Shown here: positions 1 through 64,000 of the stretch, one piece after another
How the letters are laid out: the number at the start of each line of letters is the position of its first letter
How positions within the stretch are numbered: the first letter of the stretch is position 1
Assembly: GCA_019239915.1 (NCBI GenBank)
Contig: JAFAZF010000035.1
Coordinates: 7,337-71,336 of the forward strand
Direction: 5' to 3'
DNA: 64,000 bases
Origin: Sphingomonadaceae bacterium
Lineage (GTDB): Bacteria > Pseudomonadota > Alphaproteobacteria > Sphingomonadales > Sphingomonadaceae
Made by a program: the position numbers and the translations under genes
The notes under the pieces: generated by a model
Seen by the model: the letters and a program-made list of their open reading frames with translations, nothing else
What the model was told of the DNA's origin: nothing
The model's database searches: none

Positions 1-533
1 GCCACATAGATCACGCCGTCCGCGCCCGCCGTTGGGAACTCCATCTTCTCGCCCGCCTTGATGGTCGTCACAACGCTGTTCAAGCGGGTATCGAGAACCG
101 TGATCGTGCCGGGGTCACCCTCGACCACGAAGGCGTGGCCGGTGTCGGGATCAAGGGCGATGCCGTCGGCGTCCGGCGCTGCGGGAATGCGATGCGTGAC
201 CTGCAACGATTTGAGGTCGAATGCTATTACCTGGCCTGCGCCCCCATCGTCGGTCAGTCCTTCTCCTACCGCGGTGGAAATGACGACGCCATGGGTTCCG
301 CCGGGGATGCCTCGCACCTCACCGACAACCGCACCAGAGCGGCCATCGACCACGGTCAGGCGATCACCGTGTGCGACATAGACGCGGCCGCTTGGCTGAT
401 CGAAGGTAAGATAATCCCAGCGGTCCGGCGATCCTAGGGGCACCGACTTGGCGAGCGTGTAGGATGGCTTTGCCGGTGCAGATGCACTGCAAAGAGCAAG
501 GCCGAGCACAAGCGTGAGATGGCGACGGTGCAT
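1..533 (-). CDS. YncE-like beta-propeller repeat protein with signal peptide (C-terminus lies beyond the window start)
   Basis: Absent from the supplied ORF track because the window edge cuts it. Hand translation of the minus strand from ATG (533-531) reads MHRRHLTLVLGLALCSASAPAKPSYTLAKSVPLGSPDRWDYLTFDQPSGRVYVAHGDRLTVVDGRSGAVVGEVRGIPGGTHGVVIS...DADGIALDPDTGHAFVVEGDPGTITVLDTRLN and stays open to position 1. It has a signal peptide and repeated blade-like strands. The + strand ORFs 58..381 and 135..437 are its antisense shadows. Confidence 0.6.
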   Translation of the reverse strand, partial: MHRRHLTLVLGLALCSASAPAKPSYTLAKSVPLGSPDRWDYLTFDQPSGRVYVAHGDRLTVVDGRSGAVVGEVRGIPGGTHGVVISTAVGEGLTDDGGAGQVIAFDLKSLQVTHRIPAAPDADGIALDPDTGHAFVVEGDPGTITVLDTRLNSVVTTIKAGEKMEFPTAGADGVIYV

Positions 534-580
534 AATGAGTCTTCCTTCTGATCGGGCGTCGGCGCCGGTCGGACCAGCGC

Positions 581-2005
581 TCACAGTTGGATTTGGATAG
601 AGCCTCCGGCTACGGGTCGTGTTGCATGAGCATCGGCCGGGGGCTCGGGGAAGCGCAACCGGACCCGAAGCCCCGGCCCGTTGTCCTCGATCAGCAACTC
701 GGCATGGTGAAGGGACGCGATGGCCGAGACAAGCGCGAGCCCAAGCCCCGCGCCCGGCGTATGCCGGCTCTGGTCCAGACGATAGAAGCGGGTGAGGATT
801 TTTTGGCGCTTATCGCTCGGAACGCCTGGCCCATGATCGGCGACGGTGATCAACGGGCGGCGATCGTCCCGAAACAATGAAACGTCTATCGCGCTGCCCT
901 GGGGCGTATGCACCAAAGCGTTGTCGATCAGATTGGTAAGAAGCTGCGCGAGCAGCCCGCCGTCGCCAAGGGCGCATTGGCTGGGCTTTATCCGAACGGT
1001 GAAGGGCCGGCCGGCGTCTTCCATGACGGGCTGATAGGCTTGCGTCACCCGCTCTACCAACTCTGATAGATCGACCGGGTTAAGCTCCTGGCGGCGTTCC
1101 CCGCCCTCGATCAGGCCGATGCGCAATAGCGCGCGAAAGATGACGTGGATTTCCTCGATTTGCGCCAGCGCCGCATCGGTTCCGGTCTCGTAAGCCGCGA
1201 CTGAACCGCTCGCGCGCATCGATTCGAGGCGCTGCTGAAGCCGGGTGAGGGGAGTCCGTAGGTCGTGGGCAATATCCATTGAGACCTGGCGCAACCCCTC
1301 CATAAGGCCAGCGATCCGGTCGAGCATCGCATTCAGGTTGTGCGACAAGCGATCGAACTCGGGGCTCATGCCGATCGTGGGCAGCCGCTCCGAAAGGCTG
1401 CCGGCCATGATGCGCGCGACGGCCGCGTTCACGCGCTCTAAGCGGCGAAGGAACACAAACCCGATGAGGTAGCCGCCGATCAACGCGAGCAGGGTGATTC
1501 CGACGCCAGACCAAACGGTGAAGCTGGCGAGGCGGTGTCGCAGCTTCTGCACGTCGAACGTGTCGGTCGCGACCACCAGAATTGACCCGTCCGCAAGGCG
1601 AGTGCCTAAGGTTTGAAAGATTTCCGGGTCAGCGGGTTCGCCCTGCGGCGCCTTGTCATCAACGAAGGCGACCTTGCTCCATCCGACCTTCCCCGCCCCC
1701 GATGGAAGCTCTCCGGCAAGGCGGTGCCCGCGCGCGTCCATGAGAAGATATTGGAACGGCTGCTCGTAGCGGGATTTCTGGCGCCGGTTGATGGTTTCGA
1801 TCAGCTCGGCCTCGCCGCCTTCCGGCTCATCCTCGGTCAGGATCGAGGTTTCAGATTTGAGCCCCGCAATGGTCGCCTCCGCCGCGTAGGATCGGATCGA
1901 CTGCTCGACGACGCCAAGCAGGACGATCGACCCGAGTGCGAACATCCCCGCGATCAGCAGCGCGAAGCGGAACGCGCCGCTATTGAACGAGCTAAGCCCC
2001 CTCAC
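581..2005 (-). CDS. two-component sensor histidine kinase (TM-HAMP-HisKA-HATPase)
   Basis: 474-aa ORF with hydrophobic N-terminal segments. H-box SMDIAHDLRTPLTRL, N-box LIDNALVHTP, G-boxes DHGPGV and GAGLGLALV. Its start overlaps the regulator stop (ATGA at 2002-2005). Confidence 0.9.
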   Translation of the reverse strand: MRGLSSFNSGAFRFALLIAGMFALGSIVLLGVVEQSIRSYAAEATIAGLKSETSILTEDEPEGGEAELIETINRRQKSRYEQPFQYLLMDARGHRLAGELPSGAGKVGWSKVAFVDDKAPQGEPADPEIFQTLGTRLADGSILVVATDTFDVQKLRHRLASFTVWSGVGITLLALIGGYLIGFVFLRRLERVNAAVARIMAGSLSERLPTIGMSPEFDRLSHNLNAMLDRIAGLMEGLRQVSMDIAHDLRTPLTRLQQRLESMRASGSVAAYETGTDAALAQIEEIHVIFRALLRIGLIEGGERRQELNPVDLSELVERVTQAYQPVMEDAGRPFTVRIKPSQCALGDGGLLAQLLTNLIDNALVHTPQGSAIDVSLFRDDRRPLITVADHGPGVPSDKRQKILTRFYRLDQSRHTPGAGLGLALVSAIASLHHAELLIEDNGPGLRVRLRFPEPPADAHATRPVAGGSIQIQL

Positions 2006-2682
2006 GGCTGGGCGGTTTCGATGCGGTAGCCTGATCCCCTGATGGTGTGGATCAGCTCGCTCGCAAATCCGCGGTCGATCTTGGATCGCAAGCGGCTCAT
2101 GTGACTCTCGATCAGGTTCGTTTGCGGGTCAAAGTGAAAGGACCATACGTTTTCGAGGAGCATGGTCCGGGTCACCACCTCGCCCCTGTGGCGCATCATA
2201 TATTCGAGCAGCTTCATTTCCTGAGCCTGTAGCTCGATGCGCTGCCCTCCCCGGCTGACCGTCCGCTTAAGCAGGTCAAGTTCCAAATCCCCCACGCGCA
2301 ACGTAGTGAGGGAGTCAAGGGAAGGCGGGCGGCGCGCCAGCGCCGCCACGCGCGCCACCAACTCGGTCGCGGCGAACGGCTTTACCAGGTAATCGTCGGC
2401 CCCGCCCTCAAGCCCTTCCACCCGATCCTTTATGCCGTCGACGGCGGTTAACAAGATTGCTGGGGTGGCGATGCCGGCGCCCCGCATCTGCCTCAGCGCC
2501 GAAAGGCCGTCCAGCTCGGGCACCATGCGGTCGAGGATCAGCACCGCGTAATCGTTGGTAGTCGCAAGAAACACGGCCTCCGGCCCGTTTGTGCAAACGT
2601 CGACGACGTGCCCGGCCGCCGTCAGCGTCTTCGCGACGTGGGTCCGCGTGGACTCGTCATCCTCCAGCAGCAACAGCTTCAT
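2002..2682 (-). CDS. OmpR-family response regulator
   Basis: Track ORF 2002..3012 trimmed to the ATG at 2682 (MKLLLLEDDESTR...). The 110 upstream residues are Arg/His-rich junk. REC domain (LILDRMVPELDG, KPF) plus C-terminal winged helix (...LIHTIRGSGYRIE). Confidence 0.9.
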   Translation of the reverse strand: MKLLLLEDDESTRTHVAKTLTAAGHVVDVCTNGPEAVFLATTNDYAVLILDRMVPELDGLSALRQMRGAGIATPAILLTAVDGIKDRVEGLEGGADDYLVKPFAATELVARVAALARRPPSLDSLTTLRVGDLELDLLKRTVSRGGQRIELQAQEMKLLEYMMRHRGEVVTRTMLLENVWSFHFDPQTNLIESHMSRLRSKIDRGFASELIHTIRGSGYRIETAQP

Positions 2683-2838
2683 AGGGCGCGGGCCAACCGC
2701 CTCCTGCCAGGATCGCACATTGCCGCCAACCGATAGGCCTATCGCAAGTTGGGAATTCCCAATGTCCGGTTGAGGGCAAGCGAATGTAAGGGATGTAGCC
2801 GAGGTCTCAGAGGCAATCACGCCTCCGGAGAATAACGG

Positions 2839-3153
2839 ATGGTCAAGTATCCTATGATCGTGGCGGGCGCGGGCCTGGTCGCGGGCGGTGCCCAAGCCGC
2901 GTCGAAGCACGGCCGCATGGCCGGCTCGGAACTGATGCCGATGGCGAAGGTGACGCTCGCGACCGCGCGCGCCACGGCGCTGCACTCCCGGCCGGGCCGG
3001 ATCACCGTTCAAGAGCTGGAGCGCGAAGGCGGCGGCTCGGGTCTGCGCTACTCCTTCGACGTGGCGAGCCGCGGCAAAACCTATGAGGTCGGCGTCGATG
3101 CCAAGACGGGCGCGGTGCTGGAGAACAAGCCCGAAGGCGACAATTCGGACTGA
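2839..3153 (+). CDS. PepSY domain-containing protein
   Basis: 104 aa with a signal-like N-terminus. C-terminal GLRYSFDVASRGKTYEVGVDAKTGAVLE is typical of PepSY domains. Divergent from the two-component pair. Confidence 0.7.
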   Translation: MVKYPMIVAGAGLVAGGAQAASKHGRMAGSELMPMAKVTLATARATALHSRPGRITVQELEREGGGSGLRYSFDVASRGKTYEVGVDAKTGAVLENKPEGDNSD

Positions 3154-3196
3154 GCGACGCTGTGCCAGCCTGCTGCCGGTGCCGGAGTGAGCGGGC

Positions 3197-4579
3197 GTGA
3201 ACGGAGAACCGATGTCGTCATTAGCGCCGCTTCCCTCGGCCGTTCCGTTTCGCGCGTCGCCGGTGCTCGCCCTGGCGGCGCTGGCTGGCTGCGCCCATTA
3301 TGTTCCCCTTCCGTTGGTGCAGACACCCCCTTTGGCGCCAGCAGTGGCAGCGCCTCCAGGCTTCGTACCGGGAGCGCCGCTTGGCATTTCTCAGGTCGCA
3401 GCGCTGGCAGTCGAGAACAATCCCGATCTACGAGGCATTCGCGCCCGGCGCGGCGTCGCGCAAGCGCAGCTCGTCCAAGCTGGTATTCTCCCGAACCCTT
3501 CCCTGTCCGCAGCCATTCTCCCCCTGATCTCGGGGCCGGGAAGCGTCACCGGGTGGAACATCGGCCTGACTCAGGACATCAAGGCGCTCGTCACCTATCG
3601 CGCCAAGCGGCGCGCTGCCGGCTACTCGGCGGGGCAGGTCGACGCCGAAATCCTCTGGCAGGAATGGCAGGTCGCTGGGCAAGCGCGTCAGCTCGCCGCC
3701 GATCTCATTCAAGGCGAGCGGAGCCGCCCGCTACTGGTCGAGACGTTCGACCTGCTATCACGCCGGAATGCGATCCTTCAGCGCGCGCTCGCGGCGGGCA
3801 ATGCGACGTTGGTCACGGCAGCCCCGACGCTGGTTGCCCTGCAAGGCGCGCGAACGAACCTTGAGGCCCTCGATCAGGCGCAGCTCTCGCGACGCCACCA
3901 ACTCAACGCCCTGCTCGGGCTAGAGCCGGATGTGATTCTACCACTCAGGGCGACAATTGACCTGCCGCCCTTCGATCCGGTCGCAATCCGCGCCTCGCTC
4001 GCCACATTGCCGGATCACCGGCCGGACCTCCTCGCCTTGCGCCTCGGCTATGAGGCTCAGGATCAGAATGTCCGAGTGGCGATCCTGTCGCAATTTCCTG
4101 ACCTGATCCTCGGCGGGACCGCTGCTAGCGACAACAGCGCCGTCATCAACGGTGGCCCTTCCGCGACGATCGGTCTGCCGATCTTCGATCGCAATCAGGG
4201 CAACGTCGCCATCGCCAACGCGACGCGCGCGCAACTGCATGAAGAATACTCGGCGCGCTTGGCTGCCGCCGTCGGTCAAGTCGGCGCGACGCTCACGGAA
4301 ATGGATCAGCTCGCGCGCCAGCTCGCCGTGGTTCAGGGCGACTTGCCCGCGGCCCGGCTCGCGGCCGAGCGCGCCGCCTTGGCGTTCGGCGCATCCAATC
4401 TCGACGAACGGAGCTACGTCGATCTGGTCATCAATCGCTACACCAAGGAACAGGAATTCATGACGTTGGAGCTGGCGCTGCTCGATCGGCAGGTCGCCTT
4501 GCAAACGCTGGTCGGCGCGGGGCTCCCTACCGTCGATACCGTGCCGTCCCTCGCCATCGCCAAGGCTTCTGGCCAGTGA
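3197..4579 (+). CDS. efflux outer-membrane factor lipoprotein (NodT/TolC family)
   Basis: 460 aa, lipobox LALAALAGC, two OEP-type repeats. Its stop overlaps the next gene start (4576-4579). Confidence 0.85.
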   Translation: MNGEPMSSLAPLPSAVPFRASPVLALAALAGCAHYVPLPLVQTPPLAPAVAAPPGFVPGAPLGISQVAALAVENNPDLRGIRARRGVAQAQLVQAGILPNPSLSAAILPLISGPGSVTGWNIGLTQDIKALVTYRAKRRAAGYSAGQVDAEILWQEWQVAGQARQLAADLIQGERSRPLLVETFDLLSRRNAILQRALAAGNATLVTAAPTLVALQGARTNLEALDQAQLSRRHQLNALLGLEPDVILPLRATIDLPPFDPVAIRASLATLPDHRPDLLALRLGYEAQDQNVRVAILSQFPDLILGGTAASDNSAVINGGPSATIGLPIFDRNQGNVAIANATRAQLHEEYSARLAAAVGQVGATLTEMDQLARQLAVVQGDLPAARLAAERAALAFGASNLDERSYVDLVINRYTKEQEFMTLELALLDRQVALQTLVGAGLPTVDTVPSLAIAKASGQ

Positions 4580-5607
4580 AGGCGCTCGTGCCCGTCGCGC
4601 TGCTGCTGCTCGCCGGCTGTGGCGGCTCGTCCTCCTCAGGGTCTGATCCCGCGCCAACCCCAAGCGTGCTCGTCGGCCTCGCCAAGGTGACGCGGGGGAG
4701 CACACCGGATTGGGTGACGGCTTATGGCAGCGCCGCCCCGGCGCTCAGCGGCTCCAATACGATCAGCGTGCCGCAAGGGGGACAGGTGACGCGGCTCGAC
4801 GTCACGCCTGGCTCTGCGGTGCGGGCCGGGCAGGTGCTCGCGATGTTCGCGACCGACCCGTCCACGGTCAGCTCCTACCAGCAAGCGGTCACGACGTTGA
4901 CCGTCGCCCAGAAACAGCGCGCCACAACAGCGCAGCTCCTGACGCAACAGCTCGCTACCCGCGATCAGCTTACCCAGGCCGATAAGGCGGTCGCCGATGC
5001 TCGGGCTGCGCTAGCGGCGCTCCGGCAACAGGGCGCGGGGCAACCGACCCGCACGCTCACCGCCCCGTTCGGGGGTGTCGTCACCGCCGTGTCGGTTGCG
5101 CAAGGAGACCGCACGCAGCCCGGCGCGCCGCTGGTGACGGTCGCGCGAGCTGGGAGCATCCTCGCCACGGTCGGCCTCGATCCTACGCTCGCGAACCGCG
5201 TGCGGGTCGGTCAAGAGGCGCGGGTCACGCGACTCAGCGGCGGCCCCTCCATTCCCGGCCGCGTGATCCGCGTCGATGGCGTCCTCAATCCCAAGACGCA
5301 CCTTATCGACGTTGATGTCTCGCTCCCTGCCGGCGCGCTGCTGCCCAACGAAGCGCTACGTGGTGAGATTGCGGTCGGGGTCAGCTCGGGGTGGCTCGTG
5401 CCGCACCGGGCGGTCGTCACCGCTGATGGTCCCGCGCGCGTCTTTCAGGTGGTGAGCGGCCATGCCCACGCCGTGAACGTCAACGTGCTCCTGCCAGGCG
5501 ATCAGGTCGATATGGTTGAAGGGCAGCTCGCGCCAAACCGGCCGCTTATCGTGGACGGCGCATATCAAGTCGATGACGGTGGCGCCGTCCGGTGGGTCGC
5601 CCGCTGA
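4576..5607 (+). CDS. efflux RND periplasmic adaptor (membrane fusion protein)
   Basis: 343 aa, lipobox LLLLAGC, HlyD-like lipoyl/barrel segments (VTRLDVTPGSAVRAGQVLAMF). Sits between the OMF and the RND permease. Confidence 0.85.
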   Translation: MKALVPVALLLLAGCGGSSSSGSDPAPTPSVLVGLAKVTRGSTPDWVTAYGSAAPALSGSNTISVPQGGQVTRLDVTPGSAVRAGQVLAMFATDPSTVSSYQQAVTTLTVAQKQRATTAQLLTQQLATRDQLTQADKAVADARAALAALRQQGAGQPTRTLTAPFGGVVTAVSVAQGDRTQPGAPLVTVARAGSILATVGLDPTLANRVRVGQEARVTRLSGGPSIPGRVIRVDGVLNPKTHLIDVDVSLPAGALLPNEALRGEIAVGVSSGWLVPHRAVVTADGPARVFQVVSGHAHAVNVNVLLPGDQVDMVEGQLAPNRPLIVDGAYQVDDGGAVRWVAR

Positions 5608-8600
5608 TGCTGGAAAGGCTGCTCAGCCGACAGTCTCGCGCCGTCGTCGTGGTCGCGCTTGCGCTGGCCCTCGCCGGCATCATCGCGGCCATGTCGCTGC
5701 CGATCGGGCTGTTCCCTCAAGTGTCGTTCCCGCGCGTGGTGGTCGATCTCGACGCGGGTAGCCGCCCCACCGATCAGACCGCGCTCACCGTCACCCGTCC
5801 TGTCGAACAGGCGTTGCGGGCGGTCCAAGGCGTTCAGGACGTGCGCTCGGAAACGACGCGCGGCTCGGCGCAAATCTCGATCGACTTCGGCTGGGGCCGC
5901 GACATGACGGCCAGCACGCTTCTGGTCGAGGCGGCGATGTCGCGCGCGCTGGGCCAGCTCCCGACCGGCACGACCTACGATGTGCGGCGCATGGATCCCA
6001 CCGTTTTTCCGATCATCTCCTATGCCCTGATCTCCGATCGAACTTCGCCCGTCGCGCTGCAAGACTTCGCGAACTATCAACTCGTCCCCCTGCTGAGCGG
6101 CATTTCCGGGCTCGGGCGGGTCGGGGTGCAGGGGGGCGAAACGGCGGAAGTCGAGGTGCTCGCCGATCCGGTGCGCCTCGCCGCGCACGGGCTCGCGATG
6201 TCGGACCTCTCGATCGCAATCGCGAACGGCAATGTGCTGAGCGCGGTCGGCCGCGTCCAGGATCGCGGCCGCCTATCGCTGGTGATCGCCGATCGCAGCC
6301 TCGTCAGCGCTGCCCAAATCAGCGACGTGGTGGTCAAGGCGGACCCGGCCGGCGTCGTCCGGGTGCGCAATGTCGCGACCGTGCAGCAGGGCGTCGTTCC
6401 GCAATGGCTGCGGGTGCTCGAAGACGGCAAGCCGGCCGTGCTGTTCAACATCTATCAGCAGCCGAACGGCAACGCGGTCCAGGTCGCGCGAGACGTGAAG
6501 GCGAAGCTCGCGGGCGTGAAGCTCCCGCCCGGCACGCGGCTGGTCAACTGGTATGATCAGAGCGAGCTCGTCACGCAATCGGTCGCGAGCGTGCGTGATG
6601 CAGTGCTGATCGGCCTGGTGCTGGCGGCCGGCGTGCTGCTGCTGTTCCTGCGGAGCTGGAGGGTGACGCTGGTCGCGGTGATCGTGGTGCCTGCGACGCT
6701 GGCCGCCACGATGCTCGTGCTCACCATCAACGGCATGAGCTTCAACATCATGACGCTGGGCGGGATCGCGGCCGCGGTCGGCCTGCTCATCGACGACGTG
6801 ATCGTCATGGTCGAGCATATCGCCCGCCGCGCGGGGGAGGAGGGAAAAGGCGAAGCGGCTGTGCTGCCGGCCGCGCGCGAGTTCATGATCCCCCTGACCG
6901 GGTCGAGCCTCGCCACGCTGATCGTGTTCCTGCCGCTCTCCTTCCTGACCGGCGTCACCGGCGCGTTCTCCAAGGCGCTATCGACCACGATGGCGGCGGC
7001 GCTCGCCATCTCCTGGGCGATGACAGCGTTCGTCGTACCCATTCTGGCCCGGCGGCTGATCGACTTCAACCGCTGGCGCGATACGGGCGTTGCGGGCGAA
7101 GGGCGACTGGCTCGGGTTCACGATCGCTTGCTCGACGGGGCACTGGCGCGCCCGTGGCTGCTCGCCGTCGTGGCCGTCCCCGTCCTCTTGGTCGGCTACA
7201 TCGGATACTCGCACGTCCCCACTGGCTTCATGCCCAAGGTGGATGAGGGCGGGTTCGTGATGGACTATTACTCGCGCCCCGGCACCTCGCTTGACGAAAC
7301 GAGCCGCGAAATGGCGCAGGTCGATGCGATGCTGCGCGCCAACTCGGACGTGGCGACCTTCTCGCGGCGGCTGGGCACCGGCCTCGGCGGCGACCTCGGG
7401 CAAAGCTATCACGGTGATTACTTCGTCCGCCTCAAGCCGAACCACTCGCAACTCACTGAAGAAGTCGCCGCCGCCGTAGCGGACCAGGTGACGGCGCGCG
7501 TCCCCGGCGTTCAGGTCGAGGTGGCGCAGCTCATGGAAGACCTGATCGGGGATCTCACCGCCGTGCCGCAACCGATCGAAATCAAGCTGTTCGCGTCTGA
7601 TCCCTCGGTTCTGAATCCGCAGGCGGAAAAAGTCGCGGCGCTGATCGAGAAGATCAACGGCGTGGTCGAGGTGAAAAGCGGCGTCCAGCTCGCGGGTGAC
7701 GCGATCAACGTGCATATCGACCCGATCCGGGCGGGGTTCGAGGGCGTCACGCCGGCGGAGGTGCAAACCGCGCTCGATGCGGCGCTCACCGGCCTCGTCG
7801 CGACCTCGCTTCCGCAACCGACCAAAGCAGTCGATGTGCGGGTCCGGCTTCCCGACATGGCGACGATCACACAGGACGAACTCGCTGGCCTGCCCATCCG
7901 GGCCAGCGACGGCCACGTCTTTGCCCTGGCGCGGGTCGCCGATCTCCAGCCGGTCACGGGCCAACCGCAGATCAGCCGGGAAAATCTGGAACCAATGGTG
8001 GCGGTTACCGGCCGCATCCAAGGGCGCGGCATTGGCGCGGCGGTCGCCGATGTTCAACGCGCGCTCGCCCGTCCGGGCGTGCTTGGCCCCGGCGTGCGTT
8101 ACGAGTTCGGGGGTCTATACCAGCAGCAGCAAATAGCGTTCGCCGGACTCACCAAGGTATTCGTGGCCGCGTTGATCGCTGAGTTCGTGCTGCTTCTCGT
8201 TCTCTACCGGCGGTTCGCGACGCCGCTGATTATCATCGGCTCCTCGCTGCTCTCCACGACCGCTGTGTTCACCGCGCTTTGGCTGACCGGCGTCGATCTC
8301 AACATCACCGCGCTCATGGGCATGACGATGATCCTCGGCATCGGCACCGAACTGGCGATCTTCTACGTCTCCGAATTCGAGGAAATGTCGCATCACGTGC
8401 CGCCTCGCGACGCGGTGCGCGAAGCGAGCCGCAACCGGCTCCGCCCAATCACCATGACGACATTAGCGGCGATCCTCACCCTCTTGCCGCTCGCGCTCGC
8501 GATCGGGCAAGGGTCCGGGATACAGCAACCGCTCGCCATCGCGATCATCGCCGGGTTACTGCTCCAATATCCGTTGGTCCTGGTCGCGATGCCCGTGCTC

Positions 8601-8666
8601 GTGCGGCTGACGCTGCCGCGTGAGAAACCCGGCCCGGCTCCATCGCCTGATCCGGTGCCGGCATGA
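5592..8666 (+). CDS. RND efflux permease (AcrB/AcrD/AcrF superfamily)
   Basis: 1024 aa, size and hydrophobic-block layout typical of RND pumps. TM4-type motif GGIAAAVGLLIDDVIVMVEHI. An alternative start at ATG 5607 overlaps the adaptor stop (TGATG). Confidence 0.9.
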   Translation: MGRPLMLERLLSRQSRAVVVVALALALAGIIAAMSLPIGLFPQVSFPRVVVDLDAGSRPTDQTALTVTRPVEQALRAVQGVQDVRSETTRGSAQISIDFGWGRDMTASTLLVEAAMSRALGQLPTGTTYDVRRMDPTVFPIISYALISDRTSPVALQDFANYQLVPLLSGISGLGRVGVQGGETAEVEVLADPVRLAAHGLAMSDLSIAIANGNVLSAVGRVQDRGRLSLVIADRSLVSAAQISDVVVKADPAGVVRVRNVATVQQGVVPQWLRVLEDGKPAVLFNIYQQPNGNAVQVARDVKAKLAGVKLPPGTRLVNWYDQSELVTQSVASVRDAVLIGLVLAAGVLLLFLRSWRVTLVAVIVVPATLAATMLVLTINGMSFNIMTLGGIAAAVGLLIDDVIVMVEHIARRAGEEGKGEAAVLPAAREFMIPLTGSSLATLIVFLPLSFLTGVTGAFSKALSTTMAAALAISWAMTAFVVPILARRLIDFNRWRDTGVAGEGRLARVHDRLLDGALARPWLLAVVAVPVLLVGYIGYSHVPTGFMPKVDEGGFVMDYYSRPGTSLDETSREMAQVDAMLRANSDVATFSRRLGTGLGGDLGQSYHGDYFVRLKPNHSQLTEEVAAAVADQVTARVPGVQVEVAQLMEDLIGDLTAVPQPIEIKLFASDPSVLNPQAEKVAALIEKINGVVEVKSGVQLAGDAINVHIDPIRAGFEGVTPAEVQTALDAALTGLVATSLPQPTKAVDVRVRLPDMATITQDELAGLPIRASDGHVFALARVADLQPVTGQPQISRENLEPMVAVTGRIQGRGIGAAVADVQRALARPGVLGPGVRYEFGGLYQQQQIAFAGLTKVFVAALIAEFVLLLVLYRRFATPLIIIGSSLLSTTAVFTALWLTGVDLNITALMGMTMILGIGTELAIFYVSEFEEMSHHVPPRDAVREASRNRLRPITMTTLAAILTLLPLALAIGQGSGIQQPLAIAIIAGLLLQYPLVLVAMPVLVRLTLPREKPGPAPSPDPVPA

Positions 8667-9594
8667 TGCGGCCGAGTAACGATGGCGTCGGCCGTGAACC
8701 GATGCCGCGCCAGCGCTTGCGACGCGCCGGGCTGGCGACGGCAATGCTAGCCGCCGCCCTGGTCGGCGCAAGCGGGGCCATAGGTCAGCGAACCTACTAT
8801 GGCGATCAGCAAGGCTCCCGCTTCATCAGTTTTGACCTGCTCCAGATTGCCGTGGCCCAGAAAAGAATGAACGCCGCGGAGCGGCGCGCGAGCATGGTGG
8901 CGCTGATCCGTCGCAACGCCCGCCGCGCCGCTCCCGCGCTGGATGATGCTTATTTCGAGGCCGCCTGTCGGCGATCGGCCGCATCCCGCGCGAGAAGTTC
9001 GTCCCGCGTGAGGCGCGCCAGGCCGCCTACTTCCCGATCCCGCTGAACATCGGACACGATCAAACCATCTCGGATGCCTACATCGTCGCGGTGATTACGG
9101 CGCAGCTCAAGCTGCCGCCCAACGCCGACGTGCTCGATATAGGAACCGGTTCGGGCTATCAGGCGGCGGTCCTGTCGCCGCTTGCGGGCCAGGTCTCCTC
9201 GATCGAAATCGTCGAACCGCTCGCCCTCGAAGCGGCAAAGCGGCTGCGCCATTTGGGCTATCGCAACATCGACGTTCGCGCCGGCGACGGGTTCGCCGGC
9301 TGGCCCGAGCGCGCGCCCTTCGACGGTATCGTGGTCGCTGCGGGCGCTGCCTCGATCCCGCAACCGCTGCTCGATCAGCTCAAGCCCGGTGGGCGGCTCG
9401 TCATGCCGATCGGCCCAACAAGCCCTCAGGAGCAGCTTCTGGTCATCACCAAGGAAGCGGACGGAAGCCTTACCCGCTGCACGCTCGGATTGACGCAGTT
9501 CGTCCCGTTCACCGGCCGGGGGAAGCGCCCTCCGAACCTGCCCGATCCCACCGGCAGAACGGTCCCCGGCTGCTTTGAGGTCGATGTGACATGA
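8663..9594 (+). pseudogene. pcm: secreted protein-L-isoaspartate O-methyltransferase-like gene, split by a 1-nt frameshift near 8963-8965
   Basis: Frame of ORF 8663..9046 gives a signal peptide (RRAGLATAMLAAALVGASGAIG) and ...MVALIRRNARRAAPALDDAYFEAA. The next frame continues LSAIGRIPREKFVPREARQAAYFPIPLNIGHDQTISDAYIVAVITAQL into ORF 9091..9594 (DIGTGSGYQAAVL SAM motif). Joined, they form a normal Pcm, but neither part alone is complete. ATG 8663 overlaps the RND stop (ATGA). Confidence 0.7.
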
Positions 9595-9657
9595 TGGCGC
9601 GGCCCGCGCTTGGTCAGGATGGGGGCGTGTTTCCTACCCTCGACGGAGGAGGATTAT

Positions 9658-10614
9658 ATGAGCTTTTCGATATTGGTGGGCGCGATGCTGCTGGCCGACG
9701 CGCCAATGGGCGCCGGTGCCCTGCCGCCTGTTAGTCCCGTCCCGTCCGCAAGCGATCAGCAGACGCCGCCCTCGGCTGCTCCGCCGGATGCAGCAACACC
9801 CGCCCAAGCGCTTGCTAAGCCGCCGGCCGTTCCGGTCCCGGATGCCCCCCAAGATAACACGGTGTGCGATATTGTCGTCAGCGCGCGACGGCATGTGCCC
9901 GGCGACCCGTTGCAGGCGGCGAATGCCAAGTCCTTTGCCCTAACCCAGGATGTTGATCGAGCAGTCGTCGGCCCGGCCGCCCTGGCTTACGAGAGAACGG
10001 TGCCGGAGCCGATCCGAGACGGCTTGCGCAACTTCAACCTCAACCTCCACGAACCCGTCGTCTTCCTGAACTATTTGTTGCAGTTGAAACCCGGCAAAGC
10101 GGGAGAGACGGCCGGTCGGTTCGCGGTTAACTCCGCCCTTGGCGCCGCCGGATTGTTCGATGTGGCGCGGAAGCGTCCCTTCGAACTGCCCCGCCGGCCC
10201 AATGGCTTCGCCGACACTCTCGGCTATTATGGGGTCGCTCCTGGACCGTTCTTTTTCCTGCCCTTGATAGGACCAACCACCCTCCGCGATCTTTTGGGCG
10301 GAGGCGTAGATCGGCTCGTCTTGCCGCTGAGTGTCGGCGGCCCTTTCCGGAGCCTTGCCTATACGGTCCCAATGGGGGCCGATCGCCTGCTCGACCGACG
10401 CGCCGAATTTGACGAACAACTCAATCAGGTGCGCGAAACCCCGGATCCGTACAGCGCTCGGCGCGAAATGTATCTGCACAAGCGCCAGGCGGAAATCGAG
10501 GCTCTCCATGGAACGCGGCGCGGCGCGGCCACCCCTACATTTGGCCTTGATTCCTCGGAAGGTCCAAGCGCACCGGCGGACTCGGACGCCGTTGAGCAAT
10601 CGCTGCATCTTTAG
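9658..10614 (+). CDS. mlaA: MlaA/VacJ-family lipoprotein
   Basis: Track ORF 9610..10614 trimmed to MSFSILVGAMLL. Family-typical stretch RDGLRNFNLNLHEPVVFLNYLLQLK...RFAVNSALGAAGLFDVA...FADTLGYYGVAPGPFFFLPLIGPTTLRD. Confidence 0.8.
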   Translation: MSFSILVGAMLLADAPMGAGALPPVSPVPSASDQQTPPSAAPPDAATPAQALAKPPAVPVPDAPQDNTVCDIVVSARRHVPGDPLQAANAKSFALTQDVDRAVVGPAALAYERTVPEPIRDGLRNFNLNLHEPVVFLNYLLQLKPGKAGETAGRFAVNSALGAAGLFDVARKRPFELPRRPNGFADTLGYYGVAPGPFFFLPLIGPTTLRDLLGGGVDRLVLPLSVGGPFRSLAYTVPMGADRLLDRRAEFDEQLNQVRETPDPYSARREMYLHKRQAEIEALHGTRRGAATPTFGLDSSEGPSAPADSDAVEQSLHL

Positions 10615-10663
10615 GAAGGTGGCCCAAGGCACCGCTTGGCTGAAGCTTCGCTTGAAACTGCCA

Positions 10664-11521
10664 TCACGCCCGCGCCCCGCTCCCCGTGAGAGGCACGAAC
10701 TGAACAGGGCCGAGGGTAACTTGGCGAAGGGTTCCGTCAGGTTGCTTCGTCAGCATCACAAGGTGCTCATTCTCGGGATCAGGGCCTAGTGGCATGATCA
10801 GACGACCACCAGGCTTCAGCTGCTCGACTAGTGGTTGGGGAACCTGCGAGGCTGCCGCAGCGACCAGAATTACGTCGAACGGCGCAAACGCAGGAACACC
10901 CGCAAAGCCATCCCCGATTACCGTCGTGATGTTTCGAAATCCGAGTGCGCTAAATTGTTGCTCAGCATCACGAGCGAGCTTTGTCTTTATTTCAATGGTT
11001 ACAACGGTGTCTGCTAACATGGACAAGACGGCGGCGCCGTAACCAGAACCCGTGCCGACGTCGAGAACCGCTGCACCCGGCGGAATAGTAGCGGCCATCG
11101 CCATCAACGCCACTACAAAGGGTTGCGAGATTGTCTGCCTAGATCCAATATTGAGTGCATACGGGAGATAGGCGAAATCACGTGCCCAGGGCGGCAGAAA
11201 CTCCTCGCGTGGAACAGCGAGCATAGCCTTCACGACACGCGAAATATTCTCACTCGACAGATCAACGCCGCCCTCCAGCAGACTTGCCTTCACCTCGTCA
11301 ACCATCGCCTCCCGCTGTGCAGCCGGATCGTTTGGCAACGCGACGACGCGCTGCACAAGATCTTTGACGTCTATGACGGGCTTTGGCAAAGGCGCAACAA
11401 GTTCATCTAGTTGATCGAGGTTGATTTCGCCATTGCGAACGAGGCGCACGAGCAAGTTCAGATGCGCAATTGCATCCGCTGACTCGACACCGAGCTCTGA
11501 ACTTTCCATCCGCTTCGGCAT
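10664..11521 (-). CDS. pcm: protein-L-isoaspartate O-methyltransferase paralog with ~75-aa N-terminal extension
   Basis: C-terminal 210 aa is a canonical Pcm (AVPREEFLP...IGSRQTISQPFVVALM...LDVGTGSGYGAAVL...QLKPGGRLIMPLG). An extra N-terminal domain (MPKRMESSELGVESADAIAHLNLLVRLVRNGEINLDQLDEL...) precedes it. Start taken at ATG 11521. In-frame ATGs at 11608 and 11509 are also possible. Confidence 0.8.
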   Translation of the reverse strand: MPKRMESSELGVESADAIAHLNLLVRLVRNGEINLDQLDELVAPLPKPVIDVKDLVQRVVALPNDPAAQREAMVDEVKASLLEGGVDLSSENISRVVKAMLAVPREEFLPPWARDFAYLPYALNIGSRQTISQPFVVALMAMAATIPPGAAVLDVGTGSGYGAAVLSMLADTVVTIEIKTKLARDAEQQFSALGFRNITTVIGDGFAGVPAFAPFDVILVAAAASQVPQPLVEQLKPGGRLIMPLGPDPENEHLVMLTKQPDGTLRQVTLGPVQFVPLTGSGARA

Positions 11522-11650
11522 TCCAAGTGCAGACGGTCTGGCCACCCCGATTCCGCATCTCAATCCCGGCGGGGTCCCTGGGCTCGCGGTGTGCGCACAC
11601 GATAACATACCGACCTGGGCCCGCCGTTGCGACGGCGGGTGTGATAGAGA
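11201..11650. repeat. copy A of a diverged ~450-bp direct repeat (5' leader plus N-terminal domain of the long pcm paralog)
   Basis: Hand alignment to 17047-17500 gives roughly 75-80% identity. It includes a 20-nt perfectly identical block (tccaagtgcagacggtctgg, 11522-11541 vs 17349-17368) directly upstream of both ATGs. Confidence 0.7.
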
Positions 11651-12116
11651 GTCGAAGCGTGAAAACGACCGAATCCGGCGGCCGCCCGGCTATTATGCGG
11701 GCAAGACGATCGAGGGACGCAAGCGCCATATCCTCACCCACGCCCAGGGCAATCTGATCGACGCTGTGATCCACACCGCGGACATTGAGGACTGCGACGG
11801 CGAAGCTGGTGCTCGCCGACATCGTACACCGCTTCCCCTGGCTGCGGCATATCTTCGCCGATGGCGGCTATGCCGGCGACAAACTCAAAGATGCCCTGCG
11901 CCGGATCAGCAAGTGGACCATCGCGATCGTTAAGCGATCCGATGCCGCCGAAGGGTCGAGGTCCTGCCACGTCGCTGGGTCTTTGAGCGCACCTTGGCGT
12001 GGCTCAATCGCAATCGGCGGCTCGCCAAAGACTTCGAGCAAACTATCGCTTCCGCCAGCGCATGGCTCTTCATAGCCTCGGTGCAGCTCCTCACCCGCCG
12101 TCTCGCAAGACTATGA
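11625..12116 (+). mobile_element. IS5-family (DDE) transposase remnant: C-terminal half only, three frameshifts
   Basis: Pieces in alternating frames: VIESRSVKTTESGG / YYAGKTIEGRKRHILTHAQGNLIDAVIHTADIEDCDG / [52 protein letters not shown] / [53 protein letters not shown]-stop (12114-12116). These are typical IS5-group motifs. No N-terminal half or inverted repeats were seen. Confidence 0.75.
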
Positions 12117-12288
12117 AACTCCAACTGATAATTTCGAAACAGACACTTAGAGAACGTTGACGGACGTGACCTTTCAGCGCATTTTTCGTTGGCGCCACGG
12201 AGTTCTGACTGTAGAGTTCTTTTAACTATCACATGCTTGCGAAACGGATATTAGTGCTCCTGGGAACCGCTATAGCGGACGAGCCATT

Positions 12289-13005
12289 TTGGCCACTCAT
12301 CCTTTGAGAACGGCCCCTATGATCGACTCGCTTCGTCGTCGCTTCCTCAGCCTGCTCGGTTCAATCTACATCTACAACGAGCATCGCGGTTACACGGCGA
12401 TCGACCGAGTGATCGATGTCGTCCGTCGCCGCTCGCCTGAGGATCGCCCCTTCCTAGAAGCCCTTGCTAAGCACCGCGCCGATGAGCGCAAGCATTACGA
12501 GATGTTCCGCCGTTGGTTTCAGCGTCAGGGGGCAATGCCCTTCGCGGTCGATCGAACCTGCGGCCACATCGATCGCTTCGTCGGGATCATGTTCCGTTCG
12601 TCCATCGACAATCTGAATGCCGACGATCTCGTCGTCCGCGATGATCTGTTTGAAAAGCTGTGTCGGGTGATCGCGCTCACGGAGAGGCGCGGCTATCGCC
12701 AGGTCGAGGCCCTGCTTCGCCATCCTTTTGTGCGGAGCGACCCGACGCTGATGAAGATATTCCGGATCATCGAGACGGACGAGCCGGGCCATTGGGCGCC
12801 GTACGAAGCTTGGCTGACCGAGCACGGGAAGCGCGGTCCCAGCTGGTGGGAGCGCCGGATAGACGGGTTCATCCACTCGGAACTGCTCGTTCTCAAGCTG
12901 CCGCTGCTGTTCCTGGCTCCGCGTTTGCAACGACGGCAGAACTGGGCGGACGCGCACGATGCCGTCAATCCCGCGGCGGGCCCAGCGGCGGCGGTCTCTC
13001 TTTAA
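12289..13005 (+). CDS. ferritin-like diiron-carboxylate protein (hypothetical oxygenase), C-terminal hydrophobic tail
   Basis: 238 aa (TTG start per track, ATG alternative at 12319). Two E-x-x-H motifs (ADERKHYEMF and ETDEPGHWAPY), each preceded by a helix carrying Glu. Hydrophobic end FIHSELLVLKLPLLFLAP. Directly abuts the GtrA gene. Confidence 0.55.
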   Translation: MATHPLRTAPMIDSLRRRFLSLLGSIYIYNEHRGYTAIDRVIDVVRRRSPEDRPFLEALAKHRADERKHYEMFRRWFQRQGAMPFAVDRTCGHIDRFVGIMFRSSIDNLNADDLVVRDDLFEKLCRVIALTERRGYRQVEALLRHPFVRSDPTLMKIFRIIETDEPGHWAPYEAWLTEHGKRGPSWWERRIDGFIHSELLVLKLPLLFLAPRLQRRQNWADAHDAVNPAAGPAAAVSL

Positions 13006-13473
13006 GTGCGGGACCGAGCACATGCACTTCCATCGCCGCTGAATGCCAAGGGAGGCCAAGCGACGGGGCACCTCGTTAGCCGCATATTGTCTCGCAAGGC
13101 GGCGAGCATGTTGGGGCGCAACACGGTCGTGAGCTGCTTCGCCTTTGGCTTCGACTTGGCGCTGCTCTGGGTGCTGGTCCGCCTCGGTCGGGGCAGACTT
13201 GAGGCGGCGGCGGTGGCCTTTGTTGCGGCGAACACGCTTCACTACGCGCTTGGCCGAAGCTGGATCTTTCGCGGGTCAAAGCGCGGACTGAAGGCGGGAT
13301 ACATCTTTTTCCTGACCAACGCGGTTGTTGGTCTTATTGTGACCATGACCCTTTACACCGCATTTCTACGTTACACGCCGATCAACTATCTCGTGGCGCG
13401 CGTCGTGGTATCGGTGTTCGCTGGCCTGGCCGTTTTCTTGCTCAACGCCGTACTAAACTTTCGCCGGCTCTGA
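13006..13473 (+). CDS. GtrA-family membrane protein
   Basis: Small polytopic protein (NTVVSCFAFGFDLALLWVLV..., VVGLIVTMTLYTAFL..., VVSVFAGLAVFLLNAVLNF). About 121 aa if started at ATG 13108, which is the usual GtrA size. Its stop overlaps the next start (13473). Confidence 0.7.
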   Translation: MRDRAHALPSPLNAKGGQATGHLVSRILSRKAASMLGRNTVVSCFAFGFDLALLWVLVRLGRGRLEAAAVAFVAANTLHYALGRSWIFRGSKRGLKAGYIFFLTNAVVGLIVTMTLYTAFLRYTPINYLVARVVVSVFAGLAVFLLNAVLNFRRL

Positions 13474-14591
13474 TGCGGATCGCGCTGTTCTCCGGAAACT
13501 ACAATTATCTGCGCGAAGGGGCGAACCAGGCGCTCAATCGCCTCGTGGGCTATTTGGAACAGGAGGCGGGCCACGTCGTCCGCGTCTACTCTCCAACCAC
13601 GCCGAACCCGGACTTCGAGCCGGTCGGAACGCTCATTCCCGTCGCTTCCGTCAGATTCCCAATACGCGGCGAGTTTCGGCTCGCGCTTGGCTTGCCGCGC
13701 GCGACGCGACGTGATCTTGAAGACTTCCGGCCCGATCTGGTCCATGTCTCGACGCCTGACATCCTTTGCACGCGTGCCCAAAGTTTCGCATTAGACGCAG
13801 GCGTGCCGATCGTGGCCAGCATGCACACGCTGTTCGAGACCTACCTCGATTACTATCGCATCGGATGGACCCGGCCGGTCGTCGAGGCGCATCTCCGCCG
13901 CTTCTACCGGCGGGCCAGCCATGTCCTCGCACCGATCCCGAGCCTTGTAGCCGAGATGAAGCGCATGCGCGGCGACGATCGCGTCAGCATGTGGAGCCGG
14001 GGTGTCGATCGCAATCTGTTTCATCCCGGCCGTCGAGACATGGCATGGCGTCGCGCCCAAGGTATTGCGGATCACGAGGTAGCGGTCCTGTTCTTCGGGC
14101 GCCTCGTGCTTGAAAAGGGAGTGTCGCTCTTTGTCGAAACGATCGCCGATATGCAGCAGCGCCGGCTCCCCGTTCGCCCCCTGCTCGTCGGTGCCGGACC
14201 AGCTCTGGGCGCGTTTGCGAGGCTTGCTGGCGTGGTCGCGACGGGCCACCTTCAGGATGAGGAACTTGCGCGCGCCGTCGCGAGCGCGGACATCATGCTG
14301 ACTCCCAGCGTTACCGAGACATTCGGGAATGTCGTGCTGGAGGCAATGGCATCAGGATTGCCGATCGTCAGCGCCGATGCACCGAGCGCCCGTGCTCTGA
14401 TCGACGATGGTGCCACCGGCTATCTCTGCCCGCCCTACGAAGCGGCTGGCTATGCCGCGATCGCAGAGCGACTCGCCGTGTCACCCGATCTCCGCAACGC
14501 GATTGGCTTCGCGGCTACCCAAGCGAGCGAAGCCTACTCGTGGGAAGCCGCGTCGGCGGACGTGGAACGCGCCTATCGCACCCTCATTTAG
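13473..14591 (+). CDS. glycosyltransferase family 4 (GT-B, group 1)
   Basis: 372 aa. N-terminus MRIALFSGNYNYLREGANQALNRLVGYL, C-terminal E-x7-E region TETFGNVVLEAMASGLPIVSAD. Confidence 0.85.
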   Translation: MRIALFSGNYNYLREGANQALNRLVGYLEQEAGHVVRVYSPTTPNPDFEPVGTLIPVASVRFPIRGEFRLALGLPRATRRDLEDFRPDLVHVSTPDILCTRAQSFALDAGVPIVASMHTLFETYLDYYRIGWTRPVVEAHLRRFYRRASHVLAPIPSLVAEMKRMRGDDRVSMWSRGVDRNLFHPGRRDMAWRRAQGIADHEVAVLFFGRLVLEKGVSLFVETIADMQQRRLPVRPLLVGAGPALGAFARLAGVVATGHLQDEELARAVASADIMLTPSVTETFGNVVLEAMASGLPIVSADAPSARALIDDGATGYLCPPYEAAGYAAIAERLAVSPDLRNAIGFAATQASEAYSWEAASADVERAYRTLI

Positions 14592-14917
14592 CAGATGAAT
14601 CTCCGCCGAGCCGGGGCAGCTATCGAGCGCAGACGAACTTTATGCCCCCTTCTGGAACGGCAATCCTACGGCACGCAGGCAAGCGTTGGGTCGTGAGCCG
14701 TCCGGCGGTGAGACCCAGCAGCGGACGCTCGACCCCCCGCGGTCGCCTACGTCTATGCTGCGCGCGGGCGGTCGGGTTCCACATGATGCAGTCCAGGAAA
14801 GGTGTCGCAACCTCCTGGAATCACATTAGAACCCGACGGTCGACCCCGTTACGGATCCGTTCTGACATGGCCTCTTAGACATATCAGCTTCCACTGGCCG
14901 AATTCACTTCACCGCGC

Positions 14918-16630
14918 TCAGCACAACGCCCGGCGCCCCATGGCCGCCTTTGTCACCGTCCCACACACCGCCAACCGGTTGATCCTGTAGAGGCTGCTCC
15001 TATCGCTTTGCCAGACACGGACGAGTTGCGAGTTTTTGTAGCGGGATGGAAGAGACGTCGCGATTAACCAAAGGAAGTCTGCCCTATCTATAGGAAGGTG
15101 CGGCATTGATTGAGCAATAGTGTGACGTTGCTCGTCAGGATAAATGGACTTCCTAACACCGATACATCGCTGCGGCCAGACATAGTGGTACGGATCGTGG
15201 TAGAAAACAGGCGATGGGCGATACCGGATCGTCAACGACTGGATATCACCCACGTCCCATTGTGTATTCACCCACGCCTGTCGTTCAAGAACCGCCATAC
15301 TTGACAGATGGTCGAGGCGGGGAGATCGCCAGCCAGCAGAACCGCAGAGGCGGCCGGTCAAGTTCAGAACTCGAGCACCGACAGGAATATACTTGAGGGC
15401 GTTGAGCTCCATGCGATAGCTCTTGGCATAGCCGATGAACGCTGTGGACGTAACGGAGAGCCGGATTGCGAAAAGCGCTAGCCCTAGTAGTGAGGTTAAG
15501 CTGCGCGCGCGCACGCAGACTGCACTCCAATCTTGTTGTGCCAAAGCCAACATCGCTATCATCGGCACCAAGCGCATATCGATCAGCGACGATCCGGATA
15601 ATCTGGTGGGCACGATTAGAAAGGTCAGAAGAACGGCCAAGACTGGACCTTCTCTGCCCCCGTGCAGCTTTGCCCCTTTTGCGTAGCCGAAGCAGAAGAT
15701 GGCGAAAGCCGCGGCCACGGAAGCTACATCGAGGAATTGACTCTGATCCCTGAGCGCGTGCGTGACAGCTCTGATCTTGGCCAAGAAGGAGTAGCTGGTT
15801 GTGCCGCCACTTCCATGTCGAGTGTCCCACCAGACTGCCACGGTCATTGCGCTCGCCGACAGCGGCCATGTCGCACCGACAAAGCGCACGACGGCTGCGC
15901 CGCCCGGCCATCGACGATGAACCAAATTTCGGCGGCAGAGCTCATAGCTGCCGATCATCATAGGGAGCAGCATCCCGCCCACTGCATGAGCCACGATCAT
16001 GGCTGGCTGGATCAGCAGGAAGACGCTCGCGCGCAAGAATGGGCGCCGCTCCAAGGTCGTCCAGGCAGCATAGCTGATCAGGGAAAGCGCGGCGGCCAGA
16101 GTGTAGTTCAAGAAGCCGTAATTGAGTGGCTCGCTCCAAGCGAACAGCATTGCCCAAGGGGCAGCGGCCGCCCCGCTTCGGTTGACCGTGCGAGCAGTAA
16201 GGAGGACCCCGAATACCGTGAGCGCAGGTATTGACGCCGCAATCAACCGCACGGTCAGCACCAGCCCGAGCGGCTGCCGCAACAACTCGACGAGCGCATC
16301 CACTCCGAGGTTCAACACGAACGCCCAGTGGAATTCGTAAAAGTTTCGAAGGGGGCTACTCGGAGCAGCGGTTTGGATCGCGAACTGACCGATGTGCCCC
16401 GGAAGATCGATGAGCGGTGGCAGCGGAGTAAACAGAAACGGAACGGCGGCCAATATCGATAGGGCTATGATCGTCCGCCACTGGAGCAGAAGTGGCACCC
16501 CTGTCGTATGCCCAGGGGGCGTGGGCTCGTCTGAAGCTAGCACGACGCGGCGGCCACGCCACAAACCGTTGGCTGCGTCGTAACCTCGGGGGTGCGTTTC
16601 CGCAATGTGATCGCAACTTACGCGCCGCAT
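14918..16630 (-). CDS. large polytopic inner-membrane protein, function unknown (possibly a GT-C-like glycosyltransferase or polymerase)
   Basis: 570 aa with many hydrophobic helices in the first ~400 aa and a ~170-aa soluble C-terminal domain. GC visibly lower (~53-57% in sampled 60-mers). I recognise no family motif. Confidence 0.6.
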   Translation of the reverse strand: MRRVSCDHIAETHPRGYDAANGLWRGRRVVLASDEPTPPGHTTGVPLLLQWRTIIALSILAAVPFLFTPLPPLIDLPGHIGQFAIQTAAPSSPLRNFYEFHWAFVLNLGVDALVELLRQPLGLVLTVRLIAASIPALTVFGVLLTARTVNRSGAAAAPWAMLFAWSEPLNYGFLNYTLAAALSLISYAAWTTLERRPFLRASVFLLIQPAMIVAHAVGGMLLPMMIGSYELCRRNLVHRRWPGGAAVVRFVGATWPLSASAMTVAVWWDTRHGSGGTTSYSFLAKIRAVTHALRDQSQFLDVASVAAAFAIFCFGYAKGAKLHGGREGPVLAVLLTFLIVPTRLSGSSLIDMRLVPMIAMLALAQQDWSAVCVRARSLTSLLGLALFAIRLSVTSTAFIGYAKSYRMELNALKYIPVGARVLNLTGRLCGSAGWRSPRLDHLSSMAVLERQAWVNTQWDVGDIQSLTIRYRPSPVFYHDPYHYVWPQRCIGVRKSIYPDEQRHTIAQSMPHLPIDRADFLWLIATSLPSRYKNSQLVRVWQSDRSSLYRINRLAVCGTVTKAAMGRRALC

Positions 16631-17043
16631 CGCAGTGGTTCCCGCTCTAGGAGAATGGTGGAGCGGCTTCGGCTGAGCGCGCGGATGCTATGACGCAGAC
16701 AATCGCGTTAGCGGCCCGCTTGGATGACGTTATCGCCGGATCGAGCTCGATGCCTTTGTGGAACAGCACAGTTGAAGTGGCAGCTAGCGATCCTCGTGAA
16801 ATCGCAGCGAGCCTGTGAGCTCGATGCCGGGCTGATCGATTGAGCGGATCACCGGACCCGCCGGCCAGTGAGCATAAGAAGGTGGCATTGATCGCCGCAG
16901 TCACAATCCGAGCGGTCGGCCTTGAACGCAGTCGCTGTCCCCCATCAGTGCCCGTACGCCTGAGCCGGTGAGAGCGTGATGCACCGCAGCGAGCCAACGT
17001 ATTCGGTGCGGGGATCGGTTTGGGATAACAGGTGGTCCCCCTT

Positions 17044-17348
17044 TTACTCCTCGCGCGCCACGCCTTCTCGGTTGAAGTCGTTGAGTATTTCGACGCGGGA
17101 GCAACCTCGCCTGCCAGTAGACTCGCCTCCCGCTGTGCAGCCGGCTTGCTTGGGGACGGGACGACGCGCTGCACAAGATCTTTATTGCTTAAGACGGACT
17201 TTGGCAAAGGCGGTGGGTCATCGAAGAGACCGCCTAGTTGATCGAGATCGACTTCGCCATCGCAAACGAGGCGCAGAATCAGCTTCAGATGCCCAATTGC
17301 CTCCGCTGACTCAACACCGAGTTCTGCAATTTCGATGCGTTTCGTCAT
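17044..17348 (-). pseudogene. truncated, frameshifted paralog of the N-terminal domain of the long pcm gene
   Basis: ATG 17348: MTKRIEIAELGVESAEAIGHLKLILRLVCDGEVDLDQLGGLFDDPPPLPKSVLSNKDLVQRVVPSPSKPAAQREA matches 11521 downward. Relative to copy A there is a 21-nt in-frame gap, then a net 7-nt gap, so the conserved ...AREE-stop (17044-17046) falls in another frame. No methyltransferase domain follows. Confidence 0.6.
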
Positions 17349-17500
17349 TCCAAGTGCAGACGGTCTGGGCACCCGGTTTCCGCACCTCGATGGCAGCTGG
17401 ATCGCTCCGCTGGCGGTATGCGCAGACGGTAACCTAACACCGGCCTGGGTTGCCGGTGGCGACATATGCTGTCGCGGGTGTGCGAGGTTCAGGCGGTCCT
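17047..17500. repeat. copy B of the diverged ~450-bp direct repeat
   Basis: See copy A (11201-11650). Homology ends exactly at the codons for (P/A)REE. Confidence 0.7.
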
Positions 17501-17602
17501 GGTGAGGGGCTTGCCCGGTCGCGGCGTCTATCAAAGTAGGCGTGGCCACTTTCGTAGGAGCAGCGGGAGCGATGTCGAGTGCTCATTTCCTAGGTTCCTG
17601 GT

Positions 17603-18175
17603 GTGTTTCGTAGCGGGCCTCGCGCACGATATGGAGCAGCGGTGTCGCGCCTGGTTCGAGCACCCCTTCTGTTGGTGCTTGCGGCAGCATCACCCTCGCT
17701 GTCATCGAGGCCGGTAATTGGGTTGGATAAGGGCCGTTGCAGACCGAACGAGGCCGGGCCCGCGATAATTGTTGACGTGGTTGGCCTCAAGGATCGGATC
17801 GGCACGCTCAGGGCGGAGCTTTATCCGAACAATAAAGACGATTTTCTGGCGGACGATCATCTCCTGCTGTCGAAGGGCAAAACCTTCAGACGCGCTGAGC
17901 TTCGCCTCGATCAACCCGGACCGGCCAGGATCTGCATCCGCGCGCCTGCTCCTGGTGTCTATTCGCTTGCGCTCATTCACGATCGCGATGACGAACCCGG
18001 CTTCAACATTCTACATGATGGCATCGGCTTCCCGGGCAACCCTAAAATGGGGCTTCATCGCCCCCACATCGAAGGCGCGCGAATTGTCGCCACTACCGGC
18101 ATCGTCCGCAGCCGCGTCATCCTCAACTATCGGCGCGGTCTGTTTTCATTCGGGCCGCTCGGCCCCAGCCGCTGA
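17603..18175 (+). CDS. DUF2141 domain-containing secreted protein
   Basis: 190 aa with a signal peptide. VGLKDRIGTLRAELYPNN...GVYSLALIHDRDDEPGFNILHDGIGFPGNPKMG resembles the DUF2141 core (G-x-l-x-v-a-l ... hDeN.n..lD....GiP.E.yGFSN). Confidence 0.65.
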   Translation: MFRSGPRARYGAAVSRLVRAPLLLVLAAASPSLSSRPVIGLDKGRCRPNEAGPAIIVDVVGLKDRIGTLRAELYPNNKDDFLADDHLLLSKGKTFRRAELRLDQPGPARICIRAPAPGVYSLALIHDRDDEPGFNILHDGIGFPGNPKMGLHRPHIEGARIVATTGIVRSRVILNYRRGLFSFGPLGPSR

Positions 18176-18283
18176 GTAGCTGCTGTCGCCGATGGAACGG
18201 CCAAATGCCCGGACACTCACAACAATTCGCGGATTGCACCAACGAACAATGCGGGAATCGCGCGCCGCCTCCGTCTCTCAGAT

Positions 18284-19600
18284 GTGCGTATCGGATTTCT
18301 CTTCAACCACGATCAAATTCATCAGATAGCGCATAGCCTCCCTATCGGCGTCGCGCTGGCGCAGCTGACCGACGCGGAAATCATCTTCGCAACGTCTAGC
18401 CAGGCAGCGACGAACGAAGTGAGGCGCCTTGCTGGCGCGCTGATCGGAAGCCGCATTCGACTTGTTGAGCTGTCCGTCACGCGCCGCTCGTCTCGAATCG
18501 TGGCGGCGCTGCTCAACCGCCTGCTGCCCGCCAGGAAGCTTCTCATTTACCGCGACAACCTCGCCTTCTTCCGGTCGCTGGATGCGTTGGTCGTCACCGA
18601 GAAGACCTCGCTCGTCCTCAAGTCACGCTACGGAATGACGGCTCTTAAAATCATCCATACGCGTCACGGCGCGGGTGATCGCGCGGTAGGCTTCAACCGG
18701 ACAAGCGCCGAGTTCGATCACATCCTCGTTTCGGGAGAGAAAATCCAGAGCCGCCTGGTCACCGAAACAGGTGCCGACAACCGCAAGATCAGCATCGTTG
18801 GCTATCCAAAGTTCGATCTGGCGACGCAGCCGACGGTACTGAGTGCGTTGGACGACGACCGCCCGATCGTCCTCTATAACCCACACGCTACGCCGCACCT
18901 GTCATCGTGGTATAAGATGGGGCGCGCCGTTCTCGATTGGTTTGCAGAACACCCTGAGTACCGACTGATTTTCGCACCGCATGTGATGCTCTTCGAACGC
19001 CCACTGGTGATTTCGATCGACCCGCTCGCGTTCGGGTGGCCGGGGAAAATATCTAAACGCCACCTCAGCGCAGAGAATATCCACATAGATCTAGGCAGCC
19101 GGGCGTGCACGACGATGTCTTACACGGACCGGGCTGATATCTATATCGGTGACGTCAGCAGCCAAGTCTATGAGTTCCTCCGGACTCCCCGACCGTGCCT
19201 CTTCCTTGACGCCAATGGTGTGACGGACTGGGCCAATGATCGCAACTTCATCCATTGGCAAGCTGGGCCTGTGATCAGCGAGGTTGGCCGCCTTGGGGAG
19301 GGGCTCGAGCAGGCGATCGAAACGCATGGTTCCCATTTCGCCAAGGTACAGAAACTGCTTTTCCAAAATAGTTTCGATATCGATCCCAAAATGCTTTCGT
19401 CGGAACGTGCGGCGCGGGTGATCGCTAGTGTCTCACACATACCGGTCTCGTCGCATGCGCATGTGGATATGAGTAAGCGAGTGCTATTGGATGCGGTTGA
19501 TCACTTGCACAAGTATCCCGAGCGAGGTCGATCATTCCGGCCGTCCCGGGAGCGGCAGCAGCAGGCCATGCGTTTCAATTTGTCCCGAGGACGTGACTGA
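18284..19600 (+). CDS. CDP-glycerol/polyol-phosphate transferase-like protein (TagB/TagF family)
   Basis: 438 aa, GTG start. PIVLYNPHATPHLSSW...YRLIFAPHVMLFE and IYIGDVSSQVYEFLRTPRPCLFLD parallel the TagF motifs (LYAPTWR..., ITDYSSVxFDxxxxxKPxxF). Lower GC. Confidence 0.55.
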   Translation: MRIGFLFNHDQIHQIAHSLPIGVALAQLTDAEIIFATSSQAATNEVRRLAGALIGSRIRLVELSVTRRSSRIVAALLNRLLPARKLLIYRDNLAFFRSLDALVVTEKTSLVLKSRYGMTALKIIHTRHGAGDRAVGFNRTSAEFDHILVSGEKIQSRLVTETGADNRKISIVGYPKFDLATQPTVLSALDDDRPIVLYNPHATPHLSSWYKMGRAVLDWFAEHPEYRLIFAPHVMLFERPLVISIDPLAFGWPGKISKRHLSAENIHIDLGSRACTTMSYTDRADIYIGDVSSQVYEFLRTPRPCLFLDANGVTDWANDRNFIHWQAGPVISEVGRLGEGLEQAIETHGSHFAKVQKLLFQNSFDIDPKMLSSERAARVIASVSHIPVSSHAHVDMSKRVLLDAVDHLHKYPERGRSFRPSRERQQQAMRFNLSRGRD

Positions 19601-19634
19601 GCCGAACTGCCGTACGATGCTGTCTTGAGATCAA

Positions 19635-20777
19635 ATGGTGTCTAATCCAAACCGCGTCCTCGTTACAATCCACCGTATCAGTCTTGGTGGTGCAGATCGG
19701 GTTGCCATACTTGTTGCTAACGCGCTCGCTGACGCCGGTATGTCGACGTGGTTAGCGATACTTCGGGACGAGGGCGAGGGTGAGGACGCGTTGCTTCAGC
19801 TGCTCGATCCACGGGTCGAGATCCGTCGTGCCGGTCCTGCCCTGCGCTCTCGGCATCTGGAGCTCGTGCGTGGATATTTCTTCCTGCGGCGTGAGGTCGC
19901 TCATTGGCGTCCGAACGTCGTGTTGGCGAGCAGCAACAACATGGGGCTGGTGACCGGATTGGCCGCGCGCAGGGGTCAAGGCCTTCGCCATCGTGTCGCG
20001 CTCAAATTCACCAATCCTGTGGTGCGGCCGCGAGACTGGGGGGCGCCTAGAATTGCGTATCGCGAGCGGCTCTATCGCTTCGTGCTAGGACTCTACGACC
20101 GCGTGATCACGCTTTCCGATGCTGAGCGCGACACTTTGTGTGATCTTTATAGCGAACTTTGCGACCGCATTGTCACGCTCCCCAATCCCTATGTCACCGA
20201 CGAGATGCTCGAAATCATGACCGCGGCGCGAAATGACCGATCGCCGCGCATCGTCGCCTGCGGACGCATGATGCCGCAGAAGCGCTTTGATCGGCTTCTC
20301 GACGCATTTGCGCGGCTCAATGTGCCGGACGTGCAATTGGTGCTCTTGGGCGACGGACCCCTACGGGGCGAGCTGCAGACACGTGTCAATGAATTGGAAT
20401 TGGCGGGGCGCGTGCACATGCCGGGTTTCGTGGAGAACGTCTCGCCTTGGTTGGCGGGCGCCAACCTCCTCGCGCTCTCCTCAGACTATGAGGGCTTTCC
20501 CGCTGTCGTGCTCGAGGCGCTCGCTTGCGGGGTGCCGGTGGTTACGACGAACTGTTTCGATGGTGCTCGGGCATTGCTTGCTGATGCGCCCCCTTGCGCT
20601 GTCGTGGAGCGGCATGATGTCGATGCCTTTGCCGAAGCAATGGCGGCAGCGTTGCGAACACAGAGCGATCGGGAAGTACTACGCCGCCTTGCGCTGCCTT
20701 ATCGAACCGACACTGCGTTACGTTCACATGTTGCCACGATCGCCGAGCTAGCTGGACGCCAAGTTCATCTACAGTGA
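19635..20777 (+). CDS. glycosyltransferase family 4
   Basis: 380 aa. GGADRV N-terminus, C-terminal SSDYEGFPAVVLEALACGVPVVTTN (E-x7-E). Confidence 0.85.
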   Translation: MVSNPNRVLVTIHRISLGGADRVAILVANALADAGMSTWLAILRDEGEGEDALLQLLDPRVEIRRAGPALRSRHLELVRGYFFLRREVAHWRPNVVLASSNNMGLVTGLAARRGQGLRHRVALKFTNPVVRPRDWGAPRIAYRERLYRFVLGLYDRVITLSDAERDTLCDLYSELCDRIVTLPNPYVTDEMLEIMTAARNDRSPRIVACGRMMPQKRFDRLLDAFARLNVPDVQLVLLGDGPLRGELQTRVNELELAGRVHMPGFVENVSPWLAGANLLALSSDYEGFPAVVLEALACGVPVVTTNCFDGARALLADAPPCAVVERHDVDAFAEAMAAALRTQSDREVLRRLALPYRTDTALRSHVATIAELAGRQVHLQ

Positions 20778-22115
20778 TACCATTTCGTCTTGACGCAGCA
20801 TTCGTCGAACCAGAAATGTAGTCGCGGCGCGCAGCACCAGCGTCGCACCGATCATCGCCAAACCAGCGCCGACGGCGCCGTAGCTGGGTACGAACCAGGC
20901 GAGAAGAGCGAGCAGCACCAACGCGGCAACAGCGTGCGACAGCAGGACGCTGCCTGCCAGTCCATGCGCATTGAGTATGGGCTCAAGAGCGACGCCTCCT
21001 AGGTTGAGTCCGGCCGCAATCGCGAGCAGGAACAGCGTTTTCGCCGCGAAAATATAGGCACGGCCATAAAGCAGCCACAGCAAATCGCGACCAAACAACG
21101 CCGCGACCAGCATCACTACCATCGCGATCGCAAGGGCCATCATTGTTATCCGGCGACTGACCGTGATCAGCGTCTCCCGATCATCGCTGACTGCGAGACG
21201 GGCAAGTTCCGGATAGAGTGCGCGGGTAATAGACTCAACGGGTTTGCCGAGGGCAAGGGTGAGCTTGCTGGCCAATCGATATCCACCAGCGGCCGCAGGT
21301 CCAATGACGGCGCCGAGCATGATCGTACCGGCATGCTCCCAAACAAGCGATAGCGATACCACCATATTATTATGGAGAAGAAAGGAACCAATGCGGTCGT
21401 TTTCTGCGCTCATCTTGCGAATGGAACGGGGGCCACAAACGAGCGGCGTCCGCTTGATCCACAAGGCCGCAGCCCAGCCGGCGGTCGCCTCGCCAGCTAG
21501 CGCGAGCGCCCAAACCGTGAGAAAACCAGGTAGCCGCGCGCCCAGCAGCCAGCAGACGCAAGCGCCGATCAGGCGAATGAGCGGACCGACGGTCTCCGTC
21601 GCTGCGAGAAGGTCGAACCGGTCGAACAAGCGAAGCATTCCGGTTGCGGTTGCGCCGGACGAGAGAAGCAGAATGACCGAGAAGGCAGCAGCATAATGCT
21701 GCTCTGAGGCAGACCAACCCAGCAGCGGACCGACAAAAGGAACTGCAGCGATCGCGATCAGCGCGCCGAAGAGCGCGGCAGCGACGTCGAGCAACGCCAG
21801 TCCGCCAAGCAAGTTCGCCAGTCGATCATTTTCCCCGGCGGCGAGATGGATCGAACCGAAGCGGATGACCGCATAGCTCGTCTGAAATGTCACGAGCGCC
21901 GCGAGGCCGCCTGTGTAAGATAGCACCAGGCTGAACGTACCGAACTGGCGCGGGCCGAGCGCTCGAGCAACGATCGCGAGATAAAAGAGGCTGACGATTC
22001 CCGAAACACCGCGACCGCTCAGGATCCAGCCGGCATTGCGACCGAGACGACGTATAACAGTGGTAGCGGCCGGCCTTGATAGCGCATCGATGCGCCCCCC
22101 ACCGTTGATCGTCAT
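20769..22115 (-). CDS. oligosaccharide/polysaccharide flippase (Wzx-like, MOP superfamily)
   Basis: 448 aa, hydrophobic along its whole length, N-terminal RRLGRNAGWILSGRGVSGIVSLFYLAIVARALGPRQFG typical of polysaccharide biosynthesis (PST) transporters. Confidence 0.75.
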   Translation of the reverse strand: MTINGGGRIDALSRPAATTVIRRLGRNAGWILSGRGVSGIVSLFYLAIVARALGPRQFGTFSLVLSYTGGLAALVTFQTSYAVIRFGSIHLAAGENDRLANLLGGLALLDVAAALFGALIAIAAVPFVGPLLGWSASEQHYAAAFSVILLLSSGATATGMLRLFDRFDLLAATETVGPLIRLIGACVCWLLGARLPGFLTVWALALAGEATAGWAAALWIKRTPLVCGPRSIRKMSAENDRIGSFLLHNNMVVSLSLVWEHAGTIMLGAVIGPAAAGGYRLASKLTLALGKPVESITRALYPELARLAVSDDRETLITVSRRITMMALAIAMVVMLVAALFGRDLLWLLYGRAYIFAAKTLFLLAIAAGLNLGGVALEPILNAHGLAGSVLLSHAVAALVLLALLAWFVPSYGAVGAGLAMIGATLVLRAATTFLVRRMLRQDEMVSL

Positions 22116-22130
22116 CGCCGCAGATCCGCC

Positions 22131-23255
22131 TTAGCCGTTGAGCGCTTCGAGGTGGCTACGAACACCGTTTTCAATCGAATAGCGCTCCGCGATCGACCGA
22201 AGAGCGGTAGGCCGCGATTGCGTCAGGTGAAGATCGATTTGCGCAGCGAGAAGCACTGGCGAGGGATCTTCGATGATCGCACAACCCTCCGCTTGCTCCA
22301 GCAAGCTCCGCGCCGCCGGAAAGCAATCGGTGCTGAGCACCGGACAGTTGGCTGCCATCGCTTCCAACACAACCGCTGGCAAGCCTTCGTAGGCAGACGT
22401 CAGCACAAAGAGCTGGGCGCTGTGAAGGATCTGCGGAATGTCATTGGAAAAGCCTGGCATCGCAACCCGAGCCCCAAGGCCGAGCCGATCAATCATCGAT
22501 TGCAGCGCCGCTCGATCTTCGCCCTCACCGAGGATCAGCAGTCGCGCACCGGGGGTTCGCACATGTTCGAACGCGGCGATGAGCCGGTCGAGGCGCTTCT
22601 GCCTCGTCAATCGGGCGACGCTCACGACTAACGCGGTCGGCCGCACGGGCGCTTGTACCGTCGGCGCGGCTAACATGGCGGGAGTGACATAGGGGTTGGC
22701 CACGTCGCGGAAAAGGCGCGAGAACTCTGCAAACCCCTCCCGCATTTCGCGACTTTCATCGGCGCTAAGCGTCCAGACTGCAGTCGCACGGCGGAAAGCA
22801 AATCGGTAGGTGTAGCGCCGGAGCGCGCGCACGAGGCCGCGGTGGCGAGAAGAGGCGATAGGGTTGGTCGTCTTTATGTACAGCCGCGTTGCGCGAAGGC
22901 CGGCAAAGCGGAGCGCAACAGCCGTGATTAAGGCGACATTGTTCGCTGCGGCGACAACCACGTCGGGATCGGTGAAGCGCAGCGATCGAACAAGCGCGGG
23001 CAAGCGACGGAGGAGATCGAACGGCCGCGTGAAGCCGTGATCGCCAAGGAACTGGATCGCGACACTCGTGCTTATCAGCGGCTGGATAGCGCCTTCCGCT
23101 TCCCCACCTCGCGCGATGATGACAAGCTCGGTGTTGAGACCGTGCGCTGCGAACCCGGTGGCCAGATAGGCCGCCACGCGGCCGCTTCCACCTCGATCAA
23201 AGCTGTGCAAAATGAAGCTGACGCGCGGCGCGCGTTCGTCTCGGTTAGGCGGCAT
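22131..23255 (-). CDS. glycosyltransferase family 4
   Basis: 374 aa. HSFDRGGSGRVA N-terminus, TSAYEGLPAVVLEAMAANCPVLSTD E-x7-E motif. Start overlaps the asnB-like stop. Confidence 0.85.
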   Translation of the reverse strand: MPPNRDERAPRVSFILHSFDRGGSGRVAAYLATGFAAHGLNTELVIIARGGEAEGAIQPLISTSVAIQFLGDHGFTRPFDLLRRLPALVRSLRFTDPDVVVAAANNVALITAVALRFAGLRATRLYIKTTNPIASSRHRGLVRALRRYTYRFAFRRATAVWTLSADESREMREGFAEFSRLFRDVANPYVTPAMLAAPTVQAPVRPTALVVSVARLTRQKRLDRLIAAFEHVRTPGARLLILGEGEDRAALQSMIDRLGLGARVAMPGFSNDIPQILHSAQLFVLTSAYEGLPAVVLEAMAANCPVLSTDCFPAARSLLEQAEGCAIIEDPSPVLLAAQIDLHLTQSRPTALRSIAERYSIENGVRSHLEALNG

Positions 23256-25170
23256 CGGCGCTCAGCGTAAGCGGAGCCGGACGGGTATCACGCCACCAAA
23301 GCGCGAAAATGGCGAGAGCGTAGAGCATGCGGCTGTGGTTCGCCTCGCCGCGCCGATGCTCCGCGAACAGCCTTTCGACCTCGCGATTATCGACATAGCC
23401 GCTCAAGGCGGCGCCGCTGTCGAACCAGGTTTCTCGCGCCACGATGCCGAACTGCCCGCGAAACCAAGCTGCAAGCGGCATCTGAAATCCTTGCTTTGGC
23501 CGATCGACGACTCCCCGCGGAAGCCAAGGCTCAATCGCACGGCGCAGCAGATATTTGCCTGTCCCACGGCGCAGTTTCAGCGCGTTCGGCACGGTAAGGG
23601 CCCAGTCGACGAGTTTGTGGGACAAGAGCGGCACGCGGGCTTCGAGCGAATGGGCCATACTGGCTCGATCAAGCCGCGTGAGCATCGCCGATGGCATGTT
23701 GAGCGTCAGTTCCGCGACCAGAATTTGATCAAGCGCGCTTAAGCTGTTCTCCGCGTCTCCGAAGTGCTCGGCTTCCAGTCGTGAAAACGCATCGTTCGTT
23801 TCGAAGCGCGTGAGCACTCCTTGACCATAGAGTTGCATCCGAGTGGCATGCTGGCTGATCTGTGTTGCGGCAAAAAATTGCTGATAGCCGTCGGGCAATT
23901 GCAACAGCTCGCCTAGCCTGCGGATGTGATGGCGCAGGTAGTTGAGATGAACGGAACTACCCGTAGGGAGTCGCGCGGCTGTACTTGCGAAAGGCTGAAG
24001 CGCGCGCAGCAATGGCCGATACTGCGATATCAGACGCGCGTTGCGATGGCGCTTGTAACCCGCAAAAAGTTCGTCGCCGCCCTCGCCGCACAGAACGACC
24101 TTTACATGCTGCCGCGCGAGCTTTGAGGCATACCAGGTCGGAATGGCAGCCATGTCCGCAAAAGGTTCATCGAAGCAACGTTGGACGTCAGGAAGCGCCT
24201 GATAGGCGGTCTCGACGGCCAGTGGCAGCACCAAGTGCTTGCAGCCAAGATGAGTTGCGATCTGATGGGCGGCACGACTCTCGTCAATGCCGGCGCCCGG
24301 ATAGCCAATCGTGAACGCAGTAATCGGCTGATCGGTTGATCTGACCATTGCCGCGAGCACCGCGGAGGAGTCGACCCCTCCAGAGAGAAACGCTCCCACC
24401 GGAACATCGGCCTGCATGTGACGCTTCGTCGATTCGAGCAGCGCGGACCGCATCTGCTCGATCCACTCCGCCACGGCCACGCGTTCCCCTTGACGAAAGG
24501 CCGGTGCCCAGTAGTGCTTTAATTGCGCCTCACCCATCGGGCCGATCTTCAGGAAGCAACCGGGAGCGAGCGTGGTGACCTCACGGTAGATTGATCGCGG
24601 TCTGCGCACGTGCCCGAAGCTGAAGAAGTCGTGGACTGCGCGCTCTTCAATCGAAAATTCATGATCAGGCAGGATGCGAAGACTTTTGAGCTCGGATGCA
24701 AAGGCGAGGCCGCCATGCTGCTGCGTCAGATATAACGGCTTGATTCCCAACGGATCGCGGACAAGCGTCAGTTCACGCTTGTTCCGATCCCAGATTGCGA
24801 TCGCAAACATTCCCTCGAGCTTCGCCCAAGCGTCGTCGCCCCAGATGGCGGCCGCGGCAAGCACCGTCTCGGTGTCGGAATGCGTCTTGAACTCATAGCC
24901 GTGCCCGACAAGAGCCCGTCGAAGGTCAAGGTGATTGTAGATCTCGCCGTTGAACACGATCGATAACGCGCCGTCAGACGTTGACATCGGCTGGTGCCCG
25001 CCATCGAGGTCGACGATGCTCAAGCGCTGCATGCCGAAGCCGAAGTCACCCTCGGCGAGAACGCCGCGATCGTCGGGACCTCGGTGGACGATCAGGTCGC
25101 ACATTCCGTGCACGACCGCGTCGGGAACGGGACGTGCCTGGCGTCGGAACCAGCCCGCTATGCCGCACAT
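23245..25170 (-). CDS. asparagine synthase (glutamine-hydrolysing)-like amidotransferase
   Basis: 641 aa. N-terminal nucleophile MCGIAGWF, PP-loop FLSGGVDSS. Confidence 0.9.
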   Translation of the reverse strand: MCGIAGWFRRQARPVPDAVVHGMCDLIVHRGPDDRGVLAEGDFGFGMQRLSIVDLDGGHQPMSTSDGALSIVFNGEIYNHLDLRRALVGHGYEFKTHSDTETVLAAAAIWGDDAWAKLEGMFAIAIWDRNKRELTLVRDPLGIKPLYLTQQHGGLAFASELKSLRILPDHEFSIEERAVHDFFSFGHVRRPRSIYREVTTLAPGCFLKIGPMGEAQLKHYWAPAFRQGERVAVAEWIEQMRSALLESTKRHMQADVPVGAFLSGGVDSSAVLAAMVRSTDQPITAFTIGYPGAGIDESRAAHQIATHLGCKHLVLPLAVETAYQALPDVQRCFDEPFADMAAIPTWYASKLARQHVKVVLCGEGGDELFAGYKRHRNARLISQYRPLLRALQPFASTAARLPTGSSVHLNYLRHHIRRLGELLQLPDGYQQFFAATQISQHATRMQLYGQGVLTRFETNDAFSRLEAEHFGDAENSLSALDQILVAELTLNMPSAMLTRLDRASMAHSLEARVPLLSHKLVDWALTVPNALKLRRGTGKYLLRRAIEPWLPRGVVDRPKQGFQMPLAAWFRGQFGIVARETWFDSGAALSGYVDNREVERLFAEHRRGEANHSRMLYALAIFALWWRDTRPAPLTLSADAA

Positions 25171-26542
25171 GAGCGAATGCTGTTCTGATTAAAAAACTTC
25201 GCTGGCTGACCCTGGTCGTACCAGGCAATCCGCTCAGGCGCAGCGCGCCACGTAAGTTGATGTGCAGGCCCCACCAGCTTTCCGCTTCCGAGTCGACCCG
25301 CGTCCGAGGCCATGCTTGTGCAGCTTAACCCGCGCATCTCGAAGCATCTGCCCGGAGCCACAGCCCCGCCTTCGCTGTGGCGGCGATTACGCATACCGAG
25401 CATTCCCGCTATCAATTGATGCGAGGCAAAGGGCCTCAGTTGAATATGACGCCGGTGATTTGAGAATCCCGCAGCAGCAATGGCGCGTCCGCGGTTTCGC
25501 GGTCGCCTCGGGAATGCACGCGGTTACCGCCGCGCTGAACCTCGGGACCAAGATTGACATGGCAGTGGCCCCCTTGCCGTACTCCGTCAATTCTGCCGTA
25601 CCTGTAGTAGCGCTGAAACACTCGCTCGGAACCTGCGCGCCTTGTCAGCGCGGATCCAGCTGAGTGGCGCCCGGCGTAGGCCGAACAAGTCCACAAAATT
25701 GTGGATTTATCTTGGCGCGGACCGGATCGTCGCAAAGCGGACGTGCAGACCATCGCCGCCTGGAGAGAGCGCGAATATTGTTTATGCTTTCGAGAGATGT
25801 TCATAGTCGATGGCCAGGGCGCTGGAAAGCTGGTCGGTTTAGTGACTGACATTTGTTCAGGCGATTGCGGCGATCGTGTTCAATGACGAGCGCCGTAGAG
25901 CCTTTGGCGCAGCGGCGTGGCAGGTCAGGAAGCGCTACAACTGGCCTGTCGTTAACGCTGCAGTCGAGCGCGCCTATCATAGCGTGCTCAATCGACGCAG
26001 GCATGGGTCCGCTCCGCCGCCGCACGAAGACCGGAGATGAGGCTTTTATCAGCGACAGGCGTCACGTCCATTCCTGGAGCGGCAGTTCCGGAGTCGTGTG
26101 GAATGAAAGATATTTTCCAGTGCGTAAGTCGAGCTGTGGAACTGCGGGCTAGACTGCCAATGCGGGATCGCTCGCGCGGATGCTCGGGCGAGCGCCTCTT
26201 GCACTGAGCTGTTGGCGGCATACGAGCGGCGGCCATATGGATCTTCGTCCCATTCGTGCGCTGCGCAGGGCATTGTCGTTGCTATTGCCGCGGCGCGTGC
26301 GGCGATCGTTGCGCCCGCACTTCTTGGCCCCTCGAGGACGGCGTTCTTGCGGCCCTTTTTGTTGGCCGGCTGAACGCACTCGCTGCCGCCACCGCTGTCG
26401 TCAGCCGTGTACTAACAATCGGCCACCTACCGAGAGACGTGCGTTGCACATTACCCCGCAGGTGTGGCGGCGATCGAGCAGCGATTATACAGATTGGCCG
26501 GGGTTGGTTGCAGTGGCGGCTAATGGCCTGCTGGCAGTGTCT

Positions 26543-27062
26543 ATGACGAACCGCGTTGCGCTAGAACGCTTTTTGCGCGCGCGGGGAGCTGGCTCCGACG
26601 CCGAGGATATTGCGCAGGAACTCTGGATGAAGCTGGGAGCGGGCGGTCAGGGCCCGGTCGCGGATCCGTTGGCCTATCTCTATCGGATGGCGAATAATCT
26701 GATGATCGATCATCATCGTGCCGCGTCGCGGCGGCGCGATCGAGAGCGGAGCTGGAACGCCAGCGGCGGCGAAGCGCACGAACAGCCTTCCATCGAGCGC
26801 CAGCTTCTCTCCCGAGAGCGGTTGGCCGAGATCGACCGGCATCGACGCGCTCGGCAGTCGGACGGCGTCGATACTGCGGCGTTTCCGCATTGATGGCGTC
26901 AGCCACGGCCAAATCGCGGCTGAGCAAGGAATCAGCATCAGCGCGATCGAGAAGCAGTTGCGCAAGACGTACCAAATACTGGGCACGCTGCGGGCGGAGG
27001 ATGCGGTTGAGGCGGAGCGAGAACGTCTCGATTCCGGAGGTTCGAGCAATGCCGGCGGCTGA
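26543..27062 (+). pseudogene. ECF (FecI-like) sigma-70 factor interrupted by a +1 frameshift near 26840
   Basis: Region 2 (MTNRVALERFLRARGAGSDAEDIAQELWMKL...YLYRMANNLMIDHHR) runs in the frame of ORF 26180..26893 up to ...RLAEIDR. Region 4 (IDALGSRTASILRRFRIDGVSHGQIAAEQGISISAIEKQLRKTYQIL) continues in the frame of ORF 26718..27062. Joined length is ~172 aa. Confidence 0.7.
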
Positions 27063-28020
27063 CGATGAGGCGGTGGGCTGGATCATTCGGCTGCGCGATG
27101 CGCCGGTTGAGGATTGGCAGTCTTTCACGTTCTGGTTGGAGCGCGATGCGGAACATGCAGCCGCGTACGAACGGCTGGCGGCGATCGATGCGGATGCCGC
27201 GGACCGGATGCGCACGCGCCCAACATCGGACAGGGAAATCTCCGCCGAACTTAAACACGCTAAATCGGCGGCCGATCGTCTCGCGCCGGGTTCACAGTCG
27301 CGCTGGCGCTATTGGATGAGTGGCCTCTCCGCGGGTCTCGCCGTAGCTGGCGGCGGCATCGCGGTGCTCACCGCCATGCCGGCGACCTATGCCGTGACCA
27401 CCGCGCCTGGGGAGACGCGCAGCGTCGCGTTTGCCGACGGAACACGGATCGAGCTGGCCGGCGATAGCAGGGTGCTGCTCGACCGACGCGACCCCCGTAA
27501 GGCCGAGCTGGCGAGCGGGGAGGCGCTGTTCACCGTGGTCCACGACCCGCGCCACGGCTTTGAAGTGCGCGTTGGCACAGCGCGCATTGAGGATCTTGGC
27601 ACGGTGTTCGACGTCAGCCGTCGCGGCGCGGCCACCGAGGTGTCCGTTGCGTCCGGTGCGGTGCGATACAAACCGGAGGGAGATGCGCTGCGGCTTGGTG
27701 CGGGCGATCGATTGCGCGATCCGGATGGCACCGCGGTGCCGAGCCGCAGCCACATCGAGCCGGCTGACGTCGCGGAATGGCGCGAGGCGCGGCTCAGCTT
27801 CAATGGCCGATGCCTCGCCGAGGTCGCCGCGCAGATATACGCGACCAGCGGACTGCCGTTGCGGGTTTCACCAGTCATCGCCGATCGCGCCTTTACGGGC
27901 GTGATTGTGGTCGCTGGCGGCCGCGAGGCGCTTATGCGAAGGCTCCAACCGCTGCTGGATGTGAGTGCGGTGAGGCAGGGCGCAGGTTGGCTGCTCATTC
28001 CGGCAAGTGCCACGCGCTGA
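27049..28020 (+). CDS. FecR-family anti-sigma factor / transmembrane sensor
   Basis: Track ORF 26890..28020 trimmed to ATG 27049 (MPAADDEAVGWIIRLRD...WQSFTFWLERD). Central TM segment (LSAGLAVAGGGIAVLTAM) and a FecR periplasmic domain. Start overlaps the sigma stop by 14 nt. Confidence 0.8.
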   Translation: MPAADDEAVGWIIRLRDAPVEDWQSFTFWLERDAEHAAAYERLAAIDADAADRMRTRPTSDREISAELKHAKSAADRLAPGSQSRWRYWMSGLSAGLAVAGGGIAVLTAMPATYAVTTAPGETRSVAFADGTRIELAGDSRVLLDRRDPRKAELASGEALFTVVHDPRHGFEVRVGTARIEDLGTVFDVSRRGAATEVSVASGAVRYKPEGDALRLGAGDRLRDPDGTAVPSRSHIEPADVAEWREARLSFNGRCLAEVAAQIYATSGLPLRVSPVIADRAFTGVIVVAGGREALMRRLQPLLDVSAVRQGAGWLLIPASATR

Positions 28021-28617
28021 CGCGGCGATTGGACTAGTTGCCGCGATCGTTGCGCTTGCGGTGCCTCCGAGGGAGCCCGTATCGACCTCATCGCCAGCGC
28101 GCTCGGGCAGAAGAGCGTCGCGCTGGGTACCTGACGGGACATGAGCAGAGGGCTGGTGTATCTGGCGCTCGCGCCGATGTGCGTCCGCGCCGGTTCGAGC
28201 ATGCGCGTGCGCTCGCCCCACACTGTACTGATGACGTTTGCACGGCGAGGGCGACGCCGACAAGTTCAAAAGCATTTGCGTGTCGCCCCGGTTACGCCGG
28301 CTTACCAAGACCTTACCAGGCTTAACGTGTCAGGGCTGCATGGGGACTAGCCTCATCGGCAGCGTCATCAAGGGGGATGATGGAAGGACGCAAAAAGCAA
28401 CGGGCCGTTCCGCGCCATCATCCTCGATCAGAGCGGGGGAACGGGCGGTTCAGCTCCCGCTGCGCCACGCTAAGAAGCGCGGCTTAATTGCGCGCTAACT
28501 CGAGGGCTACGTTCCGGCCATACTCCAATTTGATCCGGCGCGGGAGATCGCCGTCCCCACGCTTTGGAGGCTACACCAGCGGTCGCACGGGCTCGCTTTT
28601 CGCTCGCGCCGGGCTGA

Positions 28618-28824
28618 TCAGCTCTGGGCTTTTCCGTCACAATAACCTTTCGGATCGGCGATCCAGCGGCTGACAGCGGATTCGTACCAGCCAGTGCCGT
28701 GGATGCTGATCGGCACGCGTCCGGGAAAGCTCCCTTCGTTCATCTTGCGATACAGAGTGGAGCGGGAAAGGCCGGTGCGATCGAGCACGGTCTTCAGGCG
28801 GATGATCCTTTCGGGGTTTGACAT
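28618..28824 (-). CDS. alpA: AlpA-family (MerR-like) phage/island transcriptional regulator
   Basis: Track ORF 28618..28962 trimmed to ATG 28824: MSNPERIIRLKTVLDRTGLSRSTLYRKMNEGSFPGRVPISIHGTGWYESAVSRWIADPKGY, 68 aa, a canonical AlpA HTH. Confidence 0.85.
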   Translation of the reverse strand: MSNPERIIRLKTVLDRTGLSRSTLYRKMNEGSFPGRVPISIHGTGWYESAVSRWIADPKGYCDGKAQS

Positions 28825-29408
28825 GAGACGACCTTCCACTTCTATCAACGAGCGATGCTCCCCGGGACTAGATGCGCTGATCTCGTATCGGACCGCTAGC
28901 GTCTCTCCGCCGACTCTCGCCGCCGTTGGCGGCAGCACGGTGCACTCACGATCAATGAGCATCCTGCTGCTCGCTATCGAACGGGCGCTTGCCCGTACTT
29001 GAGTGCGCGCTTTGCGACGGTTTGGCCGCGCATTTCACCTGCGCGGTAGTATTGCTTCCGCGGCCTTAAGCAACCACCTTTGGATCTTGAAGAAATCAGC
29101 GGCATTCGAACCTAAGTAAGAGCACGGATAAGTCGATGAGTCAGGAGGTCATTTAGCGCGATGCTAATTGATGTGGAGTAAAGGCGCATCTCTCCGTGAA
29201 TGTGATGAGGGAATGTGGAGAAGCCTTCCCGCGGAATGTCATAAAGACCTGACAGTACGGAAGGATCGCCAAAAATATCGATAAATGAATCCATCTCACG
29301 TAGAAACGTTCGGACCCTTAGCCTCTATAGATTTGCTGGCAACGGTGTGATCCTATGATCCCACCTGCGTATTTGAGGATCTCGGTGTCACAATGAGGAT
29401 GGCCTACC

Positions 29409-32300
29409 TCACATCCCTATACTGATGCCGCGGCTCCGCCCGCGCCCCACGAGGTCGCTCAAGCATTGTCCGATGCTTCGTTCGCTATGTGCAGGCAGAC
29501 CAAGCGCAGCCTTGCGGTTGCGCAAGATAGATTCGACCTGCGGATCGCGTTCCAGGCTCTTCGCCATACCCAACATGCGATCCGCGACTTTGCGGGCGCG
29601 GCCTTCTTCATAGTCGCGAAGGAGCAGGCGTCGCTGCCGTTCAAGCGCCTGCCAACGCTGGATGAACGTGTCGGCCCGGAGCTGCGGGTTGTCGCGCATC
29701 TCGGCTTCGAGCTGCATGGCACGCAGCGTTGCTGACGTTCTGCCTTTCGCTGCTTCGGCGATCAGGTTGTTATCATTTGACAGCGCCATCTCGAGATCGA
29801 TGCGTCCGTTCGGCTGGATGGCGTCGAGACTAGCACGGCTCGCTGCAAGCTCCCGACGCTGCTCGTCGGAGTAGGGATCACCTACCGAATGGGAGAACCG
29901 CATGGCTTCCACGATCCTGGCGTGGCGGGTCACCGCAGCCGCAAGCTCCGGCCTACTCCAAGTATTAGCTGCCGGAGCCGCCCCGACCTTTTCGACGACC
30001 GCGCCGCTTTCCAGCTGCGCAGCCGGACGCAGCTTCAGGCCCGCAAACATATCTCGTGAAGGCTGTGCTTTTGGCGGCGCCACGATGATCTGCCGCCGAT
30101 CGCCGAAATCGCGGGCATAATCCGACGCCATGTCCTTCTGCCGCTCGCGCGACAGCGTGCGGGTGAGCTTGTCGCTATCGTCAAAGTCATCACTGCCATA
30201 GTGAAGCTCGACGCTCTCGCGATGCCGTGACAACGCGACATAGGCGGCGTGGCGGTCGAGCCCTGGCGTCGCCAGCACATAGGCGCGATCCACCGTCACG
30301 CCCTGCGCCTTATGAATGGTGGCCGCATAGCCATGATCGACCTTGGCATAGTCCTTGAGGTCGAAAGCAACAGCGCGGCCGTCATCGAGCATTACCGCCA
30401 TGCGCGCCGTGCTGACGCTCTCGACGGTGCCGATGCTGCCGTTCTTCACGCCCAGGCTGCGTTCGTTCTGCAAGAACATGATCCGATCACCGGGCGCGAA
30501 CAGCCGCTCACCGCGATCCGTCGTGATCGCCACATCCTCGCCGAGCCGTTCCACTCGCCGTAGCCGCTCACGGGCAAGCTCGTTGAGCGCCTGCACCTCA
30601 TTGCGTGTGTGGGTGAGAATGATGCGGCTGGCCTCGGGTGCCGCAGCGCGTTCCCGCTCCCAACGATCGATCAGCTCGGCACGCGCAGCTTCACGCGTTT
30701 CGGCGGCATGCACATGCCCCGCCTGCTCATAGGCGGCGAGCGCCTCGCCCGTGCGGCCGGTAGCGAGCTGACGGGTGGCATCGCGCTGCCATGCGTAGCG
30801 CTGCCGGCGGATGTCAGTGATCTCAACGTTGCCGTGACGCTCGGCGATCGAGCGGAACGCCGCGCCCGCTTCGATCGCCTGCAGCTGTTCCCGATCGCCG
30901 ACCAGCACGAGCTTGGCGCCACCCTGCTCGGCCTCGCGCACGATCCGCTCCATCTGCCGCGAGCCGATCATGCCGGCCTCGTCGATGACGAGCACGTCGT
31001 TGGGGCTGAGCTGCTCGCGTCCTTGCGCCCACTGATGCTCGATGCTGGCGACGGTGCGCGATGCGATGCCCGATCCGCTCTCCAAATTCTCGGCAGCGAT
31101 TCCGGACAGCGCCAGCCCCTGAACCCGATAGCCAGCGCTCTCCCACGCCTCCCGCGCCACACCGAGCATTGCCGACTTTCCGGTGCCGGCATAGCCGACG
31201 ATCACGCCAAGACCACGCCCGTCCGTGACATGCTCGAACGCGCATCTCTGCTCTGTCGACAGGGACATTCCGCGCCGTTCGGCAGCGACAAGCGCGCGCT
31301 CCCGATCCTGCTCGCGCACGACATGATGCGAGCGCGCCGCCATGGTCGACGTGGCGCGCTCCAGCCGCGCTTCGGTGTCGATCATGTCGCGGCTGGTGAA
31401 GCGCTGTTCACCGCGTCCGTCTCTGCCCAACGTGATCAACTCGGGCGACGCCTTCACCGCCGCGAGCACGCGATCGAACTGCTCTTTACCCTCGCTGTGC
31501 CGATGCACGAACATAGCGAGGTCTCGGTTGGTGAACGTCGCCTGCCCCTTGGTGATCGCGTCCAGCGCGAGCGAAGGGTTGGCGATGATCTTCTCGCCGT
31601 TTGATTGCGCGATCTCGCGATGCTCTTCGACCCGTTCGATCGCGAGCCCCTGTGCGGCCATGCGCATGGCGGCAGGGCCGATTTTGTTCTGCGGCTCAAG
31701 GTCGACGCCCTGCGCCTCAAGCGAGCGATGATCGACCCGCGCGTCTATATCGAGCGACGCGAGCCGTTCGTTGACATGATCAGCCCACGCTTCACGCCAA
31801 TGCTCCAGCAGCTCGGTTCGGTTCCACTCCCGGACCTTTGCGCCGAATCCCTCCTCGCCGACGCTGCGCATGCCCAACATGACATGTGCGTGCGGCTTGG
31901 CTTCGCCGTCGCTGCCGATATCCCAATGCACATTGAGATCGGCGACCATGCCGCGTGCGACGAACTCGCGCTGCACGAAGTCGCGCGCGAGCCGGACGGC
32001 TCCGGCCTGGTCCAGCTCGCGCGGCAGCGCGAACTCCACCTCGCGCGCGAGCTGCGCGTCCTTGCGCACCTCGGCTGCTTCGACGGCATTCCACAGCCGC
32101 TCGCGGTCATGCCATTCTTCCGGCGCGCCACCCGGCAACATCACCTCGGAGTGGATGACGCCGGCTTTATTGGAGAACTCGTGGGCACGCCCGAGCCGCT
32201 CGTCATAGAGCCGCGCCGTCGAGCGATACGCCGCCGCCGCGAGCGCGCTGGAGCCTGCGGCGCGCGAGATCACCTTTGCGGAGAAATGGTAGATCGCCAT
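29409..32300 (-). CDS. traA: Ti-type conjugative relaxase/helicase TraA (MobA/MobL relaxase + RecD-like helicase)
   Basis: Trimmed to ATG 32300: MAIYHFSAKVISRAAGSSALAAAAYR (catalytic Tyr), histidine motif KPHAHVMLG, Walker A VGYAGTGKSAML, C-terminal helicase motifs (TIHKAQGVTVD). 963 aa. Confidence 0.9.
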   Translation of the reverse strand: MAIYHFSAKVISRAAGSSALAAAAYRSTARLYDERLGRAHEFSNKAGVIHSEVMLPGGAPEEWHDRERLWNAVEAAEVRKDAQLAREVEFALPRELDQAGAVRLARDFVQREFVARGMVADLNVHWDIGSDGEAKPHAHVMLGMRSVGEEGFGAKVREWNRTELLEHWREAWADHVNERLASLDIDARVDHRSLEAQGVDLEPQNKIGPAAMRMAAQGLAIERVEEHREIAQSNGEKIIANPSLALDAITKGQATFTNRDLAMFVHRHSEGKEQFDRVLAAVKASPELITLGRDGRGEQRFTSRDMIDTEARLERATSTMAARSHHVVREQDRERALVAAERRGMSLSTEQRCAFEHVTDGRGLGVIVGYAGTGKSAMLGVAREAWESAGYRVQGLALSGIAAENLESGSGIASRTVASIEHQWAQGREQLSPNDVLVIDEAGMIGSRQMERIVREAEQGGAKLVLVGDREQLQAIEAGAAFRSIAERHGNVEITDIRRQRYAWQRDATRQLATGRTGEALAAYEQAGHVHAAETREAARAELIDRWERERAAAPEASRIILTHTRNEVQALNELARERLRRVERLGEDVAITTDRGERLFAPGDRIMFLQNERSLGVKNGSIGTVESVSTARMAVMLDDGRAVAFDLKDYAKVDHGYAATIHKAQGVTVDRAYVLATPGLDRHAAYVALSRHRESVELHYGSDDFDDSDKLTRTLSRERQKDMASDYARDFGDRRQIIVAPPKAQPSRDMFAGLKLRPAAQLESGAVVEKVGAAPAANTWSRPELAAAVTRHARIVEAMRFSHSVGDPYSDEQRRELAASRASLDAIQPNGRIDLEMALSNDNNLIAEAAKGRTSATLRAMQLEAEMRDNPQLRADTFIQRWQALERQRRLLLRDYEEGRARKVADRMLGMAKSLERDPQVESILRNRKAALGLPAHSERSIGQCLSDLVGRGRSRGISIGM

Positions 32301-32329
32301 GACGGCAATCCACTTACACTTCAAAGCGC

Positions 32330-32358
32330 ACGTCGGCACGACGTATAAGCGCGCCCTC
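32330..32358 (+). other. origin of transfer (oriT) core: inverted repeat plus MOBQ/Ti-type nick region
   Basis: ACGTCG-GCA-CGACGT (32330-32344) is followed immediately by ATAAGCGCGCCCT/C (32345-32358). As I recall them, the RSF1010 nick region is TAAGTGCGCCCT/C and the rhizobial/Ti oriT core is CGACGTATAATTGCGCCCT. The site lies in the traA-traC divergent intergenic region, as in Ti plasmids. Confidence 0.7.
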
Positions 32359-32470
32359 ACAAGAAATATCCTGTGAGAGACTGGGGCGTACCACCTTGTC
32401 TCAACAACTTTACAGCATTCCGCGATCGACTGCATTATCTTTGCTGCATCACTTCCAACCGGAGACACTG

Positions 32471-32777
32471 ATGCGCAAGCCGAGAGACTTTGACACGGAG
32501 CTGAAGACGCTTACTACCAAGGTCAGCAAACTCAAGGAACGCCGCGTGCATCAGCTTGGCGAGCTGGTCGCGGCAACCGGCGCTGATGCGCTCAATCCCG
32601 AGCTGCTCGCCGGTGCGCTGCTCGACGCTGCGAGCACCAAAGATGCGGCGACGAGGGAGGACTTGGCGTCAGCGTGGCGCTGCGTTCTTTCAGGCGAAGT
32701 TGGACGTCTCGCGCCGCCGCGCTCGCGCGGAGCCAACCGGCGGAGCGGAGCGCGAGGGCGGCGGCGCGGCGGCTTGA
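32471..32777 (+). pseudogene. TraC-like conjugal transfer (oriT accessory) protein with a 1-nt frameshift near 32663
   Basis: ATG 32471: MRKPRDFDTELKTLTTKVSKLKERRVHQLGELVAATGADALNPELLAGALLDAASTKDAATRED. The next frame then gives WRQRGAAFFQAKLDVS...stop at 32777. An extra t between gac (32660-32662) and tgg (32664-32666) separates them. Confidence 0.6.
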
Positions 32778-32799
32778 GGCACAAAAGGCGCGCACCGAC

Positions 32800-33033
32800 A
32801 TGCGGGAATGGGCAATCAAACGCCGCGAACGCACCCGCCACCTGATCGAACTGGGCGGGCTCGCCGTCAAAGCAGGTCTGGCGGACTTGATCGCCGACGA
32901 TCGCGCCGCAATCTATGGTGCGCTACTGGATTGCGCGGGCCGATTGGGTGGTGACGATCACGACCAGGTGCTCATGCTCTGGAAACGCAGAGGAAAGCGC
33001 GCGTTCGAGAGTGAAAGCGAGCAAGCGCGATGA
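32800..33033 (+). CDS. traD: TraD-like conjugal transfer protein (Ti-type small TraD)
   Basis: MREWAIKRRERTRHLIELGGLAVKAGLADLI... The RxRTRxLIELGGLxxKAGL core is typical of Ti-type TraD. The start is uncertain: the track ORF opens at 32674, and ...AERSARAAARRLEAQKAR may belong to the protein. Confidence 0.7.
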   Translation: MREWAIKRRERTRHLIELGGLAVKAGLADLIADDRAAIYGALLDCAGRLGGDDHDQVLMLWKRRGKRAFESESEQAR

Positions 33034-33784
33034 CTATCAACCATCTTTATAACTAGCCGCTGTTCCCCTATTCGAGCGAACGGAGGCGGAGAATTTCCTC
33101 CAATCGGCCACCTCGGCACGGCGGCTTACGGATCCGCAGCTTGTGTCGGCGCAGTTCGACGTATCGAGCCGGAGCACAGCATCGCCGAGCTCGAAGCGAT
33201 TGCCCGGCCGCGATTGACACCGTTCATCATCGGTTATGTTGATGAGACTCCAGCCGGCAATCGCGCCACAATCCCGATGCGGCGTTCATCCTCTGCCATT
33301 GTGACAAGCCGCGCATTCGACGGGTCGTGTCGCCCTCCGCGGTCATGGCGATCGCTACATCATCGATGCAAGCCGGAAAGGCCCAGCACTTGGGTGGGCT
33401 GCGACGATGCCGAGGGAGCGTTGGCCGCGGATTTAGAACGACAGGGAGCGCTGATACGCCGGAGCCATGGTCAAGCTCGCGGCCGCGGCTACCGATCCAA
33501 GCTCGAACGGCCAATAAGCGGCTGCGACGACAGACTTGAGCCGCCTGCGCCCGAGATGCACGTCGCGCGTGCCGAACAGCAACCAAGATTAGGAGAGCTT
33601 GCGAGGGTGTTTTTCGAGATGACCAGGAGCCTCGCATCGTTGATGAACAACGCTTCCTGCATGGCTCGTGCGCCGTCTGGCTGCGTGTGCCCGTGACTGG
33701 CGCCGTAACGACACTATCGGCGAGCTGCGCGATCCTCGATTTCTCCTGGTAGCTCGCTCATCACCAGGAAGTGGATCACACCCC

Positions 33785-33993
33785 ATGTCGAACCCCGAGA
33801 GGATCATCCGGCTGAAAACCGTGCTTGATCGTACCGGCCTTTCCGGACGACGCTCTATCGCAAAATGGGAGAGGGAACGTTTCCTGCTCGCGTGCCGATC
33901 AGCGTCCACGGAACTGGCTGGTATGAGTCCGCCGTCAACCGCTGGATTGCCGATCCTAAGGCATATCGGGCCATGAAGAGCGATCCAAGCTGA
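33785..33993 (+). pseudogene. alpA: second AlpA-family regulator gene, 1-nt deletion at 33845-33846
   Basis: MSNPERIIRLKTVLDRTGLS, then after the frame change TTLYRKMGEGTFPARVPISVHGTGWYESAVNRWIADPKAYRAMKSDPS-stop (33991-33993). The 209-nt span is not a multiple of 3. About 80% nucleotide identity to 28618-28824, in inverted orientation. Confidence 0.7.
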
Positions 33994-34114
33994 GCCGCAC
34001 GGAGGAGGCGTTTCTGCATGGCGGAGAAAGAATATCGCGGCGAAGCGCCGACCCAGCCTCGTAAGCTCAACCTTCGGAAGGAATCTGCCGCTCGGAACCC
34101 TTGGGTCCAATGGC

Positions 34115-35431
34115 TTACACCGTCAGATTTGAGGAGCTTGCGCCTCCGCTTGTCGAAGATCGGCTCGCAGGTTCCTCAGCGATAGCAGCGCATTGCTCCT
34201 TCTCGCCTCCGCCGAGAAATTTCGCCCAATCTTCCATCAAAGGCCGGCGCCGCTCAATGGCGGCGCCGCGGCGGTAAGCACGCTCGGCCTTGTTGCTGAT
34301 GGTGTGAGCCAAGGCTTGCTCGATCAGGTCGCGCGGAAACTCGGTCGCATCGCCCGCCCAGTCGCGAAAGGTGCTGCGCATGCCGTGCGTGGTGACCGTC
34401 ACACCCATACGCCGCAGCAACATCGCCATGGCCATATTTGAGCGCTGCGCGCCACCAACGGCGAAGATGCGCTGATCATCCTCAGGCTCTTCCGGGCAGA
34501 GCGCGAGCAAGATATCGATTGCAGCCCGCGCGAGCGGGACGACATGCTCAGCACCCGCCTTCATACGCTTCGCAGGAACCGTCCAGAGCTTCTGTTCAAA
34601 GTCGATCTCGCCCCACGTCGCGCCGAGCACCTCGCCGGATCGCGCGGCAGTCAGAATGGTGAACTCGAGCGCACGTGCCGCCAAGGCCGATCGCTGGCGC
34701 AGCTTCGCTATGAACATCGGCGCATCCCGCCAGGGCAGGGCACCATGATGGCCGCGGACGAGCTTAGGGCGCCGTGGTAGCAGCATCTCCAGGTGCCCCT
34801 TCCACAATGCGGGGTTCTGCGCTTCGATCGGACGCAAGCTGCGCGCCTTAGCCGCCGCCAAGATCCGCTCGATCCGCCCGCGCACACGGCTTGCGGTCTC
34901 CGGCTTGGAAAGCCAGATCGGCTGAAGCACCGCGAGAACGTCCTCGGTGCCGATCTCCGCAATCGGCTTGTCCTTCAGGCTCGCCGCATGATCTCGCAGC
35001 GACGTGCGCCACTGCCTGCGGTGGATCTCGTTCTTCCAGCCGCCTTCGATGCTTTCGATGTAAGCGTCAGCGAAGGTGCCGAAGGTGGTGATTGGAGAGG
35101 CCTGGTTCGACGCCTTTGGCGCGAGCACCGCGCGCGGCTCGCCGCCCGTCGCAATTGCCTCGCGCATCTCGCTCGCGAGCTTACGCGCGGTCGCGAGCGA
35201 CACAGCCGCCTCCGGACCTAAACCAATCTCGGCTCGCTTACCGCGGCTCGCTGCCATGAAGACCCAACAGCGCGCGCCCGCAGGTGTAATCCTCAGGTAA
35301 AGGCCACCGCCATCGGCGTGACGGCCCACAGCTTTTAGGGACGCCACCTTGCGTGCGGAAAGACGGTTGAAAGCGCGTGCCACGAAACCCTCCGCATAAC
35401 GCTTCGGCCTGATCCTCGTGCCCACTTTCAT
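34115..35431 (-). CDS. int: tyrosine recombinase/integrase (P4-like)
   Basis: Trimmed to ATG 35431. N-terminal arm-binding pattern LKAVGRHADGGGLYLRITPAGARCWVFMAASRGKRAEIGLGPEAAVSLATAR. Catalytic region ...TAARSGEVLGATW...HGMRSTFRDWA...LAHTISNKAERAYRR (R..HxxR..Y). Confidence 0.9.
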   Translation of the reverse strand: MKVGTRIRPKRYAEGFVARAFNRLSARKVASLKAVGRHADGGGLYLRITPAGARCWVFMAASRGKRAEIGLGPEAAVSLATARKLASEMREAIATGGEPRAVLAPKASNQASPITTFGTFADAYIESIEGGWKNEIHRRQWRTSLRDHAASLKDKPIAEIGTEDVLAVLQPIWLSKPETASRVRGRIERILAAAKARSLRPIEAQNPALWKGHLEMLLPRRPKLVRGHHGALPWRDAPMFIAKLRQRSALAARALEFTILTAARSGEVLGATWGEIDFEQKLWTVPAKRMKAGAEHVVPLARAAIDILLALCPEEPEDDQRIFAVGGAQRSNMAMAMLLRRMGVTVTTHGMRSTFRDWAGDATEFPRDLIEQALAHTISNKAERAYRRGAAIERRRPLMEDWAKFLGGGEKEQCAAIAEEPASRSSTSGGASSSNLTV

Positions 35432-36041
35432 GCCCACTTGCAACCGCGCTTTAACGGCATTCAGCGGAACGCAGTGGAATGAACGTTTCGCCTCCTGTGA
35501 AATGAAGACCCGCAATATCAACAATTTGTTACTGACCAAGAGGTTTCATCTCGGCGCAACATGAGGCGCATTAGAAGGACTCCGTCTCCGCCAGCGCTTC
35601 GCTAAGCGCCTGAAACGGCAGGAACATTGGCAGAGCGGCGCTTGCGGCGGCAGCTTTGCGACAATGTGTGCTACATAAATCTCTCGCCCACCAGTGCAGC
35701 GCGTCGCTAAGCATCTGATCCGTCGCGGGAGCGATTTCACCCGCCGTCGGAGCATTCCTGCCTATGCCCGCGAGGCGTTCGCGGGTTGCGGGAATATGTG
35801 CGCAGCCTTGGCGACATCTCACTCGGGCGGGCGAAGCGCATTAGCCTCCCCTCCGATAAGAATATTCTTTGCACCACGGACCGTTCGGCTAGGATCACCT
35901 TGAGACCAGCCGAAGATGTCAGATGTATATTACGTACGACCGCGTTTCAACGATCAGTCCGCTAGGCTTGAGGATATCCTTGCGGTAGCGCACGTCATCT
36001 TGTGCGCTGGCGGAACTCCTGGGGCGTTGACCCATTAACGG

Positions 36042-37079
36042 ATGAGGAAGGCCGGACCATTGGCGAGCGTCGCGAAGAAGGACATCATCGCCATCGGCGG
36101 ATCCGCCGGCAGCAGTGCCGTGCTCAAGCAGTTGCTGAGCCAACTGCCTGAAGGGCTTCCGGCGAGCATCTTCATCAGCACGCACATTCCGGCGCATTCG
36201 CCGAGTATGCTCGCCGAGGTGCTGGCCGGAAATGCTGCGCTGCCGGTCGCGCAGGCCATCGACGGCCAGCCGATCGAGCAAGGGCGGGTCTATGTCGCCG
36301 CGCCAGACCGCCATCTGTTGCTGACCGACGGCGCCATCCGGCTGGGGACGGGGCCGCGCGAGAACATGGTGCGGCCCTCGATCGATCCGATGTTCCGCTC
36401 GGCAGCGCTCTCCTACGGGTCACGTGTCGTTGGCGTCGTGCTGACCGGGCTTCTGAACGACGGCGCTTCGGGGCTCCACGTCATTAAGTCTGCAGGCGGG
36501 ACGACCGTGGTGCAGCACCCGCTGGATGCCGAAGCCGATCAGATGCCGCTGTCCGCTCTCGAGTCGACCGACGTCGATCACGTCGCTCCTGCGGCGAAGC
36601 TGGGCGAGTTACTCATGACGATCGCGGGCACGGACGCCGGCCCCTTTTGTGACGCTTCGGACGAGCTGCGCCTCGAGGTGGAGATTGCAGCCGGCGTGCG
36701 GCTGGGAAGCGACCGGCTGCGACGGATCGCGACGCCGAGCGCACTCTCGTGCCCGGACTGTCATGGCGTGCTGTCCGAGATGAATGGCAGTCGTCCTTTA
36801 CGCTATCGCTGCCAGATCGGCCATGGCTACACGGCCGAAAGCCTCGTGGCGCATATCGACGAGGTCGACGAGGCGGTCCGGATCGCCATGCGCGTGATGG
36901 AGGAGCGCGTGACGCTGGTCGAGCGCATGGCGAAGGATGCGCGCGACACCGGGCGCACGGCGGTGGCGGAACTCTACGAGGCGCGAGCGGAGGAGTATCG
37001 CCGCTATGCCAGCACGCTGCGAGAGGCGGCAGTGACCTCGCTGCGCCTGGGACGAGCGCCCCGCGAGCAGGACATCTGA
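36042..37079 (+). CDS. stand-alone CheB-type methylesterase domain protein with C-terminal Cys/His cluster and helical tail
   Basis: 345 aa. IIAIGGSAGSSAVLKQLLSQLP (nucleophile Ser motif), ...GVVLTGLLNDGASG... No REC domain. CPDCHGVL-x14-YRCQIGH at residues 237-261. Confidence 0.8.
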   Translation: MRKAGPLASVAKKDIIAIGGSAGSSAVLKQLLSQLPEGLPASIFISTHIPAHSPSMLAEVLAGNAALPVAQAIDGQPIEQGRVYVAAPDRHLLLTDGAIRLGTGPRENMVRPSIDPMFRSAALSYGSRVVGVVLTGLLNDGASGLHVIKSAGGTTVVQHPLDAEADQMPLSALESTDVDHVAPAAKLGELLMTIAGTDAGPFCDASDELRLEVEIAAGVRLGSDRLRRIATPSALSCPDCHGVLSEMNGSRPLRYRCQIGHGYTAESLVAHIDEVDEAVRIAMRVMEERVTLVERMAKDARDTGRTAVAELYEARAEEYRRYASTLREAAVTSLRLGRAPREQDI

Positions 37080-37144
37080 TTGAATCGGCTTCTTTAGAGC
37101 GCCTCGACCGCCTATCCTGACAGCGTCACACCTGGGACTGCGGC

Positions 37145-40100
37145 ATGCTCGAATCGGAAGAAGACGTGAAGGATCCCTCGGTCGGGGAGGAAGAGCGGTC
37201 CCGCGACGCGATTATGCCGGTCGTCGGGATCGGCGTCTGCGCGGCGTCGCTGCGCTCGCTCGAGACGCTGTTCACCGGTGTCGCGCCGAACTTGGGTGCG
37301 GCTTATCTGATCGCGGTGCGGCAGCAGGAAGGGCTGGACGTCGCCACGGTCGTCGAGATGCTCACCCGTCAGTCGGCGCTTCCGGTCAGCATCGGCGAGG
37401 ACGGGGAGCCGATCGAGCCGAACCACATCTATGTCGGCGGCTCCGACGACGTGATCGGGATCGAGGACGGGCACCTCAGCGTCCGCCCCACGACCGAGCC
37501 GATCGGAGAGCGCGGCATCATCGACACGATGCTGATCTCGCTCGCCGAGCACGCCCATGATCGCGCCGTGGCGGTGCTGCTCGGCGGCCTCGGTGGCGAG
37601 GGCACCGCGGGCATCACGGCGACGAAGAAATATGGCGGCCTTTCGATCGGGGAGGCCAACACCCCGGATGATGACAATCGCGATCAAGGGGCGGCCGGTC
37701 CGTTCGGGGTCGTCGACCTGCACGTACCCGTCGAGCAGATCGCCACCCAGATTGCGCTCTACCTCAACAATATCGCCAGCATTGCGGCTGCTCCCGAACA
37801 GGAGGAGCTTCCCGAGCAGGTCGAGGCGCAGGTCACCCAGATCACGACCATCCTGCGCAACGTCACCAGCCACGACTTCCACGGCTACAAGCGGGGCACA
37901 TTCCTGCGCCGCGTGCATCGGCGGCTGCAGGTGCTCCAGATCGACTCGATCGACGCGTATGTCGCGCGCCTGCGGAGCGATCGGCAGGAGGTGCAGGACC
38001 TTTTCCAGGACCTGTTGATCGGTGTCACGCAGTTCTTCCGTGATCCGCAGGAGTTCGACGTTCTGGAGCGTGAGCTGCCCAGATTGTTCGAGGGCAAGAG
38101 CGCGGACGATCAATTCCGGGTGTGGGTGCTCGGCTGTGCCACAGGCGAGGAAGCCTATTCGATTGCGATTTTGCTGCGCGAGCAGCTCGCCAATCTCGAT
38201 CATCCGCCGCAGGTGCAGATCTTCGCGACGGATCTCGATGCGCGCGCGCTGGGTCTCGCGCGTGCCGGCCGCTATTCCAGGGCGATCGAGGATCAGATCC
38301 GTCCCGACCGTCTCGAACGCTGGTTCGTGCGTGAGGGCGACACCTATTGCGTGTCGAAGGAGCTGCGGGAGATGTGCATCTTCTCCCCGCACAATGTCAC
38401 CAAGGATGCGCCCTTCTCGCGCATCGACATTCTCTCATGCCGCAATCTGCTGATCTATCTGAGCACCGATCTCCAGAACCGTGTGATCCCGATCTTCCAC
38501 TTCTCGCTGCAACCGGGCGGCGTGCTGTTCCTCGGCAATTCGGAGAACGTCACCCGCCACCAGAAGCTGTTTGCGCCCGTCGATCGAAAGAACCGGGTCT
38601 TCCGCCGGCTGGAGACGGCGACGCGGATCATCCCCGACTTTCCGCTGAGCGCGCGGGCACGCGCCCCGGAGCCGCTCCATGCAACCTATCCGGCGGCGCC
38701 GTCACCGGCTCGCCTATCCGGGCCGGTCAGTCGCCAGGCGGAGGCGATCGCGGAGCGCTATGCGCCCGCCTACGTCGTCATCGACAATCAGGGCGACGCG
38801 CTGCACTTCTCCGGTCGCACCGGGCGTTATCTCGAGCCGGTGTCGGGCATGGCGAGCCTGAACCTGATCAACCTCGTGCATCGCGACCTGCGCGTCGATC
38901 TGCGCGGCGCGCTCCACCGGGCGATTTCGGAATCGCGACGCGTCGAGCTTCCGCGCCTCGCGCTGCGGCAGGACGACCGAACGATCGGCGTCAATCTCGT
39001 CGTGGAGCCGATCGGCACGGGGGACGTGACCTCGCTCGTCGTGCTCTTCCAGGACATGGGACCGCTGCCCGACGGCGCCGGTCCTGGCGAGGGGTCGGGA
39101 GATGCCGAGCATGTCGAGCGGCTCGAGGCCGAGCTGCGCCTGACGCGCGACCGGCTCCAGGCCACGATCGAGGAGCTCGAATCGACCAACGAGGAGCTGA
39201 AATCCTCGAACGAGGAATACCAGTCGATCAACGAGGAGCTGCAATCCGCCAACGAGGAGATGGAAACCTCCAAGGAGGAATTGCAATCGGTCAACGAGGA
39301 GCTGCAGACCGTCAACGGCGAGCTCGCTCATCGCGTCGCGGAATTGGGCCGCAGCAACTCCGACCTGAAGAACCTGCTGGAGGCGACGCAGATCGCCACG
39401 CTGTTCCTCGACAACGATCTGCGCGTTCGCAGCTTCACGCCGTTCGCGACCGAGATCTTCCACCTGCTCGAAACCGATGTCGGCAGGCCGCTGGGTCACG
39501 TCGTGTCGCGCGTCGATTATGCCGAGCTTCAGGAGGATGTCCGCCGCGTCCTGAAGACGCTGGTCCCGATCGAGCGGACCGTGGTCGATCCGCTTACGAA
39601 GCGCCAGTTCGCGGCGAAAGTGCTGCCCTACCGCAGCGTCGACAATTATATCAGCGGTGCGGTCATCACCTTCACCGATCTTACCGCCGTGCATCAAGCC
39701 GAAACGGCGCTGCGAGCCAGCGAGGGGCGGTTGCAGGCGCTGCTCTCCGCCAGTTCTCAGCTCATCTATCGGATGAACGCCGATTGGTCTGAGATGATCG
39801 ACATGGCCGGCAAGGGTTTCCTTGCCGACACACATGAGAGCAGGGCGTGGATGTCGCAGCACATCCCCGCAGGCGAGAGGCCGCGGATGCAGTCGGCGAT
39901 CGATCGCGCGGTGAACGCGAAGCAAGTTTTCGAGCTGGAGCATCGGGTCTGTCGCCTCGACGGCACGATCGGCTGGGCGATCTCCCGCGCGATCCCGATC
40001 ACCGACGGCGACGGCGAGATCGTCGAGTGGTTCGGCTCCGCAAGCGACATTACCGGACGCCGCGAGGCCGAGGAGGCGCTGCGCGAAAGCGAAGGACGCC

Positions 40101-41101
40101 TCAACTCGCTCGTCGAGGGACTGACGCAGCTCGTCTGGCGCGCGATCGACTCGGGGCACTGGACATGGGCCAGCCGCCAATGGCGCGACTATACCGGACA
40201 GACCGAGGCGGAGAGCAAGGGCTGGGGCTGGCTCGAGCCGGTGCATCCCGACGATCGCCCAACCGCCCGCGAGGCATGGAGCCGGGCGGCCGAGCAAGGC
40301 GGCTTCGAGGTCGAGCTGCGGATTCGCCGCGCGCACGACGGCGCCCACCGCTGGTTCCAGGTTCATACGAGCCCCATCAGGGACGATGGCGGTGCCGTCG
40401 TGGAATGGGTCGGCACCTCGACCGACATCAACGAGCTGCGCGATCTGCAGGAGCGGCAGGCCGTCCTCGTCGCCGAGCTTCAGCACCGCACCCGCAACCT
40501 GATCGGGGTCGTGCGCCAGATGGCGATGAAGACGGCGCGTGCGAGCAGCGACATGGACGACTTCCGCGACCGCTTCCGCGAGCGCCTGGACGCGCTCGCC
40601 CGCGTCCAGGGCTTGCTGTCACGGCTCAAGGAGCATGATCGCGTCGCGTTCGACGAGCTGCTACGGACGGAGCTGGCGGCGCATGGGGCGGAGGCCGACC
40701 AGGACGGCCGCGTCGTGATCGACGGTCCAAGCGGGGTGCGGCTGCGCTCGACGACGGTGCAGACGCTCGCCATGGCGCTTCACGAGCTTGCCACGAACGC
40801 GGTCAAATATGGAGCGCTGGGTCAGCCGGAGGCGCAGCTCGCCATCACATGGCGCATGGCGGACGGAGACGGCAGCGGTGAGCCCTGGCTTCACATCGAC
40901 TGGCGGGAGACCGGTGTCGCGATGCCGCAAGCGGACACCAGTCCGCAGGGCGGCGGCCAAGGCCGCGAGCTGATCGAGCGCGCTTTGCCTTACCAGCTCG
41001 CCGCGAGAACAACCTATGTTCTTGAAAGCGACGGCGTTCACTGCACGATCGCGATGCCGGTCTCGGCAACCAACTCCGCAGGACAGGATCAGGATGGCTG
41101 A
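37145..41101 (+). CDS. multidomain CheB-like/CheR methyltransferase - coiled coil - PAS x3 - HWE histidine kinase
   Basis: 1318 aa. N-terminal CheB-like domain (VVGIGVCAASLRSLETLF), CheR SAM domain (FFRDPQEFDVL...FRVWVLGCATGEEAYSIAILL), EE-heptad coiled coil (residues 673-727), PAS repeats, HWE kinase core (ELQHRTRNLIGVV ... LHIDWRETG ... GGGQGRELIE). Confidence 0.9.
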   Translation: MLESEEDVKDPSVGEEERSRDAIMPVVGIGVCAASLRSLETLFTGVAPNLGAAYLIAVRQQEGLDVATVVEMLTRQSALPVSIGEDGEPIEPNHIYVGGSDDVIGIEDGHLSVRPTTEPIGERGIIDTMLISLAEHAHDRAVAVLLGGLGGEGTAGITATKKYGGLSIGEANTPDDDNRDQGAAGPFGVVDLHVPVEQIATQIALYLNNIASIAAAPEQEELPEQVEAQVTQITTILRNVTSHDFHGYKRGTFLRRVHRRLQVLQIDSIDAYVARLRSDRQEVQDLFQDLLIGVTQFFRDPQEFDVLERELPRLFEGKSADDQFRVWVLGCATGEEAYSIAILLREQLANLDHPPQVQIFATDLDARALGLARAGRYSRAIEDQIRPDRLERWFVREGDTYCVSKELREMCIFSPHNVTKDAPFSRIDILSCRNLLIYLSTDLQNRVIPIFHFSLQPGGVLFLGNSENVTRHQKLFAPVDRKNRVFRRLETATRIIPDFPLSARARAPEPLHATYPAAPSPARLSGPVSRQAEAIAERYAPAYVVIDNQGDALHFSGRTGRYLEPVSGMASLNLINLVHRDLRVDLRGALHRAISESRRVELPRLALRQDDRTIGVNLVVEPIGTGDVTSLVVLFQDMGPLPDGAGPGEGSGDAEHVERLEAELRLTRDRLQATIEELESTNEELKSSNEEYQSINEELQSANEEMETSKEELQSVNEELQTVNGELAHRVAELGRSNSDLKNLLEATQIATLFLDNDLRVRSFTPFATEIFHLLETDVGRPLGHVVSRVDYAELQEDVRRVLKTLVPIERTVVDPLTKRQFAAKVLPYRSVDNYISGAVITFTDLTAVHQAETALRASEGRLQALLSASSQLIYRMNADWSEMIDMAGKGFLADTHESRAWMSQHIPAGERPRMQSAIDRAVNAKQVFELEHRVCRLDGTIGWAISRAIPITDGDGEIVEWFGSASDITGRREAEEALRESEGRLNSLVEGLTQLVWRAIDSGHWTWASRQWRDYTGQTEAESKGWGWLEPVHPDDRPTAREAWSRAAEQGGFEVELRIRRAHDGAHRWFQVHTSPIRDDGGAVVEWVGTSTDINELRDLQERQAVLVAELQHRTRNLIGVVRQMAMKTARASSDMDDFRDRFRERLDALARVQGLLSRLKEHDRVAFDELLRTELAAHGAEADQDGRVVIDGPSGVRLRSTTVQTLAMALHELATNAVKYGALGQPEAQLAITWRMADGDGSGEPWLHIDWRETGVAMPQADTSPQGGGQGRELIERALPYQLAARTTYVLESDGVHCTIAMPVSATNSAGQDQDG
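39161..39325 (+). repeat. 21-nt periodic coding repeat (eight EE-heptads) inside the CheR-HWE kinase gene
   Basis: ATIEELE STNEELK SSNEEYQ SINEELQ SANEEME TSKEELQ SVNEELQ TVNGEL. aacgaggagctg-type units recur every 21 nt. Confidence 0.8.
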
Positions 41102-41462
41102 CCGACCACTCGAACGATGCCGCATCCTCGTCGTCGAGGACGAGTATCTGCTCGCCGACGAAATGGCGGACGAGCTGATGGACGAAGGCGCCGTCGTGCT
41201 GGGGCCTGTGCCGAGCGTCGACGGCGCGCTGGCCCTGCTCGACGGCCAATCGCCGGACGGGGCGATCCTCGACCTGAATCTTGGTGGTGAACCGGCCTTC
41301 CGAGTAGCCGATGCGCTGATTGGCCGGGGCGTGCCGCTGATCTTCACAACGGGCTATGACGCCGGCGCGGTGCCGGAGCGGTTCTCGCACATCCGAAGGT
41401 GCGAGAAGCCGGTTAACCTCCGCCGGATCATCGCGGCGCTCGAGAAGGCGCTTCACGCCTGA
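41094..41462 (+). CDS. single-domain response regulator (REC only)
   Basis: Trimmed to ATG 41094, which overlaps the kinase stop (ATGGCTGA). RILVVEDEYLLADE..., AILDLNLGGE, FTTGY. 122 aa. Confidence 0.85.
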   Translation: MADRPLERCRILVVEDEYLLADEMADELMDEGAVVLGPVPSVDGALALLDGQSPDGAILDLNLGGEPAFRVADALIGRGVPLIFTTGYDAGAVPERFSHIRRCEKPVNLRRIIAALEKALHA

Positions 41463-41487
41463 TCGAGCGGCGCCCCGGCCGAAGCGC

Positions 41488-41880
41488 TCAGTCGGTTGGG
41501 TTCGACTTGCGCGAAGCTGCCAGGCTGCCGAAGACGCTGACGAGCTGCCGGGGATCGACCGGCTTCTGCAGGCTTTCCGTGCCCGAAAACCGCTCGGGCA
41601 ACGTACCTGAATCATAACCGGTCACAAACGCGAACGGGATTCCGCGGGATTGCAGCGTGTCGGCCACCTCGAACGCCATCTCGCCGCGCAGATTGATGTC
41701 GAGCAGCACGCCGTCGATTGCGCCGCCGCCCTCGATCAGATCGCGCGCGTCGCTCACCGTTGCCACCGGCCCGAGCACTTCCGCTCCCACTTCGGAGAGC
41801 GCCGATTTTGCGTCGTCAGCCAGATAATATTCGTCTTCGACGATGAGAAGTCGGGTTCCGGCAAGTTGATGCGACGCCAC
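41488..41880 (-). CDS. single-domain response regulator (REC only)
   Basis: 130 aa. RLLIVEDEYYLADD, VLLDINLRGE, FVTGY. A paralog of 41094..41462 on the opposite strand. Confidence 0.85.
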   Translation of the reverse strand: MASHQLAGTRLLIVEDEYYLADDAKSALSEVGAEVLGPVATVSDARDLIEGGGAIDGVLLDINLRGEMAFEVADTLQSRGIPFAFVTGYDSGTLPERFSGTESLQKPVDPRQLVSVFGSLAASRKSNPTD

Positions 41881-42075
41881 AGTCCACTCCTTCGCGCCAT
41901 CACTTAACTCAAGATAGCACGGGGCGGTTCAATCTGCACCGGTGATCTGCTTCGTCGCGAGCCGCTGGGGGGCGCCCGCCTTTTTGAGGCGATCGGCGGA
42001 GATTTCCGAGACAGTTTGCGTTGAAAGCGCGATGACGGACGCGGGATTGCCCGCGTTCATTGTCCTAGGTGCCGC

Positions 42076-42882
42076 ATGGTCGAAGAATCAGTTGCCCGCG
42101 AGCGGCTCGAGCCGGGGTCCGGTGCGGTCACGAGGCGGCAGCCTGCGACGGCTGAAGCCGCTGCGGACGAGTCCCCCGCCGCGCGTGAAATCGGCGAGCT
42201 GCGCGCCGCATTGGCAGCAGCGCAGGAGCGTGAGCGCGTGCTCGCCCATGAGCTGCAGCACCGCATCCGCAACATGCTCGGCGTGATCCGCTCGATCTAC
42301 CGGCGCACCCGCGAAAGCGGCGCCAGCCAGGACGAGTTCGCCGAGCATTTCGAAGGGCGCCTCGATGCGCTGGCGCGGTACCAGGCCCAGGTCGACCATG
42401 TCGGCGCGATCGGCATCGAAGTCGAAGACATGGTGCGCAACGAGCTGCTCGAGAGCCAGTGTCTCGACGGACCGAAGTGCACGATTTCAGGCCCGCCGGT
42501 TCACCTCCGTCAGAAGCCGGCCGAGCTCATGGGGCTGGCGATCCACGAGCTTGCCACCAACGCCATCAAGTTTGGCGCACTTGCGCAACATGGCAGGCTC
42601 GACATCGAATGGTCCCTCGAAGAAGCGGCGGCGGCCGACCTGCTGCGTTTCCGCTGGACCGAGAGCGGCGTTTCCGTCGTGGTCCCGGCGCCGCGGCCTT
42701 CCGGGTTCGGACGCCAGCTGATCGAGGAAGCCCTGCCCTATCAGCTCGGAGCCACAACCAGCTTCGATCTCAAGCCCGGCGGCGTGGAATGCTCCATCCT
42801 GCTTCCCCTACGCGGCCTGACTGCCAAGCCCGATGATCAAGCGGATGAAGAGCCTCCCGCTCTGCCATCCGCAGTGGAGTGA
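42076..42882 (+). CDS. soluble HWE-family histidine kinase without recognisable sensor domain
   Basis: 268 aa. Short coiled coil, then ELQHRIRNMLGVIRSIYRRT (H-box), AIHELATNAIKFGAL, RLDIEWSLEE, SGFGRQLIE. Confidence 0.85.
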   Translation: MVEESVARERLEPGSGAVTRRQPATAEAAADESPAAREIGELRAALAAAQERERVLAHELQHRIRNMLGVIRSIYRRTRESGASQDEFAEHFEGRLDALARYQAQVDHVGAIGIEVEDMVRNELLESQCLDGPKCTISGPPVHLRQKPAELMGLAIHELATNAIKFGALAQHGRLDIEWSLEEAAAADLLRFRWTESGVSVVVPAPRPSGFGRQLIEEALPYQLGATTSFDLKPGGVECSILLPLRGLTAKPDDQADEEPPALPSAVE

Positions 42883-42886
42883 TCCC

Positions 42887-43624
42887 ATGACTATCTTGAA
42901 AGCGCCGCTCGCCGGTGGGTCGCCTTTATTGACGCGGCTGTCCCGCCTGACGCGCCTCGATGATATGGCGGTAGAAGCGTTGCAGACAGCGGCGAGGGAC
43001 GTGCGCCGCTCGCCCCCGCGGCGGGAGCTGATCTCGGAGGGTGAGCCGATCCGCGAAAGGTACGCGCTGCTAGCGGGCTGGGCCTGCCGGCAGCGCATCC
43101 TGTCCGATGGGCGGCGTCAGATCCTGAGCTTCCTGCTGCCCGGCGACCTCATCGGCGTGTGTCAGCACAGCAATCCCTTGGCTGCGACGACGATAATTGC
43201 GATCAGCGAGTTGGTGACCTGTCCGGCACCCGTTGCCGATCCAGGCAGCGCCCTCGCTGAGGCTTATGCTCGAAGCGCCGCGCTCGAAGAGCGTTACATG
43301 TTGGCGCACATCACTCGTCTGGGGAGGTTCGATGCTAGGGAGCGGTTGGCAGACTGGCTCCTCGAGACGCAGCAGCGTCTTGCCACGACGGGTCTCTCGG
43401 TTGCCGATCAGTTTCCGCTGCCGCTGACGCAGGAGATGTTGGCAGATGCACTCGGGCTCACGAGCGTTCACGTCAATAGAACGCTGCAAGCGATGCGACG
43501 CGACGGCTTGCTGATCTTGCGTCAAGGAATGGCGTTCCTCCCTGACCGCGATCAACTCGAGAAGCTGGTCGAATATAAGCCCGCGCGCGTGAGCGCTGGC
43601 GGCGAAAACTACGCGACGCCATAG
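42887..43624 (+). CDS. Crp/Fnr-family transcriptional regulator
   Basis: Trimmed to ATG 42887. cNMP-binding-like barrel (RRELISEGEPIRERYALLAGWACRQRILSDGRRQILSFLLPGDLIG) and C-terminal HTH (LTQEMLADALGLTSVHVNRTLQAMRRDGLL). Confidence 0.85.
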   Translation: MTILKAPLAGGSPLLTRLSRLTRLDDMAVEALQTAARDVRRSPPRRELISEGEPIRERYALLAGWACRQRILSDGRRQILSFLLPGDLIGVCQHSNPLAATTIIAISELVTCPAPVADPGSALAEAYARSAALEERYMLAHITRLGRFDARERLADWLLETQQRLATTGLSVADQFPLPLTQEMLADALGLTSVHVNRTLQAMRRDGLLILRQGMAFLPDRDQLEKLVEYKPARVSAGGENYATP

Positions 43625-43813
43625 CTCCGCTGCTCCCTGAGGGCCACCGTTCTGTATCCGTTAGCGCGGTGGGCTCACGGTCAAAATGCGGAGTTGCTTA
43701 CGTCTGCTTACCGACAGCAGCGGCCGTCCGCGAGTGGTTCGCGAACGCTCAATCGAGATGTGCGATCGTTCACGCGGCCGAAGTGAACGAACGGTGGGAG
43801 GATTGAGGAAAGG

Positions 43814-45562
43814 ATGCGCAGGCTCGAGCAGTTTCCAAATCTGGTGACGATGTTCTTCGCGCGCGCCGCCGAACTCGGCGATGCGCCGTTCCTGTTGCGC
43901 AAGGAGGCGGGGGCGTGGCGCGCGACGAGCTGGCGGGAGACGGCACAGCAGGTCGCGTCGCTCGCGGCCGGGCTTACGGCGCTGGGGCTCAAGGCCGGCG
44001 ACCGCGTGCTCCTCGTCGCCGAGAACCGGCCAGAATGGTGCATTGCCGATCTCGCTATCATGGCGGCGCGCTGCGTCACCGTGCCGGCCTACACCAGCAA
44101 CACCGCCGCCGATCACGCGCATGTGCTGCGCGACAGCGGCGCCGCCGCCGCGATCGTCTCGACCGAGAAGCTGGCGCGGCCGATCCTCCAAGCCATCGCG
44201 GAGACGGAGGGTTGCCGTCATCTGGTCGCGATGGAGCCCGTTCGCACCGTTCCGTCGCTCCTGAGCCATGATTGGTCGGATCTGATTGCGACGCCGGCCG
44301 ATCCCGCCACGTGCGCCGACGCCGTCGCCGACGTCGGTCGCCAGGCGCTCGCCTGCCTGATCTACACCTCGGGCACCGGCGGCGCACCCAAGAGCGTGAT
44401 GCAGCATCACGGCGCGATCCTGCACAACGTCGCTGCCTGCGCCGCGATCATCGCCGAGGATTTCGGTTGGGGCGACGAGCGCTTCCTGAGCTTCCTGCCG
44501 CTGAGCCATGCCTATGAGCACAGCGCGGGACAGTTTCTGCCGATCGGGCTCGGCGCGCAGATCTGGTATGCCGAAAGCGTCGAGAAGCTCGCCGCCAACA
44601 TGGAAGAGGCGCGGCCGACGATCATGGTCGTCGTGCCCCGTCTGCTCGAGGTGCTGCGTCAGCGCATCGCCAAGCTGATCGCGAAGCAGGGCAGGCTGGC
44701 GCGCTGGCTGCTGCGCAAGGCCGACGAACTCGCGCGACGCGAGCTTTCCGGCCAGTCGCGCGCCACCGACGCGCCACTACGCCTCGTGCTGAACCGAACG
44801 CTGCGCACGCGGATCGCGCAGCGCTTCGGCGGCGCGCTCAAGGCGCTCGTCTCGGGCGGCGCGCCGCTCGATCCCGACGTCGGCACCTTCTTCCACGCGC
44901 TCGGCGTCACGCTGCTCCAAGGCTATGGCCAGACCGAGGCGGCGCCCGTGATCGCGTGCAATCGCCCTGCCGCCGGCATCCGCATGGAAACGGTCGGTCC
45001 GCCGCTCGACGCGACCGAGGTGCGGATCGCCGAGGATGGCGAGATCCTCGTCCGCGGCGAGCTCGTGACGCAAGGCTATTGGCGCAACGAGGCGGAGACC
45101 GCGCGTGCGTTTGACGGCGGCTGGCTGAAGACCGGTGATATCGGCCGGCTCGATGCGCGCGGCCGCCTCGTCATCACCGATCGCAAGAAGGACATCATCG
45201 TCACCGACAAGGGCGAGAACGTCGCGCCCCAGCGGATCGAGGCGATGCTCAATGCCGAGCACGAGATTGCGCAGGCGATGGTCTCCGGCGATCGCCGGCC
45301 CTATCTCGTCGGGCTGATCGTGGCGGATGCGGAGTGGGGGCGATCGCTCGACGAGGCGGCGCGGCGGCGCGGCGTCCAGGCCGCGGTCGATCGCGTCAAC
45401 AAGCGGCTTTCGACGACGGAGAAGGTGCGCCGCGTCGCCCTTGCCGACGAGCCCTTCGAGATCGCCAACGGCCAGCTCACGCCCTCGCTCAAGATCCGGC
45501 GGCACATGATCCGCGCCGCCTATGGCGACCGCCTGGATGCGCTTTACTCGCGCTCAGGCTGA
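43814..45562 (+). CDS. long-chain acyl-CoA synthetase (AMP-forming)
   Basis: 582 aa. AMP-binding signature LIYTSGTGGAPKSVM, later GYGQTE and TGDIG...GRLVITDRKKD. Confidence 0.85.
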   Translation: MRRLEQFPNLVTMFFARAAELGDAPFLLRKEAGAWRATSWRETAQQVASLAAGLTALGLKAGDRVLLVAENRPEWCIADLAIMAARCVTVPAYTSNTAADHAHVLRDSGAAAAIVSTEKLARPILQAIAETEGCRHLVAMEPVRTVPSLLSHDWSDLIATPADPATCADAVADVGRQALACLIYTSGTGGAPKSVMQHHGAILHNVAACAAIIAEDFGWGDERFLSFLPLSHAYEHSAGQFLPIGLGAQIWYAESVEKLAANMEEARPTIMVVVPRLLEVLRQRIAKLIAKQGRLARWLLRKADELARRELSGQSRATDAPLRLVLNRTLRTRIAQRFGGALKALVSGGAPLDPDVGTFFHALGVTLLQGYGQTEAAPVIACNRPAAGIRMETVGPPLDATEVRIAEDGEILVRGELVTQGYWRNEAETARAFDGGWLKTGDIGRLDARGRLVITDRKKDIIVTDKGENVAPQRIEAMLNAEHEIAQAMVSGDRRPYLVGLIVADAEWGRSLDEAARRRGVQAAVDRVNKRLSTTEKVRRVALADEPFEIANGQLTPSLKIRRHMIRAAYGDRLDALYSRSG

Positions 45563-45711
45563 AGCGGATCGGAGGCCGATGCTCCCCCGTGCTTCGGCGG
45601 AAGCCCGAGCGTTGGCGGCAAGCGCGGAGCTCCATCCTCCAGCGCTCCGGCTTTCGCCGGAGCACGGCGTCACCTGTACGCGCCTCCGTGGTTCCACGCT
45701 GACGCTACGGC

Positions 45712-46092
45712 TTAGCGCCGGTAGGCCTGGAAGTCGCCGAGCGCGCAGCTGCCGACGCCTACGTGCGCGGTCGGTTCGAAGACGGTGATGATGTCGCCGC
45801 TGCAGAGCTGGTCGACGGGCGTGCTGCTCGCGAACGCGCGGTCGGGCGTGAGCTCGGCACAGCCGCCGCGAAGATGGTTGAGATAGACCTCGCGACCGCT
45901 CGTCCGGAACAGGATCGTGTTCGTGTCGATGATCTGCGTGTCCTGCACCAGGCGCTCGGAAACGCAGGAGATCGGCGCACCGGCGGGCGAGAGACCGCGC
46001 AGCGCCTTGCCGAGCGCCGCATCGGGCGCGTCGCTTCGCGCGAGCACGGCGGCGGGCAGGAGCAACAGCGCAAGGCCGAGCAGCGGGCGCAT
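45712..46092 (-). CDS. small secreted hypothetical protein (four Cys)
   Basis: 126 aa, clear signal peptide MRPLLGLALLLLPAAVLA. Good coding-like composition. Function unknown. Confidence 0.55.
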   Translation of the reverse strand: MRPLLGLALLLLPAAVLARSDAPDAALGKALRGLSPAGAPISCVSERLVQDTQIIDTNTILFRTSGREVYLNHLRGGCAELTPDRAFASSTPVDQLCSGDIITVFEPTAHVGVGSCALGDFQAYRR

Positions 46093-46125
46093 GGCGAGCC
46101 TCCGATCGAACGGCGCGACAACGTC

Positions 46126-46866
46126 TCAGCCGCGAAAACTGTCCTTTGCGGCGCGGCGCTCCGCCAGTTCCTCGACCGACCGCGCGCGCATGAAGGGGTT
46201 GGTCGCACGCTCGAGCGCGATCGTCGTCGGCACGGTCGCCTCGCCGCGCGCGCGCGCCGCGTCCACCTCCGTCATCCGCGTCGCGATCGCGACATTGTCC
46301 GGCTCGGCGACGCGTGCATAGCGGCCGTTCGCCTGGGTATATTCGTGCGCGCAATAGACCGTCGTCTCCGGCGGCAGCGCGGCAAGCCGCCGCATGTTGG
46401 CGAACATCTGTGCGGCGTTGCCCTCGAAGAGCCGCCCGCAGCCCATCGCGAACAGCGTATCGCCGACGAACACCGCCGCATCTTCGGGTAGGTGATAGGC
46501 GATGTGTCCGGCAGTGTGCGCCGGCACTTCGATCACGTCGGCGCGATGGGTGCCGATCCGGGCATGATCGCCCTCGCCGAGTTCGATGTCTAGCGTCGGG
46601 ATCTTCGCCTTCTCGGCGGCGGGCCCGCTGATCGTGCAGCCGGTCGCCGCCTTGATCTCGGCGTTGCCGCCGGTGTGGTCGGGGTGCCAGTGCGTGTTCC
46701 AGATTTGCGTGATCCGCCACCCGCGATCCGACGCCGCGTCGAGCACCGGCTGCGCCACAGCCGGATCGACCGCGACCGTCTCGCCGCTGGCATGATCATG
46801 GACCAGCCAGACATAGTTGTCGCTGAGCACCGGTACCCGCGCGATCTCGAGCTTCGCCATGGTCAT
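46126..46866 (-). CDS. gloB: hydroxyacylglutathione hydrolase (glyoxalase II)
   Basis: Trimmed from track ORF 46126..47151. MTMAKLEIARVPVLSDNYVWLVHD..., metallo-beta-lactamase motif THWHPDHTGGN, later AHTAGHIAY and CAHEYT. ATG 46866 overlaps the upstream stop (ATGA). Confidence 0.9.
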   Translation of the reverse strand: MTMAKLEIARVPVLSDNYVWLVHDHASGETVAVDPAVAQPVLDAASDRGWRITQIWNTHWHPDHTGGNAEIKAATGCTISGPAAEKAKIPTLDIELGEGDHARIGTHRADVIEVPAHTAGHIAYHLPEDAAVFVGDTLFAMGCGRLFEGNAAQMFANMRRLAALPPETTVYCAHEYTQANGRYARVAEPDNVAIATRMTEVDAARARGEATVPTTIALERATNPFMRARSVEELAERRAAKDSFRG

Positions 46867-47909
46867 GCCTCCAATGCCGCTTCGCCGAGCCGGCGGGTGA
46901 TCGCGGCGGCGGCTTCCGGGACGGCGAAGCCGGCGCCCTGGCCGGCCCATAGCGGCGAATAGTCGCCGCGTCCGTCGGCTTCGGCCTTGGCGCGCAGCGG
47001 TGCCAGCCCGGTGCTGGCGTAGGGGAAAGGCGGCGCCGCGCCATGTTCCGCGCCGAGTGCCTCGATCAGCCGATTGCGCAGGCCCCGCGCCAGCCGCCCA
47101 GAGAAGAGGTTCGTGAACACGCTGTCCTCCGCGCCGCTGTTGGCGAGGCACGCGCGATGCACGGCGCTGGTCCAGGCCTCAGGCGCGAGCAGATAGCCCG
47201 TTCCAACCTGCACCGCTCCCGCGCCGAGCAGGATCATCGCGCGCGCAGCGGCCGCGTCGGTGATCCCGCCGGCGGCGATCACCGGGATCGCGGTCATGAC
47301 CGCGATCTGGTGGACGAGCGCGGCGGTGCCCACCGGGCGGTGGCCGGTAAGAAAATAGCCGGCATGGCCGCCCGCTTCGAACCCCTGCGCAACAATCGCG
47401 TCGCAGCCGGCGGCGATCAGATAGCCTGCTTCCAGCCCGTTGGTGGCATTGCCGAAGATGCGCGCGCCGGTGGCGCGGACGCGGTCGAGCAGCGCCGGTT
47501 CGGGCAGTCCGAAATGGAAGCTGACGATTTCGGGACGAATCGCCTCTACCGCCTCGGCCATCGCCGCGTCGAACGGGCGGCGCAGCGGCGCCGGCGCGCG
47601 CGGCGGCGCCACCTCCTCGTCGGCATAGAAGGGGGCGAGCAGCGCGCGCCATCCGCTTTCGTCCGGCGCAGGCCCGAGATGATGGCAGAAGAAGTTGAGG
47701 TTGAGCGGGCCCGTCACCGCGGCGCGCACCGCCCGCGCCTGTTCGATCGCTTGTTCGGGCATCAGCATCGCGCAGGGCAGGCTGCCGACCGCGCCGGCGC
47801 CGATCGCCGCGATTGCGAGCTCGATGCCGGCGAAATTCGCCATCGGCGCCTGCACCACCGGCAGCGTCGCGCCGGTGAGTTCGAGGAACCGCGCGGCCGC
47901 CGGCGTCAC
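46863..47909 (-). CDS. nitronate monooxygenase (NMO/2-nitropropane dioxygenase family, FMN)
   Basis: 348 aa. LPVVQAPMANFAG..., AQGFEAGGHAG, IPVIAAGGITD. Confidence 0.8.
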   Translation of the reverse strand: MTPAAARFLELTGATLPVVQAPMANFAGIELAIAAIGAGAVGSLPCAMLMPEQAIEQARAVRAAVTGPLNLNFFCHHLGPAPDESGWRALLAPFYADEEVAPPRAPAPLRRPFDAAMAEAVEAIRPEIVSFHFGLPEPALLDRVRATGARIFGNATNGLEAGYLIAAGCDAIVAQGFEAGGHAGYFLTGHRPVGTAALVHQIAVMTAIPVIAAGGITDAAAARAMILLGAGAVQVGTGYLLAPEAWTSAVHRACLANSGAEDSVFTNLFSGRLARGLRNRLIEALGAEHGAAPPFPYASTGLAPLRAKAEADGRGDYSPLWAGQGAGFAVPEAAAAITRRLGEAALEA

Positions 47910-47910
47910 G

Positions 47911-48324
47911 TCACCAGCTGCCGGTGTTCGGCATCGATGCCCAGGGTTCGGCGGGCTCGAGCCGGCCGTTCTGCAGCAGCTCGACCGAGATGTTGTCGGG
48001 CGTCCGAACGAACGCCATGTAGCCGTCGCGCGGCGGGCGGTTGATCGTCACACCCGCGTCCATCAGCCGCTGACAGGTCGCGTAGATGTCGTCGACCTGA
48101 TAAGCGAGGTGGCCGAAGTTGCGGCCGCCGTCGTAGCCGGCTTCGTCCCAATTGTGCGTGAGCTCGACCTGCGCCTGTTCGTCGCCGGGCGCGGCGAGGA
48201 AGATGAGCGAGAAGCGGCCCGCCTCATTGTCGTAGCGCTTCTGCTCCTTCAGACCGAGCAGCTCGAAGAAGCGGATCGTCGCCTCCGGATCGGAGATACG
48301 GATCATGGTGTGAAGATATTTCAT
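47911..48324 (-). CDS. gloA: lactoylglutathione lyase (glyoxalase I)
   Basis: 137 aa. MKYLHTMIRISDPEATIRFFELLGL...VELTHNWD...GHLAYQVDDIY...YMAFVRTPDNISVELLQ. Confidence 0.9.
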   Translation of the reverse strand: MKYLHTMIRISDPEATIRFFELLGLKEQKRYDNEAGRFSLIFLAAPGDEQAQVELTHNWDEAGYDGGRNFGHLAYQVDDIYATCQRLMDAGVTINRPPRDGYMAFVRTPDNISVELLQNGRLEPAEPWASMPNTGSW

Positions 48325-48375
48325 GGCGCCAATCTAGGCGCGCCGCGCGGAGTCGCCAAGGGAGCGTGCACCCCG

Positions 48376-49191
48376 CTACTTGCCCGGCGTGGGCAGCGCG
48401 GGGGGCTGTGCGTCGAGCAGCGCGGCGGCCTCCCGTCCGGTATCGCCGTTCGGATCCGCGTCATGAGCGTGCTGCCACTCGACCCGCGCCTTGGCGGCAT
48501 CGCCCGCCGCGGCCGCGATGTTGCCGGCTTCGAGCGCGACATCCGGATCGGTCGGCGCGCGCGTCCTCGCCTCGGCGATATCCTTGGCGGCGCGCGGCAG
48601 GTCGTGCTGGCGGCGATCGAGCGTCGCGGAGAGCAGCCAGCCCATCGGATCGGCCGGTGCGAGCGCGATCGCCTTGTCGAGGTCGCCGCGCGCGGTCGGT
48701 AGGTCGCCGAGCGCGACGTCGGCGCGCGCCCGGTCCATCCACGCTTCGCCCTTCATGAGCCCGTCGAGCACCGGCAGCGCTATGGCGCGATCGAGCGCCA
48801 TCCGCGCCTTCGCCGGATCGCTGGCGGCGAGCGCGGCGTTGCCGGCCTGCACCCACAGATTGGCGGCGCGGCCGTCGCCTTTCTGCTCCGCGTCCTGCGC
48901 CGCCTGCTCGAACGACGCCTCCGCGGGCCCCCAGCGGTTCTGCGCGACATAGGCGAGGCCCAGGCATTGGCTCGCGCCCCAGCCGCCGCCGTTGATCCGC
49001 CAATGGTCGGCCGCGAGCACGGCGCCGGCGGGGTCGGTCTTCACCTGATCGAGGCAGGCCTGATAGCGGACACCAGAATCGGCGGGCGGTCCGGAGGGTT
49101 TGGCCGGCGCCCTCCCTGTCGGCGGCACCTGCCAGGATTTGGGCGTCGGCAGCGGGATGGTCACGCTGGCAAGAAAGGCGAGCAGGATCAT
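48376..49191 (-). CDS. TPR-repeat periplasmic protein
   Basis: Trimmed from 542-aa track ORF to ATG 49191 (MILLAFLASVTIPLP signal/anchor), which overlaps the upstream stop (ATGA). Repeated A-x-x-x-F/L-x-x-A-(L/I)-x-x-x-P helices (DPAKARMALDRAIAL, DLPTARGDLDKAIALAP). Confidence 0.7.
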   Translation of the reverse strand: MILLAFLASVTIPLPTPKSWQVPPTGRAPAKPSGPPADSGVRYQACLDQVKTDPAGAVLAADHWRINGGGWGASQCLGLAYVAQNRWGPAEASFEQAAQDAEQKGDGRAANLWVQAGNAALAASDPAKARMALDRAIALPVLDGLMKGEAWMDRARADVALGDLPTARGDLDKAIALAPADPMGWLLSATLDRRQHDLPRAAKDIAEARTRAPTDPDVALEAGNIAAAAGDAAKARVEWQHAHDADPNGDTGREAAALLDAQPPALPTPGK

Positions 49192-49961
49192 GCGGGCTCC
49201 GGCGGCGGCAGCGCCTCGATCGTCGCGATCAGCAGCGCGAGGTCCTGTTCGCGCGAGAGGCGGTGATCGCCGTCCTTGACGAGGATCGCATGCACATCGG
49301 CTGAACGAAGCGCGTCGGCGGTGCGGATCGCGATCACCCAGGGCACGTCTTCGTCCTGCCGGCCGTGAAGCAGCCGCACGGGGCAGTCGATCGCGATCGT
49401 GTCGTCCAGCAGCAGATGGCGCTGCCCGCTCTCCCAGAAGCCGCGATAGGTGTGAAGCGGCGCGTCCGAATAAAGCGAAGGCTCGCCGATCCGGCCGTCG
49501 CGCAGGAGGATCGCGCGCCTCGCCTCGTCGAAGTCCCATTCGGTGAAATCGGGCGCGGCGGCGATGCCGACCAGCGCGTGAACACGCGCCGGCCGCGCAA
49601 GCGCGACGAGCAGTGCGATCCAGCCGCCCATAGACGAGCCGATGATGACGAGCGGCCCCGTCGTCAGTTGGTCGATCAGCAGCAGCGCATCGTCCCGCCA
49701 TCGATCGAGCGTGCCGTCGGCGAAGGCGCCATCGCTCTCGCCATTGCCGGAATAATCGAGCCGGAGCAGCGCGCGGCCTTGGCGTCTCGCCCAGTCGTCG
49801 AGCGCGAGCGCCTTGCTGCCCTGCATGTCGGATGCATAGCCCGGCAGGAACACGAGCGTCGGCCCGGCACCCGCGCGCAGGCGATAGGCGAGGCGCAGCC
49901 CGTCGTGGCGGGCAAGATGGGAGGGCGGCGCGGCGGCGGTCATCCCGGATGCTCCTATCAA
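49188..49961 (-). CDS. alpha/beta-fold hydrolase
   Basis: 257 aa. PTLVFLPGYASD, nucleophile elbow IIGSSMGGW, late Asp/His (VKDGDHRL). Confidence 0.8.
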   Translation of the reverse strand: MIGASGMTAAAPPSHLARHDGLRLAYRLRAGAGPTLVFLPGYASDMQGSKALALDDWARRQGRALLRLDYSGNGESDGAFADGTLDRWRDDALLLIDQLTTGPLVIIGSSMGGWIALLVALARPARVHALVGIAAAPDFTEWDFDEARRAILLRDGRIGEPSLYSDAPLHTYRGFWESGQRHLLLDDTIAIDCPVRLLHGRQDEDVPWVIAIRTADALRSADVHAILVKDGDHRLSREQDLALLIATIEALPPPEPA

Positions 49962-50137
49962 ACCGTCCGTGCCACGCGAAGCCGAACCAGATGGCGAGGC
50001 GCACGTCGCGGCGCTGGCTTCGAGAAGCAGGGCAGGGGCAGGCGGCTTAGGGAGCGGTGGGTCTTGATGCGTGCCGTCGTGCGCCTATGCTGTTGGCATG
50101 ACGCGCGTTCCGCGCACTCCCAGACCAGGTTGCTCCG

Positions 50138-51655
50138 ATGATCCGTTCCCTTTTCGCCTGCTTCGCGGGCGCCTTTCTCATTTGCTCCGTTCCCATGGCG
50201 GCGCTTGCCGACGCCGACACCGCGACCACCACCAAGGATGCTAAGGAGGACGAGAAGAACACGCCGCATTTCGCGCCCTTTCCCTCCGATAGAAGCGTCG
50301 CGCAGTCGGCGGTCATCGGCGGGCGCCACATCGCCTATCGCGCAACGGTCGGCTCGATCGAGGTGCGCGACGACAAGGGCAAGGCCATCGGCGAGGTCGT
50401 CTACACCGCTTACACGCTGCCCAAGGCGGGACCGCAGCGGCCCGTCACCTTCGCGTTCAATGGCGGCCCCGGTGCCTCGTCGGTCTATCTCAACCTCGGC
50501 GCAATCGGTCCCAAGCGCGTCCGCTTCGGCGACAAGGGCGATTCGCCTTCCGATCCGCCCATCCTCGAGGACAATCCTTCGAGCTGGCTCGACATGACCG
50601 ATCTCGTCTTCATCGATCCGGTCGGCACTGGCTTCAGCCGCAGCCTGGAGAGCGCGGACAAGACCAAGAAGGATTTCTACGCGAACGAGCCGGACATCAA
50701 ATATCTGTCGCGGGTCGTCTACGATTGGCTGGTCAGGAACGGCCGTCTGCGTTCCCTGAAATATGTGATCGGCGAGAGCTATGGCGGCTATCGCGCGCCC
50801 CGCATCGCGCACGAGCTGGTGAGTGCGCTCGGCGTCGGCGTTTCGGGCATCGTCATGGTCTCGCCCTATCTCGATCCGGCGGCGGTGGGTGACGGCACCG
50901 CGCTCTCGCCGCTGCCGTGGATGATCAACCTGCCGTCGATGACCGCCGGCCATCTCGAGCGCGAGGGCCGGCTCTCCGCCGCCGCGATGCAGGACGTGAT
51001 GGCGTATACGCGCGGCCAGTTCGCGACCGATCTGCTCGCCGGCAGCTCGGATCCGGAGGCGCAGGCGCGGCTGGTGGCGAAGGTCTCCGGTTATACCGGG
51101 CTCGATCCCGCGCTCGTCCGCAAGCTCGGCGGCCGCGTCGATGTCGATACCTATCTGCGCGAGGTCCATCGCGACGATCAGCAGCTCGGCAGCGTCTACG
51201 ATTCGAACATCGTCGCCTATGATCCCTTTCCCTGGTCGGCGCAGAACCAGGCGAACGATCCGATGCTCGACATGATCATCGCGCCGACGACGAGCGCGAT
51301 GGTCGATTTCATCACCCGCGTCGTCGGCTGGAACGTGGACGCGCGCTATAACGCGCTCTCCTATGCGGTGAACGAGGCGTGGGATCGCGGCAAGCCGCAG
51401 GACCGGCCGGTGAGCGATCTGCGCAAGGCGATCGCGATCGATCCCAAGATGGGTGTGCTGATCGCGCACGGCTGGGACGATCTCTCCTGCCCGTTTTTCG
51501 GATCGCGGCTGATCGTCGATCAGCTGCCGCGCTTCGGCGTGGCCGAGCGCGTGCATCTCGGCGTCTATCCCGGCGGTCACATGTTCTACACGCGGACCGG
51601 ATCGGCGGAGGCGTTCAAGCATGACGCGGCGGCGCTCTACGCGCGCCGAGGATAG
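50138..51655 (+). CDS. S10-family serine carboxypeptidase-like secreted peptidase
   Basis: 505 aa, signal peptide. FAFNGGPGASS, GESYGGYRAP, late HGWDDL...GGHMFY. Confidence 0.8.
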   Translation: MIRSLFACFAGAFLICSVPMAALADADTATTTKDAKEDEKNTPHFAPFPSDRSVAQSAVIGGRHIAYRATVGSIEVRDDKGKAIGEVVYTAYTLPKAGPQRPVTFAFNGGPGASSVYLNLGAIGPKRVRFGDKGDSPSDPPILEDNPSSWLDMTDLVFIDPVGTGFSRSLESADKTKKDFYANEPDIKYLSRVVYDWLVRNGRLRSLKYVIGESYGGYRAPRIAHELVSALGVGVSGIVMVSPYLDPAAVGDGTALSPLPWMINLPSMTAGHLEREGRLSAAAMQDVMAYTRGQFATDLLAGSSDPEAQARLVAKVSGYTGLDPALVRKLGGRVDVDTYLREVHRDDQQLGSVYDSNIVAYDPFPWSAQNQANDPMLDMIIAPTTSAMVDFITRVVGWNVDARYNALSYAVNEAWDRGKPQDRPVSDLRKAIAIDPKMGVLIAHGWDDLSCPFFGSRLIVDQLPRFGVAERVHLGVYPGGHMFYTRTGSAEAFKHDAAALYARRG

Positions 51656-51667
51656 CTTATACGTTCT

Positions 51668-51799
51668 CCGTTCGTCCCGAGCGAAGCCGAGGGACGTGCG
51701 ACCGGCGGTGTGCGAGCGTGTCTCGAGTTCGACCCTTGGGATCGAAGCCTGTCCTGAGCGCCTGCCTTGGCAGGCAGTCGAAGGGCTCGACACGAACGG
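51668..51799. repeat. REP-like palindromic intergenic element
   Basis: CCGTTCGTCCCGAGCGAAGCCGAGGGAC ... GTCGAAGGGCTCGACACGAACGG: the termini CCGTTCGT and ACGAACGG are reverse complements. Internal palindrome CTGCC-TT-GGCAG. The same core recurs at 63957-63986. Confidence 0.6.
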
Positions 51800-51861
51800 A
51801 GGTTGGGAGGGGTCGGGTGTGAGCCTTGCCCCGCGCTCCCCTCCCGCATAAGTCGCGCGGC

Positions 51862-53898
51862 ATGACGCAGATGTTCAAGATCAGCCTGCCGGATGGTTCG
51901 GTGCGCGAGGTGCCCGCCGGCACCACGCCCGCCGACGTCGCGCTCGCGATCGGGCCGGGGCTCGCCAAGGCGGCGCTGGCCGCACGCATCGACGGCGAGC
52001 TGCGCGACATCAACCGTCCGTTCGAGCGCGATTCCCAGCTCGCGCTCGTCACGTCGCGCGACGAGAAGGACGCGCTCGAACTCGTTCGCCACGATTATGC
52101 GCATGTCCTCGCGGAGGCGGTGCAGAGCCTGTTTCCCGACACGCAGATCACGTTCGGCCCCTCGACCGACGACGGCTTCTATTACGACTTCGCGCCCAAG
52201 GACCGGGCGTTCACGGAAGAGGACCTGCCGGCGATCGAGGCGGAGATGCGGCGCATCATCGCCAGGGACGAGCCGCTCGTCCGCGAGGTCTGGTCACGCG
52301 AGGATCTGATCGCGCGTTGGCAGGCCGAGGGCGAGAGCTTCAAGGCGGAGTGGGCCGCCGAGCTGCCGGACGCTGAGGAGCTCACGGTCTATCGCGCCGG
52401 GCGCGGCGAGGATGCCTGGCTCGACATGTGCCGCGGCCCGCACCTCGCCTCGACCGGCAAGCTCGATCCCCAGGCGTTCAAGCTGACGCGCGTCTCCGGC
52501 GCCTATTGGCGCGGCGACCAGAACAACGCGATGCTGAGCCGCATCTACGGCACCGGCTGGCTCAACAGGAAGCAGCTCGACCAGCACCTGACGCGGCTCG
52601 AGGAGGCGGCCAAGCGCGACCACCGCCGCATCGGCCAGGAGATGGACCTGTTCCACCTCCAGTCGGAGGCGCAGGGCTCGGTGTTCTGGCACGCCAAGGG
52701 CTTCCTGCTGTGGCGCGCGCTGGAGGCCTATATGCGCCGCCGGCTCGACGCGGCGGGCTATGCCGAGGTCAAGACGCCGCAGCTGATGGACGCGCGCCAG
52801 TGGGAGCAGTCTGGCCACTGGGGCAAATATCGCGAGAACATGTTCGTCGTGCCCGACGAGGTGCCTCACGCGCCCGAGGATGGCGAGGCGGACGATGCCC
52901 CGGTGCTCTCGGGCCAAGCGGATCTGATGGCGCTGAAGCCGATGAACTGCCCCGCGCACGTCCTCATCTTCCGCCAGGGCATCAAGAGCTATCGCGAGCT
53001 GCCGATTCGCATGGCCGAGTTCGGCTGCTGCCACCGCAACGAGCCGCACGGCGCGCTCCACGGCATCATGCGCGTCCGCCAGTTCACGCAGGACGATGCG
53101 CACATCTTCGTCCGCGAGGACCAGCTGATCGCCGAGGTTCGCGCCTTCTGCGAGCTGCTCGACAGCGTCTATCGCGATCTCGGCTTCGAGGATTACGCGG
53201 TGAAGCTGGCGCTGCGCCCCGACAAGCGCTTCGGGTCGGACGCGATGTGGGACAAGGCCGAGGCGGAGCTGCGCGAGGCGGTCCTGCAGTCGAACCTATC
53301 GCAGGCGATCAAGGACAAGTTCGAGGAGCTGCCGGGCGAGGGCGCCTTCTATGCGCCCAAGCTCGAATTCCACTTGACCGACGCGATCGGCCGCACCTGG
53401 CAGGTCGGCACGATCCAGTCCGACCGCGTGCTGCCCGAGCGGCTCGACGCGACCTATGTGGGCGAGGACGGGCAGAAGCACCGCCCGGTGATGCTCCACC
53501 GCGCGATCCTCGGCACGTTCGAGCGCTTCATCGGCATCTTGATCGAGCACCACGCCGGCCGCTTCCCGCTCTGGCTCGCGCCCGTGCAGGCGGTCGCCGC
53601 GACGATCGTCTCGGACGCCGACGGCTATGCGGCCGAGGTGGTGAGCGCGCTGACCGCCGCAGGCCTGCGGGCCGAAGCCGACACGCGCAACGAGAAGATC
53701 AACTACAAGGTCCGCGAGCATTCGCTGGCGCACGTCCCGTATCTTCTGGTGCTGGGCAAGCGCGAGGCCGAGGAGCGCACCGTCGCGCTCCGTCCGCTCG
53801 GCGAAGGGGCGAAGCAGGAAGTGCTGTCGCTGGCCGCGGCGATCGAGCGGCTGAGGCGCGAGGCGACGCCGCCTGATCTGCGCAAGCCGCTCGACTGA
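51862..53898 (+). CDS. thrS: threonine--tRNA ligase
   Basis: Trimmed to ATG 51862 ([30 protein letters not shown] domain). Class II motifs (...[10 protein letters not shown]..., [40 protein letters not shown]). Confidence 0.95.
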
Positions 53899-53921
53899 AA
53901 CGCGAGAGGGAAGGTCGGGCG

Positions 53922-54359
53922 ATGCGATTTGCGGCGAGCGTAATCCCGTCGGGCAACGCCACCGCGGTCGAGGTGCCAACCGCGGTTATGGAGGCGCTTG
54001 GCGGTGAGGGGCGGCCGCCGGTCGCGATCACCATCAATGGCCATAGCTGGCGCAGTCGGGTGGCGAAGATGCGTGGGCTCTGCCTGATCGGGATCAGCGC
54101 CGCCCAGCGCGTTGCGGCGGGGATCGCGGAAGGCGACATGGTCGAGATCGATGTCACGCGCGATGACGCGCCGCGAGAAGTCAGCGCTCCCGCCGATCTG
54201 GCGGAAGCGCTTAACTGCTTCGCCGACGCCAGAGCCGCCTACGATCGCCTGCCGTTCGGCCTCAAGCGGAAGCGCGTCGCGATGATCGAAGATGCGAAAA
54301 CTCCGGAAGTGCGACGGCGCCGCGTCGAGAAGCTCGTCGCGGATCTGCGCAGCGGATGA
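53922..54359 (+). CDS. DUF1905/YdeI-like domain protein
   Basis: 145 aa. N-terminal beta-barrel-like AVEVPTAVMEALGGEGRPPVAITINGHSWRSRVA, C-terminal helical ...FDRLPFGLKRKRVAMIEDAKTPEVRRRRVEKLV. Confidence 0.6.
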   Translation: MRFAASVIPSGNATAVEVPTAVMEALGGEGRPPVAITINGHSWRSRVAKMRGLCLIGISAAQRVAAGIAEGDMVEIDVTRDDAPREVSAPADLAEALNCFADARAAYDRLPFGLKRKRVAMIEDAKTPEVRRRRVEKLVADLRSG

Positions 54360-54642
54360 CTGCGCGACCGCCGGCTCGTAATCATTCCGGCGCATTGCAG
54401 CGCGGCGCCGCACCAAGCCTACGCAACAATGCATCCAACCGGGCGTCGCCGGACCATGCGACTGGAGGACGACGACACGGGTCACGCTTCTCCTACGCGC
54501 GAGCCTATCAGCCGCCTAGTCGCGCGGCCGGCCGGCGGCAAAGAACGCACTTCGTCTTCCGCCATCTTTCGTAAACCCTCTTCCATCACTATATGGCTGC
54601 ACGTTTCAGACACGCACAGGAGATTGCGCTATACGTCCGCCC

Positions 54643-55182
54643 ATGATGCGCCGCCCGCTTGCGGCGCCGCCGATGCCGCTCAACGGCCCTCGCTTCAACG
54701 AGTTCATCACCGTGCCGAAGGTGCGCGTGATCGATCAGGATGGCGAGAATCTGGGGGTGATGTACACGCGCGAGGCGATGGAGCAGGCGCAGGACGTGGG
54801 GCTCGATCTGGTCGAGGTCTCGCCGAACGCCGATCCGCCGGTCTGCAAGTTCCTCGATGTCGGCAAGTTCAAATACGAGGCGCAGAAGAAGGCGAACATC
54901 GCCCGCAAGAGCCAGAAGACGCAGGAGATCAAGGAGATCAAGATGCGTCCGAACATCGACGATCATGATTATGACGTGAAGATGAAGAAGATCTTCGAGT
55001 TCATCGAAGAGGGCGACAAGGTGAAGTGCACGCTGCGGTTCCGCGGCCGTGAACTCGCCCATGGCCAGCTCGGCATGCAGGTGCTCCAGCGCGTCCAGGC
55101 GGATACGCAGGAGATCGCCAAGGTCGAGCAGTTCCCGCGCATGGAAGGCCGCCAGATGCTGATGGTGCTCGCGCCGAAATAA
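54643..55182 (+). CDS. infC: translation initiation factor IF-3
   Basis: 179 aa. [22 protein letters not shown]...[26 protein letters not shown]...[17 protein letters not shown]...RFRGRE. The true start codon is uncertain, as infC often uses unusual starts. Confidence 0.9.
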
Positions 55183-55285
55183 GGCGCAGGTCCATGCTTC
55201 CTCGCGCCCGTCCGGTCCGAGTGAACGATCGAGCGGACAGCCGGCCGGTTCCCGGAAGCTGGAACCAAATGGTGCTGGCCTCGAG

Positions 55286-55717
55286 TCAGTCGCCTGACCG
55301 GCACAGCGGCAGCACATGCTCCGCCGTCAACGGCGCGAGGATGATCTTGCCCGGTGCGTTCGCATCGATCCAGATCGTCTCCTCGATCTCGGCTGCGGGC
55401 AGCGGTGGCGTATCGGTATCGACGCGGAAAACCTCTGCGATCACCTGCCAGCCCGGCTCGTTCGCCGCCGGCGCGGCGAAGCGTCCGAGGTGACATAAGG
55501 CGTCCGCCGCGATGGCGATGCCGAGCTCCTCGGCGATCTCGCGGATCAGCGCGGCCCGCGGCGTCTCGCCAGCTTCGATCTTGCCGCCGGGCTGCATGAA
55601 CGCGCGTGTCCCGCGCTTGCGGACCAGCAGCGTCCGCCCGTCCGAGCGACAGAGTAGCGCGGCGGCGATGCGGATGACCCTCTCGGATCGTCCACACTCG
55701 CCCACGCCGAGGCTCAA
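55286..55717 (-). CDS. NUDIX hydrolase
   Basis: 143 aa. Nudix box GGKIEAGETPRAALIREIAEELG. Start overlaps the glnD stop. Confidence 0.8.
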   Translation of the reverse strand: MSLGVGECGRSERVIRIAAALLCRSDGRTLLVRKRGTRAFMQPGGKIEAGETPRAALIREIAEELGIAIAADALCHLGRFAAPAANEPGWQVIAEVFRVDTDTPPLPAAEIEETIWIDANAPGKIILAPLTAEHVLPLCRSGD

Positions 55718-58506
55718 GCCGCGGCCGCCGCGACCGGGCGATGCGGCGCGACCGGCTTTTCTTCCGGTTCGGCGCCCGCCGCCTCGAGCAGGCGCCGCTC
55801 GAGCGCCTTCAGCCGCGCCGCGCCGGCGAGCTTGTCGCCGGTAAGATCGGTCAGGTAGAAGGTGTCGACCGCGCGCTCGCCATAGGTGGCGATGTGCGCC
55901 GAATGGATCATCACCTTCGATTGGAAGAGCGCGTAAGCGAGCGCGTTGAGCAGCGCCGGGCGATCGCGCGCGCTGATTTCGACCACGGTGAAGCGGTTCG
56001 AGGCATTGTTGTCGATCAGCACCTCCGGCTCGATCGAAAAGGCTTCCGCGCGGCGGCGGGGCAGCGGCCGCGCCGCGAGCTTGTCGGTGAGCTTGTGCCG
56101 GTTGGCAAGCGCGTCCCCGATCGCGCGCTCGAGCCTGACAAGCTGATCGGGATCGTCGAACGGCCGGCCGAGCGGGTCCTGCACGAGCAGATTGTCGATC
56201 GCCATGCCGTCGCGCGTCGTGTGGATGCGCGCGTCGATGATGTTGCCGCCGGCGAGATGGATGCCGCCGGCGAGCCGATAGAAGAGGCCGGGATGGTCGG
56301 CGGCATAGACGGTGACGAGCGTCGCCTCGCGGGCTTCGTCGACCTTGGCCGAGATCGAAAGCGAGCCCGCATCCGCGTCCGCGCTCTGGATAAGCCGGGC
56401 ATTGGCTTCGAGAATATCGGTGCCTTCCGCGACCAGATAGGAGTCCGGCAGGCGCTGCCGGAAACGGGCGAAACGCTCATCGTTCCAGCCGAGCGCGGCC
56501 TGAAGATGCGCGAGCTTGCTGTCGATCCGCTCGGCGCGTCCGCGCTGCTTGTGGCCGAGCCGAAGCACCTCCTCCGCCGATTCGTAGAGCTGTGCGAGCA
56601 GCTGCCGCTTCCAGCCGTTCCAGATGCCCGGCCCGACCGCGCGGATGTCGACGATCGTGAGCAGCAGCAGCAGCCGCAGTCGCTCCGGGCTCTGCACCGT
56701 CTCGACGAAATCGAGCACCGTCTTGAAGTCGGAAAGATCGCGCTTCTGCGCAGTGTCCGACATCAGCAGATGGTGTCGCACCAGCCAGGCGACGGTCTGC
56801 GTCTCCGCGGCGGTGAGGCCCAGTCTCGGGCAAAGCTTCTCGGCGATCTCGCCGCCGATCTCGCTATGGTCGCCGCCGCGGCCCTTGGCGATGTCGTGGA
56901 GCAGGACCGCCACGTAGAGCGCGCGCCGCGAGACGAGCTTCGCGATCAGCTTGGTGCCGAGCGGGTGGTCCTCCGCCAGCTCGCCCTTCCCGATCCGCGC
57001 GAGCAACCCGATCGCGCGGATCGTATGCTCGTCGACGGTATAGTGGTGATACATGTCGAACTGCATCCGCGCGACGACGCGGCCGAAATCCGGCATGAAG
57101 CGGCCGAACACATCCGCCTCGTTCATCCAGCGCAGCACCTTCGCCGGATCGCGCGGCGAGGTCAGCACCGCGAGGAAGAAGGTGTTGGCGCGCGGATCGG
57201 TGCGCACCTTCTGGTCGATCAGCTTCGAGTCGCGGCTCGCCTGACGCATCGCGAGCGGATGGATCTCCGCCTCCTGCTTGTCGGCGAGCGCGAACATCTC
57301 GAGGAGCCGCACCGGATCCTCGCGAAAGAAGTCGTCGCTCGGCACCGCGATACGGCCGCGTTCGAGGAGGAAGCCGCTGAGGTTGCGCGGTCGCCGGCGC
57401 GTCAACGACGACAGCGGCCGCCGACGCCGCGCGAACTCCTCGTCGAGATGGGCGAGGAACAGACCGGTCAAGTCGCCGACCACCTTCGCCATCAGGAAGT
57501 AATGCTGCATGAAGCGCTCGACCGCCGAGCGGCCGGGGCGCGCGGTATAGCCCATGCGCTGCGCGATCTCGGGCTGGAAGTCGAACGTCAGCCGCTCCTC
57601 GGCGCGGCCGGCGATCAGATGCAGGTGGCAGCGTACCGACCAGAGGAAATTCTCGGCGCGCTGGAACTGGCGCAGCTCGGCGCGGGTAAGCAGCCCCGCC
57701 TCGACGAGATCGCCGACATAACGCACCTGGTGGATATATTTGCCGATCCAGAACAGCGTGTGGAGATCGCGCAGCCCGCCCTTGCCTTCCTTGAGATTGG
57801 GCTCGACGACGTAGCGGCTGTCGCCCATCCGCTCGTGACGCGCATTGCGCTCGGCCAGCTTCTCGGTGACGAAGGTGCGCGCGGTGCCGGAGACGACCTC
57901 GCGCTGGAAGCGCCGCGTCGCCTCGTCGTAGAGCTTCTCGTCGCCCCACACGTAGCGGCCTTCGAGCAATGCGGTGCGGATGGTGAGATCGGTCTTCGCC
58001 ATGCGGACCATCTCGTCGAGCGAGCGGCTCGAATGGCCGACCTTCAGGCCAAGATCCCACAGCGTGTAGAGAATCGATTCGATCACCTGCTCGCACCAGC
58101 TGGTGCGCCGGTGCGGGGTGAGGAACGCGATATCGACGTCCGAATAAGGCGCCATCTCGGCGCGGCCGTAGCCGCCGACCGCGGTCATCACGAGCCGCTG
58201 GCCGGCAGTGGGATTGTTGAGCGGGTAGAGCCGATCGACCGTGAAATCGTAGACCACGCGCAGGATCTGGTCGGTCAGGAAGGAATAGGAGGCCGCGGTT
58301 TCCGATCCCCGCGCGGGATGGTCGGCAAGGCGGCGCCCGATCTCGGCGCGCCCGGCATCGATCGCCGCGCGCAGGATCGGCACCGCCTGCGCGCGCAGGC
58401 CGGCGGGATCGCCGTCCAACGCGGCCAGCTTGTCGGCGATGCGGCGGCGGTCGACGATCGCGCGGCGATTGCCGATGGGTTCGTAGCGCGTGGCCATCGC
58501 CGCCAC
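55714..58506 (-). CDS. glnD: [protein-PII] uridylyltransferase/uridylyl-removing enzyme
   Basis: 930 aa. Nucleotidyltransferase region (AVGGYGRAEMAPYSDVDIAFL), HD domain (LLHDIAKGRGGDHSE), two C-terminal ACT domains. Confidence 0.95.
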   Translation of the reverse strand: MAAMATRYEPIGNRRAIVDRRRIADKLAALDGDPAGLRAQAVPILRAAIDAGRAEIGRRLADHPARGSETAASYSFLTDQILRVVYDFTVDRLYPLNNPTAGQRLVMTAVGGYGRAEMAPYSDVDIAFLTPHRRTSWCEQVIESILYTLWDLGLKVGHSSRSLDEMVRMAKTDLTIRTALLEGRYVWGDEKLYDEATRRFQREVVSGTARTFVTEKLAERNARHERMGDSRYVVEPNLKEGKGGLRDLHTLFWIGKYIHQVRYVGDLVEAGLLTRAELRQFQRAENFLWSVRCHLHLIAGRAEERLTFDFQPEIAQRMGYTARPGRSAVERFMQHYFLMAKVVGDLTGLFLAHLDEEFARRRRPLSSLTRRRPRNLSGFLLERGRIAVPSDDFFREDPVRLLEMFALADKQEAEIHPLAMRQASRDSKLIDQKVRTDPRANTFFLAVLTSPRDPAKVLRWMNEADVFGRFMPDFGRVVARMQFDMYHHYTVDEHTIRAIGLLARIGKGELAEDHPLGTKLIAKLVSRRALYVAVLLHDIAKGRGGDHSEIGGEIAEKLCPRLGLTAAETQTVAWLVRHHLLMSDTAQKRDLSDFKTVLDFVETVQSPERLRLLLLLTIVDIRAVGPGIWNGWKRQLLAQLYESAEEVLRLGHKQRGRAERIDSKLAHLQAALGWNDERFARFRQRLPDSYLVAEGTDILEANARLIQSADADAGSLSISAKVDEAREATLVTVYAADHPGLFYRLAGGIHLAGGNIIDARIHTTRDGMAIDNLLVQDPLGRPFDDPDQLVRLERAIGDALANRHKLTDKLAARPLPRRRAEAFSIEPEVLIDNNASNRFTVVEISARDRPALLNALAYALFQSKVMIHSAHIATYGERAVDTFYLTDLTGDKLAGAARLKALERRLLEAAGAEPEEKPVAPHRPVAAAAA

Positions 58507-58552
58507 ATAAGGATTGCGCGGCGGGATAGCGAGGGTTGAGCGGCGCGTGCGA

Positions 58553-59377
58553 TCAGTCGCGCAGCAACTCGTTGATGCCGGTCTTGGCGCGGGTCTGCGC
58601 GTCGACCGTCTTGACGATCACCGCGCAGTAGAGGCTCGGGCCGCCTCTCGGATCGGGCAGCGCCCCCGGCACGACGACGGCGAAGGGCGGCACCTCGCCG
58701 CGCGTCACCGTGCCGGTCGCGCGGTCGACGATCTTGGTCGAGGCGCCGAGATAAACGCCCATCGAGAGCACCGCACCTTCGCGCACGATCACCCCCTCCG
58801 CGACTTCCGCGCGCGCGCCGATGAACGCGCCATCCTCGATGATCACCGGGTTGGCCTGGAGCGGCTCGAGCACGCCGCCGATCCCGGCGCCTCCGGAGAG
58901 ATGGACGTTGCGGCCGATCTGCGCACAGCTGCCGACCGTCGCCCAGGTGTCGACCATCGTGCCCTCGCCGACATGGGCGCCGATATTGACGAAGCTCGGC
59001 ATCAGCACCGCGCCCTTCGCGACATACGCACCGCGCCGGACGATCGCCCCCGGTACGGCGCGAAAGCCAGCGGCGCGGAACTCATGCTCGTTCCAGCCGG
59101 CGAATTTGGACGGCACCTTGTCGAAACCCGGTGCTCCGGCCGATCCGCCTTCGATCAGCCGATTGTCGTTCAGCCGGAACGACAGCAGCACCGCCTTCTT
59201 GAGCCATTGGTTGACGCGCCAGCCGCCCTTGCCGTCGGGCTCGGCGACGCGCGCCCTGCCGCTGTCGAGCAGCGCCAGCGCCTCCTCGACGGCGTCGCGC
59301 TCCGCACCCTTGGTCGCGAAACCAAGACCATCACGGGCGTCCCACGCCGCTTCGATCGTCTGCTCGAGGTCCGCCAT
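58553..59377 (-). CDS. dapD: 2,3,4,5-tetrahydropyridine-2,6-dicarboxylate N-succinyltransferase
   Basis: Trimmed to ATG 59377 ([16 protein letters not shown]...). Hexapeptide repeats ([44 protein letters not shown]). 274 aa. Confidence 0.9.
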
Positions 59378-60045
59378 CAAATCTCCCCCAATATGCCGTG
59401 CAGCCAGCCGGCGGGATCGCCGACGGCAAAGTCTATGAAGTCGGGCGCCGCCACCGCCGGGCCCTGCTCGGAGCCATTGTCGATCCACACCGTCGTCATG
59501 CCGAGCGCCTTGGCCGGCGCGAGGTTGCGCGCCATATCGTCCATGAACAGCGCGGTCTCCGGCGCGACGCGCTGGCGTTCGCACATCGATCGATAGGCGG
59601 CCGGATCCGGCTTGGGCACGAAACCGCAGGCTTCGATATCATGGATCGCCTCGAAGCTCTCTGAGAGGCCGAGCTTCGCCAGCACCTTGCGCGCATAGCG
59701 CTCGTCGCCGTTGGTGAACACCAGCTTGCGACCGGGCAGCGCCGCGATCGCATCGACCAGGCGGCGATCCTCGGCGAGCACTTCCATGTCGATATCGTGG
59801 ACGAAGCCGTAGAAATCCTGCGGGCTCACCTCGTGCTCGCGCATCAGGCCGGAAAGCGTCGTGCCATGGGTATGGAAGAAGTGCTTCTGGATGCGCACCG
59901 CCTCCCCGTGCGGCACGTCGAGCAGGCGACGGATGTAGGCGCTCATCCGCGCGTCGATCTGGGCGAACAGATTGGCCGACGCCGGATAGAGCGTGTTGTC
60001 GAGATCGAAGATCCAGGTTTCGATATGGGCAAGCGCCGGCGTCAT
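59377..60045 (-). CDS. HAD-family pyrimidine 5'-nucleotidase-like hydrolase
   Basis: Trimmed to ATG 60045. HAD motif [11 protein letters not shown], later VFTNG and FMDDMARNL. Its stop overlaps the dapD start (TGATG). Confidence 0.75.
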
Positions 60046-60176
60046 CGCGGAGCGCGGCCTAGCGGCGGCGCCGTCCCGCGGCAATCGGTGCCGTCTCACG
60101 GGGATCACTGAAATTTCATGATTTCCGCCAATTCAGGTGCATGCGATGCTGGCACGGCGGCCAAGGGGAGAGTCGC

Positions 60177-62450
60177 ATGACGCGTTTGGGGAATGGGACG
60201 CTCGTTGCTGGCGGAATGGCTGCGGCGCTGCTCGTCGCGGGCTGTGGCGGCGGCGGAGGTGGGGGCGGAGTCAATTCGACGCCGGCGCCGCCCTCCAGCA
60301 CCACCACGACACCTACGGTCCCGACGACACCGACCCCGCCGGTGACGACAGTGCCATCGCCGCCGACGAGCACCGCCGACCCAGAATATTCGCGCTCCAA
60401 CGGCGCCGCGCAGGCGAACGCGATCGCCGCCTATACGCAAGGCGACGCCGGCCAGGGCATCACCGCGGCGATCATCGACACCGGCATCAACGCGTCCGAT
60501 CCGGAATTCTCGGGCCGGATCAGCGCCGCCTCGGCCGACGTCGCGGGATCGCGCGGCATCAGCGACGCCGATGGTCACGGCACCTCGGTCGCCGCCGTGC
60601 TCGGCGCCGCCCGCAACGGCAGCGGCATCGAGGGGATCGCCTACGGGGCGACGCTGGCGATGTTCCGGGCGGACACGCCGGGCAGCTGCACGGCCGGCAA
60701 TTTCGACAGTTGCGGGTTCAGCGACAGCACCATCGCGCGCGGCGTCAACGATGCCGTTGCAGCGGGTGCGAAGGTCATCAACATGTCGCTCGGCGGATCG
60801 CCCGCCAGCGCCCCGCTCCAGAGCGCCATCGAGCAGGCGGCGGCGCACGGCATCATCACCGTCATCTCGGCGGGCAATGACGGCGGCGCCCAGCCCGACC
60901 AACTCGCGCAGATCGCCTCCGATCCGAACGTGCACGGGCTCGTCATCATCGCCGGTGCGCTGGATGCCAGCAACAACATCGCCAGCTTCAGCGATCAGGC
61001 GGGAAGCTACGGCGCCTATTATCTCGGCGCGCTCGGCGTGAACGTCCGCTCCTTCGATCAGACCGGGCAATATTTCCTCTTCAGCGGCACCTCCTATTCG
61101 GCGCCGCTGATCGCCGGCGCGGTCACGCTGCTCGAGGAGGCGTTCCCCAATCTCACGCCGGCGCAGATCGTCCACCTGCTCTACACGACCGCCGACGATC
61201 TCGGCGCGGCGGGCGTCGACACGACGTTCGGCAACGGCGCGCTCGATCTTACCCGCGCGTTCCAGCCGCAGGGCAGCACCGCGCTCGCCGGCAGCGCGAC
61301 GCCGATCTCGCTTGCATCCAACGCGAGCCTGTCGGCGCCGATGGGCGATGCCGGGCAGGGCACGCTCGCCGCCGTGGTGCTGGATGGCTATCATCGCGCC
61401 TACGGCGTCAATCTTGCCGGCACGGTGCACCATGCCAGCCCCGATCTCAAGCTCGAGCCGGCGCTGCAGGGCGGCGGCTGGAGCCGCGAGCAGGCGTTCG
61501 GGAGCGGTATCGCTTCGCTCAGCCTCGTCGGCTCGGCCGATCCCGCGATGACCCGCCGCGCGGTCGCCGGCATGGCGGCGAGCCCGCTCGGCAAATCGAG
61601 CGTCGTCGCGCTCGGCTTCGGGGAGAGCGGCGCCGCCTTGTCGGCACGTCTTTCCGGGGAGGATGCGCCCGCCTTTCTCGCCGCCGCCGATCCGGTCGCG
61701 GATCTCGGCTTCGAGCGCAGCGCCGGCCAAGCCGTTGCGCTGCGGCGTCTCGTCGGGCGCTGGGGCATAAGGTTCAGTGCCGAGCACGGCTACGCGCTCG
61801 CCGCGAACACCGATCCGAACGCACGGTTGGGCGGGCGCTGGGATCGGCACGGCTACGACGCCCTTTCAATCGGCGCCGACCGCATCGTCGGACCGCTCCA
61901 TCTCTCGCTCGGCGCGTCCGAACTGGTCGAGGCGCACAGCGTGCTCGGCGCCGAATTCGGCGGCGCGTTGGGCGGACAGGGGGCGACGAGCTGGTTCCTC
62001 GATGCCGGCGCCGATCTCACGCCCGGAGGAGGCTGGCGGCTCGCCGTGCGTGCGAGACAGGGGCTGACCCGCGTCGCGCCGGGCGGTGCGATGGCGGGCG
62101 CCGCGACGCTGCGCAGTGCCGCGATGTCGTTCGACGTATCGCGCGACGGCGCCTTCGTCCGCGGCGATCGGCTGGCGATCCGCGTCGCGCAGCCATTGCG
62201 CGTTACCGGCGGCGGTCTCGATCTGAGCCTGCCGGTGTCCTATGATTATGCGAGCGGCGCCGTCGGCTATGCGGTCGAGCGGCTCGGTCTTGCCCCCAGC
62301 GGCCACGAGCTCGATGCCGAGGCGAGCTACGGGATCGGCGTCGGCGGCGGCTGGTTCGGTGCCAACCTCTATTGGCGGCGCGATCCCGGCAACATCGCCG
62401 CACTGCCAGACGACGTCGGGACGGCGCTAAGGTATCGGCTCGACTTCTAG
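60177..62450 (+). CDS. S8 (subtilisin-like) serine protease autotransporter lipoprotein
   Basis: Trimmed to ATG 60177, preceded by aaggggag. Lipobox LLVAGC, Gly8 and Thr/Pro-rich linker. Triad AIIDTGI / DGHGTSVA / SGTSYSAP. A ~280-aa C-terminal beta-barrel-like domain ends in ...ALRYRLDF. Confidence 0.85.
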
Positions 62451-62545
62451 GAAGCGGCGTTCAGCGCGACTTCACGCGCCGAGGTGCAGCCTTAACCGAT
62501 CGGCGCTATAGCCGCCGCCGCGCACGTCGCTTCATGGGAGTTTTC

Positions 62546-63883
62546 ATGCCGCGCAATTATTTCGGCACCGATGGCATTCGCGGCCGCACCAACCAGAGCC
62601 CGATGACCGCGGAGATCGCGATGAAGGTCGGCCAGGCCGCCGGTGCGCATTTCCTGCGCGGCAAGCATCGCCACCGCGTCGTGATCGGCAAGGACACGCG
62701 GCTCTCCGGCTATATGATGGAGAGCGCGCTCACCGCCGGCTTCACCTCCGTCGGCATGGACGTGACGCTGGTCGGGCCGATGCCGACGCCGGCGGTCGCG
62801 ATGCTCACCCGCTCGATGCGCGCCGATCTTGGCGTGATGATCTCGGCGAGCCACAATCCGTTCGCGGACAACGGTATCAAGCTGTTCGGGCCCGACGGCT
62901 ACAAGCTCTCCGACGAGTCCGAGGCGGCGATCGAAGCCGCGATCGAGCGCGCGCCTGCGCTCGCCGAATCCGCCGAGATCGGCCGCGCCCGCCGCGTCGA
63001 CGATGCCCAGGGCCGCTATATCCACTTCGCCAAATCCACCTTTCCCGAGGATTTGCGGCTCGACGGAATGCGCATCGTGCTCGATTGCGCCAATGGCGCC
63101 GCCTACCGCGTCGCCCCCTCGGCGCTGTGGGAACTCGGTGCGGAGCTGATCGCGCTCGGAGTCGCGCCCGACGGCACCAACATCAACGAGAAATGCGGCT
63201 CCACCGATCCCGGCGCGATGCAGGCCAAGGTGCTCGAGACGCGCGCCGACATCGGCCTGGCGCTCGACGGCGATGCCGACCGGCTGATCGTCGTCGACGA
63301 GCGCGGCCAGATCGTCGACGGCGATCAGCTGATGGCCCTGATCGGCGTGGCACAGGCGCGGCGCGGGCTGCTCCGCGGCGGCGGCGTCGTCGCGACGGTG
63401 ATGTCCAATCTCGGGCTCGAACGGAAGCTGGCGGCGGAAGGGCTCGGCATGATCCGCACCGCGGTCGGCGATCGCAACGTGCTGGAGGCGATGCGATCGG
63501 GCGGCTACAACGTCGGCGGCGAGCAATCCGGCCACATCATCCTTTCCGATCATGCGACGACCGGCGACGGACTGGTCGCCGGGCTGCAGGTGCTCGCCGA
63601 ACTCGTCGAAAGCGGCAAGCGCGCGAGCCAGCTGCTCCACCAGTTCGATCCGCTGCCGCAGCTTCTCCAGAACGTCCGCTTCACCGGCGGCGCGCCGCTC
63701 GAGGTCGACAAGGTCAAGCGGGCCATCGCCGATGCGGAAGCGCGGTTGGCCGGCAGCGGCCGCCTCGTGATCCGCAAGTCCGGCACCGAGCCGCTGATCC
63801 GCGTGATGGCCGAGGGTGAGGACGAGAAGCTGGTCCGCGAAGTCGTCGACGAGATCTGCGAGGCGGTCCGCAAGGCGGCGTGA
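62546..63883 (+). CDS. glmM: phosphoglucosamine mutase
   Basis: Trimmed to ATG 62546 ([16 protein letters not shown]). Active-site [17 protein letters not shown], metal loop [10 protein letters not shown]. 445 aa. Confidence 0.95.
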
Positions 63884-63894
63884 GCTGCTTATCC

Positions 63895-63990
63895 CAACCG
63901 GTCAGGGCCGGGCCTGTCGAGACGTGTCGTTTCTTGCTCCGCCGCGAAAAAGAACAGCCCTTCGGCAGGAAAAAAAGGGCGAACGGTTCA
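63895..63990. repeat. REP-like intergenic element, same family as 51668-51799
   Basis: GCCCTTCGGCAGG-A7-GGGCGAACGG (63957-63986). Its reverse complement CCGTTCGCCC...GCCGAAGGGC shares the CCGTTCG-YCC...GCCGA(A)GGG core with the 51668 element. A partner half-site GGGCCTGTCGAGACG lies upstream. Confidence 0.4.
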
Positions 63991-64000
63991 ATAGAGGCAG

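Follow-up and report, generated by a model that had tools for sequence, protein, structure and literature searches.

Genes and domains of the locus

The 1318-residue protein encoded on the forward strand at 37145..41101 of the window (the whole 64-kb stretch of DNA that was analyzed) joins CheB-like and CheR domains to a series of PAS domains and an HWE histidine kinase. It is preceded by a separate gene for a CheB-like methylesterase and followed by genes for receiver proteins, a second HWE kinase and a Crp/Fnr-type regulator. The features are, in order of position:

36060..37079, + strand: stand-alone CheB-like methylesterase, 339 residues, TTG start (Pfam CheB_methylest, E=1.4e-50)
37145..41101, + strand: 1318-residue open reading frame (order: CheB-like, CheR, PAS-like, long helix, PAS_10, two PAS, HWE histidine kinase)
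37223..37753, + strand: CheB-like domain, residues 27-203 (Pfam CheB_methylest PF01339, E=3e-22)
37838..38587, + strand: CheR_N and CheR, SAM-dependent methyltransferase, residues 232-481 (Pfam CheR, E=3.6e-48; CheR_N, E=1.6e-12)
38720..39064, + strand: PAS-like domain, residues ~526-640 (AF2 strand/helix pattern of PAS type, pLDDT ~86-95)
39101..39385, + strand: continuous α-helix, residues 653-747, 95 residues (AF2)
39161..39325, + strand: Glu pair array, residues 673-727, seven Glu-Glu and one Gly-Glu at 7-residue spacing
39365..39685, + strand: PAS_10, residues 741-847 (Pfam PF13596, E=1.6e-26; AF2)
39710..40444, + strand: two more PAS domains, residues ~856-1100 (Pfam PAS_3, PAS_4, PAS and PAS_9; TIGR00229 in two stretches)
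40475..41059, + strand: HWE histidine kinase, residues 1111 to ~1305, phospho-acceptor/dimerization region and ATPase
41094..41462, + strand: single-domain receiver protein (Pfam Response_reg)
41488..41880, - strand: second single-domain receiver protein (Pfam Response_reg)
42076..42882, + strand: short soluble HWE histidine kinase (Pfam HWE_HK, E=7.4e-15)
42833..43624, + strand: Crp/Fnr-type regulator (Pfam HTH_Crp_2, cNMP_binding)

The CheR domain matches CheR structures in PDB at 1e-25 to 1e-28 and has all of the motifs FFRD, GEE, DxD and CRNxxIY. The PAS-like domain that follows it has no Pfam match in this protein; an HMM made from the same region of the family matches that position in nearly all loci. 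The initial annotation had the helix join CheR to the PAS-HWE output, a placement that needs correction, in that this PAS-like domain intervenes between CheR and the helix. The C-terminal part has the domain order of an HWE histidine kinase, with HWE_HK (PF07536, E=3.4e-17 at residues 1111-1195) ahead of an ATPase domain whose HATPase_c_2 match is weak; the NCBIfam model PRK13559 and LOV-kinase models align over residues 1054-1308, below their full-length cut-offs.

The stand-alone CheB gene ends 66 nt upstream of the fusion gene. Its open reading frame as called starts at 36042, and the TTG at 36060 is preferred as start, being supported by a homologue of exactly 339 residues (P0271) and by relatives at 70-86% identity. 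The protein has a C-terminal extension of ~140 residues, with a Cys-rich, zinc-ribbon-like motif and then a helical hairpin (AF2 secondary structure). At the other end of the fusion gene, the ATG of the first receiver gene overlaps the kinase stop codon by 8 nt (ATGGCTGA), and this receiver is therefore the likely cognate response regulator. An overlapping receiver gene is also found in Rhizobium sp. N324, in Sphingomonas endolithica and in metagenome loci. A Crp-like gene recurs close to the operon in related loci (the neighborhoods of L084 and L086).

The array and its helix

Residues 673-727 (nt 39161-39325) are translated as the consecutive heptads ATIEELE, STNEELK, SSNEEYQ, SINEELQ, SANEEME, TSKEELQ and SVNEELQ, ending in TVNGEL; the repeat unit is S-x-N-E-E-L-Q, and 17 acidic residues stand against 2 basic ones in 55. 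This is identical to what had been read initially, and the 21-nt periodicity of the DNA noted at that time is found by Tandem Repeats Finder at 39162-39324 (period 21, 6.9 copies, score 108) together with a period of 63 (2.5 copies, 79% matches, score 186). What had been described as eight perfect EE-heptads is indeed an in-register repeat, made up of seven Glu-Glu pairs and one Gly-Glu, and its uniformity is incomplete in that Ile takes the place of Asn or Lys in the first heptad. The in-register run of seven Glu-Glu pairs compares with a maximum of four in 5,000 shuffles of the whole protein and, again, of four when only the Glu-rich helix was shuffled (20,000 times). Since shuffles never exceed four, chance is excluded as the origin of the register.

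The two DNA periodicities, and weak Pfam matches to eukaryotic coiled-coil families that fall below thresholds, could be taken to point to an acidic coiled coil of the generic kind, or to a DNA repeat that has recently expanded, with no specific function in either case. That account runs up against the shuffles, and the heptad-by-heptad conservation across phyla that is described below refutes it; we regard it as very improbable indeed.

AF2 predicts a single unbroken helix for residues 653-747 (residues 134-228 of the modeled fragment; pLDDT 93-99). It has an unbroken Leu heptad column, lies between the PAS-like domain (~526-640) and PAS_10, and runs straight on into the latter. The linker that precedes it (residues 641-652) is disordered in the model (pLDDT <50) and gap-rich in the alignment, which would be consistent with mobile enzyme domains. 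The helix presumably forms a parallel coiled coil in a dimer; its probable register, with Asn at a and Leu at d, is assigned from the pattern of conservation. The distance from L664 to F754 is 90 residues in 139 of 150 representative homologues, and 10 of the 11 exceptions differ from it by multiples of 7. Pfam hits of the CENP-F, THOC7 and Fez1 kind are below thresholds and were set aside as generic coiled-coil noise.

A sequence search of PDB with residues 520-860 gave no significant match (the best, at E=0.06, being unrelated coiled coils). Foldseek comparison of the AF2 model with PDB returned only tandem-PAS sensors, such as DosP, FixL, LOV-HK and PpsR, and no MCP; because the TM-scores are low (0.21-0.33), it is only the PAS folds that match solved structures, and the comparison is uninformative on the helix. 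The linkers of PAS kinases and related sensors (Brucella LOV-HK, FixL, DosP, the Q-linker of PpsR) resemble the array helix in the order PAS, long helix, PAS and in a length that is quantized in heptads. Those linkers are, however, shorter, do not consist of invariant acidic repeats, and none has a pair of modifying enzymes attached.

These structural likenesses favor an account in which the helix is only a signaling and dimerization coiled coil. The PAS-helix-PAS_10 sensor would then regulate the fused CheB/CheR, and these enzymes would act in trans on ordinary chemoreceptors or on another protein encoded elsewhere in the genome, and the acidic pairs and Asn ladder would tune the stability and register of the helix. 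One continuous helix between two PAS folds is what such an account calls for, tandem-PAS sensors are the nearest solved structures, and a spacer that keeps to 90 residues or shifts by multiples of 7 is as expected for a register-sensitive signaling helix. Moreover, some members of the family end after the PAS domains and have no kinase or other output, in which case the output could be the activity of CheB/CheR itself. The imperfect match to chemoreceptor sites and the absence of Gln (see below) also count in its favor.

Conservation of the array

Conservation was assessed in 150 representatives, of which no two share a 50%-identity cluster and which are 37-74% identical to the query; this sample, like the 80 loci considered below, was chosen partly through the array itself. 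Among 35-residue stretches of the 860-residue module, conservation peaks at residues 690-724 (mean column entropy 0.67 bit, as against 1.01 for the best stretch of CheR), and the Glu-Glu pairs with their 7-residue register thus turn out to be the best conserved part, as had initially been suggested for examination. Invariance reaches 95% or more in 17 of the 55 columns of the array. At the five central pairs Glu is found in 143-149 of the 150 and Gln, at the same ten positions, in 0-1; seven Glu-Glu pairs is the most frequent number (86/150). Within CheR, R299, G334-E336, D363, D365, C432-R433-N434 and Y438 are conserved in 143-150 of the same proteins. The array is kept heptad by heptad, including the heptad with Lys for Asn, in Proteobacteria, Acidobacteria, Chloroflexi, Bacteroidetes, Planctomycetes and others, and must therefore be ancient and under strong selection. 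Homologues that keep CheR and CheB and lack the Glu-Glu pairs, which the initial annotation had named as evidence for a merely generic coiled coil, are absent from the 150 representatives and the 80 loci, a weak test because both samples were selected partly through the array.

The positions that a coiled coil would expose to solvent (E, E and S/T) are as invariant as the core Asn and Leu, and only the residue before Asn varies freely. This suggests a recognized surface and not a packing constraint alone, and the invariance of both Glu, of Asn and of Leu would also suit a broader role, in structure or in binding. Signaling helices are not normally invariant across phyla at the exposed b, c and f positions, nor are they normally more conserved than the active site of an adjacent enzyme. 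A helix that serves only signaling and dimerization also leaves unexplained why Glu-Glu pairs flanked by Ser/Thr should recur every 7 residues beside enzymes whose known substrates are such pairs, and in 82 loci the nearest 10 kb hold no MCP gene. On balance we consider that account rather unlikely.

Linkage to CheB and CheR

Loci from 80 GTDB species were retrieved with patterns taken from the array only. In 72 of them CheB, CheR, PAS, array and PAS_10 are encoded in one open reading frame; the other eight are truncations at contig edges, splits by frameshift, or L072, a 1.6-kb contig in which no open reading frame with the array was picked out. The two split loci (L009 and L080) have CheB and CheR immediately upstream, and CheB-CheR lies directly upstream of the array in every one of the 80 loci where this can be judged. 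The CheR region of L002 is broken across several frames, probably by assembly errors, and that locus is uninformative. Proteins of less than 600 residues that seem to lack CheB/CheR are fragments or frameshift splits (CheB-CheR is immediately upstream where this can be checked) and are therefore not evidence for an array without CheR. The strict co-occurrence may reflect only the inheritance of one conserved module.

The same loci bear on the idea that the acidic helix serves to sense or bind something different (cations, polyamines, pH or a further protein partner), its linkage to CheB/CheR being incidental. The very high density of negative charge, with the 17 acidic residues in 55, would suit such a function, and plain coiled coils do not usually carry an Asn ladder at a single heptad position. 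However, the array is never found apart from CheB-CheR in the loci examined, no solved structure holds a similar array (the closest being the E=0.06 match mentioned above), and nothing positive was found in favor of sensing, which we think improbable.

The initial annotation had also pictured a system that does without MCP, CheA or CheW. In the window this holds: no domain of any of the three is found among its 37 large open reading frames, and the MCP hairpin-tip motif is absent from all 64 kb. Nor does the MCP hairpin motif occur within the 10-kb flanks in 82 loci.

Resemblance to chemoreceptor methylation sites

The known substrates of CheR and CheB are antiparallel four-helix bundles, in whose sites (Tar/Tsr) Glu and Gln interchange. 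The array resembles the methylation helices of the E. coli MCPs Tar and Tsr in having Glu-Glu pairs every 7 residues on a presumed coiled-coil helix with Ser/Thr nearby, and in the physical association of CheR- and CheB-type domains with the helix; the b/c register of the pairs would probably be shared too. It differs from them in several respects. There is no detectable homology to MCPsignal (PF00015 has no Pfam match at E<=0.01 in the 1318-residue protein); the helix is single and continuous in place of a hairpin in a four-helix bundle; Asn occupies every presumed a position; Gln is almost never encoded at the pairs; and the HWE kinase is part of the same polypeptide, whereas the MCPs act on CheA coupled by CheW.

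High-abundance E. coli chemoreceptors tether CheR and CheB through the pentapeptide NWETF. The linkers that follow CheR and precede the helix are poorly conserved and may be an analogous flexible arm, keeping writer and eraser concentrated near the sites; unlike the NWETF docking peptide, this tether is covalent and within one polypeptide.

The array also fails the full site consensus. The published form has ten residues, [ASTG][ASTG]xx[EQ][EQ]xx[ASTG][ASTG] (as quoted in PMC6829392), and has no match in the array, because position -4 (heptad e) is always Gln, Glu or Lys, a conserved feature, and not a small residue. Two or three of the four small positions are filled in the seven Glu-Glu heptads and one of the four in the Gly-Glu heptad. 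The nine-residue consensus on which the initial annotation had relied is matched four times (at 673, 680, 694 and 701), but is a shortened form of the published one. Chemoreceptor pairs occupy heptad positions b and c and are methylated at c (PMC6829392). The array pairs have the same spacing of 7, and would have the same b/c placement on condition that Asn is a and Leu is d. At the level of sequence, the match to the chemoreceptor consensus is thus only partial.

A degenerate and an intact CheB

In the fused CheB-like domain the catalytic triad is replaced: PDB and family alignments place Cys32, Gln60 and Glu152 where the family has Ser, His and Asp. The three columns read S in 132, H in 130 and D in 137 of the 150 representatives, and 122 have the complete Ser-His-Asp. 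Loss of the triad does not exclude the protein from the family, because it is typical of its own sub-clade, with degenerate triads CQE, CQD or SQD in the window and in L001, L003, L006 and L083-L087. The stand-alone CheB has its Ser-His-Asp intact (by alignment to 1CHD/1A2O; the HMM alignment reads SHD), and a stand-alone CheB gene also lies upstream of the fusion in L003, L004, L006, L007 and L083-L087. An intact stand-alone CheB adjoins three of the four fusions that lack Ser or His, as against 9 of 66 others (one-sided Fisher p=0.014), and the combination of degenerate fusion and intact neighbor holds in 5/5 further alphaproteobacterial operon loci. The alphaproteobacterial HWE clade thus departs from the wider CheB/CheR fusion family in that the fused triad is lost and a separate CheB gene precedes.

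The presence of an intact CheB beside triad-less fusions suggests that esterase activity is needed at the locus. Because the fused CheB is catalytically degenerate, the array could be the enzyme's own substrate, as had been proposed, at most for the CheR half, and methyl removal would need the neighboring CheB. The degenerate fused domain together with the intact stand-alone one offers a natural example of a catalytic activity lost from one protein and made good in trans by another.

The retention of the fused CheB fold throughout the clade despite the loss of Ser, His and Asp can be read in another way, with the array as a pseudo-substrate or docking rail for the CheR and CheB(-like) domains, serving auto-inhibition or positioning with no productive turnover, and the degenerate CheB domain as a non-catalytic reader of the helix. 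The extreme conservation of the exposed face and the substrate-like features that stop short of a full consensus match would accord with this. On the other hand, selection on the catalytic motifs of CheR is as strict as in active enzymes, the recruitment of an intact CheB beside triad-less fusions points to real esterase chemistry, and pure docking needs no seven repeated pairs. We give docking without turnover little credence.

A possible methylation circuit

To judge from its sequence, the array helix looks like a built-in methylation target of its own module. Self-methylation of coiled-coil Glu pairs that tunes the HWE kinase is the best explanation that we can offer, held tentatively and at a probability a little under even. 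In this scheme, the helices of the dimer would most likely pair as a parallel, two-stranded coiled coil, in which a is Asn and d is Leu, the seven Glu-Glu pairs are exposed at b/c and Ser/Thr is at f. The CheR domain, tethered by a poorly conserved linker of ~45 residues, would use S-adenosylmethionine to methyl-esterify Glu of these pairs, and the resulting loss of negative charge would alter the packing or register of the helix. This would change the signal that passes from the N-terminal PAS domain to PAS_10, the two further PAS domains and the HWE kinase, which would phosphorylate the translationally coupled receiver protein. Methyl groups would be stripped by CheB; with Ser, His and Asp gone from the fused domain, this task would fall to the intact stand-alone protein encoded 66 nt upstream. 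The outcome would be a methylation-based feedback or memory on a two-component kinase that operates without MCP, CheA and CheW. The likeness to chemoreceptors would then extend to mechanism, in that a histidine kinase would be tuned through the neutralization of charge on an acidic helix. That Glu is methylated, which Glu is modified, and what this does to the kinase are all things that we infer.

Overall, the self-methylation interpretation put forward in the initial annotation is partly supported. One element that does not generalize is the tuning of a histidine kinase as the role of the module, since some family members have no kinase output. For the family at large the corresponding proposition is that the CheB-CheR-PAS-helix-PAS_10 module adapts by methylation as a self-contained unit, with no need of chemoreceptors, the covalently tethered CheR as writer and the fused or neighboring CheB as eraser acting on seven Glu pairs of its own coiled coil; we consider it possible, with slightly less assurance than the proposal for the HWE kinase.

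The CheB/CheR fusion family

The 1318-residue protein belongs to the family annotated as CheB/CheR fusion protein (K13924-type annotation in KEGG) and has the components of its module: CheB_methylest, CheR_N and CheR, the SxNEELQ array in a 90-residue spacer, and PAS_10. Thousands of members are colinear over 860 residues in the order CheB_methylest, CheR_N, CheR, PAS, helix, PAS_10. At E<=1e-30, 13,513 clusters (50% identity) match, and patterns of the array are matched in at least 596 GTDB species.

Database names for the family are limited to 'CheR family methyltransferase' (RefSeq) and 'CheB/CheR fusion protein'. In the literature searched, the family figures solely in gene lists, where 'cheBR' and K13924 occur, or under the label 'putative', and nothing is said of its substrate or the array; CheBRA of R. 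sphaeroides, for example, is called a 'putative methyltransferase-methylesterase fusion'. A survey of CheR-TPR proteins, a paper on PAS classification and a survey of che operons do not discuss the CheB-CheR-PAS-helix-PAS_10 architecture. No paper addressing the array was found, its motif strings have no match in the literature searched, and published data on methylation of the array by CheR, or on its demethylation or deamidation by CheB, were likewise not found.

To our knowledge, reversible glutamate methylation by CheR and CheB is known almost only as chemoreceptor adaptation. Were the array a real substrate, it would be a class of CheR/CheB substrate other than MCP, and through the same chemistry sensor kinases of the ordinary kind would possess a built-in memory. 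Chemotaxis-style memory or integral feedback would become available to two-component kinases and to other outputs, and more than 10,000 protein clusters across at least 10 bacterial phyla would be involved. At the present locus the putative sites, writer and eraser gene and the likely cognate receiver all lie within 5.4 kb, which makes the hypothesis sharply testable.

The Glu-Glu array and its conservation

The array belongs to a CheB/CheR fusion kinase, the domains of which are arranged as follows.

37145..41101, + strand: CheB/CheR fusion ORF, 1318 residues
37223-37753, + strand: CheB_methylest (Pfam), residues 27-203
residues 232-481, + strand: CheR_N + CheR (Pfam)
39161-39325, + strand: Glu-Glu array, residues 673-727 (translation)
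residues 741-847, + strand: PAS_10 (Pfam)
to residue ~1100, + strand: further PAS domains (Pfam)
residues 1111-1195, + strand: HWE_HK (Pfam)

Translation of the ORF bears out the sequence that the initial annotation assigned to residues 673-727 (ATIEELE STNEELK SSNEEYQ SINEELQ SANEEME TSKEELQ SVNEELQ TVNGEL). The array that it described is real, but comprises seven Glu-Glu pairs and one Gly-Glu, spaced at exactly 7 residues, rather than eight perfect EE heptads; between CheR and the array, moreover, there is a PAS-like domain. Periodicity of the corresponding DNA is 21 and 63. No more than 4 in-register pairs arise on shuffling of the whole protein (5,000 shuffles) or of the Glu-rich helix alone (20,000 shuffles). 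Chance or a generic coil is excluded.

A search with residues 1-860 against 1.84 billion cluster representatives gives 57,073 matches at E<=1e-3, of which 13,513 reach E<=1e-30. The top 150 (37-74% identity) are colinear across the entire CheB-CheR-PAS-helix-PAS_10 module. In the alignment of these 150 homologues, residues 690-724 are more conserved than any other 35-residue stretch of the 860 (mean column entropy 0.67 bit vs 1.01 for the best CheR stretch); that is, the Glu pairs and their register are the best-conserved part of the module, as the initial annotation had proposed to check. Glu occupies the five central pairs in 143-149 of the 150, and Gln is found at each of these positions in 0-1. 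Asn689, 696, 703, 717 and 724 are 89-99% conserved, Lys710 81%, and the Ser/Thr flanks of the central heptads 89-96%. The commonest number of in-register pairs is 7 (86/150). Leu664 and Phe754 are 90 residues apart in 139 homologues, and 10 of the 11 exceptions differ by exact multiples of 7. This conservation, together with length change in multiples of 7, implies that every heptad holds its own identity across phyla, which rules out both a generic acidic coil and recent repeat expansion. (Homologues P0030, P0113, P0245 and others have 9-11 in-register pairs through a duplicated 14-residue double heptad (NEELETSKEELQST), and some homologues are missing one or two heptads; the changes are of whole heptads.)

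Predicted structure and comparison with chemoreceptors

AlphaFold2 prediction of residues 520-860 (88-sequence alignment, mean pLDDT 90.9) yields the following elements.

residues ~526-640: PAS-like fold
residues 641-652: disordered stretch
residues 653-747: single unbroken helix, pLDDT 93-99
residues 751-845: PAS_10 fold

Foldseek matches of this predicted structure in the PDB are limited to tandem-PAS sensors (such as DosP, FixL, Brucella LOV-HK and PpsR), with no chemoreceptor among them. Set out in heptads, the helix has a continuous Leu column from 657 to 741, each Leu preceded at a distance of 3 residues by Asn (once Lys). Placing Asn at a and Leu at d would put the Glu pairs at positions b/c and Ser/Thr at position f; this register is preferred because the sole freely variable position is then g, outside the core.

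In the published consensus of chemoreceptor methylation sites, [ASTG][ASTG]xx[EQ][EQ]xx[ASTG][ASTG], the methylated residue is the second of the pair, which occupies heptad position c (PMC6829392). The shorter, 9-residue form used in the initial annotation matches the fusion 4 times, but the full consensus has no match anywhere in the protein. Position f of the array is always small, as it is in chemoreceptors, and g is small in some heptads; e is never small and is conserved as Gln, Glu or Lys, and Gln is practically never encoded at the pair positions. Homology to the MCP signalling domain is absent, and the helix is predicted to be a single one, not an arm of a hairpin. In its spacing, its probable register and some of its surroundings, the array is like a methylation helix; the defining tests place it outside the MCP methylation regions.

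Linkage to CheB and CheR

One genome per GTDB species was scanned with an alignment of the helix and PAS_10, from which three peptide patterns were taken, all of them within the array. Matching loci number at least 596; the best 80, which were analysed, span Alpha-, Beta-, Gamma- and Deltaproteobacteria, Acidobacteria, Verrucomicrobia, Chloroflexi, Bacteroidetes, Planctomycetes, Myxococcota and others. HMMs made from the family alignment find CheB-CheR-PAS-array-PAS_10 in a single ORF at 72 of these 80. The other 8 are contig-edge truncations, two frameshift splits (L009 and L080, where a CheB+CheR ORF lies directly upstream) and one short contig without a detected array ORF (L072, 1.6 kb); two loci reached from shorter matches follow the same pattern as the 80. 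Since both homologue samples were picked partly via the array, they are a weak test of the proposition that no CheB-CheR fusion lacks it. The chemoreceptor hairpin motif is absent from the 64-kb window and from 82 loci with 10-kb flanks, as are CheA, CheW and MCP domains from the 37 large ORFs of the window.

What follows PAS_10 is variable (nothing or PAS only, HWE_HK, HisKA + HATPase_c, GAF), and the conserved unit is therefore CheB-CheR-PAS-helix-PAS_10, with the kinase one of several outputs. Many members stop immediately after PAS_10 or after a single additional PAS, with no recognisable output (loci L015, L021, L037, L042, L061-L065, L082 and others, with ORFs of ~890-1000 aa; proteins P0190, P0204, P0236 and P0168); the module therefore exists alone too. 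These members, like the structural data, agree with the main alternative to methylation of the array, namely that the helix is a register-sensitive signalling and dimerisation element only, and that the enzymes have their substrates elsewhere. This alternative, which we consider rather unlikely, leaves unexplained an exposed Glu-Glu-x-x-Ser face that is conserved above the enzyme active site.

CheR, the two CheB copies and a possible adaptation circuit

The CheR motifs of the fusion are intact, and are conserved at 95-100% in the family (143-150/150). In contrast to Ser/His/Asp, all present in the fused CheB of 122/150 homologues, the triad positions of this fused CheB (located by alignment to 1CHD, 1A2O and 3SFT) are Cys32/Gln60/Glu152, all three replaced. 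The reference triad is Ser164/His190/Asp286 of Salmonella CheB. A second CheB is encoded nearby.

36060..37079, + strand: stand-alone CheB, 339 aa, Ser/His/Asp intact, 66 nt upstream of the fusion

Its C-terminal extension (~140 aa, residues ~200-339) matches no Pfam family above threshold. AlphaFold2 predicts a helical hairpin there (helices 266-296 and 300-331), preceded by an invariant Cys-rich motif, CPDC...RCQIGH (pLDDT below 50), that looks like a zinc ribbon; speculatively, the extension might target the enzyme to the fusion helix.

The gene order stand-alone cheB, fusion, small receiver, with the receiver overlapping the end of the kinase by 8 nt, is widespread: it recurs in a Rhizobium sp. 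N324 plasmid, Sphingomonas endolithica, Rhizosaccharibacter and metagenomic contigs, each with Gln instead of His in the fused CheB and Ser/His/Asp in the stand-alone copy. An intact CheB is adjacent to 3 of 4 fusions that have lost Ser or His vs 9 of 66 intact fusions (one-sided Fisher p=0.014, in an array-selected genome sample, ignoring shared ancestry and with at most two independent events). We read this as a sign that esterase activity is required at the locus and provided in trans once the fused CheB decays. In the fusion operon the 8-nt overlap runs from the receiver ATG to the kinase stop codon (41094-41101; ATGGCTGA); its presence in the annotation of Rhizobium sp. N324 (L083) too suggests that kinase and receiver are translationally coupled.

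The initial annotation proposed the array as the enzyme's own substrate. In modified form, and tentatively, this is the best-supported reading, and we regard it as quite possible: Glu pairs exposed on a dimeric signalling helix would be methyl-acceptor sites for the tethered CheR, reset in the fusion's clade by the neighbouring CheB, and their charge state would tune the signal passing from the N-terminal PAS through PAS_10 and further PAS to the HWE kinase and its coupled receiver. That the array is instead a pseudo-substrate or docking element is improbable, and there is similarly little to be expected of its serving an unrelated ligand or partner. If methylation of the array is correct, CheR/CheB adaptation has been transferred from chemoreceptor arrays to a two-component sensor. 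The family is known by annotation alone ('CheB/CheR fusion protein', 'CheR family methyltransferase'); KEGG K13924 appears in gene lists, and R. sphaeroides CheBRA is labelled 'putative'. Full-text searches of literature open without subscription, motif strings included, found no mention of the array or of a substrate test for this family.

Other features of the window

29409-32468, - strand: MobA/MobL-type relaxase-helicase, just upstream of the cheB operon
34115-35539, - strand: tyrosine integrase, just upstream of the cheB operon
9091-9594, + strand: PCMT (protein-L-isoaspartate O-methyltransferase) gene 1
10664-11608, - strand: PCMT gene 2
41488-41880, - strand: second single-domain receiver, after the operon
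42076-42882, + strand: short soluble HWE kinase, after the operon
42833-43624, + strand: Crp/Fnr-type regulator, after the operon

ORFs of a polysaccharide-synthesis cluster (~13-25 kb) have third-position G+C below the 0.78 cut-off, which flanking housekeeping genes pass; with the relaxase and integrase, this suggests an integrated mobile element. There is no tRNA gene within 32-37.2 kb. The two PCMT genes are paralogues, ~1 kb apart, on either side of an MlaA lipoprotein gene. At two related loci (L084, L086) comparable genes (Crp-like, PAS-HWE kinase and receiver) flank the operon, a hint of a conserved signalling neighbourhood larger than the operon itself.
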